Positions 1 to 64,000 of a stretch of DNA of 64,000 nt are shown one piece after another. The DNA is from a virus (Duplodnaviria; Caudoviricetes), in the IMG/VR virus record IMGVR_UViG_3300037400_005024, positions 32,001 to 96,000 of that record; one strand, written 5' to 3'. Position 1 is the first letter of the stretch, and each line of letters starts with the position of its first letter. Position numbers and translations under genes: made by a program. Under the pieces are notes generated by a model. The model saw only the letters and a list, made by a program, of their open reading frames with translations, did no database searches and was not told the origin of the DNA.

Positions 1-2
1 AT

Positions 3-404
3 AACGTTTTTAGAAAATATTTTCCTACAGAAACAATTGCTGAAGCATACGCAAGACAACCTAGAATGATTGCTAATAAAGTATATGCAAATAGATTAGG
101 CAATGGTGCAACATGTACAAATGATGGATATATCTATCGTGGTCGTGGAATTATTCAGATAACTGGCAAAGATAATTACAGAAAATTAAATTATGAAACT
201 GGTATAAACTGCGTTGAAAACCCAGATTTACTTTTAGATATGCACTTTGCTGTAATTTCAGCATTTTGGTACTGGGATTATAAAAAGTTACAAGGTAAAA
301 AGGACATTGAAGTTGTAACAAAACTTATCAATGGTGGTTTGAACGGTATTGAAGATAGAAAAAATCTATATCTTAAAATAAAGAAAATTGTAGATACTTT
401 TTAA
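3..404 (+). CDS. Glycoside hydrolase family 19 endolysin (5'-truncated by window edge)
   Basis: YRGRGIIQITGKDNY, NPDLL, AFWYW, INGGLNGIEDR GH19 motifs; frame is open from position 3 (NVFRKYFP...ARQPRMIAN). Confidence 0.9.
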   Translation, partial: NVFRKYFPTETIAEAYARQPRMIANKVYANRLGNGATCTNDGYIYRGRGIIQITGKDNYRKLNYETGINCVENPDLLLDMHFAVISAFWYWDYKKLQGKKDIEVVTKLINGGLNGIEDRKNLYLKIKKIVDTF

Positions 405-422
405 AATAAGAGTTGAATGCCT

Positions 423-480
423 TTTCATAAAATCAACGGATAAAAAATATGAACCTAAAGGTTCATATATACATCCGTTG
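423..480. repeat. Palindromic dispersed repeat A, copy 1
   Basis: caacgga...atatgaacctaaaggttcatat...tccgttg; related copies at 61401-61475 and 63133-63201. Confidence 0.8.
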
Positions 481-484
481 TACT

Positions 485-907
485 TTAGATGACGTTATCA
501 TTAAAAATCCTATTAAAAGTATTACTACAAAGCATTCCAAATGTATTGACGGGTTGATGCTTGCATATTTCATCACAAATTAAATCATACTTCCAATCAA
601 TTTTATTTGGTGTGATCTTAATTTTCTTTGTGCCAAAATGTTCTAATATTCTGTTTATATTTTTATAATCATCATCAGTAAATTTATCATTTACTTGAAT
701 TAGATATAAATCCATATTTTTATAACTAATTTTAGAAATAATAAAATGACAAGCATATAAACAATACAAATATTCTGATTGTTCAGAAATTGTGATTGCA
801 ATCATTTCCTTAGAACCATGTTTATAAACATAATTCTCTAAAAAGAATTTATTTGGATGCTTACGAATGCTCTGTATATAATCATAAATAAAATCATTAA
901 TAATCAT
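485..907 (-). CDS. Hypothetical protein
   Basis: ORF; likely start ATG 907 after GAGGAAG. Confidence 0.6.
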   Translation of the reverse strand: MIINDFIYDYIQSIRKHPNKFFLENYVYKHGSKEMIAITISEQSEYLYCLYACHFIISKISYKNMDLYLIQVNDKFTDDDYKNINRILEHFGTKKIKITPNKIDWKYDLICDEICKHQPVNTFGMLCSNTFNRIFNDNVI

Positions 908-919
908 AACTTCCTCTCT

Positions 920-955
920 GTGAACTGCCATCGACCTTCAGGTCGATAACAGTTT
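920..955 (-). mobile_element. IS200/IS605 right-end-like hairpin
   Basis: Minus strand AAACTGTT-ATCGACC-TGAA-GGTCGAT-GGCAGTTCAC: hairpin followed by GTTCAC. Confidence 0.5.
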
Positions 956-971
956 AAATTCCTAAACTAGT

Positions 972-2441
972 TTAAATTCCTAAACTTGTTAAAATATCAT
1001 CAACTGAACTTTTCATTTCTGATTTAACTTCGTCATGAATTCTCTGAATTTCTGATTTTGCAAAGTTTTCAGACTTTTCTTTATGTTCACCTGAATCAAA
1101 AGTACTTCCATTTATTCCAACGTGATCTTTAAATCTCATTCTAGAATAATCAATGTCCATTATCCATTGGTCTGTTCTACCGTTAAAACGATTTTTAGTT
1201 ACCTTTAAAATCATTGTCTTATTTGCTTTCATTTCTTCTGACTGTAATAAGAATAAAATGAAATCAGCAATCATAGCAGTACCAATAGAATCAGATAACT
1301 TCGAGTTATCAACATTTTCAGTCTGATTGATAGATCCACGATTTAACTGCGACGCTGAAATAATAGAAACACCCAATCTCAGAGCACTTGCTCTGAATTC
1401 TTCACCAATTGATTTAATATAAGAATAAAGACCTGCAGCAGGAGAAACTTTATCTGACTTTGCAATTCCTAAATAATCAACGAAGATAACATCAAATTTG
1501 ATACCTTTCTGTTGTTCGAACTTTCTTACAAGATTTTCAAGCATAGAAGCAGAAAATGAACCTGTTGGATATTCTTTAATGAAAAGTTTACCTGTATCAC
1601 CAGTTTTGAATTTATCATAAGCGTTCAAAACTTCGTCTTTTGTTACAACTTCGCCTAATTCAGAAAGTGCTTCAAGTTCTCCAGGTGTTTTAGATAAATC
1701 AGAGAATCTATTCACATCTATATTAAATACATTTGAATAAATACGTTTCATCATTTCTTTTTCAGACATTTCTAAAGAAACTAATAAAACGTTCTTGTTA
1801 TTCTGAATAAACCCTGAAATCAAGTCACACATTAACAAAGATTTACCAACACCTTGTGCAGCACAGATAACAGATAAAGTTCCTGGTAAAAAACCTGTTC
1901 CTAAACGTTTATTTAATTCTTTATGATTTGTTAAAACACCCACATTTCTTTCTGTAAAGTATTCGATCATCGAATTAACGTCATCGAAATCTAATCCAAG
2001 TGATTCATCAATCTGAACGTGTTCTCTTTCCTCGAGAACTGACATTGCTTTTAACATCAGATCTTCAGATTTTTTCTGTACACCTTCAGCACCAAGTAAA
2101 GTTCCTTCCAAGAAAATTGCATATTTGACAAATTTAACAACTTCCGTGTTAAAGAATTCAGAGTTTTCAATAACCTTAGATTCATTAACTTTCTTTAAAG
2201 ATTCTGCAATTTCTTTTCTAATTTCTGAATTTGGAACGTCCTTTGCCTTTGTTACAATTTCAACTAACGATGGAACTTTTCGATATTCTGAGTAATACTC
2301 AGAAATCATTTTAAAAATTTCTTTATTACCAGAAATTGTAAAATATTTTTCTTTTAATAAATGATAACATCTTGAAAAATACTCAGACTTTTCTAGAATA
2401 GACTTAAGTAAGATGTATTCAAATTCTTTTGAAATATCCAT
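972..2441 (-). CDS. gp41: Replicative DnaB-like helicase (T4 gp41-like)
   Basis: Walker A AQGVGKS, VSLEMSE, IKEYPTG, FVDYLGI, SASQLNR, KNRFNG. Confidence 0.93.
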   Translation of the reverse strand: MDISKEFEYILLKSILEKSEYFSRCYHLLKEKYFTISGNKEIFKMISEYYSEYRKVPSLVEIVTKAKDVPNSEIRKEIAESLKKVNESKVIENSEFFNTEVVKFVKYAIFLEGTLLGAEGVQKKSEDLMLKAMSVLEEREHVQIDESLGLDFDDVNSMIEYFTERNVGVLTNHKELNKRLGTGFLPGTLSVICAAQGVGKSLLMCDLISGFIQNNKNVLLVSLEMSEKEMMKRIYSNVFNIDVNRFSDLSKTPGELEALSELGEVVTKDEVLNAYDKFKTGDTGKLFIKEYPTGSFSASMLENLVRKFEQQKGIKFDVIFVDYLGIAKSDKVSPAAGLYSYIKSIGEEFRASALRLGVSIISASQLNRGSINQTENVDNSKLSDSIGTAMIADFILFLLQSEEMKANKTMILKVTKNRFNGRTDQWIMDIDYSRMRFKDHVGINGSTFDSGEHKEKSENFAKSEIQRIHDEVKSEMKSSVDDILTSLGI

Positions 2442-4232
2442 TTATTTTCCTCGTTTATGCAGAATATCTTTAATCATTACAGATTTAGCAATGTAATTAT
2501 TCATTGTTTTCTTAGCTTGTTTTCTATTATTATAAATCTCTGTAACTAAAGATGGAATTAAACCCTTTTTTGAAATATCAAAAAGAGCACCATTTATTCC
2601 AAGAGATAATTTATACTTCTGAAGCAACTCTGTAATTTTTTTAAACTTTTCTGGATTGTTATCTTTTAAATCAAGAAACTGTTCTTCATCCTGATCCTTT
2701 TTAATAACAGATTTTAACAAATCTCTGAGATCTGCTGGAGCTTTATCCATAGAAATGTAAGTTTCTGGACTCATATTAAATGCTGCAATACTCAGCATAG
2801 GGTACATTGAATTAACATCAACGTTCATGCACCATTTGCAAAGTCCTGGAATTGGTTCTTTAACGAATCCTCCAACGATTTTAGGAGATTCAACTTCTCT
2901 TTTAGGAGGCATAACTTTTTTCTGTTTCATTGCCTCATTTGCAATATGCTGACTCCATGGCTTTACAGTTTTCAGAGTATCATCTAGGAGAACACCCATA
3001 ATCTCAGAAACTGTACTCATCAATTCAACTAATTGTAATTTATCATTTAATTTCTTTAACAGAATAACATCAGTAATTCCGTAATAAACAAATTGAAGAT
3101 TTACATTTTTAAAAAATTCATCTGAACCATAAGATTTTCTGATAAGTTCTCTTAATTTATCTGAGTATTCTTTTTCTGTGTACTGATAATCTGTTCCAGT
3201 ATAAAAAGAATCGAATGTTAAAAATTCAGTATGAGGAACTTTGTGTTCGCCTAATTCAATTTCAGAAATATTATCAAGTGAATAAGAAGAACGTGGATCA
3301 AATGTGAACTTTTTGTAAATTTCCATAAAGTCCATAAAGAAATGTCCGTTCGAATCTAACTTATACGAAACTCGACCTTTATCATTTATAGATTTAGTCA
3401 AAGTTGTTGAACCATACTTTGAAAGAGATTCTGAAAAACCAAGATTTTTAAGTCTATTTACAATATATGGATAATCGAATCCATTTCCGTTCCAAGCAAG
3501 AATTAAAAGTGGATTTAATTTATTAAAAAGAACTAAAAATGTATTTAATAATTGAATTTCAGATTTGCAATTTGCATATTTAACAGAATAATCAAATGAA
3601 TATCCCAATTTTTCTAAATCAGATAACTCAAAATCTCTTAATCCTAAAATGTAAACAGTTTGTTCAATATTATCTAAAACTTGAATTAAAGTAATTTCTT
3701 GTTCTGCTAATCCAGGATCTGGAAATGATTGTGTTTTTTCAAATAATGTTGAATACTGAACTTCGGAAAAATTAGAACCATCTTCTGAAATCAAATAATT
3801 TTGGAGATCAGAATCTTTAAGTTTTTGAGTATCTTCAAGAGTTGTTCTGGTAATTTCACCAGTTGATTTATTTTTTAGTAAAACTTTTCTTGAGTCGGTT
3901 ATTTTATAATGAACACCTGAACGTGTTTCGATATCTAGATACCAAACTCTAGGGTTTTTATTAAATGATTTTGTTTCAATGTAATTGTCACGAATATTTC
4001 TGTAAATAGGTGAACAAGCGCCAGCATGTTCTCGAGCATCTTTCGCATTTCCGAATTTCTTCGAATATTTTATAGTACTATCAAGAAAATCTGAATAAAG
4101 ACCCTTTGGATCCTCAACAAAATATTCACTCTTTCCGTCAATTTTGTTTACTTGAGTTATACCAGTGTCTGGGTCAAAAACTCTTTCATAAACTTTAAAA
4201 TCATTCATCCATGATGTTTCAAATAGTTTCAT
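2442..4232 (-). CDS. gp43: Family B DNA polymerase, N-terminal subunit (split gp43A-like)
   Basis: Exo motifs DIET, AWNGNGFDYPY, SYSLD, YGITDV; motif A DVNSMYP; stops in the fingers before the KxxxNSxYG and YGDTDS motifs. Confidence 0.9.
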   Translation of the reverse strand: MKLFETSWMNDFKVYERVFDPDTGITQVNKIDGKSEYFVEDPKGLYSDFLDSTIKYSKKFGNAKDAREHAGACSPIYRNIRDNYIETKSFNKNPRVWYLDIETRSGVHYKITDSRKVLLKNKSTGEITRTTLEDTQKLKDSDLQNYLISEDGSNFSEVQYSTLFEKTQSFPDPGLAEQEITLIQVLDNIEQTVYILGLRDFELSDLEKLGYSFDYSVKYANCKSEIQLLNTFLVLFNKLNPLLILAWNGNGFDYPYIVNRLKNLGFSESLSKYGSTTLTKSINDKGRVSYKLDSNGHFFMDFMEIYKKFTFDPRSSYSLDNISEIELGEHKVPHTEFLTFDSFYTGTDYQYTEKEYSDKLRELIRKSYGSDEFFKNVNLQFVYYGITDVILLKKLNDKLQLVELMSTVSEIMGVLLDDTLKTVKPWSQHIANEAMKQKKVMPPKREVESPKIVGGFVKEPIPGLCKWCMNVDVNSMYPMLSIAAFNMSPETYISMDKAPADLRDLLKSVIKKDQDEEQFLDLKDNNPEKFKKITELLQKYKLSLGINGALFDISKKGLIPSLVTEIYNNRKQAKKTMNNYIAKSVMIKDILHKRGK

Positions 4233-4262
4233 TTATTCCTCTTTTTTAATTCTTTTTTAAAT

Positions 4263-4300
4263 ATTTTAAACTTATTTTTATTAAAATTTAGAAAGTCCAA
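4263..4300 (-). promoter_or_regulatory. Putative middle promoter (TTTGGA-N27-TAAAAT)
   Basis: One of about 12 copies with fixed spacing. Confidence 0.65.
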
Positions 4301-4376
4301 ATATTTTCAACTAGACAAGTGTTTCATGATTCTGTTAAATTAGTTAGAAAAATTAGATTTATTATCTTACAGTATT

Positions 4377-4406
4377 ATTATATCACAGAACTTGGCAAAA
4401 GTAAAC
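4377..4406 (-). promoter_or_regulatory. T4-type early promoter
   Basis: GTTTACT-N17-TATAAT. Confidence 0.7.
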
Positions 4407-4448
4407 TTTTTTTTTAATAGAGGTTAAAAAAAATGAGGTTTGAAAAAT

Positions 4449-4456
4449 TATAAATA
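4449..4456 (+). promoter_or_regulatory. T4-type late promoter
   Basis: TATAAATA 22 nt before ORF 4479. Confidence 0.7.
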
Positions 4457-4478
4457 AAATAAATTAAAAAAATTTAAA

Positions 4479-5072
4479 ATGTTTAAATTTGAAAATTTTC
4501 TATTTGAGAATTATTTTTCTTCTGAGAAAAATTCTAATTCTAATTCAGAAATCATAAAGCAGAATATCGGAAAATTATTCAAACTCAGAAATGATCTGGT
4601 GTTTTTGCATATTTCTGTAAAAGGTTCAAGTTTTAATGAATTACATTCTCTCTTAAATGAATATTATAATCATCTTGATGATGATATTGATTCATTACTA
4701 GAATTGTATGTTGGAATTTTCAAGAAAAGTTTCAATTTAAACGAGTTTAAGTTTTCTGATACAAATTCAGATAAATCCATTTCTAGAATTAAAAAAGTTC
4801 TCGGAGAAATTTTATCGGTTTTAGATAAAATTAAATCTGAATTCAGTAAACTGGAAAACGCTGCTGTTGATTCAAAAATCGATGGAATAGCAGAATATTA
4901 TTTTAAGCAATATACTTTTATAATCGATGGATATTTTTCAGATATTCACGAAGATGAAGGTGGAGATTGTTCCGGAGATTCTGCTTCAGTCGGAACAAGT
5001 TCATCAGATATTGCAACTGTAGATAATCGTTTTCCTGAGATTGTAAAACGTAGAAGAAAATTTAAAATTTAA
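4479..5072 (+). CDS. Dps/ferritin-like protein
   Basis: LHISVKGSSFNELHSLLNEYY...DSLLE resembles Dps HWxVxGxxFxxLHxxFEExY...DxxAE. Confidence 0.7.
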   Translation: MFKFENFLFENYFSSEKNSNSNSEIIKQNIGKLFKLRNDLVFLHISVKGSSFNELHSLLNEYYNHLDDDIDSLLELYVGIFKKSFNLNEFKFSDTNSDKSISRIKKVLGEILSVLDKIKSEFSKLENAAVDSKIDGIAEYYFKQYTFIIDGYFSDIHEDEGGDCSGDSASVGTSSSDIATVDNRFPEIVKRRRKFKI

Positions 5073-5398
5073 AATTTTGAAAAAATTAGAACGAAAGTTC
5101 TAGTTTTCAGGGGACTCTTTTTTAACTGTGGTGTTAAAAAAATGTTAAAATAACGTATTTTTAACGTGTTAAAAAGTACAGTATTTATAAAATTGCTTAG
5201 AAAGTGTGTTTTAAAATATGTTCTTTTTATATAAGAATTGAAGTATTTTTAAAATATCTTAAATAAGTATTTTAAAACAAGTTAAAAAAAAAGAGTTTTA
5301 AAAAAGATTCAAAAGAAGTGTTAGAATTTCTCAAAGCACTTTTAAATAATCCCCCTGAAAAAATTGAAATTTTATTCAAAAATTCCAATCTCTTTTTC

Positions 5399-5597
5399 TC
5401 AGAAACTTTGTTTAAATTTTCTCAGAATCAGAATGCGCTTCGCGCAAACTTTCTGAATCAAAATAAAACTTTCTGAGAAAATTTAAAATTCATACTTTTC
5501 TTTATTAAAAAAAAACGTATTTTAAAAAACTTTTTACTCAGAAAGTTTGTTTAAATTTTCTCAGAATCAGAATGCACAATTCACGCAAACTTTCTGA
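5399..5597. repeat. Two ~58-bp hairpin-forming direct repeats in a 540-bp noncoding region
   Basis: tcagaaa(c/g)tttgtttaaattttctcagaatcagaatgc...cgcaaactttctga at ~5399 and ~5538; the spacer recurs inverted at ~57428-57505. Confidence 0.8.
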
Positions 5598-5611
5598 GAA
5601 AATTTCAAAAA

Positions 5612-7792
5612 TTATTCTGCAATTGAAACTTCAATAAAACAACTCTGATTCAACGAACTAATCAAAGATACTGTACCAGGATTTGTAAATGGCTTCGTTG
5701 TTGTAATCTTGAAGAATATTTCACCATTGCTATCAAAAGTAAATGTTCTGTTATTTACAGGTAATGAACCTTCGTTAACAATTACGATATCTCCGGTTGA
5801 TACAATTTTGGCACTAGATCCAGGTAATCCCTTCATTACAGTAACTTGAACTTCTTCATTCTTAGCAATTTCATATTTTTCTGCAACCATTTCAGGAGTA
5901 AAGAAACCAGGCTTTTTAGAAGTATATGAAACACTAGATGAACTTTCGTTAGTTTCGTTAGCCAACAATGTCAGAGCATTTTTATCATATCCAGAACCTT
6001 GTTTAATTTCTTCAAGAGTTCCAATATTTTCCACATTCTTATCAAAATCAGTCTGAGATTCTGCAGGGAATTTGATGAAATCGTTCTGCTCACCCTGATT
6101 TAAGTAAATATTTGTGCTTAAAGTTTTATGAATTCCAGTTAAAACGTAATGTGCTGGCCATTCTCTAAGAGTTGTTCCAAGTTCAGCAAACGCATAACAC
6201 TTTAAAACATTATCAGAAACAAATCCGTAGAAATGAGATGCATCGACTTGATTATTTTCATAAAATGCTTTCTGAGTTGATCCAAAACCCGATCCTCTTG
6301 GAACGAAGTCAAATTTAGTTTTAACAGGAATTGTTCCAGGAATTACTTGAACTGTCCAGTTATAATTTTCAGGATGCACAATACCAGCTTTTTGAATCTG
6401 AACTTCGAAAACTCCTTTAAAATCACCTTGAATAGTTATAAACTTATCTTTTGATGAAATACCGTTTATAATTTCTGATTTTTCTTCATTATAAGAGTTT
6501 TCACGTCTTTTAACTAAAAGTTCTGGATATTCATCAGAAAAACCCGCTTTCAGTGAAATGTTTTGATTATCAGAACCATTTATCAGAACTTGTTTAACGA
6601 AAGTTGCTTGATTATTCTGCTGAACTAAATCATAAATGGTTTTTCCTGAAATCTTAGTAACTGAAATTGGTGACTCATCTCCATATAGAGAATTTAAACG
6701 TTTTGCAATTTCTTTTCCAGTTAAATCAGAATCGGTTGTTTTCTTATCAAGAAGATTGTTTATTTCTTTTTTAGTGTAGGCATCTCTAATATTATAACCT
6801 GAAATAGAATTTGCTTTGTTTGCTTTTAACGCTAATTCTGAAGCAAATTCATCATTTGAAACTTTTTCATTAAAAAAGCTTCTAAGTTCAGATTTAGTGA
6901 AAATATCAGAACTTTTAACGATATTAGAATCTGTATAAATTTGTTTTTCTAATTTGTCTAATTCAGAATCTGTTTCTTCTTTAGAATAAACTTCTGATTT
7001 TGTATAATAATCTTCAAGAACTTTCTTTAACTTTGAATCAGAAACAACATCTTGAACTCCAGCTAAAGTTCCTGCAACAATTTTGATTTTATCTTTATCT
7101 TTACATGGAACTTCGAGAGTTATTTGATTTTTTCCAATTTCATATTCAGAAGGACTTAAAAGAATACCATTTTTGAAAACAGATGCATAGAAAGTATCAA
7201 AATCAGTATTAAAAATATATTGGTCTTGTTCTGCAATAATTTCAGTACTTGGAAGAACATATCCAGATTCAAATGCCATTGTATAAAGCACTGAAATTGT
7301 TTCAGTTCCGAGAAGAGGTTTATAGAAATTTATAAAAGAACCTTCAATATAGTATTCTGAGCGATCAAGCAAAATACCTTCAACAAATACACATGGTGTT
7401 CCAACAGGATCAGTTACAGGAAGTTCAATTTGTGTCTGACCTTCAGTTGCTTTAAAATGCAAGTAATGGAATGAATCTTTTAGTTGAAGTTCCTTTAAAG
7501 ATGGTAAATCAAACTTTTTCCAGAATTGAGAATTTTCTGGAGTATTTGCGATGTTAACATCAATTAAAGACTTGTAACAATAACCTCTGTACTTGACATA
7601 TTCGTCAATTTCGTAAGGCTTTTCCGGGTTGTAGGTTTCAATTTCATTTCCTACAATTAAATCAATATATGATTTTAATTCTCTAATTTCTCGTTTTAAA
7701 CGCAATAATCCAGAATTTAAAACAGTTTCATTCGGTGCACTATTGTTTTTAATTCTGTAATTATTGAAAAAAGTATCAAATGATGTGAACAT
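5612..7792 (-). CDS. Virion structural protein (baseplate/fibre-like, N-terminal carbohydrate-binding-like module)
   Basis: YxxxxxYxxxxxVxYxG...W module, ATEGQT/VFVEGILL repeats, YTKxE fibre repeats; late operon. Confidence 0.55.
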   Translation of the reverse strand: MFTSFDTFFNNYRIKNNSAPNETVLNSGLLRLKREIRELKSYIDLIVGNEIETYNPEKPYEIDEYVKYRGYCYKSLIDVNIANTPENSQFWKKFDLPSLKELQLKDSFHYLHFKATEGQTQIELPVTDPVGTPCVFVEGILLDRSEYYIEGSFINFYKPLLGTETISVLYTMAFESGYVLPSTEIIAEQDQYIFNTDFDTFYASVFKNGILLSPSEYEIGKNQITLEVPCKDKDKIKIVAGTLAGVQDVVSDSKLKKVLEDYYTKSEVYSKEETDSELDKLEKQIYTDSNIVKSSDIFTKSELRSFFNEKVSNDEFASELALKANKANSISGYNIRDAYTKKEINNLLDKKTTDSDLTGKEIAKRLNSLYGDESPISVTKISGKTIYDLVQQNNQATFVKQVLINGSDNQNISLKAGFSDEYPELLVKRRENSYNEEKSEIINGISSKDKFITIQGDFKGVFEVQIQKAGIVHPENYNWTVQVIPGTIPVKTKFDFVPRGSGFGSTQKAFYENNQVDASHFYGFVSDNVLKCYAFAELGTTLREWPAHYVLTGIHKTLSTNIYLNQGEQNDFIKFPAESQTDFDKNVENIGTLEEIKQGSGYDKNALTLLANETNESSSSVSYTSKKPGFFTPEMVAEKYEIAKNEEVQVTVMKGLPGSSAKIVSTGDIVIVNEGSLPVNNRTFTFDSNGEIFFKITTTKPFTNPGTVSLISSLNQSCFIEVSIAE

Positions 7793-7804
7793 CAGTTATC
7801 CTCT

Positions 7805-8104
7805 TTATTTTAGTATTAAGTATAATGTTTGATCTTTAGTTGCCTGTGATAAATCTGAAACAACTTGAATTTTATCACGAAGATTTACTAAAGTAGCATA
7901 AGTTGAAACAACTTCGGCCTTTGATAAAATTATTCTGTCTGTTTTATCAAAAACATTTGCCTGTACTTTTACGTACTCATCACCTGAACTACTTACAATG
8001 ATTGTTCCAAGAGCGAGATCTATAAAATCTTTATCAGAACTTAACTCAGCCTGAGAACCGTCACTCTTTTTAATTTTGAAGTTTTTATAAAAATTAGATG
8101 CCAT
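7805..8104 (-). CDS. Hypothetical virion/fibre-associated protein
   Basis: Late promoter 8130-8137; C-terminal KIQVV..LY motif shared with ORF 26452. Confidence 0.5.
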   Translation of the reverse strand: MASNFYKNFKIKKSDGSQAELSSDKDFIDLALGTIIVSSSGDEYVKVQANVFDKTDRIILSKAEVVSTYATLVNLRDKIQVVSDLSQATKDQTLYLILK

Positions 8105-8137
8105 TATAAATAATTTAAAACATTTTATTTATTTATA
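8105..8137. promoter_or_regulatory. Pair of oppositely oriented late promoters
   Basis: TATAAATA at 8105-8112 (+) and 8130-8137 (-). Confidence 0.7.
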
Positions 8138-8138
8138 T

Positions 8139-9086
8139 ATGATAAGCCACGGAACAATAAATTTATACACAGCAGCATTGTTATCTTTTTTAAGAAAGGT
8201 TAAAATTGAATATTTAGATGAAAATAAAAACTTGGTTTCTAAGAATATTCCAATTATGTACTCTTCTAAAGAAAAAGCAAAAAGTCTTGAATTTTTTGAC
8301 TCCGACGATTTTGTTTCTGGAAATGTTAACCTTTTACCAAGAGGAACGTTAGCACTTGTTTCTATAATGAAACGAGAAGATGCTCTTTTGAACAGAAATA
8401 TAAAAATAAATAAAGTGAACTTAAACGGTTCTTTTGAATATTCATATAATTCAGTTCCATTCTCATTTGTGTATGAATTTAATATATTTTGTAGAGGTAT
8501 GTCTGAGTTAACATCTTTGATTGAAATTATAATGCCTAAATTCAATCCAAACTTGTCTTTAGATGTTTACGATGTTGCAAATTTAGATGAACCTTCTAGA
8601 GTTCCATTGAAACTGATGGATGTCACATTTAGTGAAGTTGATGAGTTTTCAGAAACATCTAAAAACATCTGGAATTTAACATTCTCTATGCAAATTGATG
8701 GAAATCTATATCAGAATATTAAAAGAATAAACCCTATTCTTGAATATAACACTTTTACTTCATCTAATTCAGATTTTAAATACATTGAACATATCAATAA
8801 TACAATTTATACTGCACATTTCAAAAATACTAAATTATCTAGTAAAAACAATGAATTAAAAGTTATTTTTAAAACTGCTTTAGATTTACCTGAAATCACT
8901 TGGTCTTTAAGTAATGATATAACTTTTAAAACTTCTAAAGATAAGTCAACTATTTATTTTGACATTCCAGAAGAAATTTTAGAAAATTTAAACGCCGATG
9001 AAAAAGGTAAGTACATCATTGCGTCATGTTCTTTAAAAACTGTATCAGATGATTATACGATAACAAACAAATTCTATTTACAGTAA
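8139..9086 (+). CDS. gp15: Tail terminator/sheath stabiliser (gp15-like)
   Basis: IPIMYSSKEK, LLPR, VPFSFVYEF, IEIIMPKFNP motifs. Confidence 0.75.
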   Translation: MISHGTINLYTAALLSFLRKVKIEYLDENKNLVSKNIPIMYSSKEKAKSLEFFDSDDFVSGNVNLLPRGTLALVSIMKREDALLNRNIKINKVNLNGSFEYSYNSVPFSFVYEFNIFCRGMSELTSLIEIIMPKFNPNLSLDVYDVANLDEPSRVPLKLMDVTFSEVDEFSETSKNIWNLTFSMQIDGNLYQNIKRINPILEYNTFTSSNSDFKYIEHINNTIYTAHFKNTKLSSKNNELKVIFKTALDLPEITWSLSNDITFKTSKDKSTIYFDIPEEILENLNADEKGKYIIASCSLKTVSDDYTITNKFYLQ

Positions 9087-9119
9087 TAATTTTATCCTCA
9101 GCTTTCATTTTAATTAAAA

Positions 9120-9145
9120 AAAAGCACTCAGAAATGAGTGCTTTA
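9120..9145 (+). terminator. Intrinsic terminator
   Basis: aaagcactca-gaaa-tgagtgcttt. Confidence 0.75.
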
Positions 9146-9261
9146 TTTTTAATCTGTTTAAATATTAGGTTGTATAACACAATTTTTAACTTTATTTTAT
9201 AATTAATTCTTAATAGAAAACTGATGTGAATTGAACATCGGTTAAAGATGAGGAATAGAAA

Positions 9262-9834
9262 ATGAAATTTTGTAATTTAAAAACATGGGTTAACAAAGAT
9301 GATGTCAAGGTAGGTGATGAGGGATATTTTGCCAATGACATTTGTATTTTAGAAAAAAATATAGAAAGAGATTTTAAACACAAGATTAAGCATATAGATC
9401 AATTTAGAGGTAACTGTTTTGTTGCCGAAATAGATGACAACGAACCTAGTCACTGTTCTGCGTATTCGGGTTATACTTTCTTTTTACCCAGTGAAAGAGC
9501 CGGAAAACCAACATATAGACCTATAGCGAATATTGATGAACTTCTTGATTTTCTGGTACCAGATTTAGACACCAATGCTGTTTGCGATAGTTCAGGAAAC
9601 AATGATGAAATTATCAGGTATAAAAAAGCTGAGCTTTTGCTCGGAAAGAAAATCACATTAAGAGAAAAACAGGGTGCATATACAAACGTTGTGATTATTC
9701 AGAGCGTTGATTTCTACGGTGATAGTGATGCCGGTGAAGATATACACATAAATAACAATCCACTAAATTTTATGTTTGAGGCCTATAAAATTTTAATAGA
9801 TGGCGAATTTGTGCCTTTTGGAGTGAAAGCATAA
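9262..9834 (+). CDS. Hypothetical protein
   Basis: ORF with GAGGA RBS; middle-type promoter at 9165-9203. Confidence 0.7.
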   Translation: MKFCNLKTWVNKDDVKVGDEGYFANDICILEKNIERDFKHKIKHIDQFRGNCFVAEIDDNEPSHCSAYSGYTFFLPSERAGKPTYRPIANIDELLDFLVPDLDTNAVCDSSGNNDEIIRYKKAELLLGKKITLREKQGAYTNVVIIQSVDFYGDSDAGEDIHINNNPLNFMFEAYKILIDGEFVPFGVKA

Positions 9835-9835
9835 A

Positions 9836-10033
9836 ATGATACCTTTATGGCTAACAACTACATGTTCAATTATATTGCTAATGGTTATCCTCTATAATCT
9901 TATAACATCAGATATAAACTGGAAACTTCTGCAAAGTACTATTAAATCATTTGCAGAAATTACTATAGCAGTGATTACTGCTATCTGTATAGTAGTTATT
10001 ACTATATCAATAGCTCAAAGATTTCTATGCTGA
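9836..10033 (+). CDS. Small membrane protein
   Basis: Two hydrophobic helices; abuts previous ORF. Confidence 0.55.
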   Translation: MIPLWLTTTCSIILLMVILYNLITSDINWKLLQSTIKSFAEITIAVITAICIVVITISIAQRFLC

Positions 10034-10177
10034 GCATTCACCATTTAACAAGTGAATTTGCAGTTTTCATACAAATTCACGTGTTAAAAGTGTTTTTATG
10101 CATTTTAGGTTTAACGGGGAATAAAATGATTTTTAATTTAACTAAAGAACAAGCAGATACTATTACCGAATCTAATT

Positions 10178-10597
10178 TTATACATTGATTTTGTTACAAT
10201 CTTTAATAAACAATTTAATATTATTTAAACTATTTAAAACTCTAAATATTATAAATGAAAATATAAAAGAATTCAAATGACTAAGATTTGTTACAAATGA
10301 ATAATCTAAAATTTGAAGATATCCTGTAATAAAAAATAAAGAATAAATTACGATTTGAAATACATAAAATAGTATGTATTTTTTGAAATTCATTTTTTCA
10401 GAAATTGGTTTTAACAGAAAAATGATACCAATTATCGAAATACATGATAAAATGATACTTGAAAAAGAAATACACATTATCACTATAGGATAATTTAAGT
10501 AAGTTATATGTGTAAATAACGAAAATAGAAATAAACCAAATGCAAAAATAAATGCATATACTGTAGATATTAAGATTGATTTTATATACTCTTTCAT
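10178..10597 (-). CDS. Multi-pass membrane protein
   Basis: About 4 hydrophobic segments; directly after terminase. Confidence 0.6.
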   Translation of the reverse strand: MKEYIKSILISTVYAFIFAFGLFLFSLFTHITYLNYPIVIMCISFSSIILSCISIIGIIFLLKPISEKMNFKKYILFYVFQIVIYSLFFITGYLQILDYSFVTNLSHLNSFIFSFIIFRVLNSLNNIKLFIKDCNKINV

Positions 10598-10600
10598 GTA

Positions 10601-12487
10601 TTAAATTCCGTAAAAATAATCTGTTGACATTTCGTCAAATTCTGTTTCTAGATTGCCATCATCAAAATTACCAATTGTTATACAATCTGCAAAATCTGTA
10701 TCAGACTCTGAATAAATGCTTTTAGTAACTTCTTTGAAATCTTCAAAATTCTGAATATCATTAAACAAACAGAATGCAATTGCTAAACTCATTACTAAGT
10801 CATCATGGAATCCTTCTTCAGCTTGGAATTTCTTTTTAACAAGAATAAATCTCTGAAGTTCTAGAATTGTATCTGCATCGTAAATTTCTAATTTCTTATT
10901 TTCTATAAGAAGTTTTAAAGTTTCTAAAAGTTGTGCACGAGATTTCGGAGTTGTTCTAAAACCTGGATAAGTTTTAAATTTATTTCCTGATCTGTCATAA
11001 TACAGATTTTCATATTCAAAATCTCTTTTTAAAGTATCTGCAATGCTTTGTCCTGCGCCTTCGTTGTTTTCAATAATCGTAAATGCAGTATTGTACGAAT
11101 TTGCAAAATCGTATAAAAAGTTAGGCATTAGTAAATAATCAATTTGTAATCTTCCAGATGCAACCTGTTTAAATGGAAATTTTGTAACATCTATCATATG
11201 AAGTGCAAAATAATCTCTACCATCTTTTGCAGGATCTACTGATAAAATGTACTTGTGATTTTCAAGTGGTTCTTCATAAATTTTGACAAATTCTTCTGTT
11301 CCTTGAACAAATATTCTATCTTTTGGTTTTACTGATTCAATTTCCTTTAAAACATCACCAGAAATTAAAGTATGAGACGATCCAAGAAATTCACAAGCAT
11401 ATGCCTGTAAAAAATACTGAAGACCTTGACGATCAATAACTTGTTGTTTAAATGTTTCAGGATCTATTAAGTTTCCTTTTCTATCATATCTTGGAACTTC
11501 TCTCCAATCAACTGTAATAAGTTCCATATCATTAGATGGTTTATCTATCTGAACGTCGAAAGTTCCATATTTATTTTTAACTACGTCTAGAACAGTTTCT
11601 TTTTTCTTTATTTCTTCAATTTCAGATTCTTGAACATTTTCAATAACTTTTCTTTTCTTAGAATCTTTAACCATTGAATAAAAATGGTTTAAACCGTTTG
11701 GAGTACTGATGAAAATTGTCTTTTTCCAGGCAAGTGAAGATTGCGACGGGAGGACGGAATCAACAAAGGACTCCCATTTAGTTCCTGCCACATATGCAGT
11801 TTCATCCACAACCACAACATTCATTGTACTACCACGAAATGAATCTCCTGAAGTTGCATCTGTTAAAATTCTTGTACCATTTTCTCCTTCGATTCTTCTA
11901 ACGTTCCAAACCTTTATACCTTGTTGTAACCAGATTGGTAAACATGTATATATGTTTTTAACATTTGCTAAGAAATCAGTTGCTGTACTTCCTCTGTTAG
12001 CACAAATTCCGATATTTATTTGTTCTTTAAAGAGGAACAGCCATGTTAACCAAACAGCAGTGGTTGCAGATTTTCCAGCTTGTCTTGGAAATACAACTAA
12101 GTATTGTTCATTTGCATTATTTAGTGAATGTATAAACTTTTCCTGATATTCACGGTGATCTGGAAAACCAATTCCAGATTTTGTTCTGAACTGAACATAA
12201 TTATTTTTAAAATAATCAATGTCTTCAGAACATCTTTTAATTTCTTGAATATGAATATCTGACAAGTTTATCTTTGTATGAAAGGGTTTGATTTGTCTAT
12301 TTCCATTAAAGGAAATTCTTCCACCAAATGCATCTAAGTAATAATCTTCATTATCCCTTTCAATATCCAAAATTTCAAGAGCAACAGACTTTCCTTCCTT
12401 AGTTTTTCTTAACTCATCAAGAATTTCAGGAGTTATAAGTTCTTTGTTTTCTTTTAATACTTTAATCTGTTCTGCGCTTAAAATCAT
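10601..12487 (-). CDS. gp17: Terminase large subunit
   Basis: PRQAGKS, VVVDETA, STPNGLNHFY, VDPA, HDDLVM; late promoter 12547-12554. Confidence 0.95.
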   Translation of the reverse strand: MILSAEQIKVLKENKELITPEILDELRKTKEGKSVALEILDIERDNEDYYLDAFGGRISFNGNRQIKPFHTKINLSDIHIQEIKRCSEDIDYFKNNYVQFRTKSGIGFPDHREYQEKFIHSLNNANEQYLVVFPRQAGKSATTAVWLTWLFLFKEQINIGICANRGSTATDFLANVKNIYTCLPIWLQQGIKVWNVRRIEGENGTRILTDATSGDSFRGSTMNVVVVDETAYVAGTKWESFVDSVLPSQSSLAWKKTIFISTPNGLNHFYSMVKDSKKRKVIENVQESEIEEIKKKETVLDVVKNKYGTFDVQIDKPSNDMELITVDWREVPRYDRKGNLIDPETFKQQVIDRQGLQYFLQAYACEFLGSSHTLISGDVLKEIESVKPKDRIFVQGTEEFVKIYEEPLENHKYILSVDPAKDGRDYFALHMIDVTKFPFKQVASGRLQIDYLLMPNFLYDFANSYNTAFTIIENNEGAGQSIADTLKRDFEYENLYYDRSGNKFKTYPGFRTTPKSRAQLLETLKLLIENKKLEIYDADTILELQRFILVKKKFQAEEGFHDDLVMSLAIAFCLFNDIQNFEDFKEVTKSIYSESDTDFADCITIGNFDDGNLETEFDEMSTDYFYGI

Positions 12488-12558
12488 TTTTCTTAAAAAG
12501 AGGGCCAAAGATTAAACAATGACCCTTTAAAAAAGAGGATACGATTTATTTATAACTT

Positions 12559-12967
12559 TTAGTCAGTTTCTTTAATTTTATCATTATCTTGAATTTTAAT
12601 TGTTGATTTTTTTCCAAAAAGTCTAACTGCTAAATACCAAACTTTCCTTCGAATTGAATTTACACCGTGCATTTTAAGAATTTCAAAGAAAATTTTATCT
12701 GCAATTTTCTTATTCTCATTATTAGATTTAATTAAGTTTAATCTCATTGCTTGATACAGAACATCATGAACTAAACTTGCAATTAAAGTGTTTTTAGTAT
12801 TGATAACTGGACCTGATGCACCGTCCCAGGCATAACCTTTTTTTAATTTCTAAAATGCCGTCTTTTGATGAAGCATATGGGTGTTCAAAGTCCGGTATTT
12901 TAATCGGTAGCTCAATTGAAAAATTTTCTTCAACTTTAAATTTGTACTTGTACTTTGTGTATTTCAT
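12559..12967 (-). pseudogene. DUF1353-like gene frameshifted at an A7 run
   Basis: ATG 12967 (ATGA overlap) MKYTKYKY...ILEIKK, then +1 frame GYAWDGASG...SLVHDVLYQ...ADKIF...AVRLFG; break at 12838-12844. Confidence 0.75.
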
Positions 12968-13419
12968 AATTCTCTCTCAGTTAAAACAATAAATTTCATA
13001 TTTCGTTTTTCAGCAAAATCTTTAGCAGCTCGCCATTTTGCTTGATTTATATAATATGTTATTAGTTCATCTTTATATCTAGTTACGTTTTTTCTTAGGA
13101 TAGGTTTTTTAGTTTGAGAATATGGTTTTATTTCAACTAAAAATTTTGCACCATTTTTAAATTCTATGAAAAAATCTATATAATAACGATGAAATTGACC
13201 ATCAGTTGGTTTTATGTACTGAATTGGAAAAGGTTCTAATGAATATTTTGTAATATTAGAATTCATTTCGCAATATCTAATAAATTTAAGTTCTAAAGAA
13301 CTTTTATATTCAATGAAAATTCCTTCTTTAGTTATTTTCATGGAATTCATCGTTTCATCAAGTTGTCTGATGAACTTCTCAGGATAAAGCAGTCTGTACC
13401 AACCTTTATGGCTTTTCAT
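12964..13419 (-). CDS. gp4: Head completion nuclease (gp4-like)
   Basis: YKSSLE, HRYYIDF, LVEIKPYSQT, NQAKWRAA, FIVLTE. Confidence 0.88.
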   Translation of the reverse strand: MKSHKGWYRLLYPEKFIRQLDETMNSMKITKEGIFIEYKSSLELKFIRYCEMNSNITKYSLEPFPIQYIKPTDGQFHRYYIDFFIEFKNGAKFLVEIKPYSQTKKPILRKNVTRYKDELITYYINQAKWRAAKDFAEKRNMKFIVLTEREL

Positions 13420-13422
13420 AAA

Positions 13423-14136
13423 TTAAGAAAAAGATCCCCATACATCATCTGTAGTTACATTCTTCTGAGATTTAACTTTTTCATCAATAGGACGTTCAAA
13501 AGAATCTACTAAATTAGTTTCTTTAGAAACAGTTTGAGAATCTTTAACTTCGAGTTCTGTTTCAAGATCTTCTTTTTCTTTCATTAGTTCTTCAAAGTAA
13601 TCATCAAGTGATTTAGGTGATGTATCGAGTGGTGATAGATCATCAGAAGGCTTTTGAATTTCTGAAAGATTATCTGTAAGTTTGAACTCGTAAGGAGTTA
13701 GTGTTAACTTATAAACTGTTCTTGAATTATTATTGACATAATCATTATTTATTCCAGGAACTTGGAATGTAACGTCAGTTATTTCAAGAATTTTATTTGA
13801 AGGTAATACAATTAAATTTCCTACTATTTCTTTGAATTTTATTTCACCAAATGATTCAACTGAAATAAAAACAGATAAGTTATTTAAGTCTGTAAAACCA
13901 AATGAATTGAACTGATATCCTGAACTGTCAAATGAATCAGAGTTTTCAGGAAGTGCATACATTTCAATTATATCATTTTTATCTGCAACTAAGTGCTGAT
14001 AATCCTTGAAAAGGTTATCCTCATTTATTTTCTTTACTTTAACAAATTTAACCTGAATTCCGTACATTGAAATCATTTCGGTTATAAGTGATTTATTCAA
14101 ATCGTATTCAGGTGCATTATAAAAGTTTAAATTCAT
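13423..14136 (-). CDS. gp14: Neck protein (gp14-like)
   Basis: EMISMYG, LF.D, F.SFG, G.LI..P pattern; late promoter 14156-14163. Confidence 0.7.
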   Translation of the reverse strand: MNLNFYNAPEYDLNKSLITEMISMYGIQVKFVKVKKINEDNLFKDYQHLVADKNDIIEMYALPENSDSFDSSGYQFNSFGFTDLNNLSVFISVESFGEIKFKEIVGNLIVLPSNKILEITDVTFQVPGINNDYVNNNSRTVYKLTLTPYEFKLTDNLSEIQKPSDDLSPLDTSPKSLDDYFEELMKEKEDLETELEVKDSQTVSKETNLVDSFERPIDEKVKSQKNVTTDDVWGSFS

Positions 14137-14155
14137 TTTTACGGAATGTTTTTAC

Positions 14156-14220
14156 TATTTATAAAAAAATCGGTGCTTATTTCAAACTGCAGTTAAATTA
14201 TGTTACAAGAAATATAAATA
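14156..14220. promoter_or_regulatory. Divergent late promoters
   Basis: TATAAATA at 14156-14163 (-) and 14213-14220 (+). Confidence 0.7.
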
Positions 14221-14255
14221 TATTAAATTTGTTTTCTTAATAATAAATTTATTAA

Positions 14256-15770
14256 ATGAAATTACTAGAATCATTAAAAAAACCATTTACAAGTTCACCA
14301 AAGAAGGATATTAGAAAATCATCTTCTGTAGTTTCACCTGAAAAGTCTTTACGAGCAATTCACGGTGATGAAGTTCAGAGTGCATTTTTTACAGGTGACA
14401 ATCAACAATTATTAAATCAGTTAAACTTTACTTTTTTAAACAATTCTCAGAGTTTAGTTCAAGAACAAGCAAATAAAATTGAAACATATCGTTCAATAGT
14501 ATTTCACAATTCTGAACTCAAAAACTGTATTACAGAAATTGTTAACGAAGTTGTTGGTGGAATAACAAGAACAGATGTAATTTCACTTGATTTTAATGAA
14601 GAAAATGATAGTATTAAGGAAGCAGTTCAAAATTCATTTAATAAAATTTCAACTCTTTTAAATATAAACAGATCAATTTATAATATCGTTGAACAGTCAT
14701 ATATTGATGGTCAAGCAGTTTTACATTGCACATTTAACGATGATAAGAAAGGCATTCAATCAGTTGAAATGATAGATCCTGCTTATTTGTTTTATGACAG
14801 AGAAAAAGAGTGCTATGTATACGAACGTGGTAATTATACAAAATCATTGTACGCTTTAACTAATTTAGAAGATGAAAAGTTAAAATATTCACGCGATGAA
14901 ATAGTTCGTTCAGATTTTGGTCTTTATGAAAAAAATATCTGTCTTTCTTATGTAGAATTCGGTATTAAAAATGCAAATATTTTAAAAAATCTTGAAGATT
15001 TATTAGTTCCATTAAGATTTTCAAGATCTATGACAAGACGTGTTTTTAATGTTGACGTTGGCAATTTACCAGCAAAACGTGTTGATGAAGTTATGAAAAT
15101 TATTCAACAGCGTTTCCAATATAAAAAGTTTTATAATGCAGAAACTGGTGAAATTAACAATCAACAGCACATTACATCAATGGCCGAAGACTATTGGTTC
15201 CCAAATCGTTCAGGTTCTAAAGGTACTCAAGTTGATGTTCTTGATGAAACCGGAAATCTTGGCGAATTAGGTGATATTCTGTATTATGCTAGAAAACTTT
15301 ATCGTTCAATGAATGTTCCTGTTTCAAGGTTACATTTAGATAATGAATCTGATCATACATTTGATTATGAAGCAACTCAAACATCTAAAGAAGATATTAA
15401 GTTTTTCACTTTCATTTCAAGAATTCGTCAAGTTTACTCTGACTTATTCAAAAAATTATTAAAACTTGAAGTTATTTCTTCAGGAATTTTAAATGAAAAG
15501 GAATGGAAAGCTAGAGAACATGATATTAAAATCATATTTAATAACGAAAACAAGTTTATAGAGAAAATGCGTTTAATGAATCTTCAAGAAGCACTTGAAA
15601 TTTATAATAATGCATCAGAACAAGTTGGTAAAGTTTTCACAGTTAAATTCTTATTTAAAGAAGTATTTAAAAAATCAGACGAAGAAATTGATGAGCTTTT
15701 AAAGGAACTTGAATCAGAGAAAAAGGATAAACGTTTTGCTCAATACTATAATAACTCTGAAGAATTTTAA
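14256..15770 (+). CDS. gp20: Portal protein
   Basis: RRVFNVDVGNLP, EDYWFPNR.G.KGT, KLYRSMNVPVSR. Confidence 0.95.
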   Translation: MKLLESLKKPFTSSPKKDIRKSSSVVSPEKSLRAIHGDEVQSAFFTGDNQQLLNQLNFTFLNNSQSLVQEQANKIETYRSIVFHNSELKNCITEIVNEVVGGITRTDVISLDFNEENDSIKEAVQNSFNKISTLLNINRSIYNIVEQSYIDGQAVLHCTFNDDKKGIQSVEMIDPAYLFYDREKECYVYERGNYTKSLYALTNLEDEKLKYSRDEIVRSDFGLYEKNICLSYVEFGIKNANILKNLEDLLVPLRFSRSMTRRVFNVDVGNLPAKRVDEVMKIIQQRFQYKKFYNAETGEINNQQHITSMAEDYWFPNRSGSKGTQVDVLDETGNLGELGDILYYARKLYRSMNVPVSRLHLDNESDHTFDYEATQTSKEDIKFFTFISRIRQVYSDLFKKLLKLEVISSGILNEKEWKAREHDIKIIFNNENKFIEKMRLMNLQEALEIYNNASEQVGKVFTVKFLFKEVFKKSDEEIDELLKELESEKKDKRFAQYYNNSEEF

Positions 15771-15807
15771 AATAATTGCATAACCTCCTCAACCTCATTA
15801 TACAAAA

Positions 15808-15838
15808 AAAGGACCTCATTTGATTTGAAGTCCTTTTT
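15808..15838. terminator. Bidirectional terminator
   Basis: aaaaaggac...gtccttttt between convergent genes. Confidence 0.6.
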
Positions 15839-15850
15839 AATTTTGGGATA

Positions 15851-16423
15851 TTATAGGATGCCGTGATTTTCTTTAAATTCTTCTTCAGTGATATTTGTCA
15901 TTTCAAGATCTGAAAGATCATCATAATGAACACATTCTGGAGAACAGTAAGTTACTGGAGTCCACTTTCCACATGTCTTGCATCTGTTTAACTTGCCTTT
16001 TAAAAACTCAGCTAAAATTGTATAATAAGAAACCTTTTCAAGATAATTTACTGAAATATTGTCTTTAACTACTGAGTATTCGTTAATAATTCCATTTAAT
16101 ACATCAGCAATGTCTGACTGTAAAACATCAAAAACTAAAGATGAATTACAGTTCTTTTTAGAGATTTTCATAAAAATCTCTGACTTTGAATATCCTAACT
16201 TAGAAAGGAATTTCACAGCAACTCTTAAAGCAGTTAACTTGATCTTCTCATTCTTATTTCTGTTTAAAAGAATCATCATCTTTAAAGTGTTTCTTGTCTC
16301 TGAAGAAAGATTTAAATCAGCATTTGAAATGATCTTTTCAACAGCCTTTTCAGCAGATGCTGTAATCTTAACGCGCTTTGCTTTAGAAAGATCAGCTGGG
16401 TTAACATTAACGAAGTTTAACAT
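15851..16423 (-). CDS. Early hypothetical protein with C-terminal Cys cluster
   Basis: CxxC...CxxxC; behind two early promoters; AGGAG RBS. Confidence 0.7.
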   Translation of the reverse strand: MLNFVNVNPADLSKAKRVKITASAEKAVEKIISNADLNLSSETRNTLKMMILLNRNKNEKIKLTALRVAVKFLSKLGYSKSEIFMKISKKNCNSSLVFDVLQSDIADVLNGIINEYSVVKDNISVNYLEKVSYYTILAEFLKGKLNRCKTCGKWTPVTYCSPECVHYDDLSDLEMTNITEEEFKENHGIL

Positions 16424-16460
16424 AATATTTCTCCTGTTATCAATTTGTTTTTACAGTATC

Positions 16461-16576
16461 ATTATAAACCAAATTTTTTAAAAAGTAAACCAATTTTTTA
16501 AAATTTTTTTATTTTTTTTTTATTTGATTTAACTTTTTACATATACATTATAAACCAAAACTTAGAAAAAGTAAAC
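16461..16576 (-). promoter_or_regulatory. Tandem early promoters
   Basis: GTTTACT-N17-TATAAT at 16461-16490 and 16547-16576. Confidence 0.8.
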
Positions 16577-16698
16577 TTTTTTTTAAAAATTTTGATATTT
16601 GCGTAACAGTTTTATACAAAATGAAATAGAGGAGGATGATGAGGAATAAAAAACGTCAAAGTGTTTTTCAACCTTGACGTTTATTGACATTTTTCAGA

Positions 16699-18531
16699 TC
16701 ACTGATTGTATCTTAGAACTTCGTCATAAAGTCCTATTTCTTTTAAGTGTTCAATTGAAACACCAGCACCTTCTCTGAATCCGCAATGAGGGCATTCGTC
16801 ACCAATGATTCCAAGATATCCACAAACTGGACATTGATCGTTTTGAGTATTTATAGAGAAATACTGTAAATTTTTCTTTGCAGCATATCTTACAATAGCT
16901 TCGTATGCATCCAAGTTTTTGTTTGGATCACCATCTAATTCGATATATGTTATAGAACCAGCATTACAAATCTCGTGATATGGAGACTCAACGTCAATTT
17001 TATGCAAAATAGAAGTGTTGTAATAAACAGGAACATGGAAACTATTTGTGTAATAATCTCTGTCTGTTACACCTGGAATAACACCAAAAATCTTTCTATC
17101 TTTTCTTAAGAATGTTCCAGCTGTACTTTCAGCAGGTGTTGCAAAACAACTCCAAGATAAACCAGTCTTTTTAGATTCTTCATCCATTCTATCTCTTAAA
17201 TGCTGAATAATTTTAAGACCAAGTTCTTGAGCTTCTTCTGATTCACCATGATGTTTTCCAGTTAAAGCAACTAAACATTCTGCTAAACCACAGAATCCAA
17301 CTGAAATTGAAGATTGCTTTAAAATTTCACGAATAGTGTCGTTTGGTCCATACTTATCAGAATCTAAGTATAAACCTTGACCCATAAGGAAAGGATAGTT
17401 ATAAACATGCTTTTTTCCGATGTACTCAAATCTATCTTTTAACTGCTGAATTGCATCATCAATTAAATTATCAAAATCATTAAAGAACTTCTTTAAATCA
17501 CCTTTAGCTAAAATACCAAGTCTTGGTAAATTTAAAGTATTAAAACTGAAATTGCCTCTTCCAGTTACTTGTTCATGATCTTTGTCATAAGTGTTTCCAA
17601 TTACGCGCGTTCTGCAATTGTGTGAATGTACACCGCTTAAATCAAAAGTATCTGATTCAGTTTCGACATCAAATGAATCATCTGTTTTGTTTAAATATTC
17701 AATGTCATTAACTTTTTCTTCGTGCTTTTCAATATCATAGTAAATTCCAGCATCGTAAACTTCAAGAGGTGTGCTGAAATACTTTAATTTCCAAAAGTGT
17801 TTAATTGGATGATCAAAACGAATTTCAGAAACATTTTTATGTTCAGTTTTAATATAACCCAACTTATTAAGATAAAATTCAATAATATCTAAGTAATTTT
17901 CTGTAAAATCAAAAACTTGAACTAATGTCTTTCCTAAAGATTCAGCTGCAATTTGACGTTTAAAATGATTATCCTTAGTTGTACAAGTATAATTTTTATT
18001 CTTTTTAGTAATTTCAGCATAAGAAACATTAGAAGCATGACTTTCAGACGGATTGATATCTATGAATAAGTCTTTATATGATAAATCAAAAATGAAGTCG
18101 CCTAGAACACTTTCAAACTTAAAGTCTAAGTTAAATTTCTTTAATAACTCATCATGAACTTTTTTTGTCTTCATAGAAATAACTGGTCCTCTTGCTTTTA
18201 GTATCTCTTCATTGTTCATATTCTTTAAAGTATTAAAATAAGTTTTATGACGTTTTAAATTAGCTTCGTCTGTATGAGAATTTATGTCGCTCTTTAATTT
18301 ACTTTCTGGAGTATTAAATGCAAATGCTCCATATCGTTCAATCTGTGTTTTCCTTGTTTTAGCTTTAATTTCTGGCCTTTGCATTGGATTATAAACACCG
18401 TACTTTTTAAAATATAATTCAGATCGATATTTATATAAGCATTCATTAGAGCAAAAATTCTTTAGATGCTTAACTGTCCGAATGAATTCTTTTCCGCAAA
18501 CTTTACATTTGCATTTTTCATTATCGTACAT
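16699..18531 (-). CDS. nrdD: Vsr-like homing endonuclease + C-intein + NrdD C-terminal part (no glycyl-radical motif)
   Basis: Zn finger, KYG..NP repeats, DINP..SH; FDVETESDTFDLSGVHSHN|CRTRV; GRGNFSFNTLNLPRL, ATPAES, YYTNSFHVP, CPVCG; ends without RxxGY. Confidence 0.9.
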   Translation of the reverse strand: MYDNEKCKCKVCGKEFIRTVKHLKNFCSNECLYKYRSELYFKKYGVYNPMQRPEIKAKTRKTQIERYGAFAFNTPESKLKSDINSHTDEANLKRHKTYFNTLKNMNNEEILKARGPVISMKTKKVHDELLKKFNLDFKFESVLGDFIFDLSYKDLFIDINPSESHASNVSYAEITKKNKNYTCTTKDNHFKRQIAAESLGKTLVQVFDFTENYLDIIEFYLNKLGYIKTEHKNVSEIRFDHPIKHFWKLKYFSTPLEVYDAGIYYDIEKHEEKVNDIEYLNKTDDSFDVETESDTFDLSGVHSHNCRTRVIGNTYDKDHEQVTGRGNFSFNTLNLPRLGILAKGDLKKFFNDFDNLIDDAIQQLKDRFEYIGKKHVYNYPFLMGQGLYLDSDKYGPNDTIREILKQSSISVGFCGLAECLVALTGKHHGESEEAQELGLKIIQHLRDRMDEESKKTGLSWSCFATPAESTAGTFLRKDRKIFGVIPGVTDRDYYTNSFHVPVYYNTSILHKIDVESPYHEICNAGSITYIELDGDPNKNLDAYEAIVRYAAKKNLQYFSINTQNDQCPVCGYLGIIGDECPHCGFREGAGVSIEHLKEIGLYDEVLRYNQ

Positions 18532-20557
18532 ATACTACATCTCCATTATGAATGTCTTTTACAAAAGTTCTACCTTTATCTTTAATATCTAAAGGATGGT
18601 CATCAGTTAAAATCAAAGTCTTTGAATCTGTTTTTACTTCAACCCAGTTAGAAACATTCAAATTTCTAAGAATACCTTTGCATTTTACAAAAGAACTGTT
18701 ATCTTTAATTAAAACATTATCTAATTTAATGTATTCTGATTTTTCAGTTTTCTTGTAAACACCGAATTCATCTTTTAAGAAATTGAAAGCATCAATGAAT
18801 GATAAATCATACATAGTATCTTTATAGATAAAAGTAATCTTTTCATTCTTGTCTGCACATCCCATAACCGCAATTTCTGTTTCTGGATGACCTTCCTTGT
18901 AATACTGAGCATTGTAAGGAGAATCACAGAATGTGAAATTTGGAAATAAACGTTTTGCAGATGTCTTAATTGCTAACTTAAATAAATCATAATTCTTAGA
19001 CTTTGGATCTAAATTTACAGATTTTTTAATCTTAAAAATCTGAACTGGGAATATTGGTGTTTCAGATCTTCCAAGACCTTTCTGAGTAGCCAACAGAACA
19101 TTCTTCACAATCATTCTGCCTTCTTCAGAAGTATCTGTTCCGTAGTTGATAGAACTAAACGGAGTCTGCGCACCACAATTATGAACTACTGCAAAATTAT
19201 CAGAATTTTTATCCTTAACACAGAAATTATGGTTATCTTCAACTTCAATGTCAAATACTTCTTCAGTAATGTCATTTTTCATAAATACAATTGATGAAAA
19301 ACCATCTATAGTTAAAACATCCGTTGCATACTGTGCTTCAACGTATCCTTTTGATGTATAAAGCTTATGATCTGGAGTGCATCTTAATCTCTGACCATTT
19401 TCAAGAACTAATAGAAGAAGTTCCTTTTCACCATTATCTAATACTCTTTTAACCTTTTTATACTCATATTCTTGAGTATTTACATTAAATGATAACACAT
19501 AATCATTTACTTTGAGTTTATTGATGTTCGTATTACCATCTGCAGCCACGATTATCTCATCAGCAGGTAAACATCTAGAATGCATAGTATTAAAATTGTG
19601 AATTAGAGCTTCCATTGCCTGATATGTTTCTTTATCAGTTTTCTTTAATGCACGTTTATATAACTTTTCAAAAATTTCAGAATCAATTTTAAGTAATTCT
19701 GATAATTCTGATTTTGAATCCAAGTTTAAAATTGTATTGTACTTTTGATAAATTTTATCAGTTATTTCTTTAGTAAGAATATTCTTAAAATCTTTTTCAG
19801 TATCTTCTGAATCAAAATAATCATTTAAGCATTCTCTTAAATGATTTACAAATGACTTTGCAACGTACGGTGCTAAATCATAATCAAATGTCGGAAAAGC
19901 CTGGCCACCAAACATTTCATTCTGATTAGACTGCAAAACAATACAAGCTAAATTTGCTGCTGTTTTAATTGACTGAGGTTCTCTTACAGTTCCATGTCCA
20001 GTATTAAAACCAGATTTTAAAAGTTTTGCTAATGGAATAAACAAGCAATTCATTGTAATGCTATAAAAATCTAAATCATGTACATGAAAATCACCATTTT
20101 CATGTTGCATTGCAAACTTTGGCTTAATTAAGTACTTTAAATTATAATCTTTTGATGCTTCTGTACCAATTTTTAACATTGTACCCATTGAGGTATTAAC
20201 ATCAATGTTTGCATTTTCTCTTTTTAGATCTAATTCAGAACTTTCAATTTTATTGATATCATCAAAAATCTTAGTTAACTGTGTATTTGCATCTCTGGCT
20301 TTAGCTCTGTCATGTCTGTAAATGATGTATGCTTTTGCCTCATCATACATTCCACGCTTAACAAGTTCTTGTTCAACCAGGTCTTGAATTGTTTCAACTC
20401 CAGTATTATCAGAAATTTTATTCTGAACTGAATTTGCAATCTCATAAACTAGTGCTTGATTTGTATTATGAACTTCGTCAAAACACTTTGAAATTGCTTT
20501 AATGAGTTTAGAACTTGAAAATTCTTCAACTCTTGCATCTCTCTTTCTAATTCTCAT
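18521..20557 (-). CDS. nrdD: NrdD N-terminal part (ATP cone, cis mini-intein, terminal N-intein)
   Basis: IRKRD ATP cone, HVHDLDFY, QNEMFGGQ, TPFSSINYG, PIFP; inteins at HSR|C and MG|C. Confidence 0.92.
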   Translation of the reverse strand: MRIRKRDARVEEFSSSKLIKAISKCFDEVHNTNQALVYEIANSVQNKISDNTGVETIQDLVEQELVKRGMYDEAKAYIIYRHDRAKARDANTQLTKIFDDINKIESSELDLKRENANIDVNTSMGTMLKIGTEASKDYNLKYLIKPKFAMQHENGDFHVHDLDFYSITMNCLFIPLAKLLKSGFNTGHGTVREPQSIKTAANLACIVLQSNQNEMFGGQAFPTFDYDLAPYVAKSFVNHLRECLNDYFDSEDTEKDFKNILTKEITDKIYQKYNTILNLDSKSELSELLKIDSEIFEKLYKRALKKTDKETYQAMEALIHNFNTMHSRCLPADEIIVAADGNTNINKLKVNDYVLSFNVNTQEYEYKKVKRVLDNGEKELLLLVLENGQRLRCTPDHKLYTSKGYVEAQYATDVLTIDGFSSIVFMKNDITEEVFDIEVEDNHNFCVKDKNSDNFAVVHNCGAQTPFSSINYGTDTSEEGRMIVKNVLLATQKGLGRSETPIFPVQIFKIKKSVNLDPKSKNYDLFKLAIKTSAKRLFPNFTFCDSPYNAQYYKEGHPETEIAVMGCADKNEKITFIYKDTMYDLSFIDAFNFLKDEFGVYKKTEKSEYIKLDNVLIKDNSSFVKCKGILRNLNVSNWVEVKTDSKTLILTDDHPLDIKDKGRTFVKDIHNGDVVYVR
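18524..18859 (-). mobile_element. Split intein N-half (NrdD), 112 aa
   Basis: MG|CADKNEKI...LTDDHPL...stop. Confidence 0.85.
19178..19573 (-). mobile_element. Cis mini-intein, 132 aa
   Basis: CLPADE...CTPDHKL...VFDIEVEDNHNF...VVHN|C. Confidence 0.93.
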
Positions 20558-20566
20558 TTTAATCCT

Positions 20567-20716
20567 CTAAAATGAATGTTTTACTCTGTCGTGTTCTTCT
20601 GCACGCTTAGCATTATTCCACTTTGAAATATCGCCGACTAAATAACCTGTGATTCTTCTAATTCTTGAAAATTTTAAATTCTTTCCTATTACACCGTTTT
20701 CAATCTTTGCTTTCAT
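20567..20716 (-). CDS. nrdD: Stand-alone NrdD glycyl-radical domain (49 aa; not in ORF track)
   Basis: Hand translation MKAKIENGVIGKNLKFSRIRRITGYLVGDISKWNNAKRAEEHDRVKHSF; AGGAG RBS. Confidence 0.9.
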   Translation of the reverse strand: MKAKIENGVIGKNLKFSRIRRITGYLVGDISKWNNAKRAEEHDRVKHSF

Positions 20717-20800
20717 TTTAAAACTCCTATTTACTAATGGTAAAATTATTTATTCAACGGTTTTTACCTTCTATTGCATCCGGACGAGTGGCCTTAAACT

Positions 20801-21331
20801 TTATTTTCCTTGATTTTCAATAAATTTAATAGCTTCCATTGCAATTTCGTTTGGAGTTTTAAAATTACACTTAATTTCTATTTTGTTCTTAATACTAGAT
20901 TTTCCTAGAGCTATTCTAAAAGCATCTATTTCATCTGAGATGTCACTTACTAAGTTTGAGATGTTATTACCATCATCTCGTGCTGCCAATGTGACCGGAT
21001 CATCACTTAATAGGATTAAGAACACATCTGATCTCTTTAAAGATTTTTCAAGTTCTAGAACATAATCACCTGAATATCCTCTATATTTCGGTGAGTATAC
21101 CATTTCTCCAATATGTGATCTGTTAACAATGAAATTAAAATCAGTGTTTAATATTTTAAACATATTTTTATTAATTTCAACTGAAACATCTTTAACTGAC
21201 ATTCCGCCATCAAAAGGTTTTACACCTGAATAATGTAATTCAATACAGTTTTCTCTGTAAAATCTATTTTTAAGAGATTTGATTAGAGTATCTTTACCAA
21301 CTCTATCAGGTCCTTCGATAATAATAACCAT
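20801..21331 (-). CDS. Deoxynucleoside monophosphate (thymidylate-type) kinase
   Basis: IIEGPDRVGKDT P-loop, NRSHIGEMVY. Confidence 0.8.
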   Translation of the reverse strand: MVIIIEGPDRVGKDTLIKSLKNRFYRENCIELHYSGVKPFDGGMSVKDVSVEINKNMFKILNTDFNFIVNRSHIGEMVYSPKYRGYSGDYVLELEKSLKRSDVFLILLSDDPVTLAARDDGNNISNLVSDISDEIDAFRIALGKSSIKNKIEIKCNFKTPNEIAMEAIKFIENQGK

Positions 21332-21400
21332 TTGAAAATTTCCTTTTTCTTTTAATTATAAATCACGAATAATTTATTTTAAAATTAGTCCAAGAATTTA

Positions 21401-21434
21401 AAAAATGCAGAAACTGAAAAGATTCTGCATTTTT
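21401..21434 (-). terminator. Intrinsic terminator
   Basis: aaaaatgcagaa...ttctgcattttt. Confidence 0.65.
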
Positions 21435-21455
21435 TAAATAATTACTCTTTAAGAA

Positions 21456-22631
21456 CTATAACCCATATTCTCTGCTCTTAACTTTAAAATGGATTTTCAT
21501 ATCGTCAGTTCTAATTACGATACCTTCGTGGTTCTTATCTCCATCATAAACTACAAAATGACTACCTTCTGTAAATTTTAAATTATCGACAAATTTCTGT
21601 AAGCTTTCGAGGTCATATCTATTTAGATCAATATCTAAATACTGAACTGTCCTAAAACCTTTAATTCCTGCACCATTAATCATATCGCAATATTCATCAG
21701 GGTTTAAATCTCTTAGGCCATTACGAACTCTATAAACATTAAAATTTTCACCATCCTTATAAATTCCTTTCTGGACTTTTGGGGATGTATATTCACCTTG
21801 TAGAATTAAGTTAGGATGATCTTTAAAAAATGGTTTAAGCCTTTCACAGAAAGCGTACATGTCTTTATCACCTTCTACATTTCTTCCAAAAACTGCAAGT
21901 TCTTTTCCAAAATAAAAAGGATTCTTTAAAGATTTAATATTTAAAAGATGCTTTGTAATTTGATCTTTTAAAGGTACTTTTTTATTTCTATGAATAATCT
22001 TTTTAAAGATAAATTCAAATTCTTTCTTAATTTCTTTAAAGTTGTACTTAATATCTTCAATAACATCTTTTAAAGATCTGTTTTCTAAAAAGACAGTCAT
22101 TGATTTTCCTTCAAGTTTAACCGAAGTGTAGTACTTTTTATCTTTAATCTTATCCAACATTGAAGGATCATTCATTAAGTTGTCTTCATCACTCTTAGGA
22201 ATTAAGTCAACTGGAAAACTTCTAACTCTTGCTAACTCTTTTCCATTAAACTGTTTTGGGCTAGCATCATAACGATCTTCATCTTTTCGAACATTGAAAA
22301 CATCATCATAAACTTCACCAGCTTTAATTTCTGTTTTCAATTCTTCTGAAGTCATCACTAAGCCAAATGAGTATACATTACTCATTTTTATTTTTCTAAT
22401 TAAGAATCCTTTACAACGTTCGTTGTAACAACGCTTTCTTAGAAATTCAAATACTGGAGTTTCTGGAAGAATACTATCAACTTCAAAATAACAAACAACG
22501 TCACCAGGCTTAAGTTTCTTAGAACCAATAACTGTATAAGCATTTTCTTTAAAATGTAAAAGGCCTATTTTATCTTTGCCTTCAATATCATCTACCTTAG
22601 AGATAGTGACACCATAAGCCATATTTCTCAT
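21456..22631 (-). CDS. RNA ligase (Rnl2/DRB0094-like)
   Basis: N-terminal OB domain YFEVDSILP, KLEGKS, LQGEY, EGIVIR, FKVKS. Confidence 0.85.
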   Translation of the reverse strand: MRNMAYGVTISKVDDIEGKDKIGLLHFKENAYTVIGSKKLKPGDVVCYFEVDSILPETPVFEFLRKRCYNERCKGFLIRKIKMSNVYSFGLVMTSEELKTEIKAGEVYDDVFNVRKDEDRYDASPKQFNGKELARVRSFPVDLIPKSDEDNLMNDPSMLDKIKDKKYYTSVKLEGKSMTVFLENRSLKDVIEDIKYNFKEIKKEFEFIFKKIIHRNKKVPLKDQITKHLLNIKSLKNPFYFGKELAVFGRNVEGDKDMYAFCERLKPFFKDHPNLILQGEYTSPKVQKGIYKDGENFNVYRVRNGLRDLNPDEYCDMINGAGIKGFRTVQYLDIDLNRYDLESLQKFVDNLKFTEGSHFVVYDGDKNHEGIVIRTDDMKIHFKVKSREYGL

Positions 22632-22651
22632 TTTAATATCCTCTTCGTAAG

Positions 22652-22984
22652 TTAAACTTTTACAAATTGTGCATTATCTTGTTTATTAAATTTCTTTGGA
22701 ATTTCACCTTGATGCCAAAGATTATGAGTAACGATAATGTCATCAGAATCGAATTTTCTGATTTTAAATTCTTGTCCGCTAAAACCTAAAAATCCATTAT
22801 ATTTTGAAACGTCTTCTGGTTCTTCGCAAACATGATAACAATGTCCATCTATGATAATAGCATCATCATCTAAAGCATTTCTCCAAAAGTCCATCTGATG
22901 ACATTCATCAGAGCAACAACCATTTGCAAATAAAGGATGAGTTGATTTTTTACCACAAACTGGACATTTGAAAATTTTTATCAT
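22652..22984 (-). CDS. Early hypothetical protein
   Basis: CPVCG, TxNLWHQGEIP motif. Confidence 0.7.
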   Translation of the reverse strand: MIKIFKCPVCGKKSTHPLFANGCCSDECHQMDFWRNALDDDAIIIDGHCYHVCEEPEDVSKYNGFLGFSGQEFKIRKFDSDDIIVTHNLWHQGEIPKKFNKQDNAQFVKV

Positions 22985-22996
22985 AAAAATTTTCCT

Positions 22997-23224
22997 TTAT
23001 TCGTCATTGTCGTCGCAGTCGTCGTTTTCAAAAATGATGTCTGGTGCATCAAACCATACAAAATCATTGATATCAACATCTGATGGTTCAGAATCGCAAA
23101 ATACATCTTCAATTAAACGTTCTAGTTCTTCAACTTTATCTTCTTGAACACAACGTTCAAAAACATCCTTAGCACCAGACCAGAATTCAAAATTTTCGAT
23201 GTCAAAATTAACTTTGTACTGCAT
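22997..23224 (-). CDS. Early acidic hypothetical protein
   Basis: FEFWSGA...INDFVWFD; first gene after early promoter. Confidence 0.7.
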   Translation of the reverse strand: MQYKVNFDIENFEFWSGAKDVFERCVQEDKVEELERLIEDVFCDSEPSDVDINDFVWFDAPDIIFENDDCDDNDE

Positions 23225-23269
23225 AACGTTTTCCTTTTTCTTAGTTGTTTAATTTGTTTTTACAGTATC

Positions 23270-23299
23270 ATTATAAACCAAATTTTAGAGAATGTAAAC
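23270..23299 (-). promoter_or_regulatory. Early promoter
   Basis: GTTTACA-N17-TATAAT. Confidence 0.8.
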
Positions 23300-23427
23300 T
23301 ATTTTTTTAAAAATTTTGATATTTACTTAACATTTTTATAAATTGATAATGAGGTTGTTGAGGAGGAATGACGAAAATTGGAAAACAAAAAACCTCCTAA
23401 AAAAGAGGTCTTCGTAAAAAAATCTTT

Positions 23428-24006
23428 TTACTTTCTCTCTTTGTACCAATCAGGTTCATTGCCTTCAAGTGATGAGAATTTAAACATACTATCCATTTTT
23501 TTAACATGTGAAACATCCCATTTTGAGATATCTCCATTGAATTTAGATTCACAGAACATCCAAGACATATTTTCAACACTTGAAACATCCCATTTTGAGA
23601 TATCTCCATTGAATTTAGATTTCTCAAACATATTACTCATATCCTTAACATTTGAAACATTCCACTTTGAGATATCTCCATTAAAGTTAGATCTACAGAA
23701 CATCAATTTCATATTCTTAACTTTTGAAACATCCCATTTTGAAATGTCACCATTGAATTCAGATTTTAAGAACAAACCTTCCATATCTTTAACATTTGAA
23801 ACATCCCATTTTGAAATGTCACCATTGAATTCAGATTTTAAGAACATGCCTTCCATATCAGTAATCTTTGAAGTATCAATAAAGTTAAGGTCACAATTAA
23901 AACCTTGTTCTTCGATTGTATCTTCAATAATTTCCTTCAGTTCATCTTTAGTTTTAGGTTGAACTGTAGTTTTAGATGCTTCATTTAAAAAATATGTAAA
24001 TTTCAT
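23428..24006 (-). CDS. DUF285/BspA-like repeat protein
   Basis: 22-aa repeats FNGDISKWDVSNVxxMxxMF. Confidence 0.9.
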   Translation of the reverse strand: MKFTYFLNEASKTTVQPKTKDELKEIIEDTIEEQGFNCDLNFIDTSKITDMEGMFLKSEFNGDISKWDVSNVKDMEGLFLKSEFNGDISKWDVSKVKNMKLMFCRSNFNGDISKWNVSNVKDMSNMFEKSKFNGDISKWDVSSVENMSWMFCESKFNGDISKWDVSHVKKMDSMFKFSSLEGNEPDWYKERK

Positions 24007-24052
24007 TTTTTACCTCAAAAAATCCACTTAAACAAGTGGATTTTTAAATTAT

Positions 24053-24625
24053 TTAATCTTTGTACCAATCTGGCCCATTGCCTTCAAGAGGTGAGTGTTT
24101 AAACATATTATCCATATTGATAGCATTTGAAACATCCCACTTTGAAATGTCTCCGTTGAACTCAGAATCGTAGAACATATCACTCAAATTGCTAACATAT
24201 GAAACATCCCACTTTGAAATGTCACCGTTGAATTTAGACTGTCTAAACATCAAACGCATCTTTTTAACTCTTGAAACATCCCACTTTGAAATGTCCTTAT
24301 TGAATCTAGAGAACTCAAACATACCTTCCATATTTATAACATTTGAAACATTCCATTTTGAGATATCACCATTGAAGATAGAATTGCAGAACATACATTC
24401 CATATTCTCAACATTAGAAACATCCCATTTTGAGATATCACCGTTGAATTTGGTGTTGTAGAACAATTCACTCATGTCAGTAATCTTTGAAGTGTCAATA
24501 AAATTAAGGTCACAATTATTGCCTTGTTCTTTAATTGTTTCTTCAATAATTTTCTTTAATTCAACCTTATTTTTAGGTTGAACTGTGGTTTTACCTGCTT
24601 CGTTTAAAAAATATGTAAATTTCAT
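24053..24625 (-). CDS. DUF285/BspA-like repeat protein (tandem paralog)
   Basis: Same repeats; likely start MKFTYFLNEA at 24625 after late promoter 24658-24665. Confidence 0.9.
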   Translation of the reverse strand: MKFTYFLNEAGKTTVQPKNKVELKKIIEETIKEQGNNCDLNFIDTSKITDMSELFYNTKFNGDISKWDVSNVENMECMFCNSIFNGDISKWNVSNVINMEGMFEFSRFNKDISKWDVSRVKKMRLMFRQSKFNGDISKWDVSYVSNLSDMFYDSEFNGDISKWDVSNAINMDNMFKHSPLEGNGPDWYKD

Positions 24626-24656
24626 TTTTTTTCCGTATAGTTGTGAAAAACTTTTA

Positions 24657-24974
24657 TTATTTATAATCTGGAAAATCTGAAAGGTCATACCCGGCCTTTT
24701 CAAGTAACTTTTTCAGTTTAGTGTATTCTCTAATATATTTGTTTCTAGTTTTTTCTTCAAACTCACCTTGAATGAACAACTTTAACATTCTAAGTCTTGT
24801 GAAAGGACTGCTTAAGTCCCATTCAGCTGTAAATGAACTGTCTGTTGATGTGTATTTCATTCCGTGTTTTTTGTCGTACCAAACATTACCATCTTTTTTA
24901 AATGTTGACAGGACCGGAATTACACAAACTGCAACTAAACAAACAATTAAAAATATTAAAACAATATTCTCCAT
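24657..24974 (-). CDS. Hypothetical protein with N-terminal TM helix
   Basis: ORF, AAGGAG RBS. Confidence 0.65.
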   Translation of the reverse strand: MENIVLIFLIVCLVAVCVIPVLSTFKKDGNVWYDKKHGMKYTSTDSSFTAEWDLSSPFTRLRMLKLFIQGEFEEKTRNKYIREYTKLKKLLEKAGYDLSDFPDYK

Positions 24975-24986
24975 CTAGCTCCTTAC

Positions 24987-25346
24987 CTATAAAGTGTGAA
25001 CTAAATTCTGGAATTCTGCTGAATCTTCAGACATATCTTCAACAAGATCTTTAGAATCAATGTAACCTTCTTCAACGATAGAAAAATATCTATCCTGGTA
25101 AGAACTGCATGAATTTGATTCAGCTTTATTTAGATTTGAAACAAGTGAGTTAAAAGTCTTAATCTTTTCATTAGGAGAGATCTTCTTAGCACCTCTTTCA
25201 TGCATATAAGATCTACCAGTGTCTAAACCATATCCAAAATAGTCGGTCTTAAAATAATCTACAGTGTGAAAATCTGTGATAGTTTCTCTGGAAGGACGGC
25301 ATATGCCAATTCTTTTAACTCTGATTTTTGCAACTTTAATCTTCAT
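24987..25346 (-). CDS. Early hypothetical protein
   Basis: Behind tandem early promoters; AAGGA RBS. Confidence 0.7.
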   Translation of the reverse strand: MKIKVAKIRVKRIGICRPSRETITDFHTVDYFKTDYFGYGLDTGRSYMHERGAKKISPNEKIKTFNSLVSNLNKAESNSCSSYQDRYFSIVEEGYIDSKDLVEDMSEDSAEFQNLVHTL

Positions 25347-25381
25347 ATTTTAATCCTTTTTTCAATTTATTTTATATTATC

Positions 25382-25490
25382 ATTATAATATAAAAATTTC
25401 GGTTTGTAAACAAATTTTTTAATTTTTTTTTTTAATTTTTAAAATTTGTTTTACATATACATTATAAACCAATTTTTTGGGTTTGTAAAC
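25382..25490 (-). promoter_or_regulatory. Tandem early promoters
   Basis: GTTTACA-N17-TATAAT at 25382-25411 and 25461-25490. Confidence 0.75.
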
Positions 25491-25542
25491 AAATTTTTTA
25501 TGTATTTTATATAATATATAGAAATAAAAGGAATTTAGAAGA

Positions 25543-26364
25543 ATGATAAGATCTCCATTAGTTTATAGTGGTAGCAAATTTTCGTTGATGAAACAATTAC
25601 TGCCCTTATTTCCAAAAAATATAGATACTTTTTATGATGTCTTTTGCGGCAGCTGTACAGTGTCTTTGAATGTTGATGCCAATCATTATAAGTGTAATGA
25701 TATTTGCAAACCGTTAATAGACCTTTATAATTATTTTAAGACTGAATATCAAGAAAACAAATTACAAGAATATATTGAAAAATTTGATCTTTATAATATA
25801 AAAGATGAAGACTTTTATAAAATAAGGGATCTTTATAATTCATCAAAAGACCCTTTGCTTCTGTATATTCTTTCAAGATGTTCCTTTAATCATATGATAA
25901 GGTTTAATTCCAAAAATGAGTTTAATACACCATTTGGAAATTGGTTTAAAATAAACAGAAAGTATCACCATGATTTAGACGTTTTAAAATTCAAAAACAA
26001 AGATTTTTACAGTCAGAATTTTGATGATTTTTTAAATGCTTTTGAATATAAGGAAAATGACTTTATATATTTAGATCCTCCTTATCTGATTACCAATGCA
26101 AATTACAATTCTGGTTGGACAGAAAAGGAAGAGCTGAAATTACTAGATTTTTGCAGTAAGACAAGTGCTAAATTTGGAATTTCAAATGTTTTTGAACACA
26201 AAGGACGTTCAAACGAATTGCTTAAGGAATTTGCAAAGGGATACAATGTGTATTATCTAAATAAATCTTATAATGCTTGGAACAATGCGAGCAAAAATAA
26301 ATCAGACAAAACTGTTGAAGTGTTCATATGTAATTATGAAATTACTGAAGGTTTGGAAAAATAA
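25543..26364 (+). CDS. dam: DNA adenine methyltransferase (D12 class)
   Basis: SPLVYSGSK, DVFCGS, RFNSKNEFNTPFG, YLDPPY. Confidence 0.92.
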   Translation: MIRSPLVYSGSKFSLMKQLLPLFPKNIDTFYDVFCGSCTVSLNVDANHYKCNDICKPLIDLYNYFKTEYQENKLQEYIEKFDLYNIKDEDFYKIRDLYNSSKDPLLLYILSRCSFNHMIRFNSKNEFNTPFGNWFKINRKYHHDLDVLKFKNKDFYSQNFDDFLNAFEYKENDFIYLDPPYLITNANYNSGWTEKEELKLLDFCSKTSAKFGISNVFEHKGRSNELLKEFAKGYNVYYLNKSYNAWNNASKNKSDKTVEVFICNYEITEGLEK

Positions 26365-26451
26365 TAGAATTACATAACAGCGATTGTTTAGAAAGGCACA
26401 CGATAAAAAAAACCTCAATTAAGAGGTTTTTAAATTTTATTCTGAAGGCTG

Positions 26452-27399
26452 TTAAGGCTGAGGCGGAATTTCATCAACTAAGAAATACATTACACCATCA
26501 GTATTTGCATCTTCTTCATTTGTTATTAACTGTATTTTGTTATTAAGTTTATTTTGTAAATTACCTATTTGTAATTTGTTATTAGCAATTTCTGTTCGCA
26601 CAGATGTCATGTCCGTGCTAACATCACTTCTAAATGATTCTATTTTATTGTTAGTGTCATTTTTCAAATCACGGACATTTGAAACAGTTGCAATTTCATT
26701 TCCATTAGAATTTTCAATGTCTGGAACAGGAGCATACGTTTGAACACCATCTTCTGATGATCTAATTCCTAGTTTATAATTTCCACCGTCAACAGTCAAT
26801 TCTGATACTTGAGATACAGAATTTGCTTTAACATTTAAAGATGCTAAATTCTTTAAAGATTGAGTTTTATTTCCTTCACTATCTGTTTCAGTAAAATCAG
26901 TTTGATTCAATTCAACTGTAACTGAATTAGTATTTTCTAAATCTGTTTTTGTTAGGTCTTTTGTTACTGCATCTGTGATGAATTTTGAAACTTTTAAAGA
27001 ACCTGAGAAATTATTATCACCCGTAAAAGTGTTGTCTTTATTTGTATATGCAACATCTTTGATATTAGCCTGAACATACTGAGTTCTGATTTTTTTAGGA
27101 TTTTCAGTTCTAGAAGTTCTCACTAAAACGTCAAAATGATGAAGATCTTCAGAATCTATAGAAACATATTCATTGTTTTCGTTAAAAGGTACCATGTAAT
27201 AAGTACCAATAACCATATCTGAATAATTTTCGGGATTTGAATAATCTTTTGTTGCGTACTGAAAATCGCCATCCTCTAATGCTTTTACACGGTTTTGTAA
27301 TGAGCTAATGTTTGTTTTGTTTGAATCTATTTCTGTTAAATCAATATAACCAACATTGCCATTTTTGTCAGTTATTGCAAGTTCTTTAATCTTTTTCAT
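26452..27399 (-). CDS. Fibre-like virion protein
   Basis: NTFTGDNNF, IATV and coiled-coil fibre motifs. Confidence 0.5.
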   Translation of the reverse strand: MKKIKELAITDKNGNVGYIDLTEIDSNKTNISSLQNRVKALEDGDFQYATKDYSNPENYSDMVIGTYYMVPFNENNEYVSIDSEDLHHFDVLVRTSRTENPKKIRTQYVQANIKDVAYTNKDNTFTGDNNFSGSLKVSKFITDAVTKDLTKTDLENTNSVTVELNQTDFTETDSEGNKTQSLKNLASLNVKANSVSQVSELTVDGGNYKLGIRSSEDGVQTYAPVPDIENSNGNEIATVSNVRDLKNDTNNKIESFRSDVSTDMTSVRTEIANNKLQIGNLQNKLNNKIQLITNEEDANTDGVMYFLVDEIPPQP

Positions 27400-27437
27400 T
27401 TTTGTTGATTTTTAGTAGTTTGCAGGTTCTTTACTAT

Positions 27438-27653
27438 TTATAATTCTAATTTTTTCCTATTTATATTAAACAATGGAAACAAAGCCACATTTAATTTGTT
27501 GTACAATTCTTCTAAGTTAACAAACTTTGTTTCTGAAAGTTGTATAGTATCACCCATTCTAAGTAAAGGTTCTAATACATATTTAAGTGCTTCAATATCA
27601 TATCCTGTTAACAGAACGTTGTATAAATCTGATTTTTCTGCTATTTTTTCCAT
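27438..27653 (-). CDS. Hypothetical protein
   Basis: ORF after late promoter 27675-27682. Confidence 0.5.
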   Translation of the reverse strand: MEKIAEKSDLYNVLLTGYDIEALKYVLEPLLRMGDTIQLSETKFVNLEELYNKLNVALFPLFNINRKKLEL

Positions 27654-27751
27654 TATTTTTCCAAGTGTTTTGAATATTTATATAAATAATAAAAATGACA
27701 ACATCTTTAGTGTCATAACATCTAAAAAGTATACTTAAATAGGATTTTAAA

Positions 27752-28408
27752 ATGCTCAAATTTGAACAACTAATGAATGGTTCTTATTTTGAAAATACTG
27801 AACTATCTGAATCACAAGTAGCATCGTTATTTGATGAACATGCAACTTTTAAAGAAATTATAAAAAATGTCATCGGTTTAGATGATATTGATTTAAACAT
27901 TTTTGGTAATTATCTGTATTATTCATTCTTTGCCGAAACACCAGATGAAGGTGAGTTAGATTTTTCAATCGTTGATGTCATTTCAATGCTCACTGAATTA
28001 AATGATTATAACATTTATCAGGTTGTCAATGATGAATTAAAACATATAATTGCTGACCCTGAGTATTTCATGGAAATTCCATTTGAAAATAACATTGGTT
28101 TAACAGACGTTAATGATTTTGACAATTCGGAATTAGAAGATGATTATTCAGAAGGTGAAATTTCTGAGGCTAAAATTCATATTATGACTGCTAAAACTGC
28201 TAATAAGAAACGTCGTAAATTCTTTACACTTTCTAAAGCACAGTTATTAAGAAATAAGCCAAAGAATAAAATTAAAAATCGTATGAATCGTGCTAAAACA
28301 CGTGCTTACAAACGTGCTAATGCAGCAAAGATTAAACGTTATCAAATTTCAAGACAACGTTTAATTGATAAGGGATTACATAACGTAAAGTTAAGAAGAA
28401 AAGCCTAA
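27752..28408 (+). CDS. Putative prohead core/internal protein
   Basis: Acidic N-terminus, very basic C-terminus, LSE/ISE protease-like sites; late promoter 27681-27688. Confidence 0.45.
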   Translation: MLKFEQLMNGSYFENTELSESQVASLFDEHATFKEIIKNVIGLDDIDLNIFGNYLYYSFFAETPDEGELDFSIVDVISMLTELNDYNIYQVVNDELKHIIADPEYFMEIPFENNIGLTDVNDFDNSELEDDYSEGEISEAKIHIMTAKTANKKRRKFFTLSKAQLLRNKPKNKIKNRMNRAKTRAYKRANAAKIKRYQISRQRLIDKGLHNVKLRRKA

Positions 28409-28449
28409 AATATAAAAGGAAGACTTTAAATATCTTCCTTTTTAATTGT

Positions 28450-28971
28450 TTAGTATTTAGAATTGTATCTTCTGATATTTTCTAAGTTCTTATAATAATA
28501 ATATGTAAAAAGTTCTTTAGATGAAATTCTCAATCCGAGCATCATATTCATAAAGAAATGCCACATATCGATTAGCTCAAACTTAAGTTCCTTTAATTCA
28601 TTTGGCTCTAACTCAGAAATATCCTTTTCACGTAGCTTTAAATGATTTGATTTCCACTTCTTCCAAAGTGCAGATCTTTCCTTTTCTGGTAAATTCATAC
28701 CTGGTAAAGCATCTACAACTTCTCTAAACTCATCATCTAAAGCAATCTTATTATCTCTTAACCAGTCATAAATTTCACCGATCTTTGATAAATCATCAGG
28801 ACACTTATTACCTTCTACAGTTTCTGATAAATGAATTTGTAAAGAATTTTGTGCATTTAGCATGTACTCTAAAGGATCTTTGCCTTTTGATAACAAGTCT
28901 TCATATAACTTGTTACATTCTTTAATCTTTTCGTCGTTAATTAAATTTGCACATGAGTTAAATTCTGCCAT
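28450..28971 (-). CDS. Dimeric dUTPase/dCTPase (gp56-like role)
   Basis: DEFRE, WKKWK, FELIDMWHFFMN, KNLENIRR. Confidence 0.85.
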   Translation of the reverse strand: MAEFNSCANLINDEKIKECNKLYEDLLSKGKDPLEYMLNAQNSLQIHLSETVEGNKCPDDLSKIGEIYDWLRDNKIALDDEFREVVDALPGMNLPEKERSALWKKWKSNHLKLREKDISELEPNELKELKFELIDMWHFFMNMMLGLRISSKELFTYYYYKNLENIRRYNSKY

Positions 28972-28990
28972 TTATTTCTCCTTAATCTCT

Positions 28991-29653
28991 TTAATCTTCT
29001 AAAAACTTAAAATGTCTTTCATAAATGTGAAGTGATCCAACTTGATGAATAATTGGTGACTTGTTTAAATGATAATACTTTGAAAGGTCGTTAAATAATT
29101 TCTCGTAAACGTATCTGTGCCAGAACATGTCATTCTTGTAACCGTAAACAGCATCACAAGAACGCTGATTTACAATATAAATTAAAGTATCATTTCTAAT
29201 TAAAACATGAACTGTTGATGTACACATAAAATCAGACATTCCATCTTTGTTATAATCTTTCCACATACTAGGTCTTGTGTAAATCATCAGGGCTCTTCTA
29301 GAATCTTTATGTCTCTTTAATTCTGAAAGAACATTTTGGTATTGATAACCATTTTCAGATGAGAAAATACACCAACCGTAATTAGAATTTATCAATCCAT
29401 CTTTTGATGAAACTTGTTTCCAGATAGTTGGAGCACCTCCAGGAATGTCAGAAACATTTAAAGATTCTGAAAGATACCACTCTAATTCTCGATTTGCATA
29501 ATCAGTGTTCAGAGTTCCAAAGATAACATCTTCATCAGCTAAATATGAATCACCGATAATTTCAAGAGTTTTAGCACCAGATTTATCAATAATAAACTCT
29601 TGATTTCTATAAAGATTTTTAAAGGTTTCTCTGATATCTTTAACTGATTTCAT
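28991..29653 (-). CDS. gp42: dCMP hydroxymethylase (gp42-like)
   Basis: IPGGAPTIWKQV, INSNYGW, SRRALMIYTRPSM, GMSDFMCT, RSCDAVYGYKND (dCMP-specifying Asp). Confidence 0.92.
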   Translation of the reverse strand: MKSVKDIRETFKNLYRNQEFIIDKSGAKTLEIIGDSYLADEDVIFGTLNTDYANRELEWYLSESLNVSDIPGGAPTIWKQVSSKDGLINSNYGWCIFSSENGYQYQNVLSELKRHKDSRRALMIYTRPSMWKDYNKDGMSDFMCTSTVHVLIRNDTLIYIVNQRSCDAVYGYKNDMFWHRYVYEKLFNDLSKYYHLNKSPIIHQVGSLHIYERHFKFLED

Positions 29654-29755
29654 ATTCTTACTCCTTTAAAGATTTTTATATATTATAATACAGAAAAATG
29701 ACCTTTTTATTAAAAACCAAAAATATTTTATAAACTACTTTCGTACGGCGATTTT

Positions 29756-30088
29756 TTAATAACTATCATCTAAATCATCAATTCTTTTTAAAGCAGATGT
29801 GTAAGTGTCATTTGTTCTTACTTCTTCAATGAAATCTTTGTATACTTCTAAAATCTCCTCATCTTCAAATCCTATATTGTTATTGATAAGTTCCATCTCT
29901 GCTTTTTGAAACATTTTAATTTTTAATAACTCTGGATTTTTTAATAAATTTATAATTTCATTTCTTGAATTTATAGTAAAGAATAATGCTTGAGTAATAT
30001 ATTGTTTAAACAGACAATCAAAAATGCAAAAAATGTAATCTCTTTTACTTCCATCTCTTAATGTTTCAACTAAATCTTGATTAATCAT
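29756..30088 (-). CDS. Hypothetical protein
   Basis: ORF, AAGGAG RBS, middle-type promoter. Confidence 0.65.
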   Translation of the reverse strand: MINQDLVETLRDGSKRDYIFCIFDCLFKQYITQALFFTINSRNEIINLLKNPELLKIKMFQKAEMELINNNIGFEDEEILEVYKDFIEEVRTNDTYTSALKRIDDLDDSY

Positions 30089-30340
30089 TATAGTTCTCCT
30101 TCTTAAAATTTTCTAAAATAATTTTTTTTTATATTATATAAAAAACATTAAAAATTTTTTATGTGTCCAAAAAAAAAAATTTTTTTTTAACCTTAAAGAC
30201 TAATTTTAAACGTGTACTTAAAATTCTTTTTTTTAACTTCAACAAATTCTTCTATCTTTAAAGAAGATTTAGTTATTTCTTCCTCTTCAAAATTTGATGA
30301 TAATGAACAATCTTTCCTTAAAATACAGTCACAAAAAGCA

Positions 30341-30631
30341 CTAGTTGTAATATTTTTTATATTCATAAATTATCTTTTGTTGTGCTTGGAAAGCATTTAA
30401 AATTTCAAGATCGTTTTCAGTCATTTTTCTAAAATTCTCTGAATCAAAAATATAATAAACTTTATTATCTTTTGACTGAACATCAATAAAAACATCTTGA
30501 AGAACTAACTCAGGAGTTTCTAGATTTAAGGGTAAACGTTTTTCGCAAACTGTTTTTGTTTCAATAGTACTTGAACAACCACTTAATACTGAAATTACTG
30601 AACTTAAAATAATTATTGTAAGATATCGCAT
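30341..30631 (-). CDS. Outer-membrane spanin (lipoprotein)
   Basis: Lipobox LSGC; overlaps upstream TM/coiled-coil gene. Confidence 0.7.
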   Translation of the reverse strand: MRYLTIIILSSVISVLSGCSSTIETKTVCEKRLPLNLETPELVLQDVFIDVQSKDNKVYYIFDSENFRKMTENDLEILNAFQAQQKIIYEYKKYYN

Positions 30632-31014
30632 TTTGAATCTTTATAACACTTGTAAATTGAATATTGAACTTTAGTCTTATGCTCTGGTACTAAACATTCT
30701 TTAGATGATTTTGAAACTTCATTTGAAACTGCACTTACTGTCTTGGACTTCAAATTATTTTCAAACGAATTTATAGCGTCATGAATTTGAAATCTTTTCA
30801 TTTGACTATTATACAATTCATTTAATTCAGAATTTGCACTCTGAATTTTAGAATAATCATCTTTAAGTTTAGATATTGTTTCATCTTGAACTTTTAATGA
30901 ATTTTCGAGAATTTTGTTATTTTGCTCAGAAACTTCTAAGTCAGATTTTAACGATTTGCAGTACAAACCTAAAATCAGAATTACCACTGAAAATGTAACT
31001 ATTAAATATTTCAT
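30613..31014 (-). CDS. Inner-membrane spanin
   Basis: N-terminal TM helix plus coiled coil. Confidence 0.7.
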   Translation of the reverse strand: MKYLIVTFSVVILILGLYCKSLKSDLEVSEQNNKILENSLKVQDETISKLKDDYSKIQSANSELNELYNSQMKRFQIHDAINSFENNLKSKTVSAVSNEVSKSSKECLVPEHKTKVQYSIYKCYKDSKCDILQ

Positions 31015-31544
31015 TCTAAAAACGGATTTATTTGATATTTATCAAATAACTCCTTTAACCGTTTAGTTAAATGAGTACTTTTTGGATATTCTGGAACTTT
31101 TGGACAAACTTTTTTTAGTTTATTATATTGTCTTTTAGAAATACTTTTTTCAGGAACTTTTTCAGTTGGATGAATAAACGGATATGTTCCCGCTTCATAG
31201 TACTGAATAAGTTGTTTTAAAAATTCAATTCGTTCTTTTACAGTTTTAAACTGTTTATAACGCGTTGAATTGTTCCAAATTTTCCCCTCTAACGTATTAC
31301 ACTCTCTGCAAAGAACTCCACGTATAAGTCCTGCACCATCAGTTCCAAGTGTTTGATTTTTATTTAATTTATGCTGATGGTCAAGTGCAATTCCTGGATC
31401 ATTTCTGATATCTTTTCCACAAATTGCGCACTTAAACCCTTGATTTTTAAGAATTTTTTCTCGAAGTTCTTTAACATCAGATCCCTTTAACTGTTTAAGA
31501 TCCTGAACATTACATTCAGGATTTTCTAAATCATTCGAATTCAA
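31011..31544 (-). CDS. gp49: Recombination endonuclease VII
   Basis: CAICG, LDHQH, IRGVLCRECNTLEGK. Confidence 0.9.
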   Translation of the reverse strand: MNSNDLENPECNVQDLKQLKGSDVKELREKILKNQGFKCAICGKDIRNDPGIALDHQHKLNKNQTLGTDGAGLIRGVLCRECNTLEGKIWNNSTRYKQFKTVKERIEFLKQLIQYYEAGTYPFIHPTEKVPEKSISKRQYNKLKKVCPKVPEYPKSTHLTKRLKELFDKYQINPFLE

Positions 31545-32346
31545 AGGATGCTAAAACTCCTTTTTCAAATGCTTTATCATGTAGTTTAGTATAAGTTTCC
31601 TTTTCAAAATCTGACTTTTCAAAAAGTTCTTTTAAATTTTCAGGAACTATATAATTGATTTTACAGTTTAAATTAAATTCTTCAGAATCTAATCTGTTTA
31701 TTTCATTTTTAAAATCATCAATTGAATTCAGATAAACTGTTCTTAAACAATCTTCAGGTTCTACTTGGTGATCTTCATTAAAGTGAGATTTCTTAGAAAT
31801 ATTGATTATTGTTCTGTACTTTTCATACTCATCATGAAGTCTTGAATTGTACTTTTTATGTTCACTGATAATGTAGATAATTGAATTATGAATAATTTGT
31901 GAAACATAAGAAAAGGCGTTCACATAAAGACCTGTGATTTTAGATTTTTTAGTATGATCAAAATTATGAATATACTTCAAAATCTTATAAGATGCATCAG
32001 AGTAAAAATCATCTTTAAAGGAGTAACCTGAGAACTGAGGTTTTGTAAGAATCTTTTTAATCATTAAAAGAATACACTTTGCAAATTCGTTATAAGTAAC
32101 TTCATCTGCTTGAGTTTTTTCAGATAATTCAATGATTCTTCTTTTTAAATGTTCTTTTAATTTAGTTTTCTTTGATGTGATTTTCTGATCTTTGTAAGAT
32201 TTTTTAATTAAATTCAGAAAAGTTGAAATTAGTTCATTGATTCGTTTGTTATGCTTTGAATCTCCTACATTATTCTTTTTATTGTTTACTCTAATAATAA
32301 GAGACTTAAGTTTAACTTCGTTTACATATATGTTTTTATTTGCCAT
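31531..32346 (-). CDS. gp55: Late-transcription sigma factor
   Basis: PQFSGYSFKDD...YIHNFD...NAFSYVSQI; many TATAAATA promoters in the window. Confidence 0.85.
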   Translation of the reverse strand: MANKNIYVNEVKLKSLIIRVNNKKNNVGDSKHNKRINELISTFLNLIKKSYKDQKITSKKTKLKEHLKRRIIELSEKTQADEVTYNEFAKCILLMIKKILTKPQFSGYSFKDDFYSDASYKILKYIHNFDHTKKSKITGLYVNAFSYVSQIIHNSIIYIISEHKKYNSRLHDEYEKYRTIINISKKSHFNEDHQVEPEDCLRTVYLNSIDDFKNEINRLDSEEFNLNCKINYIVPENLKELFEKSDFEKETYTKLHDKAFEKGVLASFEFE

Positions 32347-32433
32347 TTTTATTTTTTATAAAAGATTTATAAATAATATAATCTAAAATGTAAATTATAT
32401 TTACAGATCCAAAAACTTTTTATTTTTTAGAAA

Positions 32434-33360
32434 ATGACAATATCATCGTTAGTATTTCCAAGTTTTTTAAGTAACCCAGCATATGAAAACAAAAAAGTAA
32501 CATTTAAAGTTGTAAAACCGTCAATTGGATCGACTGATGAAATGGCTAGACTTCAAAGTGCTATTAGTTTTGTTTTTAGATCTGACGCGGTGTCAAATGC
32601 AATTTCAAGTACTGCAGGTCAAATTTCAGGCGATGCTTTCGGAATTCCAGCAGGTTTTAATCTTGAATCATCTGTAACTTTACCATATCCAGTCTCTTTA
32701 TCTGATAATCAAAATCATAACTGGGAAAATGCTGAAGGACTTCTAGCTCAAACTACTCACGGTGCAATGGATGCAATTGGATCACAAATTTCAAAATGGA
32801 GTTCAGGCAGCAATAGTATTATGTCTAAAGCACTTTCATTATTGTCAGGTGGCTCTGGAAGTCCTGATAAATTGTATGGTGCAATAGCTAATAAAATGGG
32901 TGTTAGAAAGGCAGTTATTGATCCAGGATATTTCCAGAACTACACCGGTTCAACTCCAAGAACCTTTACAATGGCGTACACTTTAGTTCCGCAATCTCAG
33001 AAAGAAGCACAGACTATTAAAGATATTATTCTTTGGTTTAAACAGTATTCATCGCCAACATTTGTTGAAAACACTCCTTTAATGGGTGCACCGTTTGTTT
33101 TTAACATATCATTCGCTGGAAATCAGTACATTTCAGATATGTTTAAAATGGATAAGTGCGTTTTAACTGGTATTTCAGTTGATTACGCTTCTGATGGATC
33201 GTTTATGTTATTTAAAGATGGTTTTCCAAAACAGATTGGTTTAGCTTTAAACTTTGCCGAAGTTGAACTCAAGTACGCACAGGAGTACGCTGGACTATCT
33301 AGAGAAGAAATTACAGATAAACGAAATAAGTTGGAAAATTCAAATGATACTAAAGCTTAA
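32434..33360 (+). CDS. gp48: Baseplate tail-tube cap (gp48-like)
   Basis: RTFTMAYTLVPQSQKEA..I..II.WFK, CVLTGISVDY, LNFAEVE; late promoter 32368-32375. Confidence 0.75.
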   Translation: MTISSLVFPSFLSNPAYENKKVTFKVVKPSIGSTDEMARLQSAISFVFRSDAVSNAISSTAGQISGDAFGIPAGFNLESSVTLPYPVSLSDNQNHNWENAEGLLAQTTHGAMDAIGSQISKWSSGSNSIMSKALSLLSGGSGSPDKLYGAIANKMGVRKAVIDPGYFQNYTGSTPRTFTMAYTLVPQSQKEAQTIKDIILWFKQYSSPTFVENTPLMGAPFVFNISFAGNQYISDMFKMDKCVLTGISVDYASDGSFMLFKDGFPKQIGLALNFAEVELKYAQEYAGLSREEITDKRNKLENSNDTKA

Positions 33361-33374
33361 GAGAATTTAAAGAT

Positions 33375-33926
33375 ATGTACAAATATTTAAAAAACACATT
33401 ATTAAATTTTGATACTATAAACATTGATGATGTAACAAATGTAACCATATCAAAAACTGAAAATTCTTTAAATGTTACACCAAGTTTGAATATTCAATTT
33501 TATGATAGAAATAAAATTCAAAAGATCAAAAACGTTATAAGTACTATGAATGACGCATGGTTTTCTTATGTTTTAGTACCTCAGAATTCAACTTTAGAAA
33601 AAATATCATACGATCTGTACGAGTCAAAAGACTATTGGGATATTCTTTTGTTAGTCAATGAAAGAATGCCATTATTTGATATGTATTACGACTACGATAT
33701 TATTTCAGAAGCTGGTGAAACTGCACTTCAAGAATATGAAAATAAAGTTTATAGAAAAAAGATTTTATCAGATGTTCGTGAACGTCTGAGAGTAAAAATG
33801 CAAGAAAACTATGAAGCAGAAAATGAAAATTTAAAAATCATAAAATATATTAAGAAAAATTACCTTTATGATTTTATAAACTTTATCAATAACGATTCAG
33901 CGAGAGTAGAAATTAAAAATCAATGA
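33375..33926 (+). CDS. gp53: Baseplate wedge protein (gp53-like)
   Basis: EKISYDLY...YWDILLLVN. Confidence 0.7.
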   Translation: MYKYLKNTLLNFDTINIDDVTNVTISKTENSLNVTPSLNIQFYDRNKIQKIKNVISTMNDAWFSYVLVPQNSTLEKISYDLYESKDYWDILLLVNERMPLFDMYYDYDIISEAGETALQEYENKVYRKKILSDVRERLRVKMQENYEAENENLKIIKYIKKNYLYDFINFINNDSARVEIKNQ

Positions 33927-35089
33927 GTATTGATACACTTTTTACAGAAACAAGTAAATTAAAACATTTTAAACTTACTATAGATGATATTGTTATTGCA
34001 CAAGACAGTATCTTAAATGTTTCTGTGCGCAGTTCACTATTTGGGTTTGGTGAGTACGCAGTTATAATGTTCAGAGATCCATTTTCAACAGTTAACTCAA
34101 CTCTCAGATTAAACGAAGAAACAGTTATAACGTTCGAAGTAAATGATTTTCTCAGAGATTATAGAAGATATGTTTTTAAAATTGTAAAAACAGAAATTTC
34201 AAACGATGAATCCAGAGCAAATTATGTAACACTTCACTGCGTTGATCCAGTTGCATACACTTTTAAAAATTTATTTTTAGCTAAATCTTTTAATACAGAC
34301 ATTTGTAGTGCTTTCAAAGAAATTTTCAATCAGTACAAGTGCGGTACATTTCTTTCAAAGATGGGTCTTAAACTAGACTGTGTTCCATCTAAAGTTTCAA
34401 AAAGTTTTACTTTACCTTCAGATATGAACGTTTTTGATTTTTTAAAAGCGTATACAAGATTGAGTAATGTTAGAATCTGGTATGATTCTAGTTATTTACA
34501 TGTAAAGGAATTCGATTTACAATCTGAAAAGTCTAAATATCCGTTAAAACTTGATGGAAAAGATATTCAGTACACTGATACTTGTGCAAACCCTGAATAT
34601 TTATTCAGAATTCATCAGTATAAAAAAGATGGTTTAAATCATGCTGAACTTATGGAATTAGTTCCATCTCAAGAAGTTATCAGATTTAAAGGAAAGTCTG
34701 TAGACCGTGAAACAATCAATTTAACAGATTTTTACAAGTCATTAGTTTTAAATAATAATTATGACTTTTCTACATTCCAGAACACTAAAGGTAAACGTTC
34801 TAATATCGCCGTTGATACTATAGAAGCTCAGAAACATGACTTGTTTACAGCGTTCATGAATTTGAATAAATTGAACATTGTTGTTGCTGGAAGTTTGAAG
34901 TATAACGCACCTGGATTTATTGTAAATGTTAAACTTGGTGAAAAATCTGCGTACAATGTACGACAGATAATGGGCGACGTTACAACTTCAGGTAATTATC
35001 TTGTTTTAGGAACAGAAAACAGATTTATTAAAGGACAATTTCATCAGTTATTAGAACTTGGACGATTTGATGCGCCAGCGGCGAAGTAA
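33923..35089 (+). CDS. Baseplate hub protein (gp27-like)
   Basis: Size, operon position, C-terminal SGNYLV. Confidence 0.55.
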   Translation: MSIDTLFTETSKLKHFKLTIDDIVIAQDSILNVSVRSSLFGFGEYAVIMFRDPFSTVNSTLRLNEETVITFEVNDFLRDYRRYVFKIVKTEISNDESRANYVTLHCVDPVAYTFKNLFLAKSFNTDICSAFKEIFNQYKCGTFLSKMGLKLDCVPSKVSKSFTLPSDMNVFDFLKAYTRLSNVRIWYDSSYLHVKEFDLQSEKSKYPLKLDGKDIQYTDTCANPEYLFRIHQYKKDGLNHAELMELVPSQEVIRFKGKSVDRETINLTDFYKSLVLNNNYDFSTFQNTKGKRSNIAVDTIEAQKHDLFTAFMNLNKLNIVVAGSLKYNAPGFIVNVKLGEKSAYNVRQIMGDVTTSGNYLVLGTENRFIKGQFHQLLELGRFDAPAAK

Positions 35090-35190
35090 TATAGTACATT
35101 TACTTTTTCTTTCAATTTTAAAAAGTCCTTTAAAATCAATAACTTAATTAAAGTATTATTATAACTAAGTTATTGATTTATAAGGCAATT
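35088..35190. repeat. Palindromic dispersed repeat B, copy 1
   Basis: atagtacatttac...atcaataactta...taagttattgat; inverted copy at ~57302-57410. Confidence 0.8.
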
Positions 35191-35192
35191 TA

Positions 35193-35762
35193 TCAAAGAT
35201 AGCCAAATTTTTCAAGAATTTGATTTTTTAGAGTTGAATCAGAAATCTCAATAGGGGTGTAATTGTTGTCACCATAATCAACACAACAATTTATTCGTTT
35301 AAAATCTGTGTTTTGAACTTCTTTATCGTGAACATGTCCGTGATAAAGCAAATTACAATTATTATCCTTAAATGCTTTTAAAAACTCAGAATCATCTGTT
35401 AAAGGATAATGACAGAACATTGTTTTTCCTACAATGAAATAATTTAGAACATGTTCAAACCCTAAACGTTTAAAATCATAATCTGTATTATCATGATTAC
35501 CTAAAACAAGTATTTTATGTCCAGGTAACTTATTGAACATTTCTTCAAACTTTTCTACATTACATTTATTTAGATAAACTAAATCACCTAAAAATATGCA
35601 AATGTCATTTTCTTTAACTGTTTTAAGATAATTATTGATTTGATATTTTAAACACTCTAAAGATCCACTTTTAGAATATTCAAATGGTCTGTTACAGTAT
35701 TTTATGATATTGTCATGGAAGAAGTGATTATCACTCCAAATGTATATCTTCGTCATTGACAT
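35193..35762 (-). CDS. Calcineurin-like metallophosphoesterase
   Basis: SDNHF, LGD, GNHD, HYP, HGHVH. Confidence 0.9.
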   Translation of the reverse strand: MSMTKIYIWSDNHFFHDNIIKYCNRPFEYSKSGSLECLKYQINNYLKTVKENDICIFLGDLVYLNKCNVEKFEEMFNKLPGHKILVLGNHDNTDYDFKRLGFEHVLNYFIVGKTMFCHYPLTDDSEFLKAFKDNNCNLLYHGHVHDKEVQNTDFKRINCCVDYGDNNYTPIEISDSTLKNQILEKFGYL

Positions 35763-36114
35763 AGAATTTAATATCTAAACTATCCTCTTTTAAAAAATTT
35801 TTACATATGCAATCTATCAATTCTTCTTTTGATAAACCTTGTGTTTTTGAAATAAATACATGTGCTCTTCTTATATATATGAGTTTTAAAACAAATTCTT
35901 TAATAAAACCTATAGTCTTTGTTATCGGTATAAGAACTAATAACATCATAACTATAGGAAAACAAATACATTCTATAATATTTTTAAATGTTATTATTTG
36001 AGAAAAATATAACTTAACGCATGTTTCAATAAAAACAAGCACAAGTACACTAGAGATATAAAAATCTAAAAGTGCAATGAATGTGCTAAATTCAGCTAAC
36101 TCAACAAATAGCAT
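35731..36114 (-). CDS. Hypothetical membrane protein
   Basis: Hydrophobic ORF overlapping both neighbours. Confidence 0.5.
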   Translation of the reverse strand: MLFVELAEFSTFIALLDFYISSVLVLVFIETCVKLYFSQIITFKNIIECICFPIVMMLLVLIPITKTIGFIKEFVLKLIYIRRAHVFISKTQGLSKEELIDCICKNFLKEDSLDIKFYVNDEDIHLE

Positions 36115-36802
36115 TTAATTCACAAAAACATGCTAGTATATTAAGATATTTATCACGTACTCTTGTTCCCATATCTTGATACTTTGCTAGAATTACAATT
36201 GCTCTTGAAATCTGTTCTGGCTTACTGAATAACTTATCAATATTTTTATAAAGAACACTGAAAAATGCATCAGGACAAGTTAAATTCTGAACACTCTTTG
36301 AAAGATTTTCAAAACTCTTTGATTTTAAAGCATTTATAATATCACTTAATTCATCATTTGAAATACCAGAAACATTAAGTTCACCTGTACTTGAATACTT
36401 TCTGAGATCAACTATCATACCTCTAACAGAAGGATAATTTTTATCAATAATCTTTCTGATTGACGAATTATCAAACTTAATATTCTCGTTATTAAGAATG
36501 AATAAAATTCTATTAACAATCTGAGGAACCATGTCAGTTTTGTCAAAATCTACAAAATCATAGTTTTCAAGTCTATTTAAAAGAGGTTCGATGATATTTT
36601 CTTTATAATTTCCTGTAAAAACGAATCTGCAATTGTTTGAAAATTCATCAATGAATCCGCGGTATGCAGCCTGTGCGTCCGGGGTTAATCTGTCACAATT
36701 ATGTGTTACAATACCGTTTTTTGTAATGAAAGTATGATTCTTGTGAACAGTTAAATTAATAACATGACCTTCATTTATTCTTTTTATACTTTTTATCTTC
36801 AT
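36101..36802 (-). CDS. gp44: C-intein (35 aa) + clamp loader C-terminal part
   Basis: MKIKSIK...NHTFITKNGIVTHN|CDRLTPDAQAAYRGFIDEFS..CRFVFTGN..IIEPL. Confidence 0.92.
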   Translation of the reverse strand: MKIKSIKRINEGHVINLTVHKNHTFITKNGIVTHNCDRLTPDAQAAYRGFIDEFSNNCRFVFTGNYKENIIEPLLNRLENYDFVDFDKTDMVPQIVNRILFILNNENIKFDNSSIRKIIDKNYPSVRGMIVDLRKYSSTGELNVSGISNDELSDIINALKSKSFENLSKSVQNLTCPDAFFSVLYKNIDKLFSKPEQISRAIVILAKYQDMGTRVRDKYLNILACFCELNAIC

Positions 36803-38253
36803 TCAAAACATCTCCAAAGCTTTCTACAATAATCCTTCAAATCATCAGGAATATATGAAAACACATTATTATTATAATTTAATTTAAAGTAATTTTCATC
36901 GATTACCCTAAAACTCTTATTATTTTCTTTGCAATATTTTATTGCAGCATTAAATTTTAAAATATTTGTCTCATTTGTTTTACATGAGTTTGGCTTTATT
37001 TCAAATAATGTATTTTTATCAGAGAAGTCTACAATATAATTTCGTTTGTTTCCATCAATAATATATGGTATTCTAACTTTCTCATAATCTAATTTGTTTT
37101 TCTTAATTTTACACTCAATTATATAAAATAAAAATTCCCAGGATGATCTAAATTTAATATTATCAATTTTAAACTTTTTAGAATGTGTCCACGAATTTGT
37201 AATATTTGGTGTAAATCTACCTTCAGCAATTGCATTTTTTAATTTGTTAGATAAATTTTTACGATATTCATCACTTCGTTCATACAATGAAAAACATTTA
37301 TTATAACACTTTCGTGAGCATGAAAATGTTGCTCCTATTTGAATCAACTGAAGTTTTCCGTCTTTTAAGATTTTATCATATTTAACATATTTTTTCCCGC
37401 AACACGCACATGTATTAAGCATATCAGGTTCATAAATTTTATTAAAAACAAATGAAAATGATGAATTAACTTGGGGACGTTGCAAAAAATAATTGTTAAA
37501 AATAATTGCGCGATCATATAATAAATTTTTAATTTGTTTAAAAGTATATTTGCGTGATAATTCTAATAATTTTGAATTTGAAAATTTTTTCAATTTTAAA
37601 TTAAGCAAATATAGTTTAAAATCAATTTCTGAAAATTTCTTGTAATCATCATAATATTTCATTAGGTGTCCTTTGTTACATCCATGACAAATACAAGGAT
37701 TTTTAGAAAATAAATTTATTATAATCTTATGTTTACAAAATATACATTTAGACTCTCGATCAAATAGTTTTAAAAATATTCTCTTTTTAAACGATGCTGG
37801 ACTTTTAATAACTCTATTATCGTAAATATCTTTAAAAGGAAATTTAACATTTTTATAAAATTCAAGATTGTTTAGAACAAATTCGCTATATTGCTGTCTA
37901 TGCAAATTTTTTGTTTCAATATTATTTTTTAAAAATAATTTTCTCGTACATTCTTTATTGGAACATGTTTGGCCGTACCCTTTAAAAATGCTAATAAATC
38001 TCGCAGCATTTTGACAAAATAAGCATTTGCAAACATTATCATTGTTTAATTTATTAAACAATTTTTGAGGCGTTAAATTTTTGTATTTGCTAAAAAAATT
38101 AGTAGGCCTAACTTTTGAAATATGCTTTAATAAAATTTCACGTTCATTTTTTGAAAACACAATTTCGTTTTCATTTTCGTTCTTATCAAATATTTCAATC
38201 TTTTCAAGAATTCCTGAAATATCAGAAGTAGCAGACGATATCATCGTTTTCAT
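36799..38253 (-). CDS. Free-standing homing endonuclease (Zn-rich, C-terminal TnsA/PD-(D/E)XK-like)
   Basis: Multiple CxxC; FRSSWE, RIPY, YIVDF, FEIKP; lies between the intein halves. Confidence 0.8.
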   Translation of the reverse strand: MKTMISSATSDISGILEKIEIFDKNENENEIVFSKNEREILLKHISKVRPTNFFSKYKNLTPQKLFNKLNNDNVCKCLFCQNAARFISIFKGYGQTCSNKECTRKLFLKNNIETKNLHRQQYSEFVLNNLEFYKNVKFPFKDIYDNRVIKSPASFKKRIFLKLFDRESKCIFCKHKIIINLFSKNPCICHGCNKGHLMKYYDDYKKFSEIDFKLYLLNLKLKKFSNSKLLELSRKYTFKQIKNLLYDRAIIFNNYFLQRPQVNSSFSFVFNKIYEPDMLNTCACCGKKYVKYDKILKDGKLQLIQIGATFSCSRKCYNKCFSLYERSDEYRKNLSNKLKNAIAEGRFTPNITNSWTHSKKFKIDNIKFRSSWEFLFYIIECKIKKNKLDYEKVRIPYIIDGNKRNYIVDFSDKNTLFEIKPNSCKTNETNILKFNAAIKYCKENNKSFRVIDENYFKLNYNNNVFSYIPDDLKDYCRKLWRCFE

Positions 38254-38857
38254 TTAAACCTTCTTTAATACTCTTCTGAATGAATTTACCATTTTCTCTA
38301 ACGATAAATGGGTGATTATCGGTTACTTTAATTGTTCTACCATCAGCAAGTTCAACTTGATAAATTGTATCATTTTTAGATGAAATAACTTCGCATGTAT
38401 CATCTTCGAATGAACCAGTATTCATGTTGAAAGACTTACATTTGTAAATTTTACCAATTTCAAGGTCTTTTAACTTCCTTGGAACTTCTTTATTGTCTTC
38501 AATTAAAATTACTTCTTCATTTTCATCTAAGCACTCATCCATAATTACAACTTTCAGTTTATTCGAAATTGAACGTCTTGATGCAAATGAATGAATTTCA
38601 TTTCTAATTAAGTCAATACCTTTATTTAAAGATGCGTTTACCCAGTATGCTTCAACGTTTTGATGATTTGCAATTGCATTTGCTAGACTTGACTTACCTA
38701 GACCTGGTAAGTATGACCAAAGTCCTAAGTTCGGTAGTGTTCCATTTTCAAGTCCAGTTTTAATAGAAGTTCTGAGTTTTTCTGGTAAAATAACATCATC
38801 AATTGTCTGTGGTTTGTATTTTTCAGACCAAATGGACTGCTTTTCATCAATTAGCAT
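38222..38857 (-). CDS. gp44: Clamp loader N-terminal part + N-intein (103 aa)
   Basis: WSEKYKP, PGLGKSS, NAS, VIMDE|CLDENEEV...VTDNHPF...stop. Confidence 0.92.
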   Translation of the reverse strand: MLIDEKQSIWSEKYKPQTIDDVILPEKLRTSIKTGLENGTLPNLGLWSYLPGLGKSSLANAIANHQNVEAYWVNASLNKGIDLIRNEIHSFASRRSISNKLKVVIMDECLDENEEVILIEDNKEVPRKLKDLEIGKIYKCKSFNMNTGSFEDDTCEVISSKNDTIYQVELADGRTIKVTDNHPFIVRENGKFIQKSIKEGLNENDDIVCYF

Positions 38858-38956
38858 GTTTAATCCTCTGTTTAAAAATTGAAGACATTTTTTTTTTTAA
38901 AGTGTCTTAAAACGTCTTCAATAATATTTTAATACTGTAACACTAAATTCAGGTTA

Positions 38957-39976
38957 TTAACCTAAAAGATTTTCAATCTTTAACTTCTTATCTTTAGGTT
39001 CTAAATCAGAATTCATAATATTTCTAATACCTTCTTTATTTGTTTCAGTAATCAGAATAGGTTTTACAAGTGATTCTAAAGGTCTATTTTCAGAAATTGC
39101 CTTTTTAGCTCTGACCCAATTTACTTTAGCGTTGAAAATACCTTTCTTAAGATCTAATCTTACTAAGTCAAAACCCCATTTAGATAAGAATTTTGAAGTG
39201 CTTTCAATACATCTTTCAGGAAGATTTGAAAATGTTGAAACACCCTGAGTAATTGCCGGAGTCTGATAACCTACAGGAAGAACTTCAGTACCATTTCCAT
39301 AAATCATTTCCTGAATCAGAATGTCAAAATCTTCCCATCCTGAGTTAACATCGTAATTAATGTTCTTTTCTTTAGCAAATTTTGAATTTATCTGAATAAC
39401 TTGAATACCCTGCGCATTATGCTTTGTAAAGTTAGGCATGTTTTCAATATCACAGAATCTGAAAGCTGTCCAATTCATAAGTCCTGAATACTTATAATCG
39501 TATTTCTTTGTTAAAAATGTCCAGAACTTAAAAAGAAAATCATACGAAATTTTAAAAGGAGCATTCACAGACTTTTCTGTTTTATATGGAAGTACAAAAT
39601 TTGTACAATCATCTTCAACTAAGAAAGCATTTTCAATATTTTTACTTTGTAATAAATCTATAACGTACTTACGCTTATTTGCTAAACCTGGAATTTCCGA
39701 ATCATCATAAAAATGACACTTAAAATCTGTGTACTTTTCTTTATTAGACTCAGATGTTACAACTAAATAATTTGAATAACCATCTAAGTTAACTAAAAAC
39801 TTTGAACGTTTTGGATTAAAATCATGTGATAATACTATAACTGGAAATGCTTCAAATTCAGGATTATTTTTTAAATAATCTCTAAATTCAATAAATTCAC
39901 TTACAAATGGTAAATCTTTAACTAAATCAATATACTTGTTTAAATCGTTTAGGTCTTTTTCTGAAAACATATTCAA
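38957..39976 (-). CDS. GT-A glycosyltransferase of the hmC/TET-associated type
   Basis: PVIVLS, LVV, GLANKR, LVEDD, WEDFD..IQ...G pattern resembles beta-glucosyl-hmC alpha-glucosyltransferase/TAGT. Confidence 0.7.
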   Translation of the reverse strand: MNMFSEKDLNDLNKYIDLVKDLPFVSEFIEFRDYLKNNPEFEAFPVIVLSHDFNPKRSKFLVNLDGYSNYLVVTSESNKEKYTDFKCHFYDDSEIPGLANKRKYVIDLLQSKNIENAFLVEDDCTNFVLPYKTEKSVNAPFKISYDFLFKFWTFLTKKYDYKYSGLMNWTAFRFCDIENMPNFTKHNAQGIQVIQINSKFAKEKNINYDVNSGWEDFDILIQEMIYGNGTEVLPVGYQTPAITQGVSTFSNLPERCIESTSKFLSKWGFDLVRLDLKKGIFNAKVNWVRAKKAISENRPLESLVKPILITETNKEGIRNIMNSDLEPKDKKLKIENLLG

Positions 39977-39982
39977 TTTCCT

Positions 39983-41434
39983 TTAAAAGTAAAAATAATC
40001 CAATGACTCTAGATATTCATCTGGTGTTCCAAATGAAAGGTATTCATTTACTAAAATTGTCTTATATTTCAAATACTTAAATGCAGAATCAAGGTAAAAT
40101 TCTCCATTTACTCTGTCATCTTTTTCAAACTGCTTTTCAATTGCTTCGATAAGTTTCTGATTATCTTTAACCCAGAACGAACCAATTAAAACATTTTGAT
40201 CCATTGATTTTCTTTGTTTAATAGATAATTCAGAGTCTGAACACCATGAAAATGAGTTAAGATTATGAATCTGATAATCAGTTGGCTTTGTAACAAAAAT
40301 TATAGCATCATAATCAGATTTGTACTCTTCAATATCTGGATAATTGCATAAAAGATCGCAAGGAACAATTAAAGTTTCACCTTTTAAATTCTTTAAAGAT
40401 GAATAATATGAAAATGATGCACCTATCTTGTTTGATGGAACGTAGTTTAATAAATCTGTATCAGGTGTAGTTTCCCAGAATCTTCTATGCTCCTTTGAAC
40501 AAACAATCTGATTAGCGTTTATAGAATTTTTAATGATTGAGTACAGCGGTTTGTTATCAACTGGTAAAAATGGCTTTGGTACTTTATAATTAAGTTTTAA
40601 AAATCTTTCACCTTTACCAGCAGCTAAAATGATTCTGTTTTTAGCTGTACAGTTATTATTTAAAGAGAAGTTTAAACACTTTTTAACATGTTCAAGATCT
40701 TCAGGTGTACCTAACTGATAAAATTTATCAACTGAATTAAATGCAAAACCGTCAATGTATCTGTATAATAATGAACAGTAAAATTCGCCATTTAGGCATT
40801 CATCTGAAACTTTAGAATTTAAAAGTTTTTCTGAACTCTCTAAAAGAAGGTCAACAGAACTGAAATAGTAAATACCAGGACTCCAGAGTTCTTCAAGTCT
40901 ATTCTTTGAATTGTACTTTTCAAAAACTGCTTGAATTTGATTATTTGATTTTACTTTATAAGCGGCATAAACGTTTTTTGGATTTTTTAAATTAGGATGA
41001 TTTCCTGAATAACATGGAACAACACCAAAATCTTTATTAGTTTCTTTTAATTCTGAAATAGTATCTAAAAACTTTTGATAATCCCATTTAACTCCAAAAT
41101 CGCAGTATGAAACTATCAGATCACCTTTAATAGATGAAATTTCATCTTTAACTGCGTAAATTGTGCCAACAGGACCATTTTTAACAAATTCAGAATCTTT
41201 TATAGTAAAAATCTTTGTTTTTAAATTCTTATTCTTTAAAAAATCTGTTAAATCGTTTAAAACAGATTCCCTAACAATGAAATAAAAATTGTCTGATTTA
41301 TCAAAAGAATCTAAAACAAAATCTAAAACTTTTCTGTTATTCTTTTCATCTACAGTAATAAATGGCTTGTACTCTTTATAACCAGCATTTTTGAAACGTG
41401 TTCCAAAGCCAGTCATTGGAATTAAAATATTCAT
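39983..41434 (-). CDS. Tandem two-domain sugar-phosphate nucleotidyltransferase (BcbE-like)
   Basis: IPMTGFGTRF..GY..YKP and ILAAGKGERF..Y..PKP; each domain has NGEFY and GTPED/GTPDE. Confidence 0.85.
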   Translation of the reverse strand: MNILIPMTGFGTRFKNAGYKEYKPFITVDEKNNRKVLDFVLDSFDKSDNFYFIVRESVLNDLTDFLKNKNLKTKIFTIKDSEFVKNGPVGTIYAVKDEISSIKGDLIVSYCDFGVKWDYQKFLDTISELKETNKDFGVVPCYSGNHPNLKNPKNVYAAYKVKSNNQIQAVFEKYNSKNRLEELWSPGIYYFSSVDLLLESSEKLLNSKVSDECLNGEFYCSLLYRYIDGFAFNSVDKFYQLGTPEDLEHVKKCLNFSLNNNCTAKNRIILAAGKGERFLKLNYKVPKPFLPVDNKPLYSIIKNSINANQIVCSKEHRRFWETTPDTDLLNYVPSNKIGASFSYYSSLKNLKGETLIVPCDLLCNYPDIEEYKSDYDAIIFVTKPTDYQIHNLNSFSWCSDSELSIKQRKSMDQNVLIGSFWVKDNQKLIEAIEKQFEKDDRVNGEFYLDSAFKYLKYKTILVNEYLSFGTPDEYLESLDYFYF

Positions 41435-42102
41435 TATTTAGTCCTCTTTAAATTCTGTCTGTAAACTTCATCTGGTGTTAACAGTTTATTACACTGTTCT
41501 GTACTCAAAGTATCTAATTCAAGATTAGATGATTTTATGAAAAGTGAAATATATGCATTAGCAAGAATCTGTTCAGGATTATCCTGCATTACAAAATCAT
41601 CTGGACAGTAGAAATACTTAATCTTTGGTTTATACTCTGCAAGATCATCTATTATCTCAGAGCATTCTGAAGCTGAATCACTCTGAACAATGACACCGTG
41701 ATTTCTTAGGAAAATCAACTTATTATCACCGATTGTACAGTCTGAAAGATCTGCACCAGGTGTTCTGTATTCTACAATCTTTGGATTATATTTTGAGAAT
41801 CTATCTAAAAGAGCACCTGAGATAATTGGAATAATATAAATTGGATGATAATGCAAAACAAACTTGAACTTTGAATTTTTATGCATTCCAATTTCTAAAG
41901 ATGCTTTTCTAGAATCGTTTTCATGAATAATCTGAAAAGGTTCTCTAAGCGCTGTTCCGGATGCTTTAATGTAAAGACCATCTAAAGTTTTAACAGAAAC
42001 ATTACCACCATATCCAGGAGAATCTAAAACATTTCCAATTTTAGATGTTATTTCTACTAAATCATCTAAATCGTTTTGTATTATCATACTATCTTCAAAC
42101 AT
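41434..42102 (-). CDS. Class II aldolase/epimerase family protein
   Basis: GGNVSVK, IKASG, SLE..MH, HYHP, LRNHG. Confidence 0.88.
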   Translation of the reverse strand: MFEDSMIIQNDLDDLVEITSKIGNVLDSPGYGGNVSVKTLDGLYIKASGTALREPFQIIHENDSRKASLEIGMHKNSKFKFVLHYHPIYIIPIISGALLDRFSKYNPKIVEYRTPGADLSDCTIGDNKLIFLRNHGVIVQSDSASECSEIIDDLAEYKPKIKYFYCPDDFVMQDNPEQILANAYISLFIKSSNLELDTLSTEQCNKLLTPDEVYRQNLKRTK

Positions 42103-43351
42103 AAAGTATTTCCTTAATTCTTTTACTTAATTCAACTGGTAATTCATTTTCAGAGCATTTAAAATTTTGAACAAAATCTAACTCGTTTTTAAATTGAACT
42201 TCACAAATTTCATTTTCTGTTTTAACTAAAATATTTGCAAAATCTTTCTGAATATTTATGTATTTCTTAAAATCTTCATCTCTTTCTTTTATAGATTGTA
42301 TCACTCTTTCAGGTGTTTTATCACGCGACCTAGAATCTCTTAAAACTTTTCTAGAATCAGCATTTTCATTATCTAAGTAAATTTTGATTTTGATGAAATC
42401 ACCGGTAACCTCAGGATATAAAGTGTGCAATCCGTCAATTATCACAAATTCAGAATTTTTAAATTTTTTGGGTTCGTCAAAATAACCAGTATCATGATTA
42501 TAAATAGGAATTAAGACGTCATTTTTCCAAAAGATATCTTGAACATCAAGTCCTAACTGGACAAGGTTATTTGCTTCTGGATTGTAATGAGTTAAACGTT
42601 TCCAAGCATCAGAATATCTGTGATATTTATGATAACCATCTGTTTCAATCTGAGAACCATTAAAAATTTTGCAAAGTTCAGAACTCAGAGTTGATTTTCC
42701 TGCACCAGATTTTCCAGTAATTGAAATAATGTTTCTATCTAAGGAAAATGGATATGAATAAATTTCGAACTCTGAAAAATTGTCATGATTTGAATCACCA
42801 ATCATAATACATTCTTCTGGCTTAGACTTTGTCAATTCAAGTGCTTTATCTATTAAACACTTTGAAGGCTTTTCTGATTCAAATTCTGAACTTGTAACGA
42901 TGAAATCAAATAAATCTGAAATTCCTGAGTTTTCAAGTCTCTTAATTTGTTCTAAAAGATAATAATCTGTAATTGCACAAATCTTTTTATCTTTGAAAAA
43001 TTTTAAAGTTTCGATCATAATTTCAGAAACTCTATCATTTTTAAGCACTTCATCTAAAAAGTAGTTGTACATTTCAGGTAATTCTGTAAAAGAACGACCA
43101 GAATTATCTAAAAGTGTTTTAAAATAAAGTTTTCTATTATGAGAAGAAGACCTCAAATTTCTGCTTTTAACAGAATCTTTTGCTTTATTAAAATCATCAT
43201 ATGAAAAACCAAATCTCTCTAATGTCTTTAATTCTGCAATTGAATTTGTTTTAGAACTATAGAAAATAGTATTATCTAAATCTATTAAAATTGTTTTGAA
43301 AATCTGATTTGATTTTTCAATATTCTGAATTGCTCTTATTAAAAAATTCAT
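42095..43351 (-). CDS. HAD phosphatase fused to a phosphoribulokinase-like kinase
   Basis: DLDNT, EKPS, IGDS..D; GKSGAGKST, DGYHKYHR, PEANNL, PIYNHDTG, DGLH. Confidence 0.88.
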   Translation of the reverse strand: MNFLIRAIQNIEKSNQIFKTILIDLDNTIFYSSKTNSIAELKTLERFGFSYDDFNKAKDSVKSRNLRSSSHNRKLYFKTLLDNSGRSFTELPEMYNYFLDEVLKNDRVSEIMIETLKFFKDKKICAITDYYLLEQIKRLENSGISDLFDFIVTSSEFESEKPSKCLIDKALELTKSKPEECIMIGDSNHDNFSEFEIYSYPFSLDRNIISITGKSGAGKSTLSSELCKIFNGSQIETDGYHKYHRYSDAWKRLTHYNPEANNLVQLGLDVQDIFWKNDVLIPIYNHDTGYFDEPKKFKNSEFVIIDGLHTLYPEVTGDFIKIKIYLDNENADSRKVLRDSRSRDKTPERVIQSIKERDEDFKKYINIQKDFANILVKTENEICEVQFKNELDFVQNFKCSENELPVELSKRIKEILYV

Positions 43352-43990
43352 TTAATCTTCTCTGAAAAACTTTGGTGATTTTGTACAAATTGAAACATCA
43401 AGATCTTTTACAAATCTTTTAAAATCTTTTAAGTCTTTATCAGTATTTAAATCAAAACCAAAAACATCAGGCGCAGTTAGAATAATATCTGGGTCATAAC
43501 CTAATGTGTAACAACAATCTTTTATCATTAGAATATGATTCAAAATTGAACATTTTGAATTACACATTTTAGTATCAATCCAAAACTTTGTTGCTTCTGA
43601 CCTTTTCACTAGTGAAACTGATAGTGGTTCAAAATCTGATACTCTTATTATAAAATGACCTTTGTATCTTTCATCGGTTTTACAGTATTTTAAAATATCT
43701 GGAATTTGAGAATCTAGAAAATAAACATTGTCTCTAAAACCGTTAAAACCATATTTAAATAACTTTTCTTCGATACCTGATTCTTTAGCATTCGCAATAA
43801 TGGTTTTATTTGTACTTAAGACATTTTTAAAAGTATCTAAAACAGGATAACTTGAATAATCATGTGAAACAATGATATTGTTTCCGCGTTCTAAATATCT
43901 AAAATCTATTTCAAAACCATCAAAGTCTTCAAAAGCTGATAAATTAGAATTTTTAAAATCTGAAACTTGAAATCTATGCAAATAAATCAC
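43352..43990 (-). CDS. GDPD/PI-PLC-like phosphodiesterase of polysaccharide loci
   Basis: HR, GFEIDFR, VSHD, NAKE.G.E, FLD, RVSDFE, WID, ICTK. Confidence 0.7.
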   Translation of the reverse strand: MIYLHRFQVSDFKNSNLSAFEDFDGFEIDFRYLERGNNIIVSHDYSSYPVLDTFKNVLSTNKTIIANAKESGIEEKLFKYGFNGFRDNVYFLDSQIPDILKYCKTDERYKGHFIIRVSDFEPLSVSLVKRSEATKFWIDTKMCNSKCSILNHILMIKDCCYTLGYDPDIILTAPDVFGFDLNTDKDLKDFKRFVKDLDVSICTKSPKFFRED

Positions 43991-44061
43991 TTTAGTCTCC
44001 TTTTTATATTATTTTAAAACTATTTATGCAAAATACACTCATAGCCCTATAATTTTTAAAA

Positions 44062-45564
44062 TTAAATTTTTAAAACTGACTCTTTAACGCTGTATCCTTC
44101 AGGATAATATGATGTTTTCAATCTATGCTGATATTGTTTATAAAAAGTACCTGAGTATTTTCTAGTGCCTAGATTATCAACTAAATCAAATACAGTAAAT
44201 TTTGATTTTGAATCATGTTTTCTGATTCCTCTACCAATTGACTGTGTTACTGTTGTGTATGCTTTCAATGGACTTGCAAAAATCATATTATGCAAATTCT
44301 TAATGTTGACACCTGTACTTAAGATGGAATAGTTGGAAACTAAAATTGCTCCTGAATCATTTTCAAGAATCAATCTTGTCTTTTCTCTAACTTTTGCGTC
44401 ATCTTCGCCGTTTATAAAGTAAACATGATAATTTTTCTGAAAATCAAATGAGTACTTTCCAGTGATATCTTTATTTTCTACATTTACATCTGGAAAGAGT
44501 TTTTTCATTATTTCTAAGTATAAATCTTTACCATGCTGAGTATGAGAAAACAAAATCAAAGAATTTTCATTTTTCTTCATTAAAGAGACACCTAAGTTAC
44601 AGATGAAATCATTTCTTGACTCATTCTCTTTGATGAATTTCAATTGCTCTAACCATGTACGGCACTCTCTAACCTCTGTTTTGAATTCTGGCGAATAATC
44701 TATAATAATTGATTTAATTGTGATAGGAGTGCCTAAACCACGTTCTATAAGCTCACGAGAACTAATGTATTTTGTGCTTTCACCAAAAAGTCCAATTAGT
44801 CTATATAACAAAATAGGATCTTCTGGTAAAGTTCCTGTAAATCCAAATCTGTATTTAGTATCTAATAGTGATGTTGCAATTTCTGATGAAACTTCACCAG
44901 CGTTTTTGTGCACCTCATCATTGATGATGACATCGTATTTAATACTTTTATTAAGTTCATCTTTATACTGAATCATAGATTGCCAAGTTGAAATTAAAAC
45001 ACTTGATTTGAAATCTGTTTTATTTCCTGCACCTAAGATATCAGTATTTTCAGATAATTCTTTAAGATTATATGAGTCAATATCAGCTTTAAATTGAGTC
45101 AATAAGTTAATATTTGGAACTAGTAATAAAACTCTTTTTCCGTGAACTCTGAAAAAGTCTGCTAATAAAGCGATGACTGCCGATTTGCCACTGCCTGTAC
45201 ATAGAAGATTGATATGTTTTACATTAAGAATTGATTCAATAAAACATTTTAACTGATAATCATACGGTTTAAATGGCAATTTATCTAAGTTATTTTTAAG
45301 ATAATCTTTAATTTCTTCTATAGAAAAATCAGTTTTTAAATCTTCTCGTTGTCCTATAAGTTTTAAATGACCATTGTATACAATTAAAGAATCATTTACG
45401 TGTTTTGTAAAATAAACAAATGGTGATTTAAAACCTCTTTGAACTAAAGGATTGAAATAAGCACCTGGCTCTTCAACTTTTAATCTGTCGGCAATTTTAT
45501 GAAGGTCATTTTCAGGTCCTGTGATTTTTGAAAAGGACTCATTTAATTTCTGGACTTGAATCAT
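44062..45564 (-). CDS. uvsW: UvsW SF2 helicase
   Basis: PYDYQ, TGSGKS, DEVH, GFTGT, STGVNIKNLH, QSIGRG; likely start 45564 (AGGA RBS). Confidence 0.92.
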   Translation of the reverse strand: MIQVQKLNESFSKITGPENDLHKIADRLKVEEPGAYFNPLVQRGFKSPFVYFTKHVNDSLIVYNGHLKLIGQREDLKTDFSIEEIKDYLKNNLDKLPFKPYDYQLKCFIESILNVKHINLLCTGSGKSAVIALLADFFRVHGKRVLLLVPNINLLTQFKADIDSYNLKELSENTDILGAGNKTDFKSSVLISTWQSMIQYKDELNKSIKYDVIINDEVHKNAGEVSSEIATSLLDTKYRFGFTGTLPEDPILLYRLIGLFGESTKYISSRELIERGLGTPITIKSIIIDYSPEFKTEVRECRTWLEQLKFIKENESRNDFICNLGVSLMKKNENSLILFSHTQHGKDLYLEIMKKLFPDVNVENKDITGKYSFDFQKNYHVYFINGEDDAKVREKTRLILENDSGAILVSNYSILSTGVNIKNLHNMIFASPLKAYTTVTQSIGRGIRKHDSKSKFTVFDLVDNLGTRKYSGTFYKQYQHRLKTSYYPEGYSVKESVLKI

Positions 45565-45653
45565 TTTTCCTACTTTAGTTAAAAATGCCGTTATTATGTG
45601 ATAACGGCAAAGTAATTGAGTAATTAAAAGGAATTCAAAGGAATTCAACTTAA

Positions 45654-46142
45654 CTACTGAATGTCTAACTTAATTTCTTTTTCTTGATTTACATAAGTGC
45701 ATTCAATCTTTAAAACACCATTATCCATACTAATCTCTGGAATTGAAGTGTCATTTGGAAGATCGATTTTCCAAACTTTATCAATGTTCTTTAAAAAACT
45801 GAAATACTTTGAATATTCATAATTTACATTTTCGTCTAAAACAATTTTTAGATGTTTACAACCATTTTCAACATATGTGATTGAAATATCATCCCTTGAA
45901 ACGCCTGGCATTAAAACGAAAACTTTATAACTGTCTTTATCACGATTTGTATAAACTAAACCACTTGATTTATAATTCATAGGATCCTCTAATTCGCCTG
46001 AATTTGTCTTGTCTAAGTACTCGTCTGTTAAATTTCTTGAATCTAAGTCTTCAAAACGTTCAAATGCATCTTTTGCAATTTTATTCTTGAAAACATCATC
46101 TAATAACTTTGCAAGTTCTTTATCTTTAATAAATGAAAACAT
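45654..46142 (-). CDS. Small heat-shock protein (Hsp20)
   Basis: MPGVSRDDI, MDNGVLKI. Confidence 0.8.
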   Translation of the reverse strand: MFSFIKDKELAKLLDDVFKNKIAKDAFERFEDLDSRNLTDEYLDKTNSGELEDPMNYKSSGLVYTNRDKDSYKVFVLMPGVSRDDISITYVENGCKHLKIVLDENVNYEYSKYFSFLKNIDKVWKIDLPNDTSIPEISMDNGVLKIECTYVNQEKEIKLDIQ

Positions 46143-46143
46143 G

Positions 46144-46497
46144 TTAATCTCCTATTTTAAGTTTTGTTTCCTTTGAAACTTTCTTGAAAACAATCTGTAA
46201 AACACCATTGACGTATCTTACTTCAGATTCTTCTGAATCAGTTACGTCTAAAGGAATATCGTAAATTTTTTCAAAATCATCAAAACATTTAAACTGATTA
46301 TCCTTAGCTCGAACGATCAACTTATTTCCAGACATTGAAACAGAAACATTTTTCTTCTCAAAACCTGGAAGTGCTAAAATAATTTCATACTTTTCTGGTA
46401 AATCGTTAATGTACTCTGTATTTGCATAATAATCTGTCTTGTAAGTGAATAAACTAGGAAATCTTGAATTTATTGTAAAATCATCAAATATAGACAT
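46144..46497 (-). CDS. Small heat-shock protein (Hsp20)
   Basis: LPGFEKKNVSV, YVNGVLQI. Confidence 0.85.
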   Translation of the reverse strand: MSIFDDFTINSRFPSLFTYKTDYYANTEYINDLPEKYEIILALPGFEKKNVSVSMSGNKLIVRAKDNQFKCFDDFEKIYDIPLDVTDSEESEVRYVNGVLQIVFKKVSKETKLKIGD

Positions 46498-46576
46498 TTT
46501 TAATAAACCTCTTTTATTATTAAATAATATAATATCTTTCCTTGACTTTTTAAATACAATCCAAAAAATTTAATTT

Positions 46577-49198
46577 TTAATCAAAGTTTAAAATTACATC
46601 ATCTGAAAATTCAACTATTTTTGGATCAACCGAATATTTTCTAGTTCCATCACCGTTTGAAAAATATTTAAAACCAATCTTTTTACAGAGATATCTGATA
46701 TTTTTGTCTTTAATTTCAGAATTCTTGTATTCAAAGCTAAAATCTTTAACGTTCTTAATTCTTGAAATAAAATCAATAATCTCTGTTTTATTTTTAAGAA
46801 TAGCACTTGAAACAATTATCTGAAGTTTCGAATCATCAATTTCTTTGTTTAAATAAGATTTTAATAAAGAATAATATTTACATTTTAAAATAAATGAACT
46901 ATCTTTTATAGCGATACTAAAAATTTCCTTTTTTCGTTCATTTGAAATCAATTTAAGATTTGAGTCAATTTCATAAATTTTTTCTGAACTTGAATTTTTA
47001 GGTAATTCATTTTTATCAATGTCATTTAATAACAAATACTGATTAAATGTTTCTTCTAAAAGTTTATCTTTATTTTCTTTGTTTTCTTTTTGATACTTGA
47101 GTAAAACATTACTTTCAAATGAATTTTCAATAACAGATGGACTATTTTTAAAGTGCATTTTCAAAAGGTATAAAAACGCGTTTTTATGATTAAATTCAAG
47201 AATGTTTTTAAAGCAATCAATTATCAGAGCTGACTTTCCTAGTTTTGAAAGTTTTGCTTCACCATAATCATTTAACTCGAATAAAAAGTTATGTTCTGCG
47301 TACTTTCCAATTTCTGAAATGTATTCATCTCTAATTTCGTTAAAAGATGTTTTAAGAAAATTTATCCTATTTTTAACATAGAAATGTATTTCTTTTGTTT
47401 TTCTTGTTCTTTTAATCATTTGCAAAGAAGAAATAACATCAGTTGTCATACTTGAATCGTAATGAAAATGAGTATCAATTTTATTCAAGTTCGAAACACC
47501 GACAGTTAGCGTTGGACTGTATAGTAAAACATCGTACTCATCTGAATTTTCATCACTAAAAATCTGATAAATTCTTTCTTTAACTGAAGGCGGAGTTTCC
47601 GCAGTTAAAACTAAAACTCTGTAATTTAACTTTCTTAGTAATAAAAATAAAGCATTTATAAAACTTAGTGAAGTACTCGAAATTGTTACTCTTCCTTCTT
47701 GAACTTTTCTAAGAATTTTTTGAATAAAATAATTAAAATTATTGTACTCATAAAGTTTAGTCTCATCTCTGTAAACGTTATTCAAGAAAAACATATTATT
47801 ATTTTTATTAAATAACTTATTTTCATATCCAGTTAAAAACGCATCTGCAATTACAACTTTCAAGTTAAATGAGGCAAAGAACTTTGCAAGATTTATCTGA
47901 GAATTATTCATTGTGTTTCTAGCATGGAATAGAAGTGAGATAAATTCATCCAGAATGACAAGATCAAAATTTTTGATATTGTATTTCCAAAGAGAATCAA
48001 ACTGACAGATTAAAGAATCTCCAATGGAATATTCATCTTTATTGTAGATCTTAATACCATATTTCTGTTTAAAATCTTCTGCAACTGAAATTCTGTTTGT
48101 AATAATCAGAATTCGCATATCGTTATTCAAGCCCTCTTGAATAATTCTTTTAATAATTGTAGACTTTCCGGTTCCCATTGGACTTTTTATAGTAAATAGA
48201 CCACCCTTGCCTTCAACAAATTCAGCAATACTCTGTTCAATTTCTGGAGTTACACTTAGAAATTTTGAGTCAACTGTTAAGACCTTATTTTTAAGATTAA
48301 ATTCTTTTAATTCTTTATCATAATTTATAGAATTAGACGCTAATTCTTTAAATTTGTTTGAGTTTTTAATAAGTTTAAAGATATTGAATGACTTAGACTT
48401 ATTAAAATGATGCATTGTATAAGGTGAATTTCTAAACCAGAAATAACCGCCTGGTGTTTTCAATTCTGACGGATGTGAAAATGAAATACTGTTATCAGAA
48501 TTTGTTGAAATTGCTTTAAACCCTAAAATATTAAAAACTTTAAGACAAAGATCGTCAACTCTAGTAACATCAGATGTATCTAGATTATCAAGATTTATTT
48601 CGTCAAATGAAAACTTGTCAGTTATAGTACCAACTTTCTTTGGTAATACAGAAATGTCAGAAAATCTAATAATGTTATTACATTCTGAATTATCAAGTAA
48701 AACATTGAATTTTCCGATAGGCGCGTTCAGTGTTCCGATTCTTGAAACTGATTGATCAAAATCTGCTAAATCAATTAAATCATAATGAATTTTCTGAATT
48801 GCATATTTTAGATGTTTTAATTCTAAATTACACCCCAGAACACCTTTAATTGAAAAATAATCAACACCGTTATACGATCTTGATTCTAAAAGTAAACATT
48901 TGTAATTTTTAAAATAATTTAAAACTTTATTCAATGTTTCTTTAGTATAGATTTTGTCAACATCAACAATAAAATAATTTATAGTATTATCAATGAATTC
49001 AACTAAATTTTCTTTTCTTCTGAATGTTCTTACAGATTTATTTAACGGAATGTTTAAAATAAAATTTTGAGATGCTTCTCTCAAAATTCCTTCTAATGTT
49101 TCAACCTGAAAAGTTTTAAAATAAAAGGTGTTATCATTATACGGTGAAAATGCTCTTTTTCCAGCAGAATTTGCCTTAAAAGATGTTACATTATACAT
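46577..49198 (-). CDS. Origin-binding-type SF2 helicase with possible N-terminal primase-like domain
   Basis: KSPMGTGKS, ILDEF, YSPTLTVGVS, QMIKRTR; N-terminal IVDVD and ESRS. Confidence 0.7.
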   Translation of the reverse strand: MYNVTSFKANSAGKRAFSPYNDNTFYFKTFQVETLEGILREASQNFILNIPLNKSVRTFRRKENLVEFIDNTINYFIVDVDKIYTKETLNKVLNYFKNYKCLLLESRSYNGVDYFSIKGVLGCNLELKHLKYAIQKIHYDLIDLADFDQSVSRIGTLNAPIGKFNVLLDNSECNNIIRFSDISVLPKKVGTITDKFSFDEINLDNLDTSDVTRVDDLCLKVFNILGFKAISTNSDNSISFSHPSELKTPGGYFWFRNSPYTMHHFNKSKSFNIFKLIKNSNKFKELASNSINYDKELKEFNLKNKVLTVDSKFLSVTPEIEQSIAEFVEGKGGLFTIKSPMGTGKSTIIKRIIQEGLNNDMRILIITNRISVAEDFKQKYGIKIYNKDEYSIGDSLICQFDSLWKYNIKNFDLVILDEFISLLFHARNTMNNSQINLAKFFASFNLKVVIADAFLTGYENKLFNKNNNMFFLNNVYRDETKLYEYNNFNYFIQKILRKVQEGRVTISSTSLSFINALFLLLRKLNYRVLVLTAETPPSVKERIYQIFSDENSDEYDVLLYSPTLTVGVSNLNKIDTHFHYDSSMTTDVISSLQMIKRTRKTKEIHFYVKNRINFLKTSFNEIRDEYISEIGKYAEHNFLFELNDYGEAKLSKLGKSALIIDCFKNILEFNHKNAFLYLLKMHFKNSPSVIENSFESNVLLKYQKENKENKDKLLEETFNQYLLLNDIDKNELPKNSSSEKIYEIDSNLKLISNERKKEIFSIAIKDSSFILKCKYYSLLKSYLNKEIDDSKLQIIVSSAILKNKTEIIDFISRIKNVKDFSFEYKNSEIKDKNIRYLCKKIGFKYFSNGDGTRKYSVDPKIVEFSDDVILNFD

Positions 49199-49209
49199 TT
49201 AAAATTCCT

Positions 49210-49905
49210 TTAGAGATCTAATTTATAATCTTTGAAATACCCTTGTACTCGTGAAACGTAATTTTCTGAAGTTCCTTTGCCTTTATAAGTATTGTAATGA
49301 GTTTTCCAAAGTTTAGCACGATGTTCCAAATAGTATGCCTTTTCTGCAATGTTTTTATCTCTTTGAAAATAATAAATCAGACAAAGTGCAATGGAATATT
49401 TTACGTTGTACATCAAGTTCCACTTTTCTGATTTATCTTTTACTCTTAAAGATAATAATAAATTATAATCATGTTCTGAAATACGTTTTATAAAAGCCTT
49501 TAAAAAATACGCAGTTTGAAGTCTAAATTGAGCGATTCCATAATTTTTGTAATTATCACGTGCATGATTATAAGGATATTGACCACCCAATGTTTCAGTG
49601 ATAAGTGTTTCATAGATCAAAACTGTATTGTTTTCATGATTTAGATTTATGTCAAAATCTTTAATAGTACTTTTAACTAATTCTAACAACAATTTTGGAT
49701 CTAGAAATTCTCCACCTTTATGTAAAAAATATCGTTTATTTTGAGAACGATCACACTGATCAGACTTTTCAGAGTCAATCATTGTGATGACAAAAACACC
49801 GTCATCTGGGTTTGAACTCTCGGAGTTTTTTGAAAGATAACACAACGATAGTATAATCAAGATTAAAATCAAAATAAATAACAAACATCTTTTACGGAAG
49901 CCCAT
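49210..49905 (-). CDS. Membrane-anchored lysozyme-like protein
   Basis: N-terminal TM helix; ET, YGIAQF, WKTHYNT..GKG. Confidence 0.5.
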   Translation of the reverse strand: MGFRKRCLLFILILILIILSLCYLSKNSESSNPDDGVFVITMIDSEKSDQCDRSQNKRYFLHKGGEFLDPKLLLELVKSTIKDFDINLNHENNTVLIYETLITETLGGQYPYNHARDNYKNYGIAQFRLQTAYFLKAFIKRISEHDYNLLLSLRVKDKSEKWNLMYNVKYSIALCLIYYFQRDKNIAEKAYYLEHRAKLWKTHYNTYKGKGTSENYVSRVQGYFKDYKLDL

Positions 49906-49949
49906 TTAGTCAATATCCCTCATAATTCAAAACACTTTAGAAGGTAGTT

Positions 49950-50255
49950 CTACCACGCATAACTTACATCTGTGTTTTTTAATGTACTGAAAAGATCTTT
50001 GTAATTTTTTCTAAGTTCATTAATCTTTTTAGAAAACTTCTGTAATTCTTTATCAGTAATATAATTTTTATTTTTCAAAGATCTTGTATTCAATTCAGCA
50101 CAGGTTAAACACGCTGAAATAAAGAACATTGTTTTATCGATTGAATAATCTGAGTCAGAAGTTTTAATCTCTAGAAGAGTCTCAATGTCTTCAAGTTTTT
50201 CAATTTCTTTAAGAGCATCTTTGGCCTTTTCAAATTTTTTTGCAATGTCTGTCAT
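49950..50255 (-). CDS. Hypothetical protein
   Basis: ORF, AGGAG RBS. Confidence 0.65.
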   Translation of the reverse strand: MTDIAKKFEKAKDALKEIEKLEDIETLLEIKTSDSDYSIDKTMFFISACLTCAELNTRSLKNKNYITDKELQKFSKKINELRKNYKDLFSTLKNTDVSYAW

Positions 50256-50266
50256 AAAAATCTCCT

Positions 50267-50659
50267 TTATGTTAAAGTTTTACGCAATTCTAAAATCTTT
50301 AAGTACGCTTCTTCGATATTCTTTGAACTTTTAACTTGTTCAAGAATTCCATCAATAAGTTCAGTTGGCTTCACATAATATTTTACAACAATCTTAAAAT
50401 CTTCATCTAAAATCGAGTTTTGTTTAAAAATTATCTCATTTATAACTGGTGAATCACCATAAACAATTTCAACTGGCGGATTTTCAAAAACCTCGTACTT
50501 TTCGCTAGTATCAATTGCATCAATGTCATAGTCAGTCAAGTCTTTAACAATAAAGAACTGACCATCTCTCTTATAAAATTCAATATCAGAAAATCGTTTG
50601 ATTAAAAACTGCTGAATTTCAGAGTGTTGTTTTTCATTGATTATTCCTACACTTTTCAT
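50267..50659 (-). CDS. Hypothetical protein
   Basis: ORF behind middle-type promoter. Confidence 0.65.
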   Translation of the reverse strand: MKSVGIINEKQHSEIQQFLIKRFSDIEFYKRDGQFFIVKDLTDYDIDAIDTSEKYEVFENPPVEIVYGDSPVINEIIFKQNSILDEDFKIVVKYYVKPTELIDGILEQVKSSKNIEEAYLKILELRKTLT

Positions 50660-50952
50660 CTATGTATCTCTCTGCGTAATTGTAAAATATTTCTTTCAAT
50701 TATATTATAACACAAATTTTAAGAAAGTGTTATGAGATCCAAAAAATTTTTAAATGTTGTGATTAAGGTTACATTTTAAATGTAAATTTAATTGAGAAAT
50801 ATATAAAACTATGCAAAAAGTTTCAAAAAATTTACATATATTTCTAAAAAAAATGTTAAATAAATCAAATACTTAAGTAAAATTGATAACATGCAAATTA
50901 GTATACTTTTGTCAAATTCAGTATATAAATAGCTTAAAGCATTTTTAAAACG

Positions 50953-51291
50953 ATGGACAACCTTTTTAGTTTTTTGTCAGATCTTATAAAGTCTGGTTCT
51001 GTTTCAGAATTTCAGACTATTTTTGTTGTGTTCATTGTTTTATTCATTTTTAGAAAAAATATTTTAAAACAAGTTTTCGATTCAGACCAGAATCAAGAAC
51101 CTAAAAAATCAGATGATACACAAAATCAAATTTTAGAAAAACTAGACAATATTCAAGAAAAAATAGAAAATATAAAAGAGCAATTAGTTTCAGACGATGC
51201 TAGAATAAATCGACTTGAAAACTCATTAAACAATATTACACTTCAGATTAAATCTGAATTACTTGATTTTAAAAAGGACTTTATAAAATGA
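50953..51291 (+). CDS. Late membrane/coiled-coil protein (holin-like?)
   Basis: One TM helix plus coiled coil; late promoter 50924-50931. Confidence 0.45.
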   Translation: MDNLFSFLSDLIKSGSVSEFQTIFVVFIVLFIFRKNILKQVFDSDQNQEPKKSDDTQNQILEKLDNIQEKIENIKEQLVSDDARINRLENSLNNITLQIKSELLDFKKDFIK

Positions 51292-52115
51292 ACTTCTTGT
51301 ATTTTTTAACAGAATCACCAGCTGAGGTTAAAAAACTCAAAGCTGATGCGAATTCTGTAAACTCAGATAAATCTCAGAAAGAGATTTACAATGAACTTAT
51401 TTCAATGTTAACAGGTAAATCTTATTCTGATTCTGTTGAATTCATTGATGAAATTGTCAAAGATGATAAACTAAAATTCATTCTTTCTTTAGGATTTGGT
51501 GGTAAATTTTCAAATACTAAATTAAAGCTTGAAAAGAAAAACATTTCTGTAAAACGTTTAATTCCTTTACAGAATGAAATTGGTTTTGAAGAAACTTTAA
51601 AATTCATTAAAGAAGGTAAGAATGTCGAAAAGTGTTATGAAGATCCGGTGATGATTAAACACCCTATTGTTACATTCCAGGGCAATTTCATTGTAGATGG
51701 TCATCATAGATGGTCTGAAATTTATGTTACAAACAGAGAAGCATTTGTAGAATGTGTCAACATCGATGGCAATCTATCACCAATTGAAATTCTTAAAGCT
51801 GTTCAAGCAACTATAGGTTCTAACACAGGTGATTTAAAACTTAAATCAACTAAAGGTGAAAATCTTTTAAAATCATCTGAAAAGAAAATTAGAGATTATT
51901 TGTCTGATATTTCAGAGTCAGCTAAAGAGAAAATTTCAAAATATGCTAATATTAAAGAAAATGAAGTAATTGATTTTTTAGTTAAAAATGTAACTGCTTT
52001 GAAAGCAAACAATTCACCAATTTTAAATGCGCCTTCTCGAGGTGAAATGCCTCAAACTTCAAAAGATCCTGATTTGTTTTCAGATTTAAAGAAAGGTACA
52101 ACTAAAGTTGCTTAA
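51288..52115 (+). CDS. ParB/Srx-like domain protein
   Basis: LIPLQNEI, PIV, IVDGHHRW. Confidence 0.7.
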   Translation: MNFLYFLTESPAEVKKLKADANSVNSDKSQKEIYNELISMLTGKSYSDSVEFIDEIVKDDKLKFILSLGFGGKFSNTKLKLEKKNISVKRLIPLQNEIGFEETLKFIKEGKNVEKCYEDPVMIKHPIVTFQGNFIVDGHHRWSEIYVTNREAFVECVNIDGNLSPIEILKAVQATIGSNTGDLKLKSTKGENLLKSSEKKIRDYLSDISESAKEKISKYANIKENEVIDFLVKNVTALKANNSPILNAPSRGEMPQTSKDPDLFSDLKKGTTKVA

Positions 52116-52117
52116 AA

Positions 52118-52146
52118 AAAAGGACAGTTTTCAGAACTGTCCTTTA
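52118..52146. terminator. Bidirectional terminator
   Basis: aaaggacagtt-ttcag-aactgtccttt. Confidence 0.7.
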
Positions 52147-52171
52147 AAGTGTATTCTGATTTAACTCCATT

Positions 52172-52270
52172 TTAAAAGAACTGAATTAGCAAAATCGCAG
52201 CATATGTAGATACTGCAACAAAAACAACTGCAAAAGAAATTGCCATCAACTCATCTAAATGTTTTTTCAT
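52172..52270 (-). CDS. Small membrane peptide (32 aa; not in ORF track)
   Basis: MKKHLDELMAISFAVVFVAVSTYAAILLIQFF with AAGGA RBS. Confidence 0.55.
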   Translation of the reverse strand: MKKHLDELMAISFAVVFVAVSTYAAILLIQFF

Positions 52271-52332
52271 TTTAAATCCTTTTAAATGTGTTCAAATGTT
52301 CTCAAATGTTCTCAACTATTGGTAATTTCATA

Positions 52333-52716
52333 TTACCCTCTCACTGGAACAGTGAAGAAATCCTTATTTAGATTATGGATATCACTATTTTTTACATAAA
52401 CATAATAAACTTCATTTAATTTAGCGCTTTTAAAGAATTTTTGATAGTGCTCATCAACAACAAATGGAACAGCATCATGATGCGATGCTTCATCAAAGTT
52501 AAACATTTTATCTAAAAAGAAATAGCCGTTTTTATTCCAATAATTATCTACAAAAGAAACTTTATACTTATCTTTGAATTTAGTTATTTTAATTGTTAAC
52601 CTTTGGTACATTCCTTTTGGCGCCTGAATTAAAGTTCTACCACCTACTTTAACTTCTACATCAGATGGGTTTAATTGTTTCCATTTGGATTCATTTAAAA
52701 ATTTTGTAAAGTTCAT
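52333..52716 (-). CDS. Late hypothetical protein with capsid-targeting-like N-terminus
   Basis: MNFTKFLNES; late promoter 52753-52760. Confidence 0.65.
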   Translation of the reverse strand: MNFTKFLNESKWKQLNPSDVEVKVGGRTLIQAPKGMYQRLTIKITKFKDKYKVSFVDNYWNKNGYFFLDKMFNFDEASHHDAVPFVVDEHYQKFFKSAKLNEVYYVYVKNSDIHNLNKDFFTVPVRG

Positions 52717-52857
52717 TTTAATTTCCACTGTATAATGATTCTGGACATATACTATTTATATACGGTGACATTTACCCAGATATTGATTTATTTGTAGGAT
52801 CTTTTCAACCAAATCCTTTACTTTCATTTTTCAGTTCATTCTTAATACTTCACAAAC

Positions 52858-53067
52858 TTATTCTTCCAACATTGAAAGGTAATTTCTTAACATCTTTAAG
52901 AACTCTTCTTCGGAATTAAGTTGATTTTCTATAATTGCTAATTCGTCTGAGTCTGCATCGTACTCACTTTGTAGATCTTCGTAATAGTTACAATCTAAGT
53001 TGATCTTACGAATTACTTTTTGAATGTCTTGTTGGATTTGGTCTTTTAACTTCTTTGTGTCTGTCAT
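52858..53067 (-). CDS. Early hypothetical protein
   Basis: Early promoter 53099-53128, AAGGAG RBS. Confidence 0.65.
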   Translation of the reverse strand: MTDTKKLKDQIQQDIQKVIRKINLDCNYYEDLQSEYDADSDELAIIENQLNSEEEFLKMLRNYLSMLEE

Positions 53068-53205
53068 ACTTAACTCCTTTTTTTCTTTTTACATTATAAT
53101 TATAATACAAAATTTTTAAAAAGTAAACAAAAAATTTTTTTTTCTTAACTAATCACTTAACACGTACCGTAATTTGCATCCAATTCTTGTTTTTAACTCT
53201 TCCCT

Positions 53206-53436
53206 TTAGAAACCTCTAAATGGAACCCAATCAACTTTTAATGCTAAATTGCAACCACTGTCACACCAAGGTAAATTCATTAACTTAAAATGGAGAACTT
53301 CACGTTTTAGAACTGATTTGTCTTTTAGAACTGTTTTTAGAGGAACTTCCACATGTGTTAAACCATTATGTACAACTAATGACTTAATCTCAACGTGTGA
53401 ATTTTTTACTTTATCTAAAACTTCTTGTAATGTCAT
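53206..53436 (-). CDS. Early hypothetical protein
   Basis: Early promoter 53475-53504. Confidence 0.65.
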   Translation of the reverse strand: MTLQEVLDKVKNSHVEIKSLVVHNGLTHVEVPLKTVLKDKSVLKREVLHFKLMNLPWCDSGCNLALKVDWVPFRGF

Positions 53437-53474
53437 TTTCTTTATTCCTTTATTTAATTTGTTTTTACAGTATC

Positions 53475-53504
53475 ATTATAAACCAAAACTTAGAAAAAGT
53501 AAAC
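53475..53504 (-). promoter_or_regulatory. Early promoter
   Basis: GTTTACT-N17-TATAAT. Confidence 0.8.
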
Positions 53505-53616
53505 TAATTTTTTAAAAAATTTGATACTCCCTTAACAAAATTTTAAAGACACCTGAAAACACCGAGGAGGTTGAGACTATTTATAAATAGTTAAAATACA
53601 CTTTGGTACATAATAA

Positions 53617-54309
53617 ATGATAGATTTAAACGCATTGACTTTATACAAAGAAAAGATAAGTTCATACGTTGATGATTCAATGCCATTGCCTAGTCCTAAA
53701 GATGTTTTAATTCTAAATGATGAATTGATTGATAACTATACGGGTAACGGAATTACTAAAAACGGAAATGTAAAAATTGATGAAAACGGTATAGCAACTA
53801 CTTTCCCAAATCGAACTGACTATGTTGTCACAAACATAGATGTAATGGATTTAAAGGTACCATTCGAAGTTCAAGTCAAATTTAAAGTTTCTGATAAAAC
53901 TGTATTTAGCAACTCAAAAGTCTATTTAGTATCAAACAAAAGATATGCATATCCATTTTTTGAACTGGTAATCGTAGAAGGTAAAATAGTATGCGAGTCG
54001 TTTCCAACTCAATCGTATCCCGCAAATATGTTATTTTATGATTCTTTTGATTTTGATGCAGATCAGTGGTATATCATAAACATAAAGCACGAAGAGAAAG
54101 GAATCTATGAGTGCTCGATATACGATGAAAAATATAACGAATTATATAATAAAACACAGAATCCAGGTCACGAGGTAATCAATCAATCTGACACACTCAT
54201 TTTAGGTAATGATATTGATTTTGCTTCTGGTGGTGCAACATTACAAATTGACCTTTCAGAAACATATTTTAAAAATGGTGATACTATAATTTCAAAGTGG
54301 AATTTGTAA
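53617..54309 (+). CDS. Late ConA/lectin-like beta-sandwich protein (putative virion adhesin)
   Basis: Late promoter 53582-53589; beta-rich, QWY, ILG, IDLSETY pattern. Confidence 0.5.
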   Translation: MIDLNALTLYKEKISSYVDDSMPLPSPKDVLILNDELIDNYTGNGITKNGNVKIDENGIATTFPNRTDYVVTNIDVMDLKVPFEVQVKFKVSDKTVFSNSKVYLVSNKRYAYPFFELVIVEGKIVCESFPTQSYPANMLFYDSFDFDADQWYIINIKHEEKGIYECSIYDEKYNELYNKTQNPGHEVINQSDTLILGNDIDFASGGATLQIDLSETYFKNGDTIISKWNL

Positions 54310-54457
54310 ACTACTGTTGACTTAAAGATCTATAAACCAAATCTTAGAAAAAGTAAACAAATTTTTTAAATTTTTTACAAGTATCAAAATTAAATTTAAT
54401 GATGAGGTTCTACCATCATCATATAAATATTATAAAACTTTTTTAGAAAAAAATTGA

Positions 54458-56722
54458 ATGAAATTAGTTTCTCTTGAAAATATAACAAAATATAACGAAC
54501 TATTAAATAAGAAAATCGTTAAATCAGTAAATTCGGTGAAACCTGATGATGATGGTAATATCCTGTTAGGTACTGAGAAGTCAACATTTAACAAAGTTGA
54601 GTATGACACAGGTTATTTCTCAGTAGGTACTTCAAAGACCTATACCTTTGACTTGACAGGCTCAAACCTTGAGAATGTGCCTAAAGATAACATAAACATA
54701 AGACTTGTTGCTAAAGTAGTAACTGCTGGTGATGGTTACAATGTAGGTGATATTATCCAGTTATCACCAGGATTGAACTATGACGATAACTATGGCGACC
54801 TTGACGTATGCTCCTATATACGCGGCAACACTCTTTATGTTTATTCAGGTAAAGTTGGAGCTCTTTCTAATGCAGCCAACAATGGCAGTCATCTACAGAA
54901 AGCCAACGTTCAAATAAAAGCAGTCTTAACTGCCTTTGTACCTGACGATGGCAGTATTCTCCTTATTGCAGAAGACCAAACCAACACCTCTAAACTAATC
55001 GGTCTGCCTGATGGTACATTGACTTGGAAAGATAAAAACCTTGTCCGTTCAGTTAATGATGTTACTGCTGATGAGAATGGTAATGTTGAAATAACTGATA
55101 GTGGTCTTGAGATTGGTGATATAGGTCTTGCTCCTCTTGGCATTGATGAAACAGATAATTGCAGACGTTATCTTAATGGTCAGGTTATTCTTCAATCTCA
55201 ATTCTCAAAGTTTACTGAGAAGTTAAAGCACGCTATTACTCTATATCCTAACCTTGCAACAACAGAACAAAATTGGCAAAGTGCAGTTACTTTAAGCCCT
55301 CTTGGTCAATGTGGTAAGTTTGTTATTGATGATGAAGCAGGTACTATTCGTTTACCTAAAGTTGTTAATGTAATGGGAGCATTGGACTTATCAAGCATTG
55401 GTGAATTACAGAGTGCTGGATTACCTAACATCACAGGTAATTTAGAAGTACAGTTTATTTCCAATGGTGCCCTTACGGAATGTGGAAATCATGCGTTATA
55501 CACTTATGGGTCTTCAGGAAGTATGACAACTGGTGGTGATGGGTATATTGGAAGAGGCATTGCGATTGACGCCTCACGTTCATCGTCAATCTATGGAAAC
55601 TCTACAACTGTCCAGCAAGAAGCAATTAAGTATCCTTATTTCATTCAGGTAGCAACTTCTAATAGTGAAGATGTACAGATTGACACTCAAGTAAGACTTA
55701 ACAATCCATTTAGTTTATTTATGCCTTATTGGTCACCAATAGAGTTAAATAACTTATCTTGGTTACGTTCTAACAAGCAATGGAATAATGGAAGTGTTTA
55801 TACTTCTGCTTATAAGTTCTTACTTGAAAAGTACAATGCAGGTACAGAGCAAACAGAAACCATTGCAGGTGTATCAGTAACTTACAAACGAGCAGACAAT
55901 GGAATGAAGATCATTACTGATAAGAGTGTTTATGATGCTCTTATTTCTGCTAGTGGTAGTGCTTTCTTCTTTGTGTTAGATACTGAAAATACACAGTTTA
56001 TCTTACCTTATACTAATGGCTTTGCTCAGTTTGGTAATGAGTTAGGTAAGTTTACTGAAGCTGGTTTGCCTAATATCACTGGTTCTCGTGTTAATTGGTA
56101 TATGGGATCTAACCAACGTGGATGGACTGATGGTGCAATTTATCCTCATCCCGAAGCAGAGAATATTCCTGTAACTGTTAATGCAGAAAATTGGTACGAA
56201 GGTACAGTAGGTATTAAGTTTGACGCTTCCCGCTCTAGCCCAGTCTATGGCAAATCAGACACCGTACAGCCTAACTCTGTAACAGGTTATCTGTATTTCT
56301 ACATTGGTGAAGTTGAACAAGATGCTAACATCATTGCAACAAGTGGACTAGCAACTGATATTGCTAATCTCAAAAGTAGTGTTGTACGTAGTGTCAACGG
56401 TGTGAATGCTGACGCAAGTGGAAATGTGACTATTAAAACAAGTATCAACCCTGATTATTCGGCTATTGTTACAAAATCAGCAAATACATTATATACAGCA
56501 GAATGTGACGGTATTGTTTTCGCTAGCTTTTATGACTCAGTTAGTAGTGGAGGCTCGGGAATTGGAGTTTCCTTAGAAATTAATGGTCAGTCTTTCGCAG
56601 TTGCGGGTTTGAACATATCAAGTGGAAGTATGCTTCATGGAAGTTCTCTGTCAATGATAGTAAGTAAAGGTGATACTTATAAAACTAATGGTGGCACTTT
56701 AAAATTCATACCATTCAAATAA
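54458..56722 (+). CDS. Tail fibre protein
   Basis: SVN.V..D..GN x3; AGLPNITG...DASRSS.(I/V)YG.S.TVQ x2; late promoter 54422-54429. Confidence 0.85.
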   Translation: MKLVSLENITKYNELLNKKIVKSVNSVKPDDDGNILLGTEKSTFNKVEYDTGYFSVGTSKTYTFDLTGSNLENVPKDNINIRLVAKVVTAGDGYNVGDIIQLSPGLNYDDNYGDLDVCSYIRGNTLYVYSGKVGALSNAANNGSHLQKANVQIKAVLTAFVPDDGSILLIAEDQTNTSKLIGLPDGTLTWKDKNLVRSVNDVTADENGNVEITDSGLEIGDIGLAPLGIDETDNCRRYLNGQVILQSQFSKFTEKLKHAITLYPNLATTEQNWQSAVTLSPLGQCGKFVIDDEAGTIRLPKVVNVMGALDLSSIGELQSAGLPNITGNLEVQFISNGALTECGNHALYTYGSSGSMTTGGDGYIGRGIAIDASRSSSIYGNSTTVQQEAIKYPYFIQVATSNSEDVQIDTQVRLNNPFSLFMPYWSPIELNNLSWLRSNKQWNNGSVYTSAYKFLLEKYNAGTEQTETIAGVSVTYKRADNGMKIITDKSVYDALISASGSAFFFVLDTENTQFILPYTNGFAQFGNELGKFTEAGLPNITGSRVNWYMGSNQRGWTDGAIYPHPEAENIPVTVNAENWYEGTVGIKFDASRSSPVYGKSDTVQPNSVTGYLYFYIGEVEQDANIIATSGLATDIANLKSSVVRSVNGVNADASGNVTIKTSINPDYSAIVTKSANTLYTAECDGIVFASFYDSVSSGGSGIGVSLEINGQSFAVAGLNISSGSMLHGSSLSMIVSKGDTYKTNGGTLKFIPFK

Positions 56723-56735
56723 AGGAGTTTAAAAA

Positions 56736-57254
56736 ATGTATTGCAAATACGATAACGAAACAAAAAAGTGTCTTGAAGTAGGCACAGGCACAAACACAGA
56801 ATTTTATAAGTCAATCGGTATGGAAGATTTAGAGGTTGAAAAAGCCTATGACGGCTCATATTATCTAAAAGGTTATGCACCAACAAAGCCTTTGGAAGAG
56901 TTTAAAAAGGAGAAATTACAAGAGCTTAGCCAAAAGAGTTCAGCATTTGAGCAAACTGAAAATAAAGAAATGTATATTATATCCTCACTTGGATATAAGG
57001 TAAATGCAGATCCTAAAGCATTAAGAAACATTAATGTGTTAATCTCTCAAAAGGTGACACAATTCAAGGTATATGACAACACCATAAAATCTGTTACTGT
57101 TGAGGATTTAAAGATTATTAAGTCAGAAATTGAGCAAAACGCATTAAACCTTTATCATCAGAAATGGACTTTTGAAGATTTAATCAATAAAGCAGAAACA
57201 AAAGAAGAGTTAGATGCTATTGAGATTAAATTTGAAATGTTAGATTTTTCGTAG
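56736..57254 (+). CDS. Tail fibre assembly/chaperone (DUF4376-like)
   Basis: YDGSYYLKGYAP, KKEKLQEL, AETKEELDAI; follows the fibre gene. Confidence 0.75.
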   Translation: MYCKYDNETKKCLEVGTGTNTEFYKSIGMEDLEVEKAYDGSYYLKGYAPTKPLEEFKKEKLQELSQKSSAFEQTENKEMYIISSLGYKVNADPKALRNINVLISQKVTQFKVYDNTIKSVTVEDLKIIKSEIEQNALNLYHQKWTFEDLINKAETKEELDAIEIKFEMLDFS

Positions 57255-57301
57255 GTTAGAATAAATTAGATATTTCATAATTTGTTTAATTTTTGAAAAG
57301 A

Positions 57302-57410
57302 ATTTAAAAAGTCTTTATATATCAATAACTTAGTTAAAACAATACTTTTATTAAGTTATTGATTTATAAAGACTTTTTTATTTTCATTAAAATGGTAAAT
57401 GTACTATATT
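57302..57410. repeat. Palindromic dispersed repeat B, copy 2
   Basis: Reverse complement of 35088-35190. Confidence 0.8.
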
Positions 57411-57606
57411 GGAAAGATTCTTTTATAGAAAATTTTTTCTGAGAAAAACTTTTTAAAATACGTTTTTTAATATAGAAAAGTATGAATTTTAAATTTTCTC
57501 AGAAATTTTAAACAAAGTGTCATTTCTCAGACTTTTCAAACAAAAAAATGCAGACTTTTTAAAGACTGCATTTCTAAATTTCAGCGAATTTCAGCTAATT
57601 TCAAAT

Positions 57607-57873
57607 TTATTCAAGAGTTGTTCTTTTCCAAGATACTCTATCTTTTTTGCCATATCTTAATTGAGACAGTTTATCTGTACAAGGTGTACCAGTTGTTCGG
57701 TAACAATTAAAGCCTGTGTCCCAAATTAAATTCATCCAGTTAGCATGTTTTCTTTGACATCTTGGACCGTCTAATAGACCACAGAAAGAATTTGAATAAA
57801 ACTTGTCCTTTAAAAGTTTAATACGTTTAATGAAATGATTCTTTTTAGAAATGTTTCTTTCAAGTTTATTCAT
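57607..57873 (-). CDS. Hypothetical basic protein
   Basis: ORF, AGGAG RBS. Confidence 0.6.
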   Translation of the reverse strand: MNKLERNISKKNHFIKRIKLLKDKFYSNSFCGLLDGPRCQRKHANWMNLIWDTGFNCYRTTGTPCTDKLSQLRYGKKDRVSWKRTTLE

Positions 57874-57887
57874 ATTAGAACTCCTAT

Positions 57888-58178
57888 TTAACCTACTTTA
57901 ACATCAGAAGAACCTGTGACTATAGTTCCACCGCAAGATTCTGCGTCACTAATACATGCGATATTTTTACCGTTAACTAAAACTTGTCTACTAGGAGCAA
58001 CAACTACTCCGGAATGAGATGGATGAACAACACATCCATGAGCTTCAAAAACAGAACCATCAATCGCACATGGTTTGCCATTTATCAAAACATCTGAACT
58101 AACTTTATCAACTATTGGAACACCAGGACAAGCATCATGTCCTGAACTCTTATCTCCTTTTCTAGCTACAAATGGCAT
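57888..58178 (-). CDS. PAAR spike tip protein (gp5.4-like)
   Basis: VARKGD..GH, VLINGKP, CGG.IVTGS.DV. Confidence 0.92.
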   Translation of the reverse strand: MPFVARKGDKSSGHDACPGVPIVDKVSSDVLINGKPCAIDGSVFEAHGCVVHPSHSGVVVAPSRQVLVNGKNIACISDAESCGGTIVTGSSDVKVG

Positions 58179-58187
58179 TTAAAACTC

Positions 58188-58931
58188 CTAATTTAAAGAT
58201 ATTGGTGAACCCTTCAGAGTATGTGCACCTGAAGCTGTAGAAGTTATTGTATTTGCAGTATTTGTAAAACTTCCACTTGTAGTTGTTTTTGTATCTCCAT
58301 TAACAGTTGTTTCTAAATTACCTTGAACTGTAATTGTAGAATTACCACCAATTTTAATTGTTGAATTCTTACCTATATCCCAGGTTACATTATCAGTGAT
58401 TTTAATATCAGCATCTTTTACACCTAGAACTTTAATATTACCTTCATGGTCTATCAAAATATCTGTTCCAGTTTTATGATGAATATGAATGCGTTCATCT
58501 CCAGAACTATCATCAATTTCTATAAGATGACCAGATTGTGTTTTAATTGCTTGATTATAATTGTACTTATCACCTGAAATTGGTCCAAGATCTGAACCTT
58601 CCTGTTGTGGAAATTTTCCTTCAGGATCTCCAAAACCATCTTGATCTTTTTTGGAATTGCCAAGAACTGTTCCAATAATCACAGGAATGTTTGGATCATC
58701 ATTCATGAGCATTATCCATACCCATGTTCCTTGGTGCATAATTGAAGAAACTCCAACTCCACCAATATTTCCAAATGCAGTACTACCTACAGCTTCTGCC
58801 CATGGTAAATCCGCATTGTTAGAAACACCAAATCCAGATGTGTTACCATCTACCAAGCCGAAAATTCTAACTTGATATCTTCCTAACTGATCTGGATCTT
58901 TATTGTTTGTTATGACGCCTTTATATAACAT
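58188..58931 (-). CDS. gp5: Baseplate central spike (gp5-like, no lysozyme domain)
   Basis: DPDQLGRYQVRIFG, LPWA, SGHLIEIDD, beta-helix repeats; late promoter 58940-58947. Confidence 0.88.
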   Translation of the reverse strand: MLYKGVITNNKDPDQLGRYQVRIFGLVDGNTSGFGVSNNADLPWAEAVGSTAFGNIGGVGVSSIMHQGTWVWIMLMNDDPNIPVIIGTVLGNSKKDQDGFGDPEGKFPQQEGSDLGPISGDKYNYNQAIKTQSGHLIEIDDSSGDERIHIHHKTGTDILIDHEGNIKVLGVKDADIKITDNVTWDIGKNSTIKIGGNSTITVQGNLETTVNGDTKTTTSGSFTNTANTITSTASGAHTLKGSPISLN

Positions 58932-58948
58932 TTTTAAAATATTTATAA

Positions 58949-59158
58949 CTAAATGTTCTTAAAAGAATTCACAATAATGTCATAAACAAAATTTGAATAC
59001 TTTTCTGAAATTGTTAAAAATGAAAATAGATTTAAAACAATTAAAGCGCTTATTAAGCATATCAAAATTATTAGTAAAAATACTGCACTAAAAAATCTTT
59101 TAAATAAAATTTTAATAGAAAAGTCTTTATTGAAAATATTAGAAAATTTTAAAAACAT
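58949..59158 (-). CDS. Small membrane protein
   Basis: Hydrophobic ORF, AAGGA RBS. Confidence 0.5.
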   Translation of the reverse strand: MFLKFSNIFNKDFSIKILFKRFFSAVFLLIILICLISALIVLNLFSFLTISEKYSNFVYDIIVNSFKNI

Positions 59159-59169
59159 TTTAAAATCCT

Positions 59170-59556
59170 TTAAAGTTCAACCGTTTTTGTTACCTTTTTA
59201 TCGGTTTCATCATAACCGTTGAATTCAATCTTTAAATGTGTATCAGAAATATCAATCTTGTTTGAAAGATACTGAAGCATATGCTTAACTCTGAGAACAA
59301 ATGAATCGAAATAAGTTACACTATCCTCATTATTATAATAAAAACTAATTATATAATCTCCGTGTAATTCTTCTTGAAATTCACTTGCGAGAAGAGCAGT
59401 TATTCTTTTACTGTTATTTACGAAAATTTCAATAGGCTTATCATTTGAATTTGTAAATTCTTTAAGTTCAGACATTAAAAAATAAATGTGAGAGTCCATT
59501 TGCTCTTGTGAAGCATAGTCTAGTGAAAGTAAAATATTTCCAGATAATCTTAGCAT
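59170..59556 (-). CDS. Hypothetical protein
   Basis: ORF in operon. Confidence 0.6.
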   Translation of the reverse strand: MLRLSGNILLSLDYASQEQMDSHIYFLMSELKEFTNSNDKPIEIFVNNSKRITALLASEFQEELHGDYIISFYYNNEDSVTYFDSFVLRVKHMLQYLSNKIDISDTHLKIEFNGYDETDKKVTKTVEL

Positions 59557-59844
59557 TTAAAATTCCTTGAATGTTTCAACTGTTTTGTCTGTGTCGATTT
59601 TGTACTTTTCAGAATTTCGTTCATTATAAAGATCTACAAACTGTTTCATTGAATCTTCATCAATAATGAAGGTTGTTGGAAACCCTAAAAAATCATGTCC
59701 TTCTACGTAAAACTCAAATTCATCGGTGTTATTCTCATCATTCCTATAACGAACAAATGAAAAAACTTCTGCGGGCTGGTAAATGAATTTACTAAATAAA
59801 AATCGAAAAAATGATTTAATCTTAAGAATTGCTGAAAATATCAT
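59557..59844 (-). CDS. Hypothetical protein
   Basis: ORF in operon. Confidence 0.6.
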   Translation of the reverse strand: MIFSAILKIKSFFRFLFSKFIYQPAEVFSFVRYRNDENNTDEFEFYVEGHDFLGFPTTFIIDEDSMKQFVDLYNERNSEKYKIDTDKTVETFKEF

Positions 59845-59932
59845 GATTAAAACTTCTGTAAAAAAAAAATAAAATCTGAGAGTTCCTTCCCAAGAGTTTG
59901 GTAAGATTTGTTGTAAACAACAGACTCACCGT

Positions 59933-60376
59933 TTATAACAATAAGTAATTAGGTATTTGCAAATCTAATTTTAAATATTTATTATTTTTTAATTCTATTG
60001 TTTTATTTAAACAATCAAATTCTGAATTTCCTAAACCACTCTCAAAGTTATGTTTCACAATAGCAATTTGAAAATAAGTGAGTTCCATATTGTAAAAATT
60101 TTCTTTAAGATTTAAGTACTCAATTAGTAATTTCTTTTCTCTGTTATTAAAGATCCAAGGTTGTAAACCATTTTCATCTTTATGGATAACATATTTTGGT
60201 TCAGTAAACTTTATTCTTGCAACCTTAGTTGCTGTTCTTAAGGAGTTACTATCATAGAGTTTAAAGTAAGAATTTCTAATTCTTCCAATTCCAGGATTAA
60301 CTGTACATAAAACATCATCGTTTCTAAAAACCGTTGACATTTCATTTAAAAATTCACTAAATCCTTTTAACACCAT
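59933..60376 (-). CDS. Hypothetical protein with capsid-targeting-like N-terminus
   Basis: MVLKGFSEFLNEM; AAGGAG RBS. Confidence 0.65.
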   Translation of the reverse strand: MVLKGFSEFLNEMSTVFRNDDVLCTVNPGIGRIRNSYFKLYDSNSLRTATKVARIKFTEPKYVIHKDENGLQPWIFNNREKKLLIEYLNLKENFYNMELTYFQIAIVKHNFESGLGNSEFDCLNKTIELKNNKYLKLDLQIPNYLLL

Positions 60377-60396
60377 CTTTAACTCCTTCTAATAAG

Positions 60397-60512
60397 TTGT
60401 AATCCCCTAATAAGTAAATGCTTGTTCACAATACAACTATGATTAACTGGTCCGCTGCGAACTGCTTAAGCGCATAATCATTTAACTCGGATTACAATTC
60501 GGATTACCCGAA
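60397..60512 (-). ncRNA. Candidate structured RNA
   Basis: Nested stems ttgtaatcc/ggattacaa and atgatta/taatcat plus small hairpins, in the tRNA operon. Confidence 0.45.
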
Positions 60513-60525
60513 GTTCAACTTTTAT

Positions 60526-60602
60526 TGGCGTTTCCTAGAGGATTTGAACCTCTGACATATAGATTAACAGTCTATCGTTCTAACCAACTGAACTAAGGAA
60601 AC
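60526..60602 (-). tRNA. tRNA-Asn(GTT)
   Basis: Cloverleaf, loop CTGTTAA, encoded CCA. Confidence 0.92.
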
Positions 60603-60651
60603 ATTACTAAAATCTAAAACCTTTTCTACAACTAGGTAGATAGGCAAAAAC

Positions 60652-60726
60652 TGGCGTTCCCAACGGGATTTGAACCCGTGTTACCACCGTGAAAGGGTGA
60701 TGTCCTTACCGCTAGACGATGGGAAC
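60652..60726 (-). tRNA. tRNA-Glu(TTC)
   Basis: Cloverleaf, loop CTTTCAC, encoded CCA. Confidence 0.92.
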
Positions 60727-60779
60727 GTTTAAACTTTTAAAGAACTTTTATCATTGAAATAATGATATTTTAAAACTGA

Positions 60780-60852
60780 TGCTACATGTAAGATTTGAAC
60801 TCACAACCTACTGTTTACAGAACAGTTGCACTACCTATTGTGCTAATGTAGC
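60780..60852 (-). tRNA. tRNA-Thr(TGT), atypical
   Basis: Cloverleaf; loop TCTGTAA (C33); 3' end TCA not CCA. Confidence 0.7.
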
Positions 60853-61021
60853 AATATTCTTCGATTGTTCTAATTTTTTATTTAAGGAAATGGAAATTAG
60901 TAAAACCTACCGAACCATCCTCGGAAGTACGTACGCATATGTTGCTTCCTAGGTTCTATGCGTACTTTATATATTTTATTTATCAAAAAACTTAATACAG
61001 ACTGTATTAAATTCTAAATAC

Positions 61022-61095
61022 TGATTCCGATAGGACTTGAACCTATATCTTGACAATTATGAGTTGTCTGTTTTAACCAATTAAACTACAGAACC
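61022..61095 (-). tRNA. tRNA-Met/Ile2(CAT)
   Basis: Cloverleaf, loop CTCATAA; no encoded CCA. Confidence 0.8.
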
Positions 61096-61232
61096 AAACA
61101 TCAAAGTTTAATTTATATTTTATATTTTAAAACAATTCAAACAAAAGGTTTAAAGGTCCAAAAAATTTTAAATTTTAAACAACCATTCACATATATCTCT
61201 TTAGGGATATATCTATCTGGATGTTAGATTGT

Positions 61233-61400
61233 GTGACCTACATCTACCCTTCAGGGTAGATGCTTCCATTTAGAACTACAGAAGTTGTAATTCTAGTTCA
61301 GACATTTGGGACTTGTGCGTAGCATAGAAATCCAAATGTTTGAAGGTTTTATACTCCGAGAGATCCTTCAAAAGAGTTTGGTGAGATTTGTTGTAAACAG
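61233..61400 (-). mobile_element. IS200/IS605 right-end/omegaRNA-like remnant without tnpB
   Basis: Ends GAAG-CATCTACCC-TGAA-GGGTAGATG-TAGGTCAC; three further stems upstream. Confidence 0.55.
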
Positions 61401-61475
61401 TTTATATAAAATCTAAACGTCTGTATATATGAACCTTTAGGTTCATATTTTTTTTATCTGTTGGTTTTGTATAAA
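61401..61475. repeat. Palindromic dispersed repeat A, copy 2
   Basis: atatgaacctttaggttcatat core. Confidence 0.8.
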
Positions 61476-61557
61476 GACTTAACAATTGTGATATTTCTGT
61501 CTTGGTCTTTAAATTTTAGTGTTACATTTCAAGATGAAGTGACATTTTTTAACTCTG

Positions 61558-62136
61558 TTATTTGATTGTAAATGTTGGGTGTTCACAGTTTATTATACCG
61601 ACGAAATAGCCAATTGCGTTTGCTTCTATACTAAACGGCCCTGATGCAACAGTAGAGCCGGATGCATCATGAGTTACTGTATAAGTGCCGTTCCAGTGGT
61701 AAGTGTAAGCTCCGATATAGTCAGTCCAATCTCCCATAAATACTTTCATCTGTGAACCTTCATTAGTAGAGGTAATATTTGTATGCACAGTGTAACCAGC
61801 CATATTAGTGTATACACGCTCAATCCGGCCTGTAAAATGTCCAGTCACCAAATTATCATTATTACTAAAAACTACACCGCATACCTCTACCTGTATATAC
61901 ACATGACCATTGGCTCCAAATGATAACCTACGCTTATAAGCTGCTCGTGTACTTCCTACTTTCATTGGCGACAGGGTGTAAATATACTCGCCTGATGTGA
62001 CATCAGACTCTGCACTGCCTGTAAAACATGGAACATAACTTGAGCCAACCTTTAAACTCGGTGAGGTTAATTTATTAGGCAATGCCAGCAGTGAATACTG
62101 TTTACCGTTTGACGCTGTAAAATTAAGTGTAGTCAT
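61558..62136 (-). CDS. Putative fibre tip/adhesin (visibly higher GC)
   Basis: G/T/S-rich beta-like sequence; late operon with 62138. Confidence 0.45.
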   Translation of the reverse strand: MTTLNFTASNGKQYSLLALPNKLTSPSLKVGSSYVPCFTGSAESDVTSGEYIYTLSPMKVGSTRAAYKRRLSFGANGHVYIQVEVCGVVFSNNDNLVTGHFTGRIERVYTNMAGYTVHTNITSTNEGSQMKVFMGDWTDYIGAYTYHWNGTYTVTHDASGSTVASGPFSIEANAIGYFVGIINCEHPTFTIK

Positions 62137-62137
62137 A

Positions 62138-62413
62138 TTACTCCACCGTCACAAGTACACCATTAAGCATAATTCCATTTCTAAAATTATGTTTTGCCGA
62201 AACAGTTTGAGGAGTTGCTAATTTGACGTAAGTATTAGCAATGTTTGCACCATTTCCATCAGTCACGGCAGAATCAACTTGAGAGATATAAATTGATCCA
62301 GTGTTAGGGTCAGGAGTTAAATTGTTTACAGACTTGACATATTTTGTACCATCAAAAACCGCTGTACCATCTGCTGTTGGAAAAGCAAGTTGCTTAATTT
62401 CTTTTGTTGCCAT
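62138..62413 (-). CDS. Short fibre-like protein
   Basis: VKSVN, DGNGANIANTY, QTV...NF fibre motifs; late promoter 62436-62443. Confidence 0.55.
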   Translation of the reverse strand: MATKEIKQLAFPTADGTAVFDGTKYVKSVNNLTPDPNTGSIYISQVDSAVTDGNGANIANTYVKLATPQTVSAKHNFRNGIMLNGVLVTVE

Positions 62414-62506
62414 AAATCTAAAAAAATTTTTAATATATTTATATGGTGAATGAGTACAAAATTAAAGCGTATTCTTAAAAATACGCTTATTTGTGAAAAT
62501 TAAAAA

Positions 62507-62806
62507 TTATTTTTTCATTTTACCAATAAGTGACTCAATTTTGAGAATGAGGAATTGGCCATCATCAAACTTAAAATCAAGACCATCAGTTGATGGAAAC
62601 ACTACAGTATCACCTTTTCGATATTCTGTACTTTCACCTATTGAAATAATAGTACCTGTTACTGGTCTTGAATCCATCATAGTTTTTGATAAACCAATAA
62701 CAATACCTAATTTTGTTTCTTCAATTGGATCGGGAATTACTGGTTTAACTAAACAGTACTTTTTGCCTGCAACGAATTTTTCTGAATTACCACTCATAAT
62801 ATGCAT
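62507..62806 (-). CDS. groES: GroES-like co-chaperonin
   Basis: LVKP, T..GIV, GTIISIG, GDTVVF, LILK...LIG. Confidence 0.8.
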   Translation of the reverse strand: MHIMSGNSEKFVAGKKYCLVKPVIPDPIEETKLGIVIGLSKTMMDSRPVTGTIISIGESTEYRKGDTVVFPSTDGLDFKFDDGQFLILKIESLIGKMKK

Positions 62807-62830
62807 TTTACGTATCCTCTAAATTATAAA

Positions 62831-63073
62831 TTATTCTGGCTTTACTTTTCTAGGTCTACCACGACGTTTTACTGCCTTCTTTTCGGTGTTAACAGAATCT
62901 GCAGTCTTCTTAACTGTCTTTGTTAATTTTAAAGCATTAACTTCAACGTTTTGAGAAGTTTGAACTTCTTCAGACTTCTGTTCAGAAGTTTCATGAACTT
63001 CAACATGAACTGGTTTACGTACCTTAGAGATAAGTGACTTTATAAAATCAACAATTATATTTAAAATTTTCAT
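62831..63073 (-). CDS. Late hypothetical protein with AT-hook
   Basis: KRRGRPRK; late promoter 63132-63139. Confidence 0.6.
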   Translation of the reverse strand: MKILNIIVDFIKSLISKVRKPVHVEVHETSEQKSEEVQTSQNVEVNALKLTKTVKKTADSVNTEKKAVKRRGRPRKVKPE

Positions 63074-63132
63074 TAAACACTCTCGGTTGTTAAAACATTG
63101 TTCATTTTAGAACAATAGAAATTTTCAAATAT

Positions 63133-63201
63133 ATTTATACAAAACTAACAGATAAAAATATGAACCTTTAGGTTTATATACAGCCGTTGATTTTATATAA
63201 A
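63133..63201. repeat. Palindromic dispersed repeat A, copy 3
   Basis: Near reverse complement of copy 2. Confidence 0.8.
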
Positions 63202-63231
63202 GTCATATAAAAATATGACTTTTAAAAACTT

Positions 63232-63654
63232 TTAAATTTTCTTTTTAATCTTCTTTAAAATCTTTTCTTTATTTAAAGGCTTTTCATAAATTTTAACATC
63301 TTTTAAATCATAAAAATTGTGTAATGTGTCTTCTATAACAAAGTATAAGTTTAAAACACCTCCAGAATGAACTGCTAAAAAACCACCAGTTTCTGATAAT
63401 TGATGTTTAACAGCGTGTTCTAAACAGCGCTGAGCAGTATTTTTAAGTTCTTGAATATCTGGAATGTACTCTTTAAAATCAGAAGTCCAGTACTTCCAAT
63501 TTAGTGCTTTCATTGCTTTCTCAACACGCCCAAAGTCAAATTCTTCTAAAATATTTTTAATCTGTTGTGTATAATTAAAGTTTCCTTCTAAAACAAGAAG
63601 TTTTGAAGACTCATTAGAATGGTCGTACTTAATATCAAATTTAATTTCTTTCAT
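63232..63654 (-). CDS. Hypothetical protein
   Basis: FDFGRVEKAM..LNW.., TGGF; GAGGA RBS. Confidence 0.7.
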   Translation of the reverse strand: MKEIKFDIKYDHSNESSKLLVLEGNFNYTQQIKNILEEFDFGRVEKAMKALNWKYWTSDFKEYIPDIQELKNTAQRCLEHAVKHQLSETGGFLAVHSGGVLNLYFVIEDTLHNFYDLKDVKIYEKPLNKEKILKKIKKKI

Positions 63655-63806
63655 AGTTTTATTCCTCTTTTAAATATTATAACAACTTTTCTTTAATTGT
63701 TCTATATGTCCAAAAATTACATTTTTGAAATGTTTAGAAGCTATTGGCTTAAAGGTCAATAGTAGTTCATATAAATAATTAAAATCTTCAAGAAAATTTT
63801 AATATT

Positions 63807-64000
63807 GTGGCCACTAAAAATATAAAGAAAATTCTTTTAAATAAAGACGGGAATAATTTTGTTGCTGATATCGAAGATATAGAAAACAGAATTACTCAAA
63901 ATAATTCTAATTTAGAAACAGCTAAACAAGAACTGTCTAATAAATGTAATGAAGCTTTAAGTGCAGCTAACAATGCTAATAATAATGCTAATAGTAGAGT
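63807..64000 (+). CDS. Fibre-like protein, 3'-truncated
   Basis: GTG start MATKNIKKILLNKDG..., open to window end; late promoter 63770-63777. Confidence 0.55.
   Translation, partial: MATKNIKKILLNKDGNNFVADIEDIENRITQNNSNLETAKQELSNKCNEALSAANNANNNANSR

Follow-up and report, generated by a model that had tools for sequence, protein, structure and literature searches.

To our knowledge, the radical glycine sits on the catalytic chain itself in all characterized class III RNRs and glycyl radical enzymes, with the pyruvate formate-lyase (PFL) spare part GrcA/Y06I as the sole exception. One-piece NrdDs, e.g. those of phage T4 and P. copri (8P23), comprise an ATP-cone, an NRDD barrel, an MGCRTRV finger loop and a four-Cys zinc ribbon, all shared by the phage protein described here, and residues 708-738 of P. 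copri NrdD are >60% identical to the phage radical motif (RITGYLVG...W.N.K.AE.HDRV.H). In contrast to these enzymes, the phage chain is interrupted after the zinc ribbon and before the radical loop, the peptide bearing the loop is encoded upstream of the body, and a tail of ~25 aa has been added to the body and a head of ~16 aa to the peptide. Moreover, T4 possesses nrdG whereas this phage does not. Divided catalytic subunits are known from other RNR classes; in Aeromonas phage Aeh1, the class I NrdA is split by a homing endonuclease. The class II NrdJa/NrdJb of Pseudomonas aeruginosa is likewise a split RNR (PMC4520616). Both build a catalytic subunit from separately translated pieces that assemble non-covalently, as is proposed for the phage NrdD, but in neither is the radical store detached from the barrel, nor is the order of the pieces permuted.

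Glycyl-radical loops that act from a separate chain have been described for PFL, where GrcA/YfiD of E. coli and Y06I (vs.6) of T4 serve as autonomous glycyl-radical cofactors (PMC8683613, PMC13450708, PMC1524935). According to a June 2026 review, formate lyases are the only enzymes with known spare-part proteins of this kind, and their existence in other enzymes is treated there as an open question. The phage peptide resembles GrcA and Y06I as a small, stand-alone protein that most likely provides a glycyl-radical loop to a large body in trans, and Y06I is also phage-borne. However, GrcA is a homolog of the PFL C-terminus (Pfam Gly_radical PF01228, IPR011140), whereas the phage peptide matches NRDD alone; and PFL keeps its own radical domain, which makes GrcA a spare, whereas the phage NrdD has none, which would make its peptide obligatory. 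Because it lacks a PF01228 match and its partner lacks a radical domain of its own, the peptide is not a member of the GrcA family.

The peptide gene lies on the minus strand of the window, the 64,000-nucleotide stretch of phage DNA analyzed here, at positions 20567..20716 (ATG at 20716-20714, TAG stop at 20569-20567), and its 49-aa product includes SRIRRITGYLVG...WNNAKRAEEHDRVKH. A preliminary description, made from the DNA alone, had reported a separate small ORF holding the NrdD radical motif behind a strong ribosome binding site (RBS), and both observations are borne out. A Shine-Dalgarno sequence (AGGAG; 20724..20728, minus strand) is read 7 nt 5' of the ATG. In a Pfam scan (E ≤ 0.01), the product matches NRDD alone, at profile positions 532-562 of 562 (E = 6.3e-8, exceeding the gathering score), and the NCBIfam NrdD equivalogs align with it through no more than their final ~34 positions (E = 1.4e-14). 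Residues 17-47 of the peptide align to residues 708-738 of P. copri NrdD (8P23), which sets Gly24 (RIRRITG24Y) against the radical Gly711 (715 as chain 8P23_A is numbered). Neither PHROGs nor NCBIfam contains a dedicated family for the small protein, and a megablast search of GenBank phages with the peptide/nrdD region returned no match. Against its phage relatives the peptide gene has a dN/dS of 0.05-0.08, with synonymous sites close to saturation, in a set that leaves out the pairs with contigs L174 and L015 on account of indels and misalignment; the gene is under strong purifying selection. Together with 1207 small homologs, found in a search limited to proteins of 26-86 aa (E ≤ 1e-3), this places the ORF far beyond chance. 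The homologs share the near-invariant core G.G..F.RIRRITGYLVG...NNAKRAEEHDRVKH; the earlier suspicion that similar short ORFs may exist in anaerobes was right but understated, as they are very common.

The 158-kb source genome has direct terminal repeats, is rated complete, and contains one nrdD body and one radical peptide gene. Weak tblastn matches of the peptide elsewhere in this genome are GDISKW repeats in BspA-like genes, and reflect chance: the peptide contains the word GDISKWNNAK, and two BspA-like repeat genes (FNGDISKWDVS) lie in tandem at positions 23428-24703 of the window.

On the minus strand, the gene order reads: a dNMP/thymidylate-kinase-like gene (20801..21331) upstream of the peptide gene, the peptide gene, nrdD ORF A, nrdD ORF B, and a terminator-like hairpin. 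The peptide gene was correctly described as upstream of nrdD, the correction being that it sits on the minus strand. The two are joined by TAG-AGGATTAAA-ATG (20558..20567, minus strand), a stop-to-start gap of 9 nt in which the nrdD RBS (GAGGA) shares bases with the TAG stop of the peptide gene; this overlap suggests that their translation is coupled. The hairpin, a 12-bp stem followed by a T run (16651..16682, minus strand; a consensus match only), begins 17 nt past the nrdD stop and likely marks the end of the transcription unit.

In a second correction to the preliminary description, the nrdD body itself comprises two minus-strand ORFs that contain one complete mini-intein and one split intein, with boundaries set by alignment to the uninterrupted 756-aa NrdD of the related phage contig L174. 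ORF A (18521..20557, 678 aa; Pfam and alignment to L174) encodes the ATP-cone and N-extein (aa 1-328; 20557-19574), the complete 132-aa mini-intein (aa 329-460; 19573-19178), a second extein ending in AVMG (aa 461-566; 19177-18860) and the N-half of the split intein (aa 567-678; 18859-18524). ORF B (16699..18531, 610 aa; Pfam, NCBIfam and alignment to L174) encodes an endonuclease-like region with the intein C-half, ending in HSHN (aa 1-305; 18531-17617), then the C-extein, which starts at the finger-loop Cys (CRTRV; aa 306-610; 17616-16702). Predicted splicing regenerates the MGCRTRV finger-loop motif across the split-intein junction. The finger-loop Cys itself occupies the +1 position of the split intein (MG|CRTRV; 17616-17614, 18862-18860), so the body is predicted to be inactive until trans-splicing has taken place. 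The joined exteins amount to 739 aa. Of 249 alignment columns without variation across 56 split NrdDs, they retain 202, which argues for a working enzyme.

As first described, the main NrdD ends after its zinc ribbon with no RxxGY. ORF B terminates in ...CPVCGYLGIIGDECPHCGFREGAGVSIEHLKEIGLYDEVLRYNQ before its stop codon, with a CPVCG...CPHCG zinc ribbon followed by a 25-aa tail. The body exteins cover NRDD profile positions 1-531, where the match stops, and the peptide covers 532-562; the two pieces are exactly complementary. A one-chain NrdD is defined by a C-terminal four-Cys zinc ribbon and a radical glycine (RxxGY); ORF B carries the ribbon, and the RxxGY motif is found on the 49-aa product. 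The phage enzyme fails this one-chain definition, and would function as a cross of NrdD and the PFL-GrcA pair. The idea of an RNR built from three polypeptides stands insofar as there are three translation products, but since the two large ones carry split-intein halves, the mature enzyme is probably a ~739-aa body plus a 49-aa peptide.

We propose that the phage encodes a two-piece NrdD, comprising a spliced body and a separate, non-covalently bound radical peptide, activated most likely by the NrdG of the host; we put the probability of this reading at a little under 0.8. The body would be assembled from the two nrdD ORFs, with the mini-intein removed in cis and the split intein joining the halves, to give a ~739-aa NrdD that possesses the ATP-cone, barrel, finger-loop Cys and zinc ribbon and lacks the radical glycine. 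The peptide would be translated separately from its own RBS, just before nrdD, and would dock non-covalently, with its Gly loop entering the barrel beside the finger-loop Cys. A radical-SAM activase, most likely host NrdG, would take the hydrogen of Gly24, and the host is probably an anaerobe with a two-piece NrdD of its own. The glycyl radical domain of P. copri NrdD is a mobile rigid-body element (PMC11226230), which fits the docking proposal. As the peptide gene lies upstream of nrdD, a fusion of the chains by readthrough, frameshifting or stop suppression is impossible; action of the radical loop in trans is therefore most likely. The peptide is the sole radical glycine available to the phage NrdD, so that its primary role would be that of an obligate subunit. 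From the precedent of GrcA/YfiD and T4 Y06I, it is also plausible that the small piece alone, of 5.7 kDa, is renewed after cleavage by oxygen; such renewal, if true, would hold particular appeal where the body has to undergo two splicing events.

The involvement of a host activase is suggested by the absence of nrdG. Searches with PF13353, TIGR02491 and tblastn with bacterial NrdG found no nrdG in the complete 158-kb genome, and nrdG is absent from all three of the records searched from phages that place the peptide first (G000, G001 and G002), of which the window genome and the L024 genome are complete and the L022 record is 68% complete. The phage therefore probably depends on the activase of its host. 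The sole radical-SAM gene of the window genome (PF04055) lies outside the window (G000:C1:99276-100118; L021:1462-2304); it encodes a 280-aa protein with CNLRCNYC whose best matches are peptide maturases, viperin and MoaA, and which lacks an activase signature. In another phage (L015:7001-9174), the second gene downstream of a stand-alone peptide gene encodes a 319-aa radical SAM/SPASM protein (PapB-like). This protein has a weak match to NrdG2 (33 bits), and could be an alternative activase.

Split NrdD itself is widespread among bacteria. Most often, nrdD (750-775 aa) is followed by the peptide gene (50-60 aa) and then nrdG, and such operons were found in Desulfovibrio, Oscillospiraceae, Lachnospiraceae, Selenomonadaceae and others. 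The bacterial split NrdDs have a conserved tail (REGEGVS.EKLRELRRKYP) after the zinc ribbon, and share with the phage the same cut point, NrdD tail and peptide core. The window accordingly contains the body end of this family, a zinc ribbon plus tail (REG.GVS.E.L), and a core typical of its 45-60-aa peptides; however, the family order nrdD-peptide-nrdG is reversed in the phage to peptide then nrdD, nrdG is missing, and the body is further broken by inteins. Among the best 80 of at least 585 species-genome loci, 58 are nrdD-peptide-nrdG operons with a truncated NrdD, 16 show a peptide gene but lack nrdD within 5 kb, and the remaining 6 have a fused gene. In five genomes in which the peptide gene lies apart from nrdD, truncated NrdD is the only form present. 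When the NrdD of phage L024 was used to collect homologs, all of the best 120 lacked the radical motif and ended after the zinc ribbon with the conserved tail. Across 81 evenly sampled genomes of class Clostridia, NrdD is mostly one-piece, with about three split. Two of these 81 genomes combine a full-length NrdD with an extra small peptide, a true spare-part layout: in G024 the peptide lies just downstream of the full-length NrdD (C8:15351-17303 and 17561-17659), and in G026 it is unlinked to the full-length NrdDs (C2:251526-251621). Desulfovibrio falkowii 13CB8C (G006), one of the five genomes with an unlinked peptide, possesses one truncated NrdD and four dispersed peptide genes (C1:1582311, 1520642, 2330929 and 2372179).

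A broader sample of viruses reveals a similar diversity. Across 70 viral loci, the layouts comprise fused genes, nrdD-peptide-nrdG, nrdD-nrdG-peptide, peptide-nrdD, and stand-alone peptides, the last of these being short ORFs with no nrdD within 6 kb in about 40 loci. Five viral genomes rated 91-100% complete hold the peptide only (G003, G091, G093, G094 and G095), and in one prophage the peptide gene is placed between an integrase and a holin gene. These layouts, together with the four peptide genes per NrdD body in D. falkowii and the 62.5% identity of the phage peptide to a bacterial operon peptide, lend themselves to another explanation, in which the peptide is mainly an auxiliary product that feeds the host NrdD as a booster or spare, its adjacency to nrdD is of secondary importance, and peptides made by the host could serve the phage body just as well. 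We consider this unlikely as the main role in the present phage: throughout the window lineage the peptide gene is always directly upstream of a truncated nrdD, to which it appears translationally coupled, and a body without a radical glycine is useless unless some peptide is supplied. The auxiliary role nevertheless overlaps with an obligate-subunit role for the peptide and does not exclude it. A more far-reaching reading, which we offer tentatively and hold to be doubtful, is that the peptide is a diffusible and exchangeable radical cartridge, drawn from a pool that phage and host share and that phages replenish with or without a body of their own, thereby sustaining anaerobic dNTP synthesis, with only the 5.7-kDa piece being lost and replaced after oxygen damage. 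If true, no spare-part system would be known earlier outside PFL, and its gene would be traded between viruses and bacteria.

The two-piece reading is reinforced by the conservation of the layout among related phages. The order kinase, peptide, nrdD is common to five further contigs (L022, L172, L173, L174 and L175), which derive from different samples and assemblers and encode peptides 78-94% identical to that of the window; this upholds the permuted order given in the preliminary description. The nrdD of L174 carries no insertion, and its 756-aa product likewise ends after the zinc ribbon. In L022, L172 and L173, a non-coding insertion of ~320 nt takes the place of the inteins. A second occurrence of peptide then nrdD was found in L024, from an unrelated, Desulfovibrio-type phage with a complete, GC-rich genome of 54 kb. 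In a tree of the C-terminal half of NrdD, L024 groups with Desulfovibrio split NrdDs (support 97), and the window, L022 and L174 form a separate clade (support 100); from these separate positions, the permuted order arose at least twice. An AF2 model of the truncated L024 NrdD on its own has moderate confidence (pLDDT 75.6), with the tail as a short helix and the finger loop at low confidence; as a single-chain model it is not informative on peptide binding.

These relatives also bear on whether the window nrdD is a decaying, non-functional gene whose 3' end was displaced by a rearrangement tied to mobile elements. Selfish elements are indeed present in the gene (two inteins and an endonuclease-like domain), and nrdG is missing. 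Decay is very unlikely all the same, given that the exteins are free of frameshifts and stops and retain the 202 invariant columns, that the peptide is under purifying selection, and that relatives whose insertions differ or are absent preserve this layout, the split being conserved in many bacteria besides.

Less probable again is that the chains are rejoined covalently, by protein trans-splicing, ligation or RNA back-splicing. Inteins do occur in the same nrdD gene of this phage, but the 25-aa tail of NrdD and the 16-aa head of the peptide are devoid of intein hallmarks: there is no nucleophile past the zinc ribbon junction, and no HN followed by Cys/Ser/Thr before FSRIRR. An Rfam scan of positions 16300-21500 found no intron or other RNA family, and the bacterial homologs have their own start codons and spacers of 22-309 nt. 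Least credible of all is a misassembly by which the 3' end of nrdD was placed upstream, an error that the preliminary description had named as fatal to its reading and for which we found nothing in favor: five other assemblies from different samples have the identical order, the ORF has its own start and RBS, and the tail and stop of the body are common to the bacterial split forms.

The tail and head set the split forms apart. In fused relatives, the zinc ribbon is separated from FERIRRITGY by only 3-10 residues, so the split forms have acquired extra sequence on both sides of the cut, as a body tail and a peptide head. Since the natural fused homologs lack these segments, they cannot stand in for the two-piece complex. 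The word GEGV is found in both the NrdD tail (REGEGVS) and the peptide head (VGEGVKF), and occurs once in fused forms (DGVPF). Judging from these motifs, the repeat may be a short duplication at the cut point, a trace of the origin of the split.

Neither a split or truncated NrdD nor a spare part of the NrdD type turned up in a full-text literature search. With the split widespread in bacteria, what is new here is the phage-encoded body and peptide, the permuted order with two origins, the absence of an activase, and the combination with inteins. The phage provides the cleanest genetic argument for an NrdD radical loop that acts in trans, as the peptide gene precedes nrdD and this layout evolved twice. 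It also provides test material, in the form of a 49-residue substrate for NrdG and, from L174, an uninterrupted body of the same phage lineage. Questions that become testable include how an activase gains access to a buried glycine, whether a radical domain can pass from one body to another, and whether oxygen damage can be repaired by swapping the small piece. Annotation is affected as well: thousands of entries named 'NrdD' have no radical site, and the short ORF that goes with them has in most cases been left uncalled or without a name.

Some features of individual loci extend this diversity. In the closest relatives, L022 (6660-6980) together with L172 and L173, the insertion falls at GDFHIH|DLDFY, has no long ORF, and leaves nrdD as ORFs of 165 aa and 580 aa. 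Rfam (E ≤ 0.1) detects no group I or II intron, or other family, in the L022 nrdD region, and the insertion could be an unrecognized intron or an additional split of the body. In L174, a terminator-like hairpin (GGTTGT...ACAACC then T7; 2752-2818) lies between the peptide gene and nrdD, and could raise the peptide transcript above that of the body. Finally, on an Anaerobiospirillum-like contig (L010:407-2541), a reverse-transcriptase gene and two small ORFs immediately precede a second copy of the peptide gene, whose product is 54 aa long.
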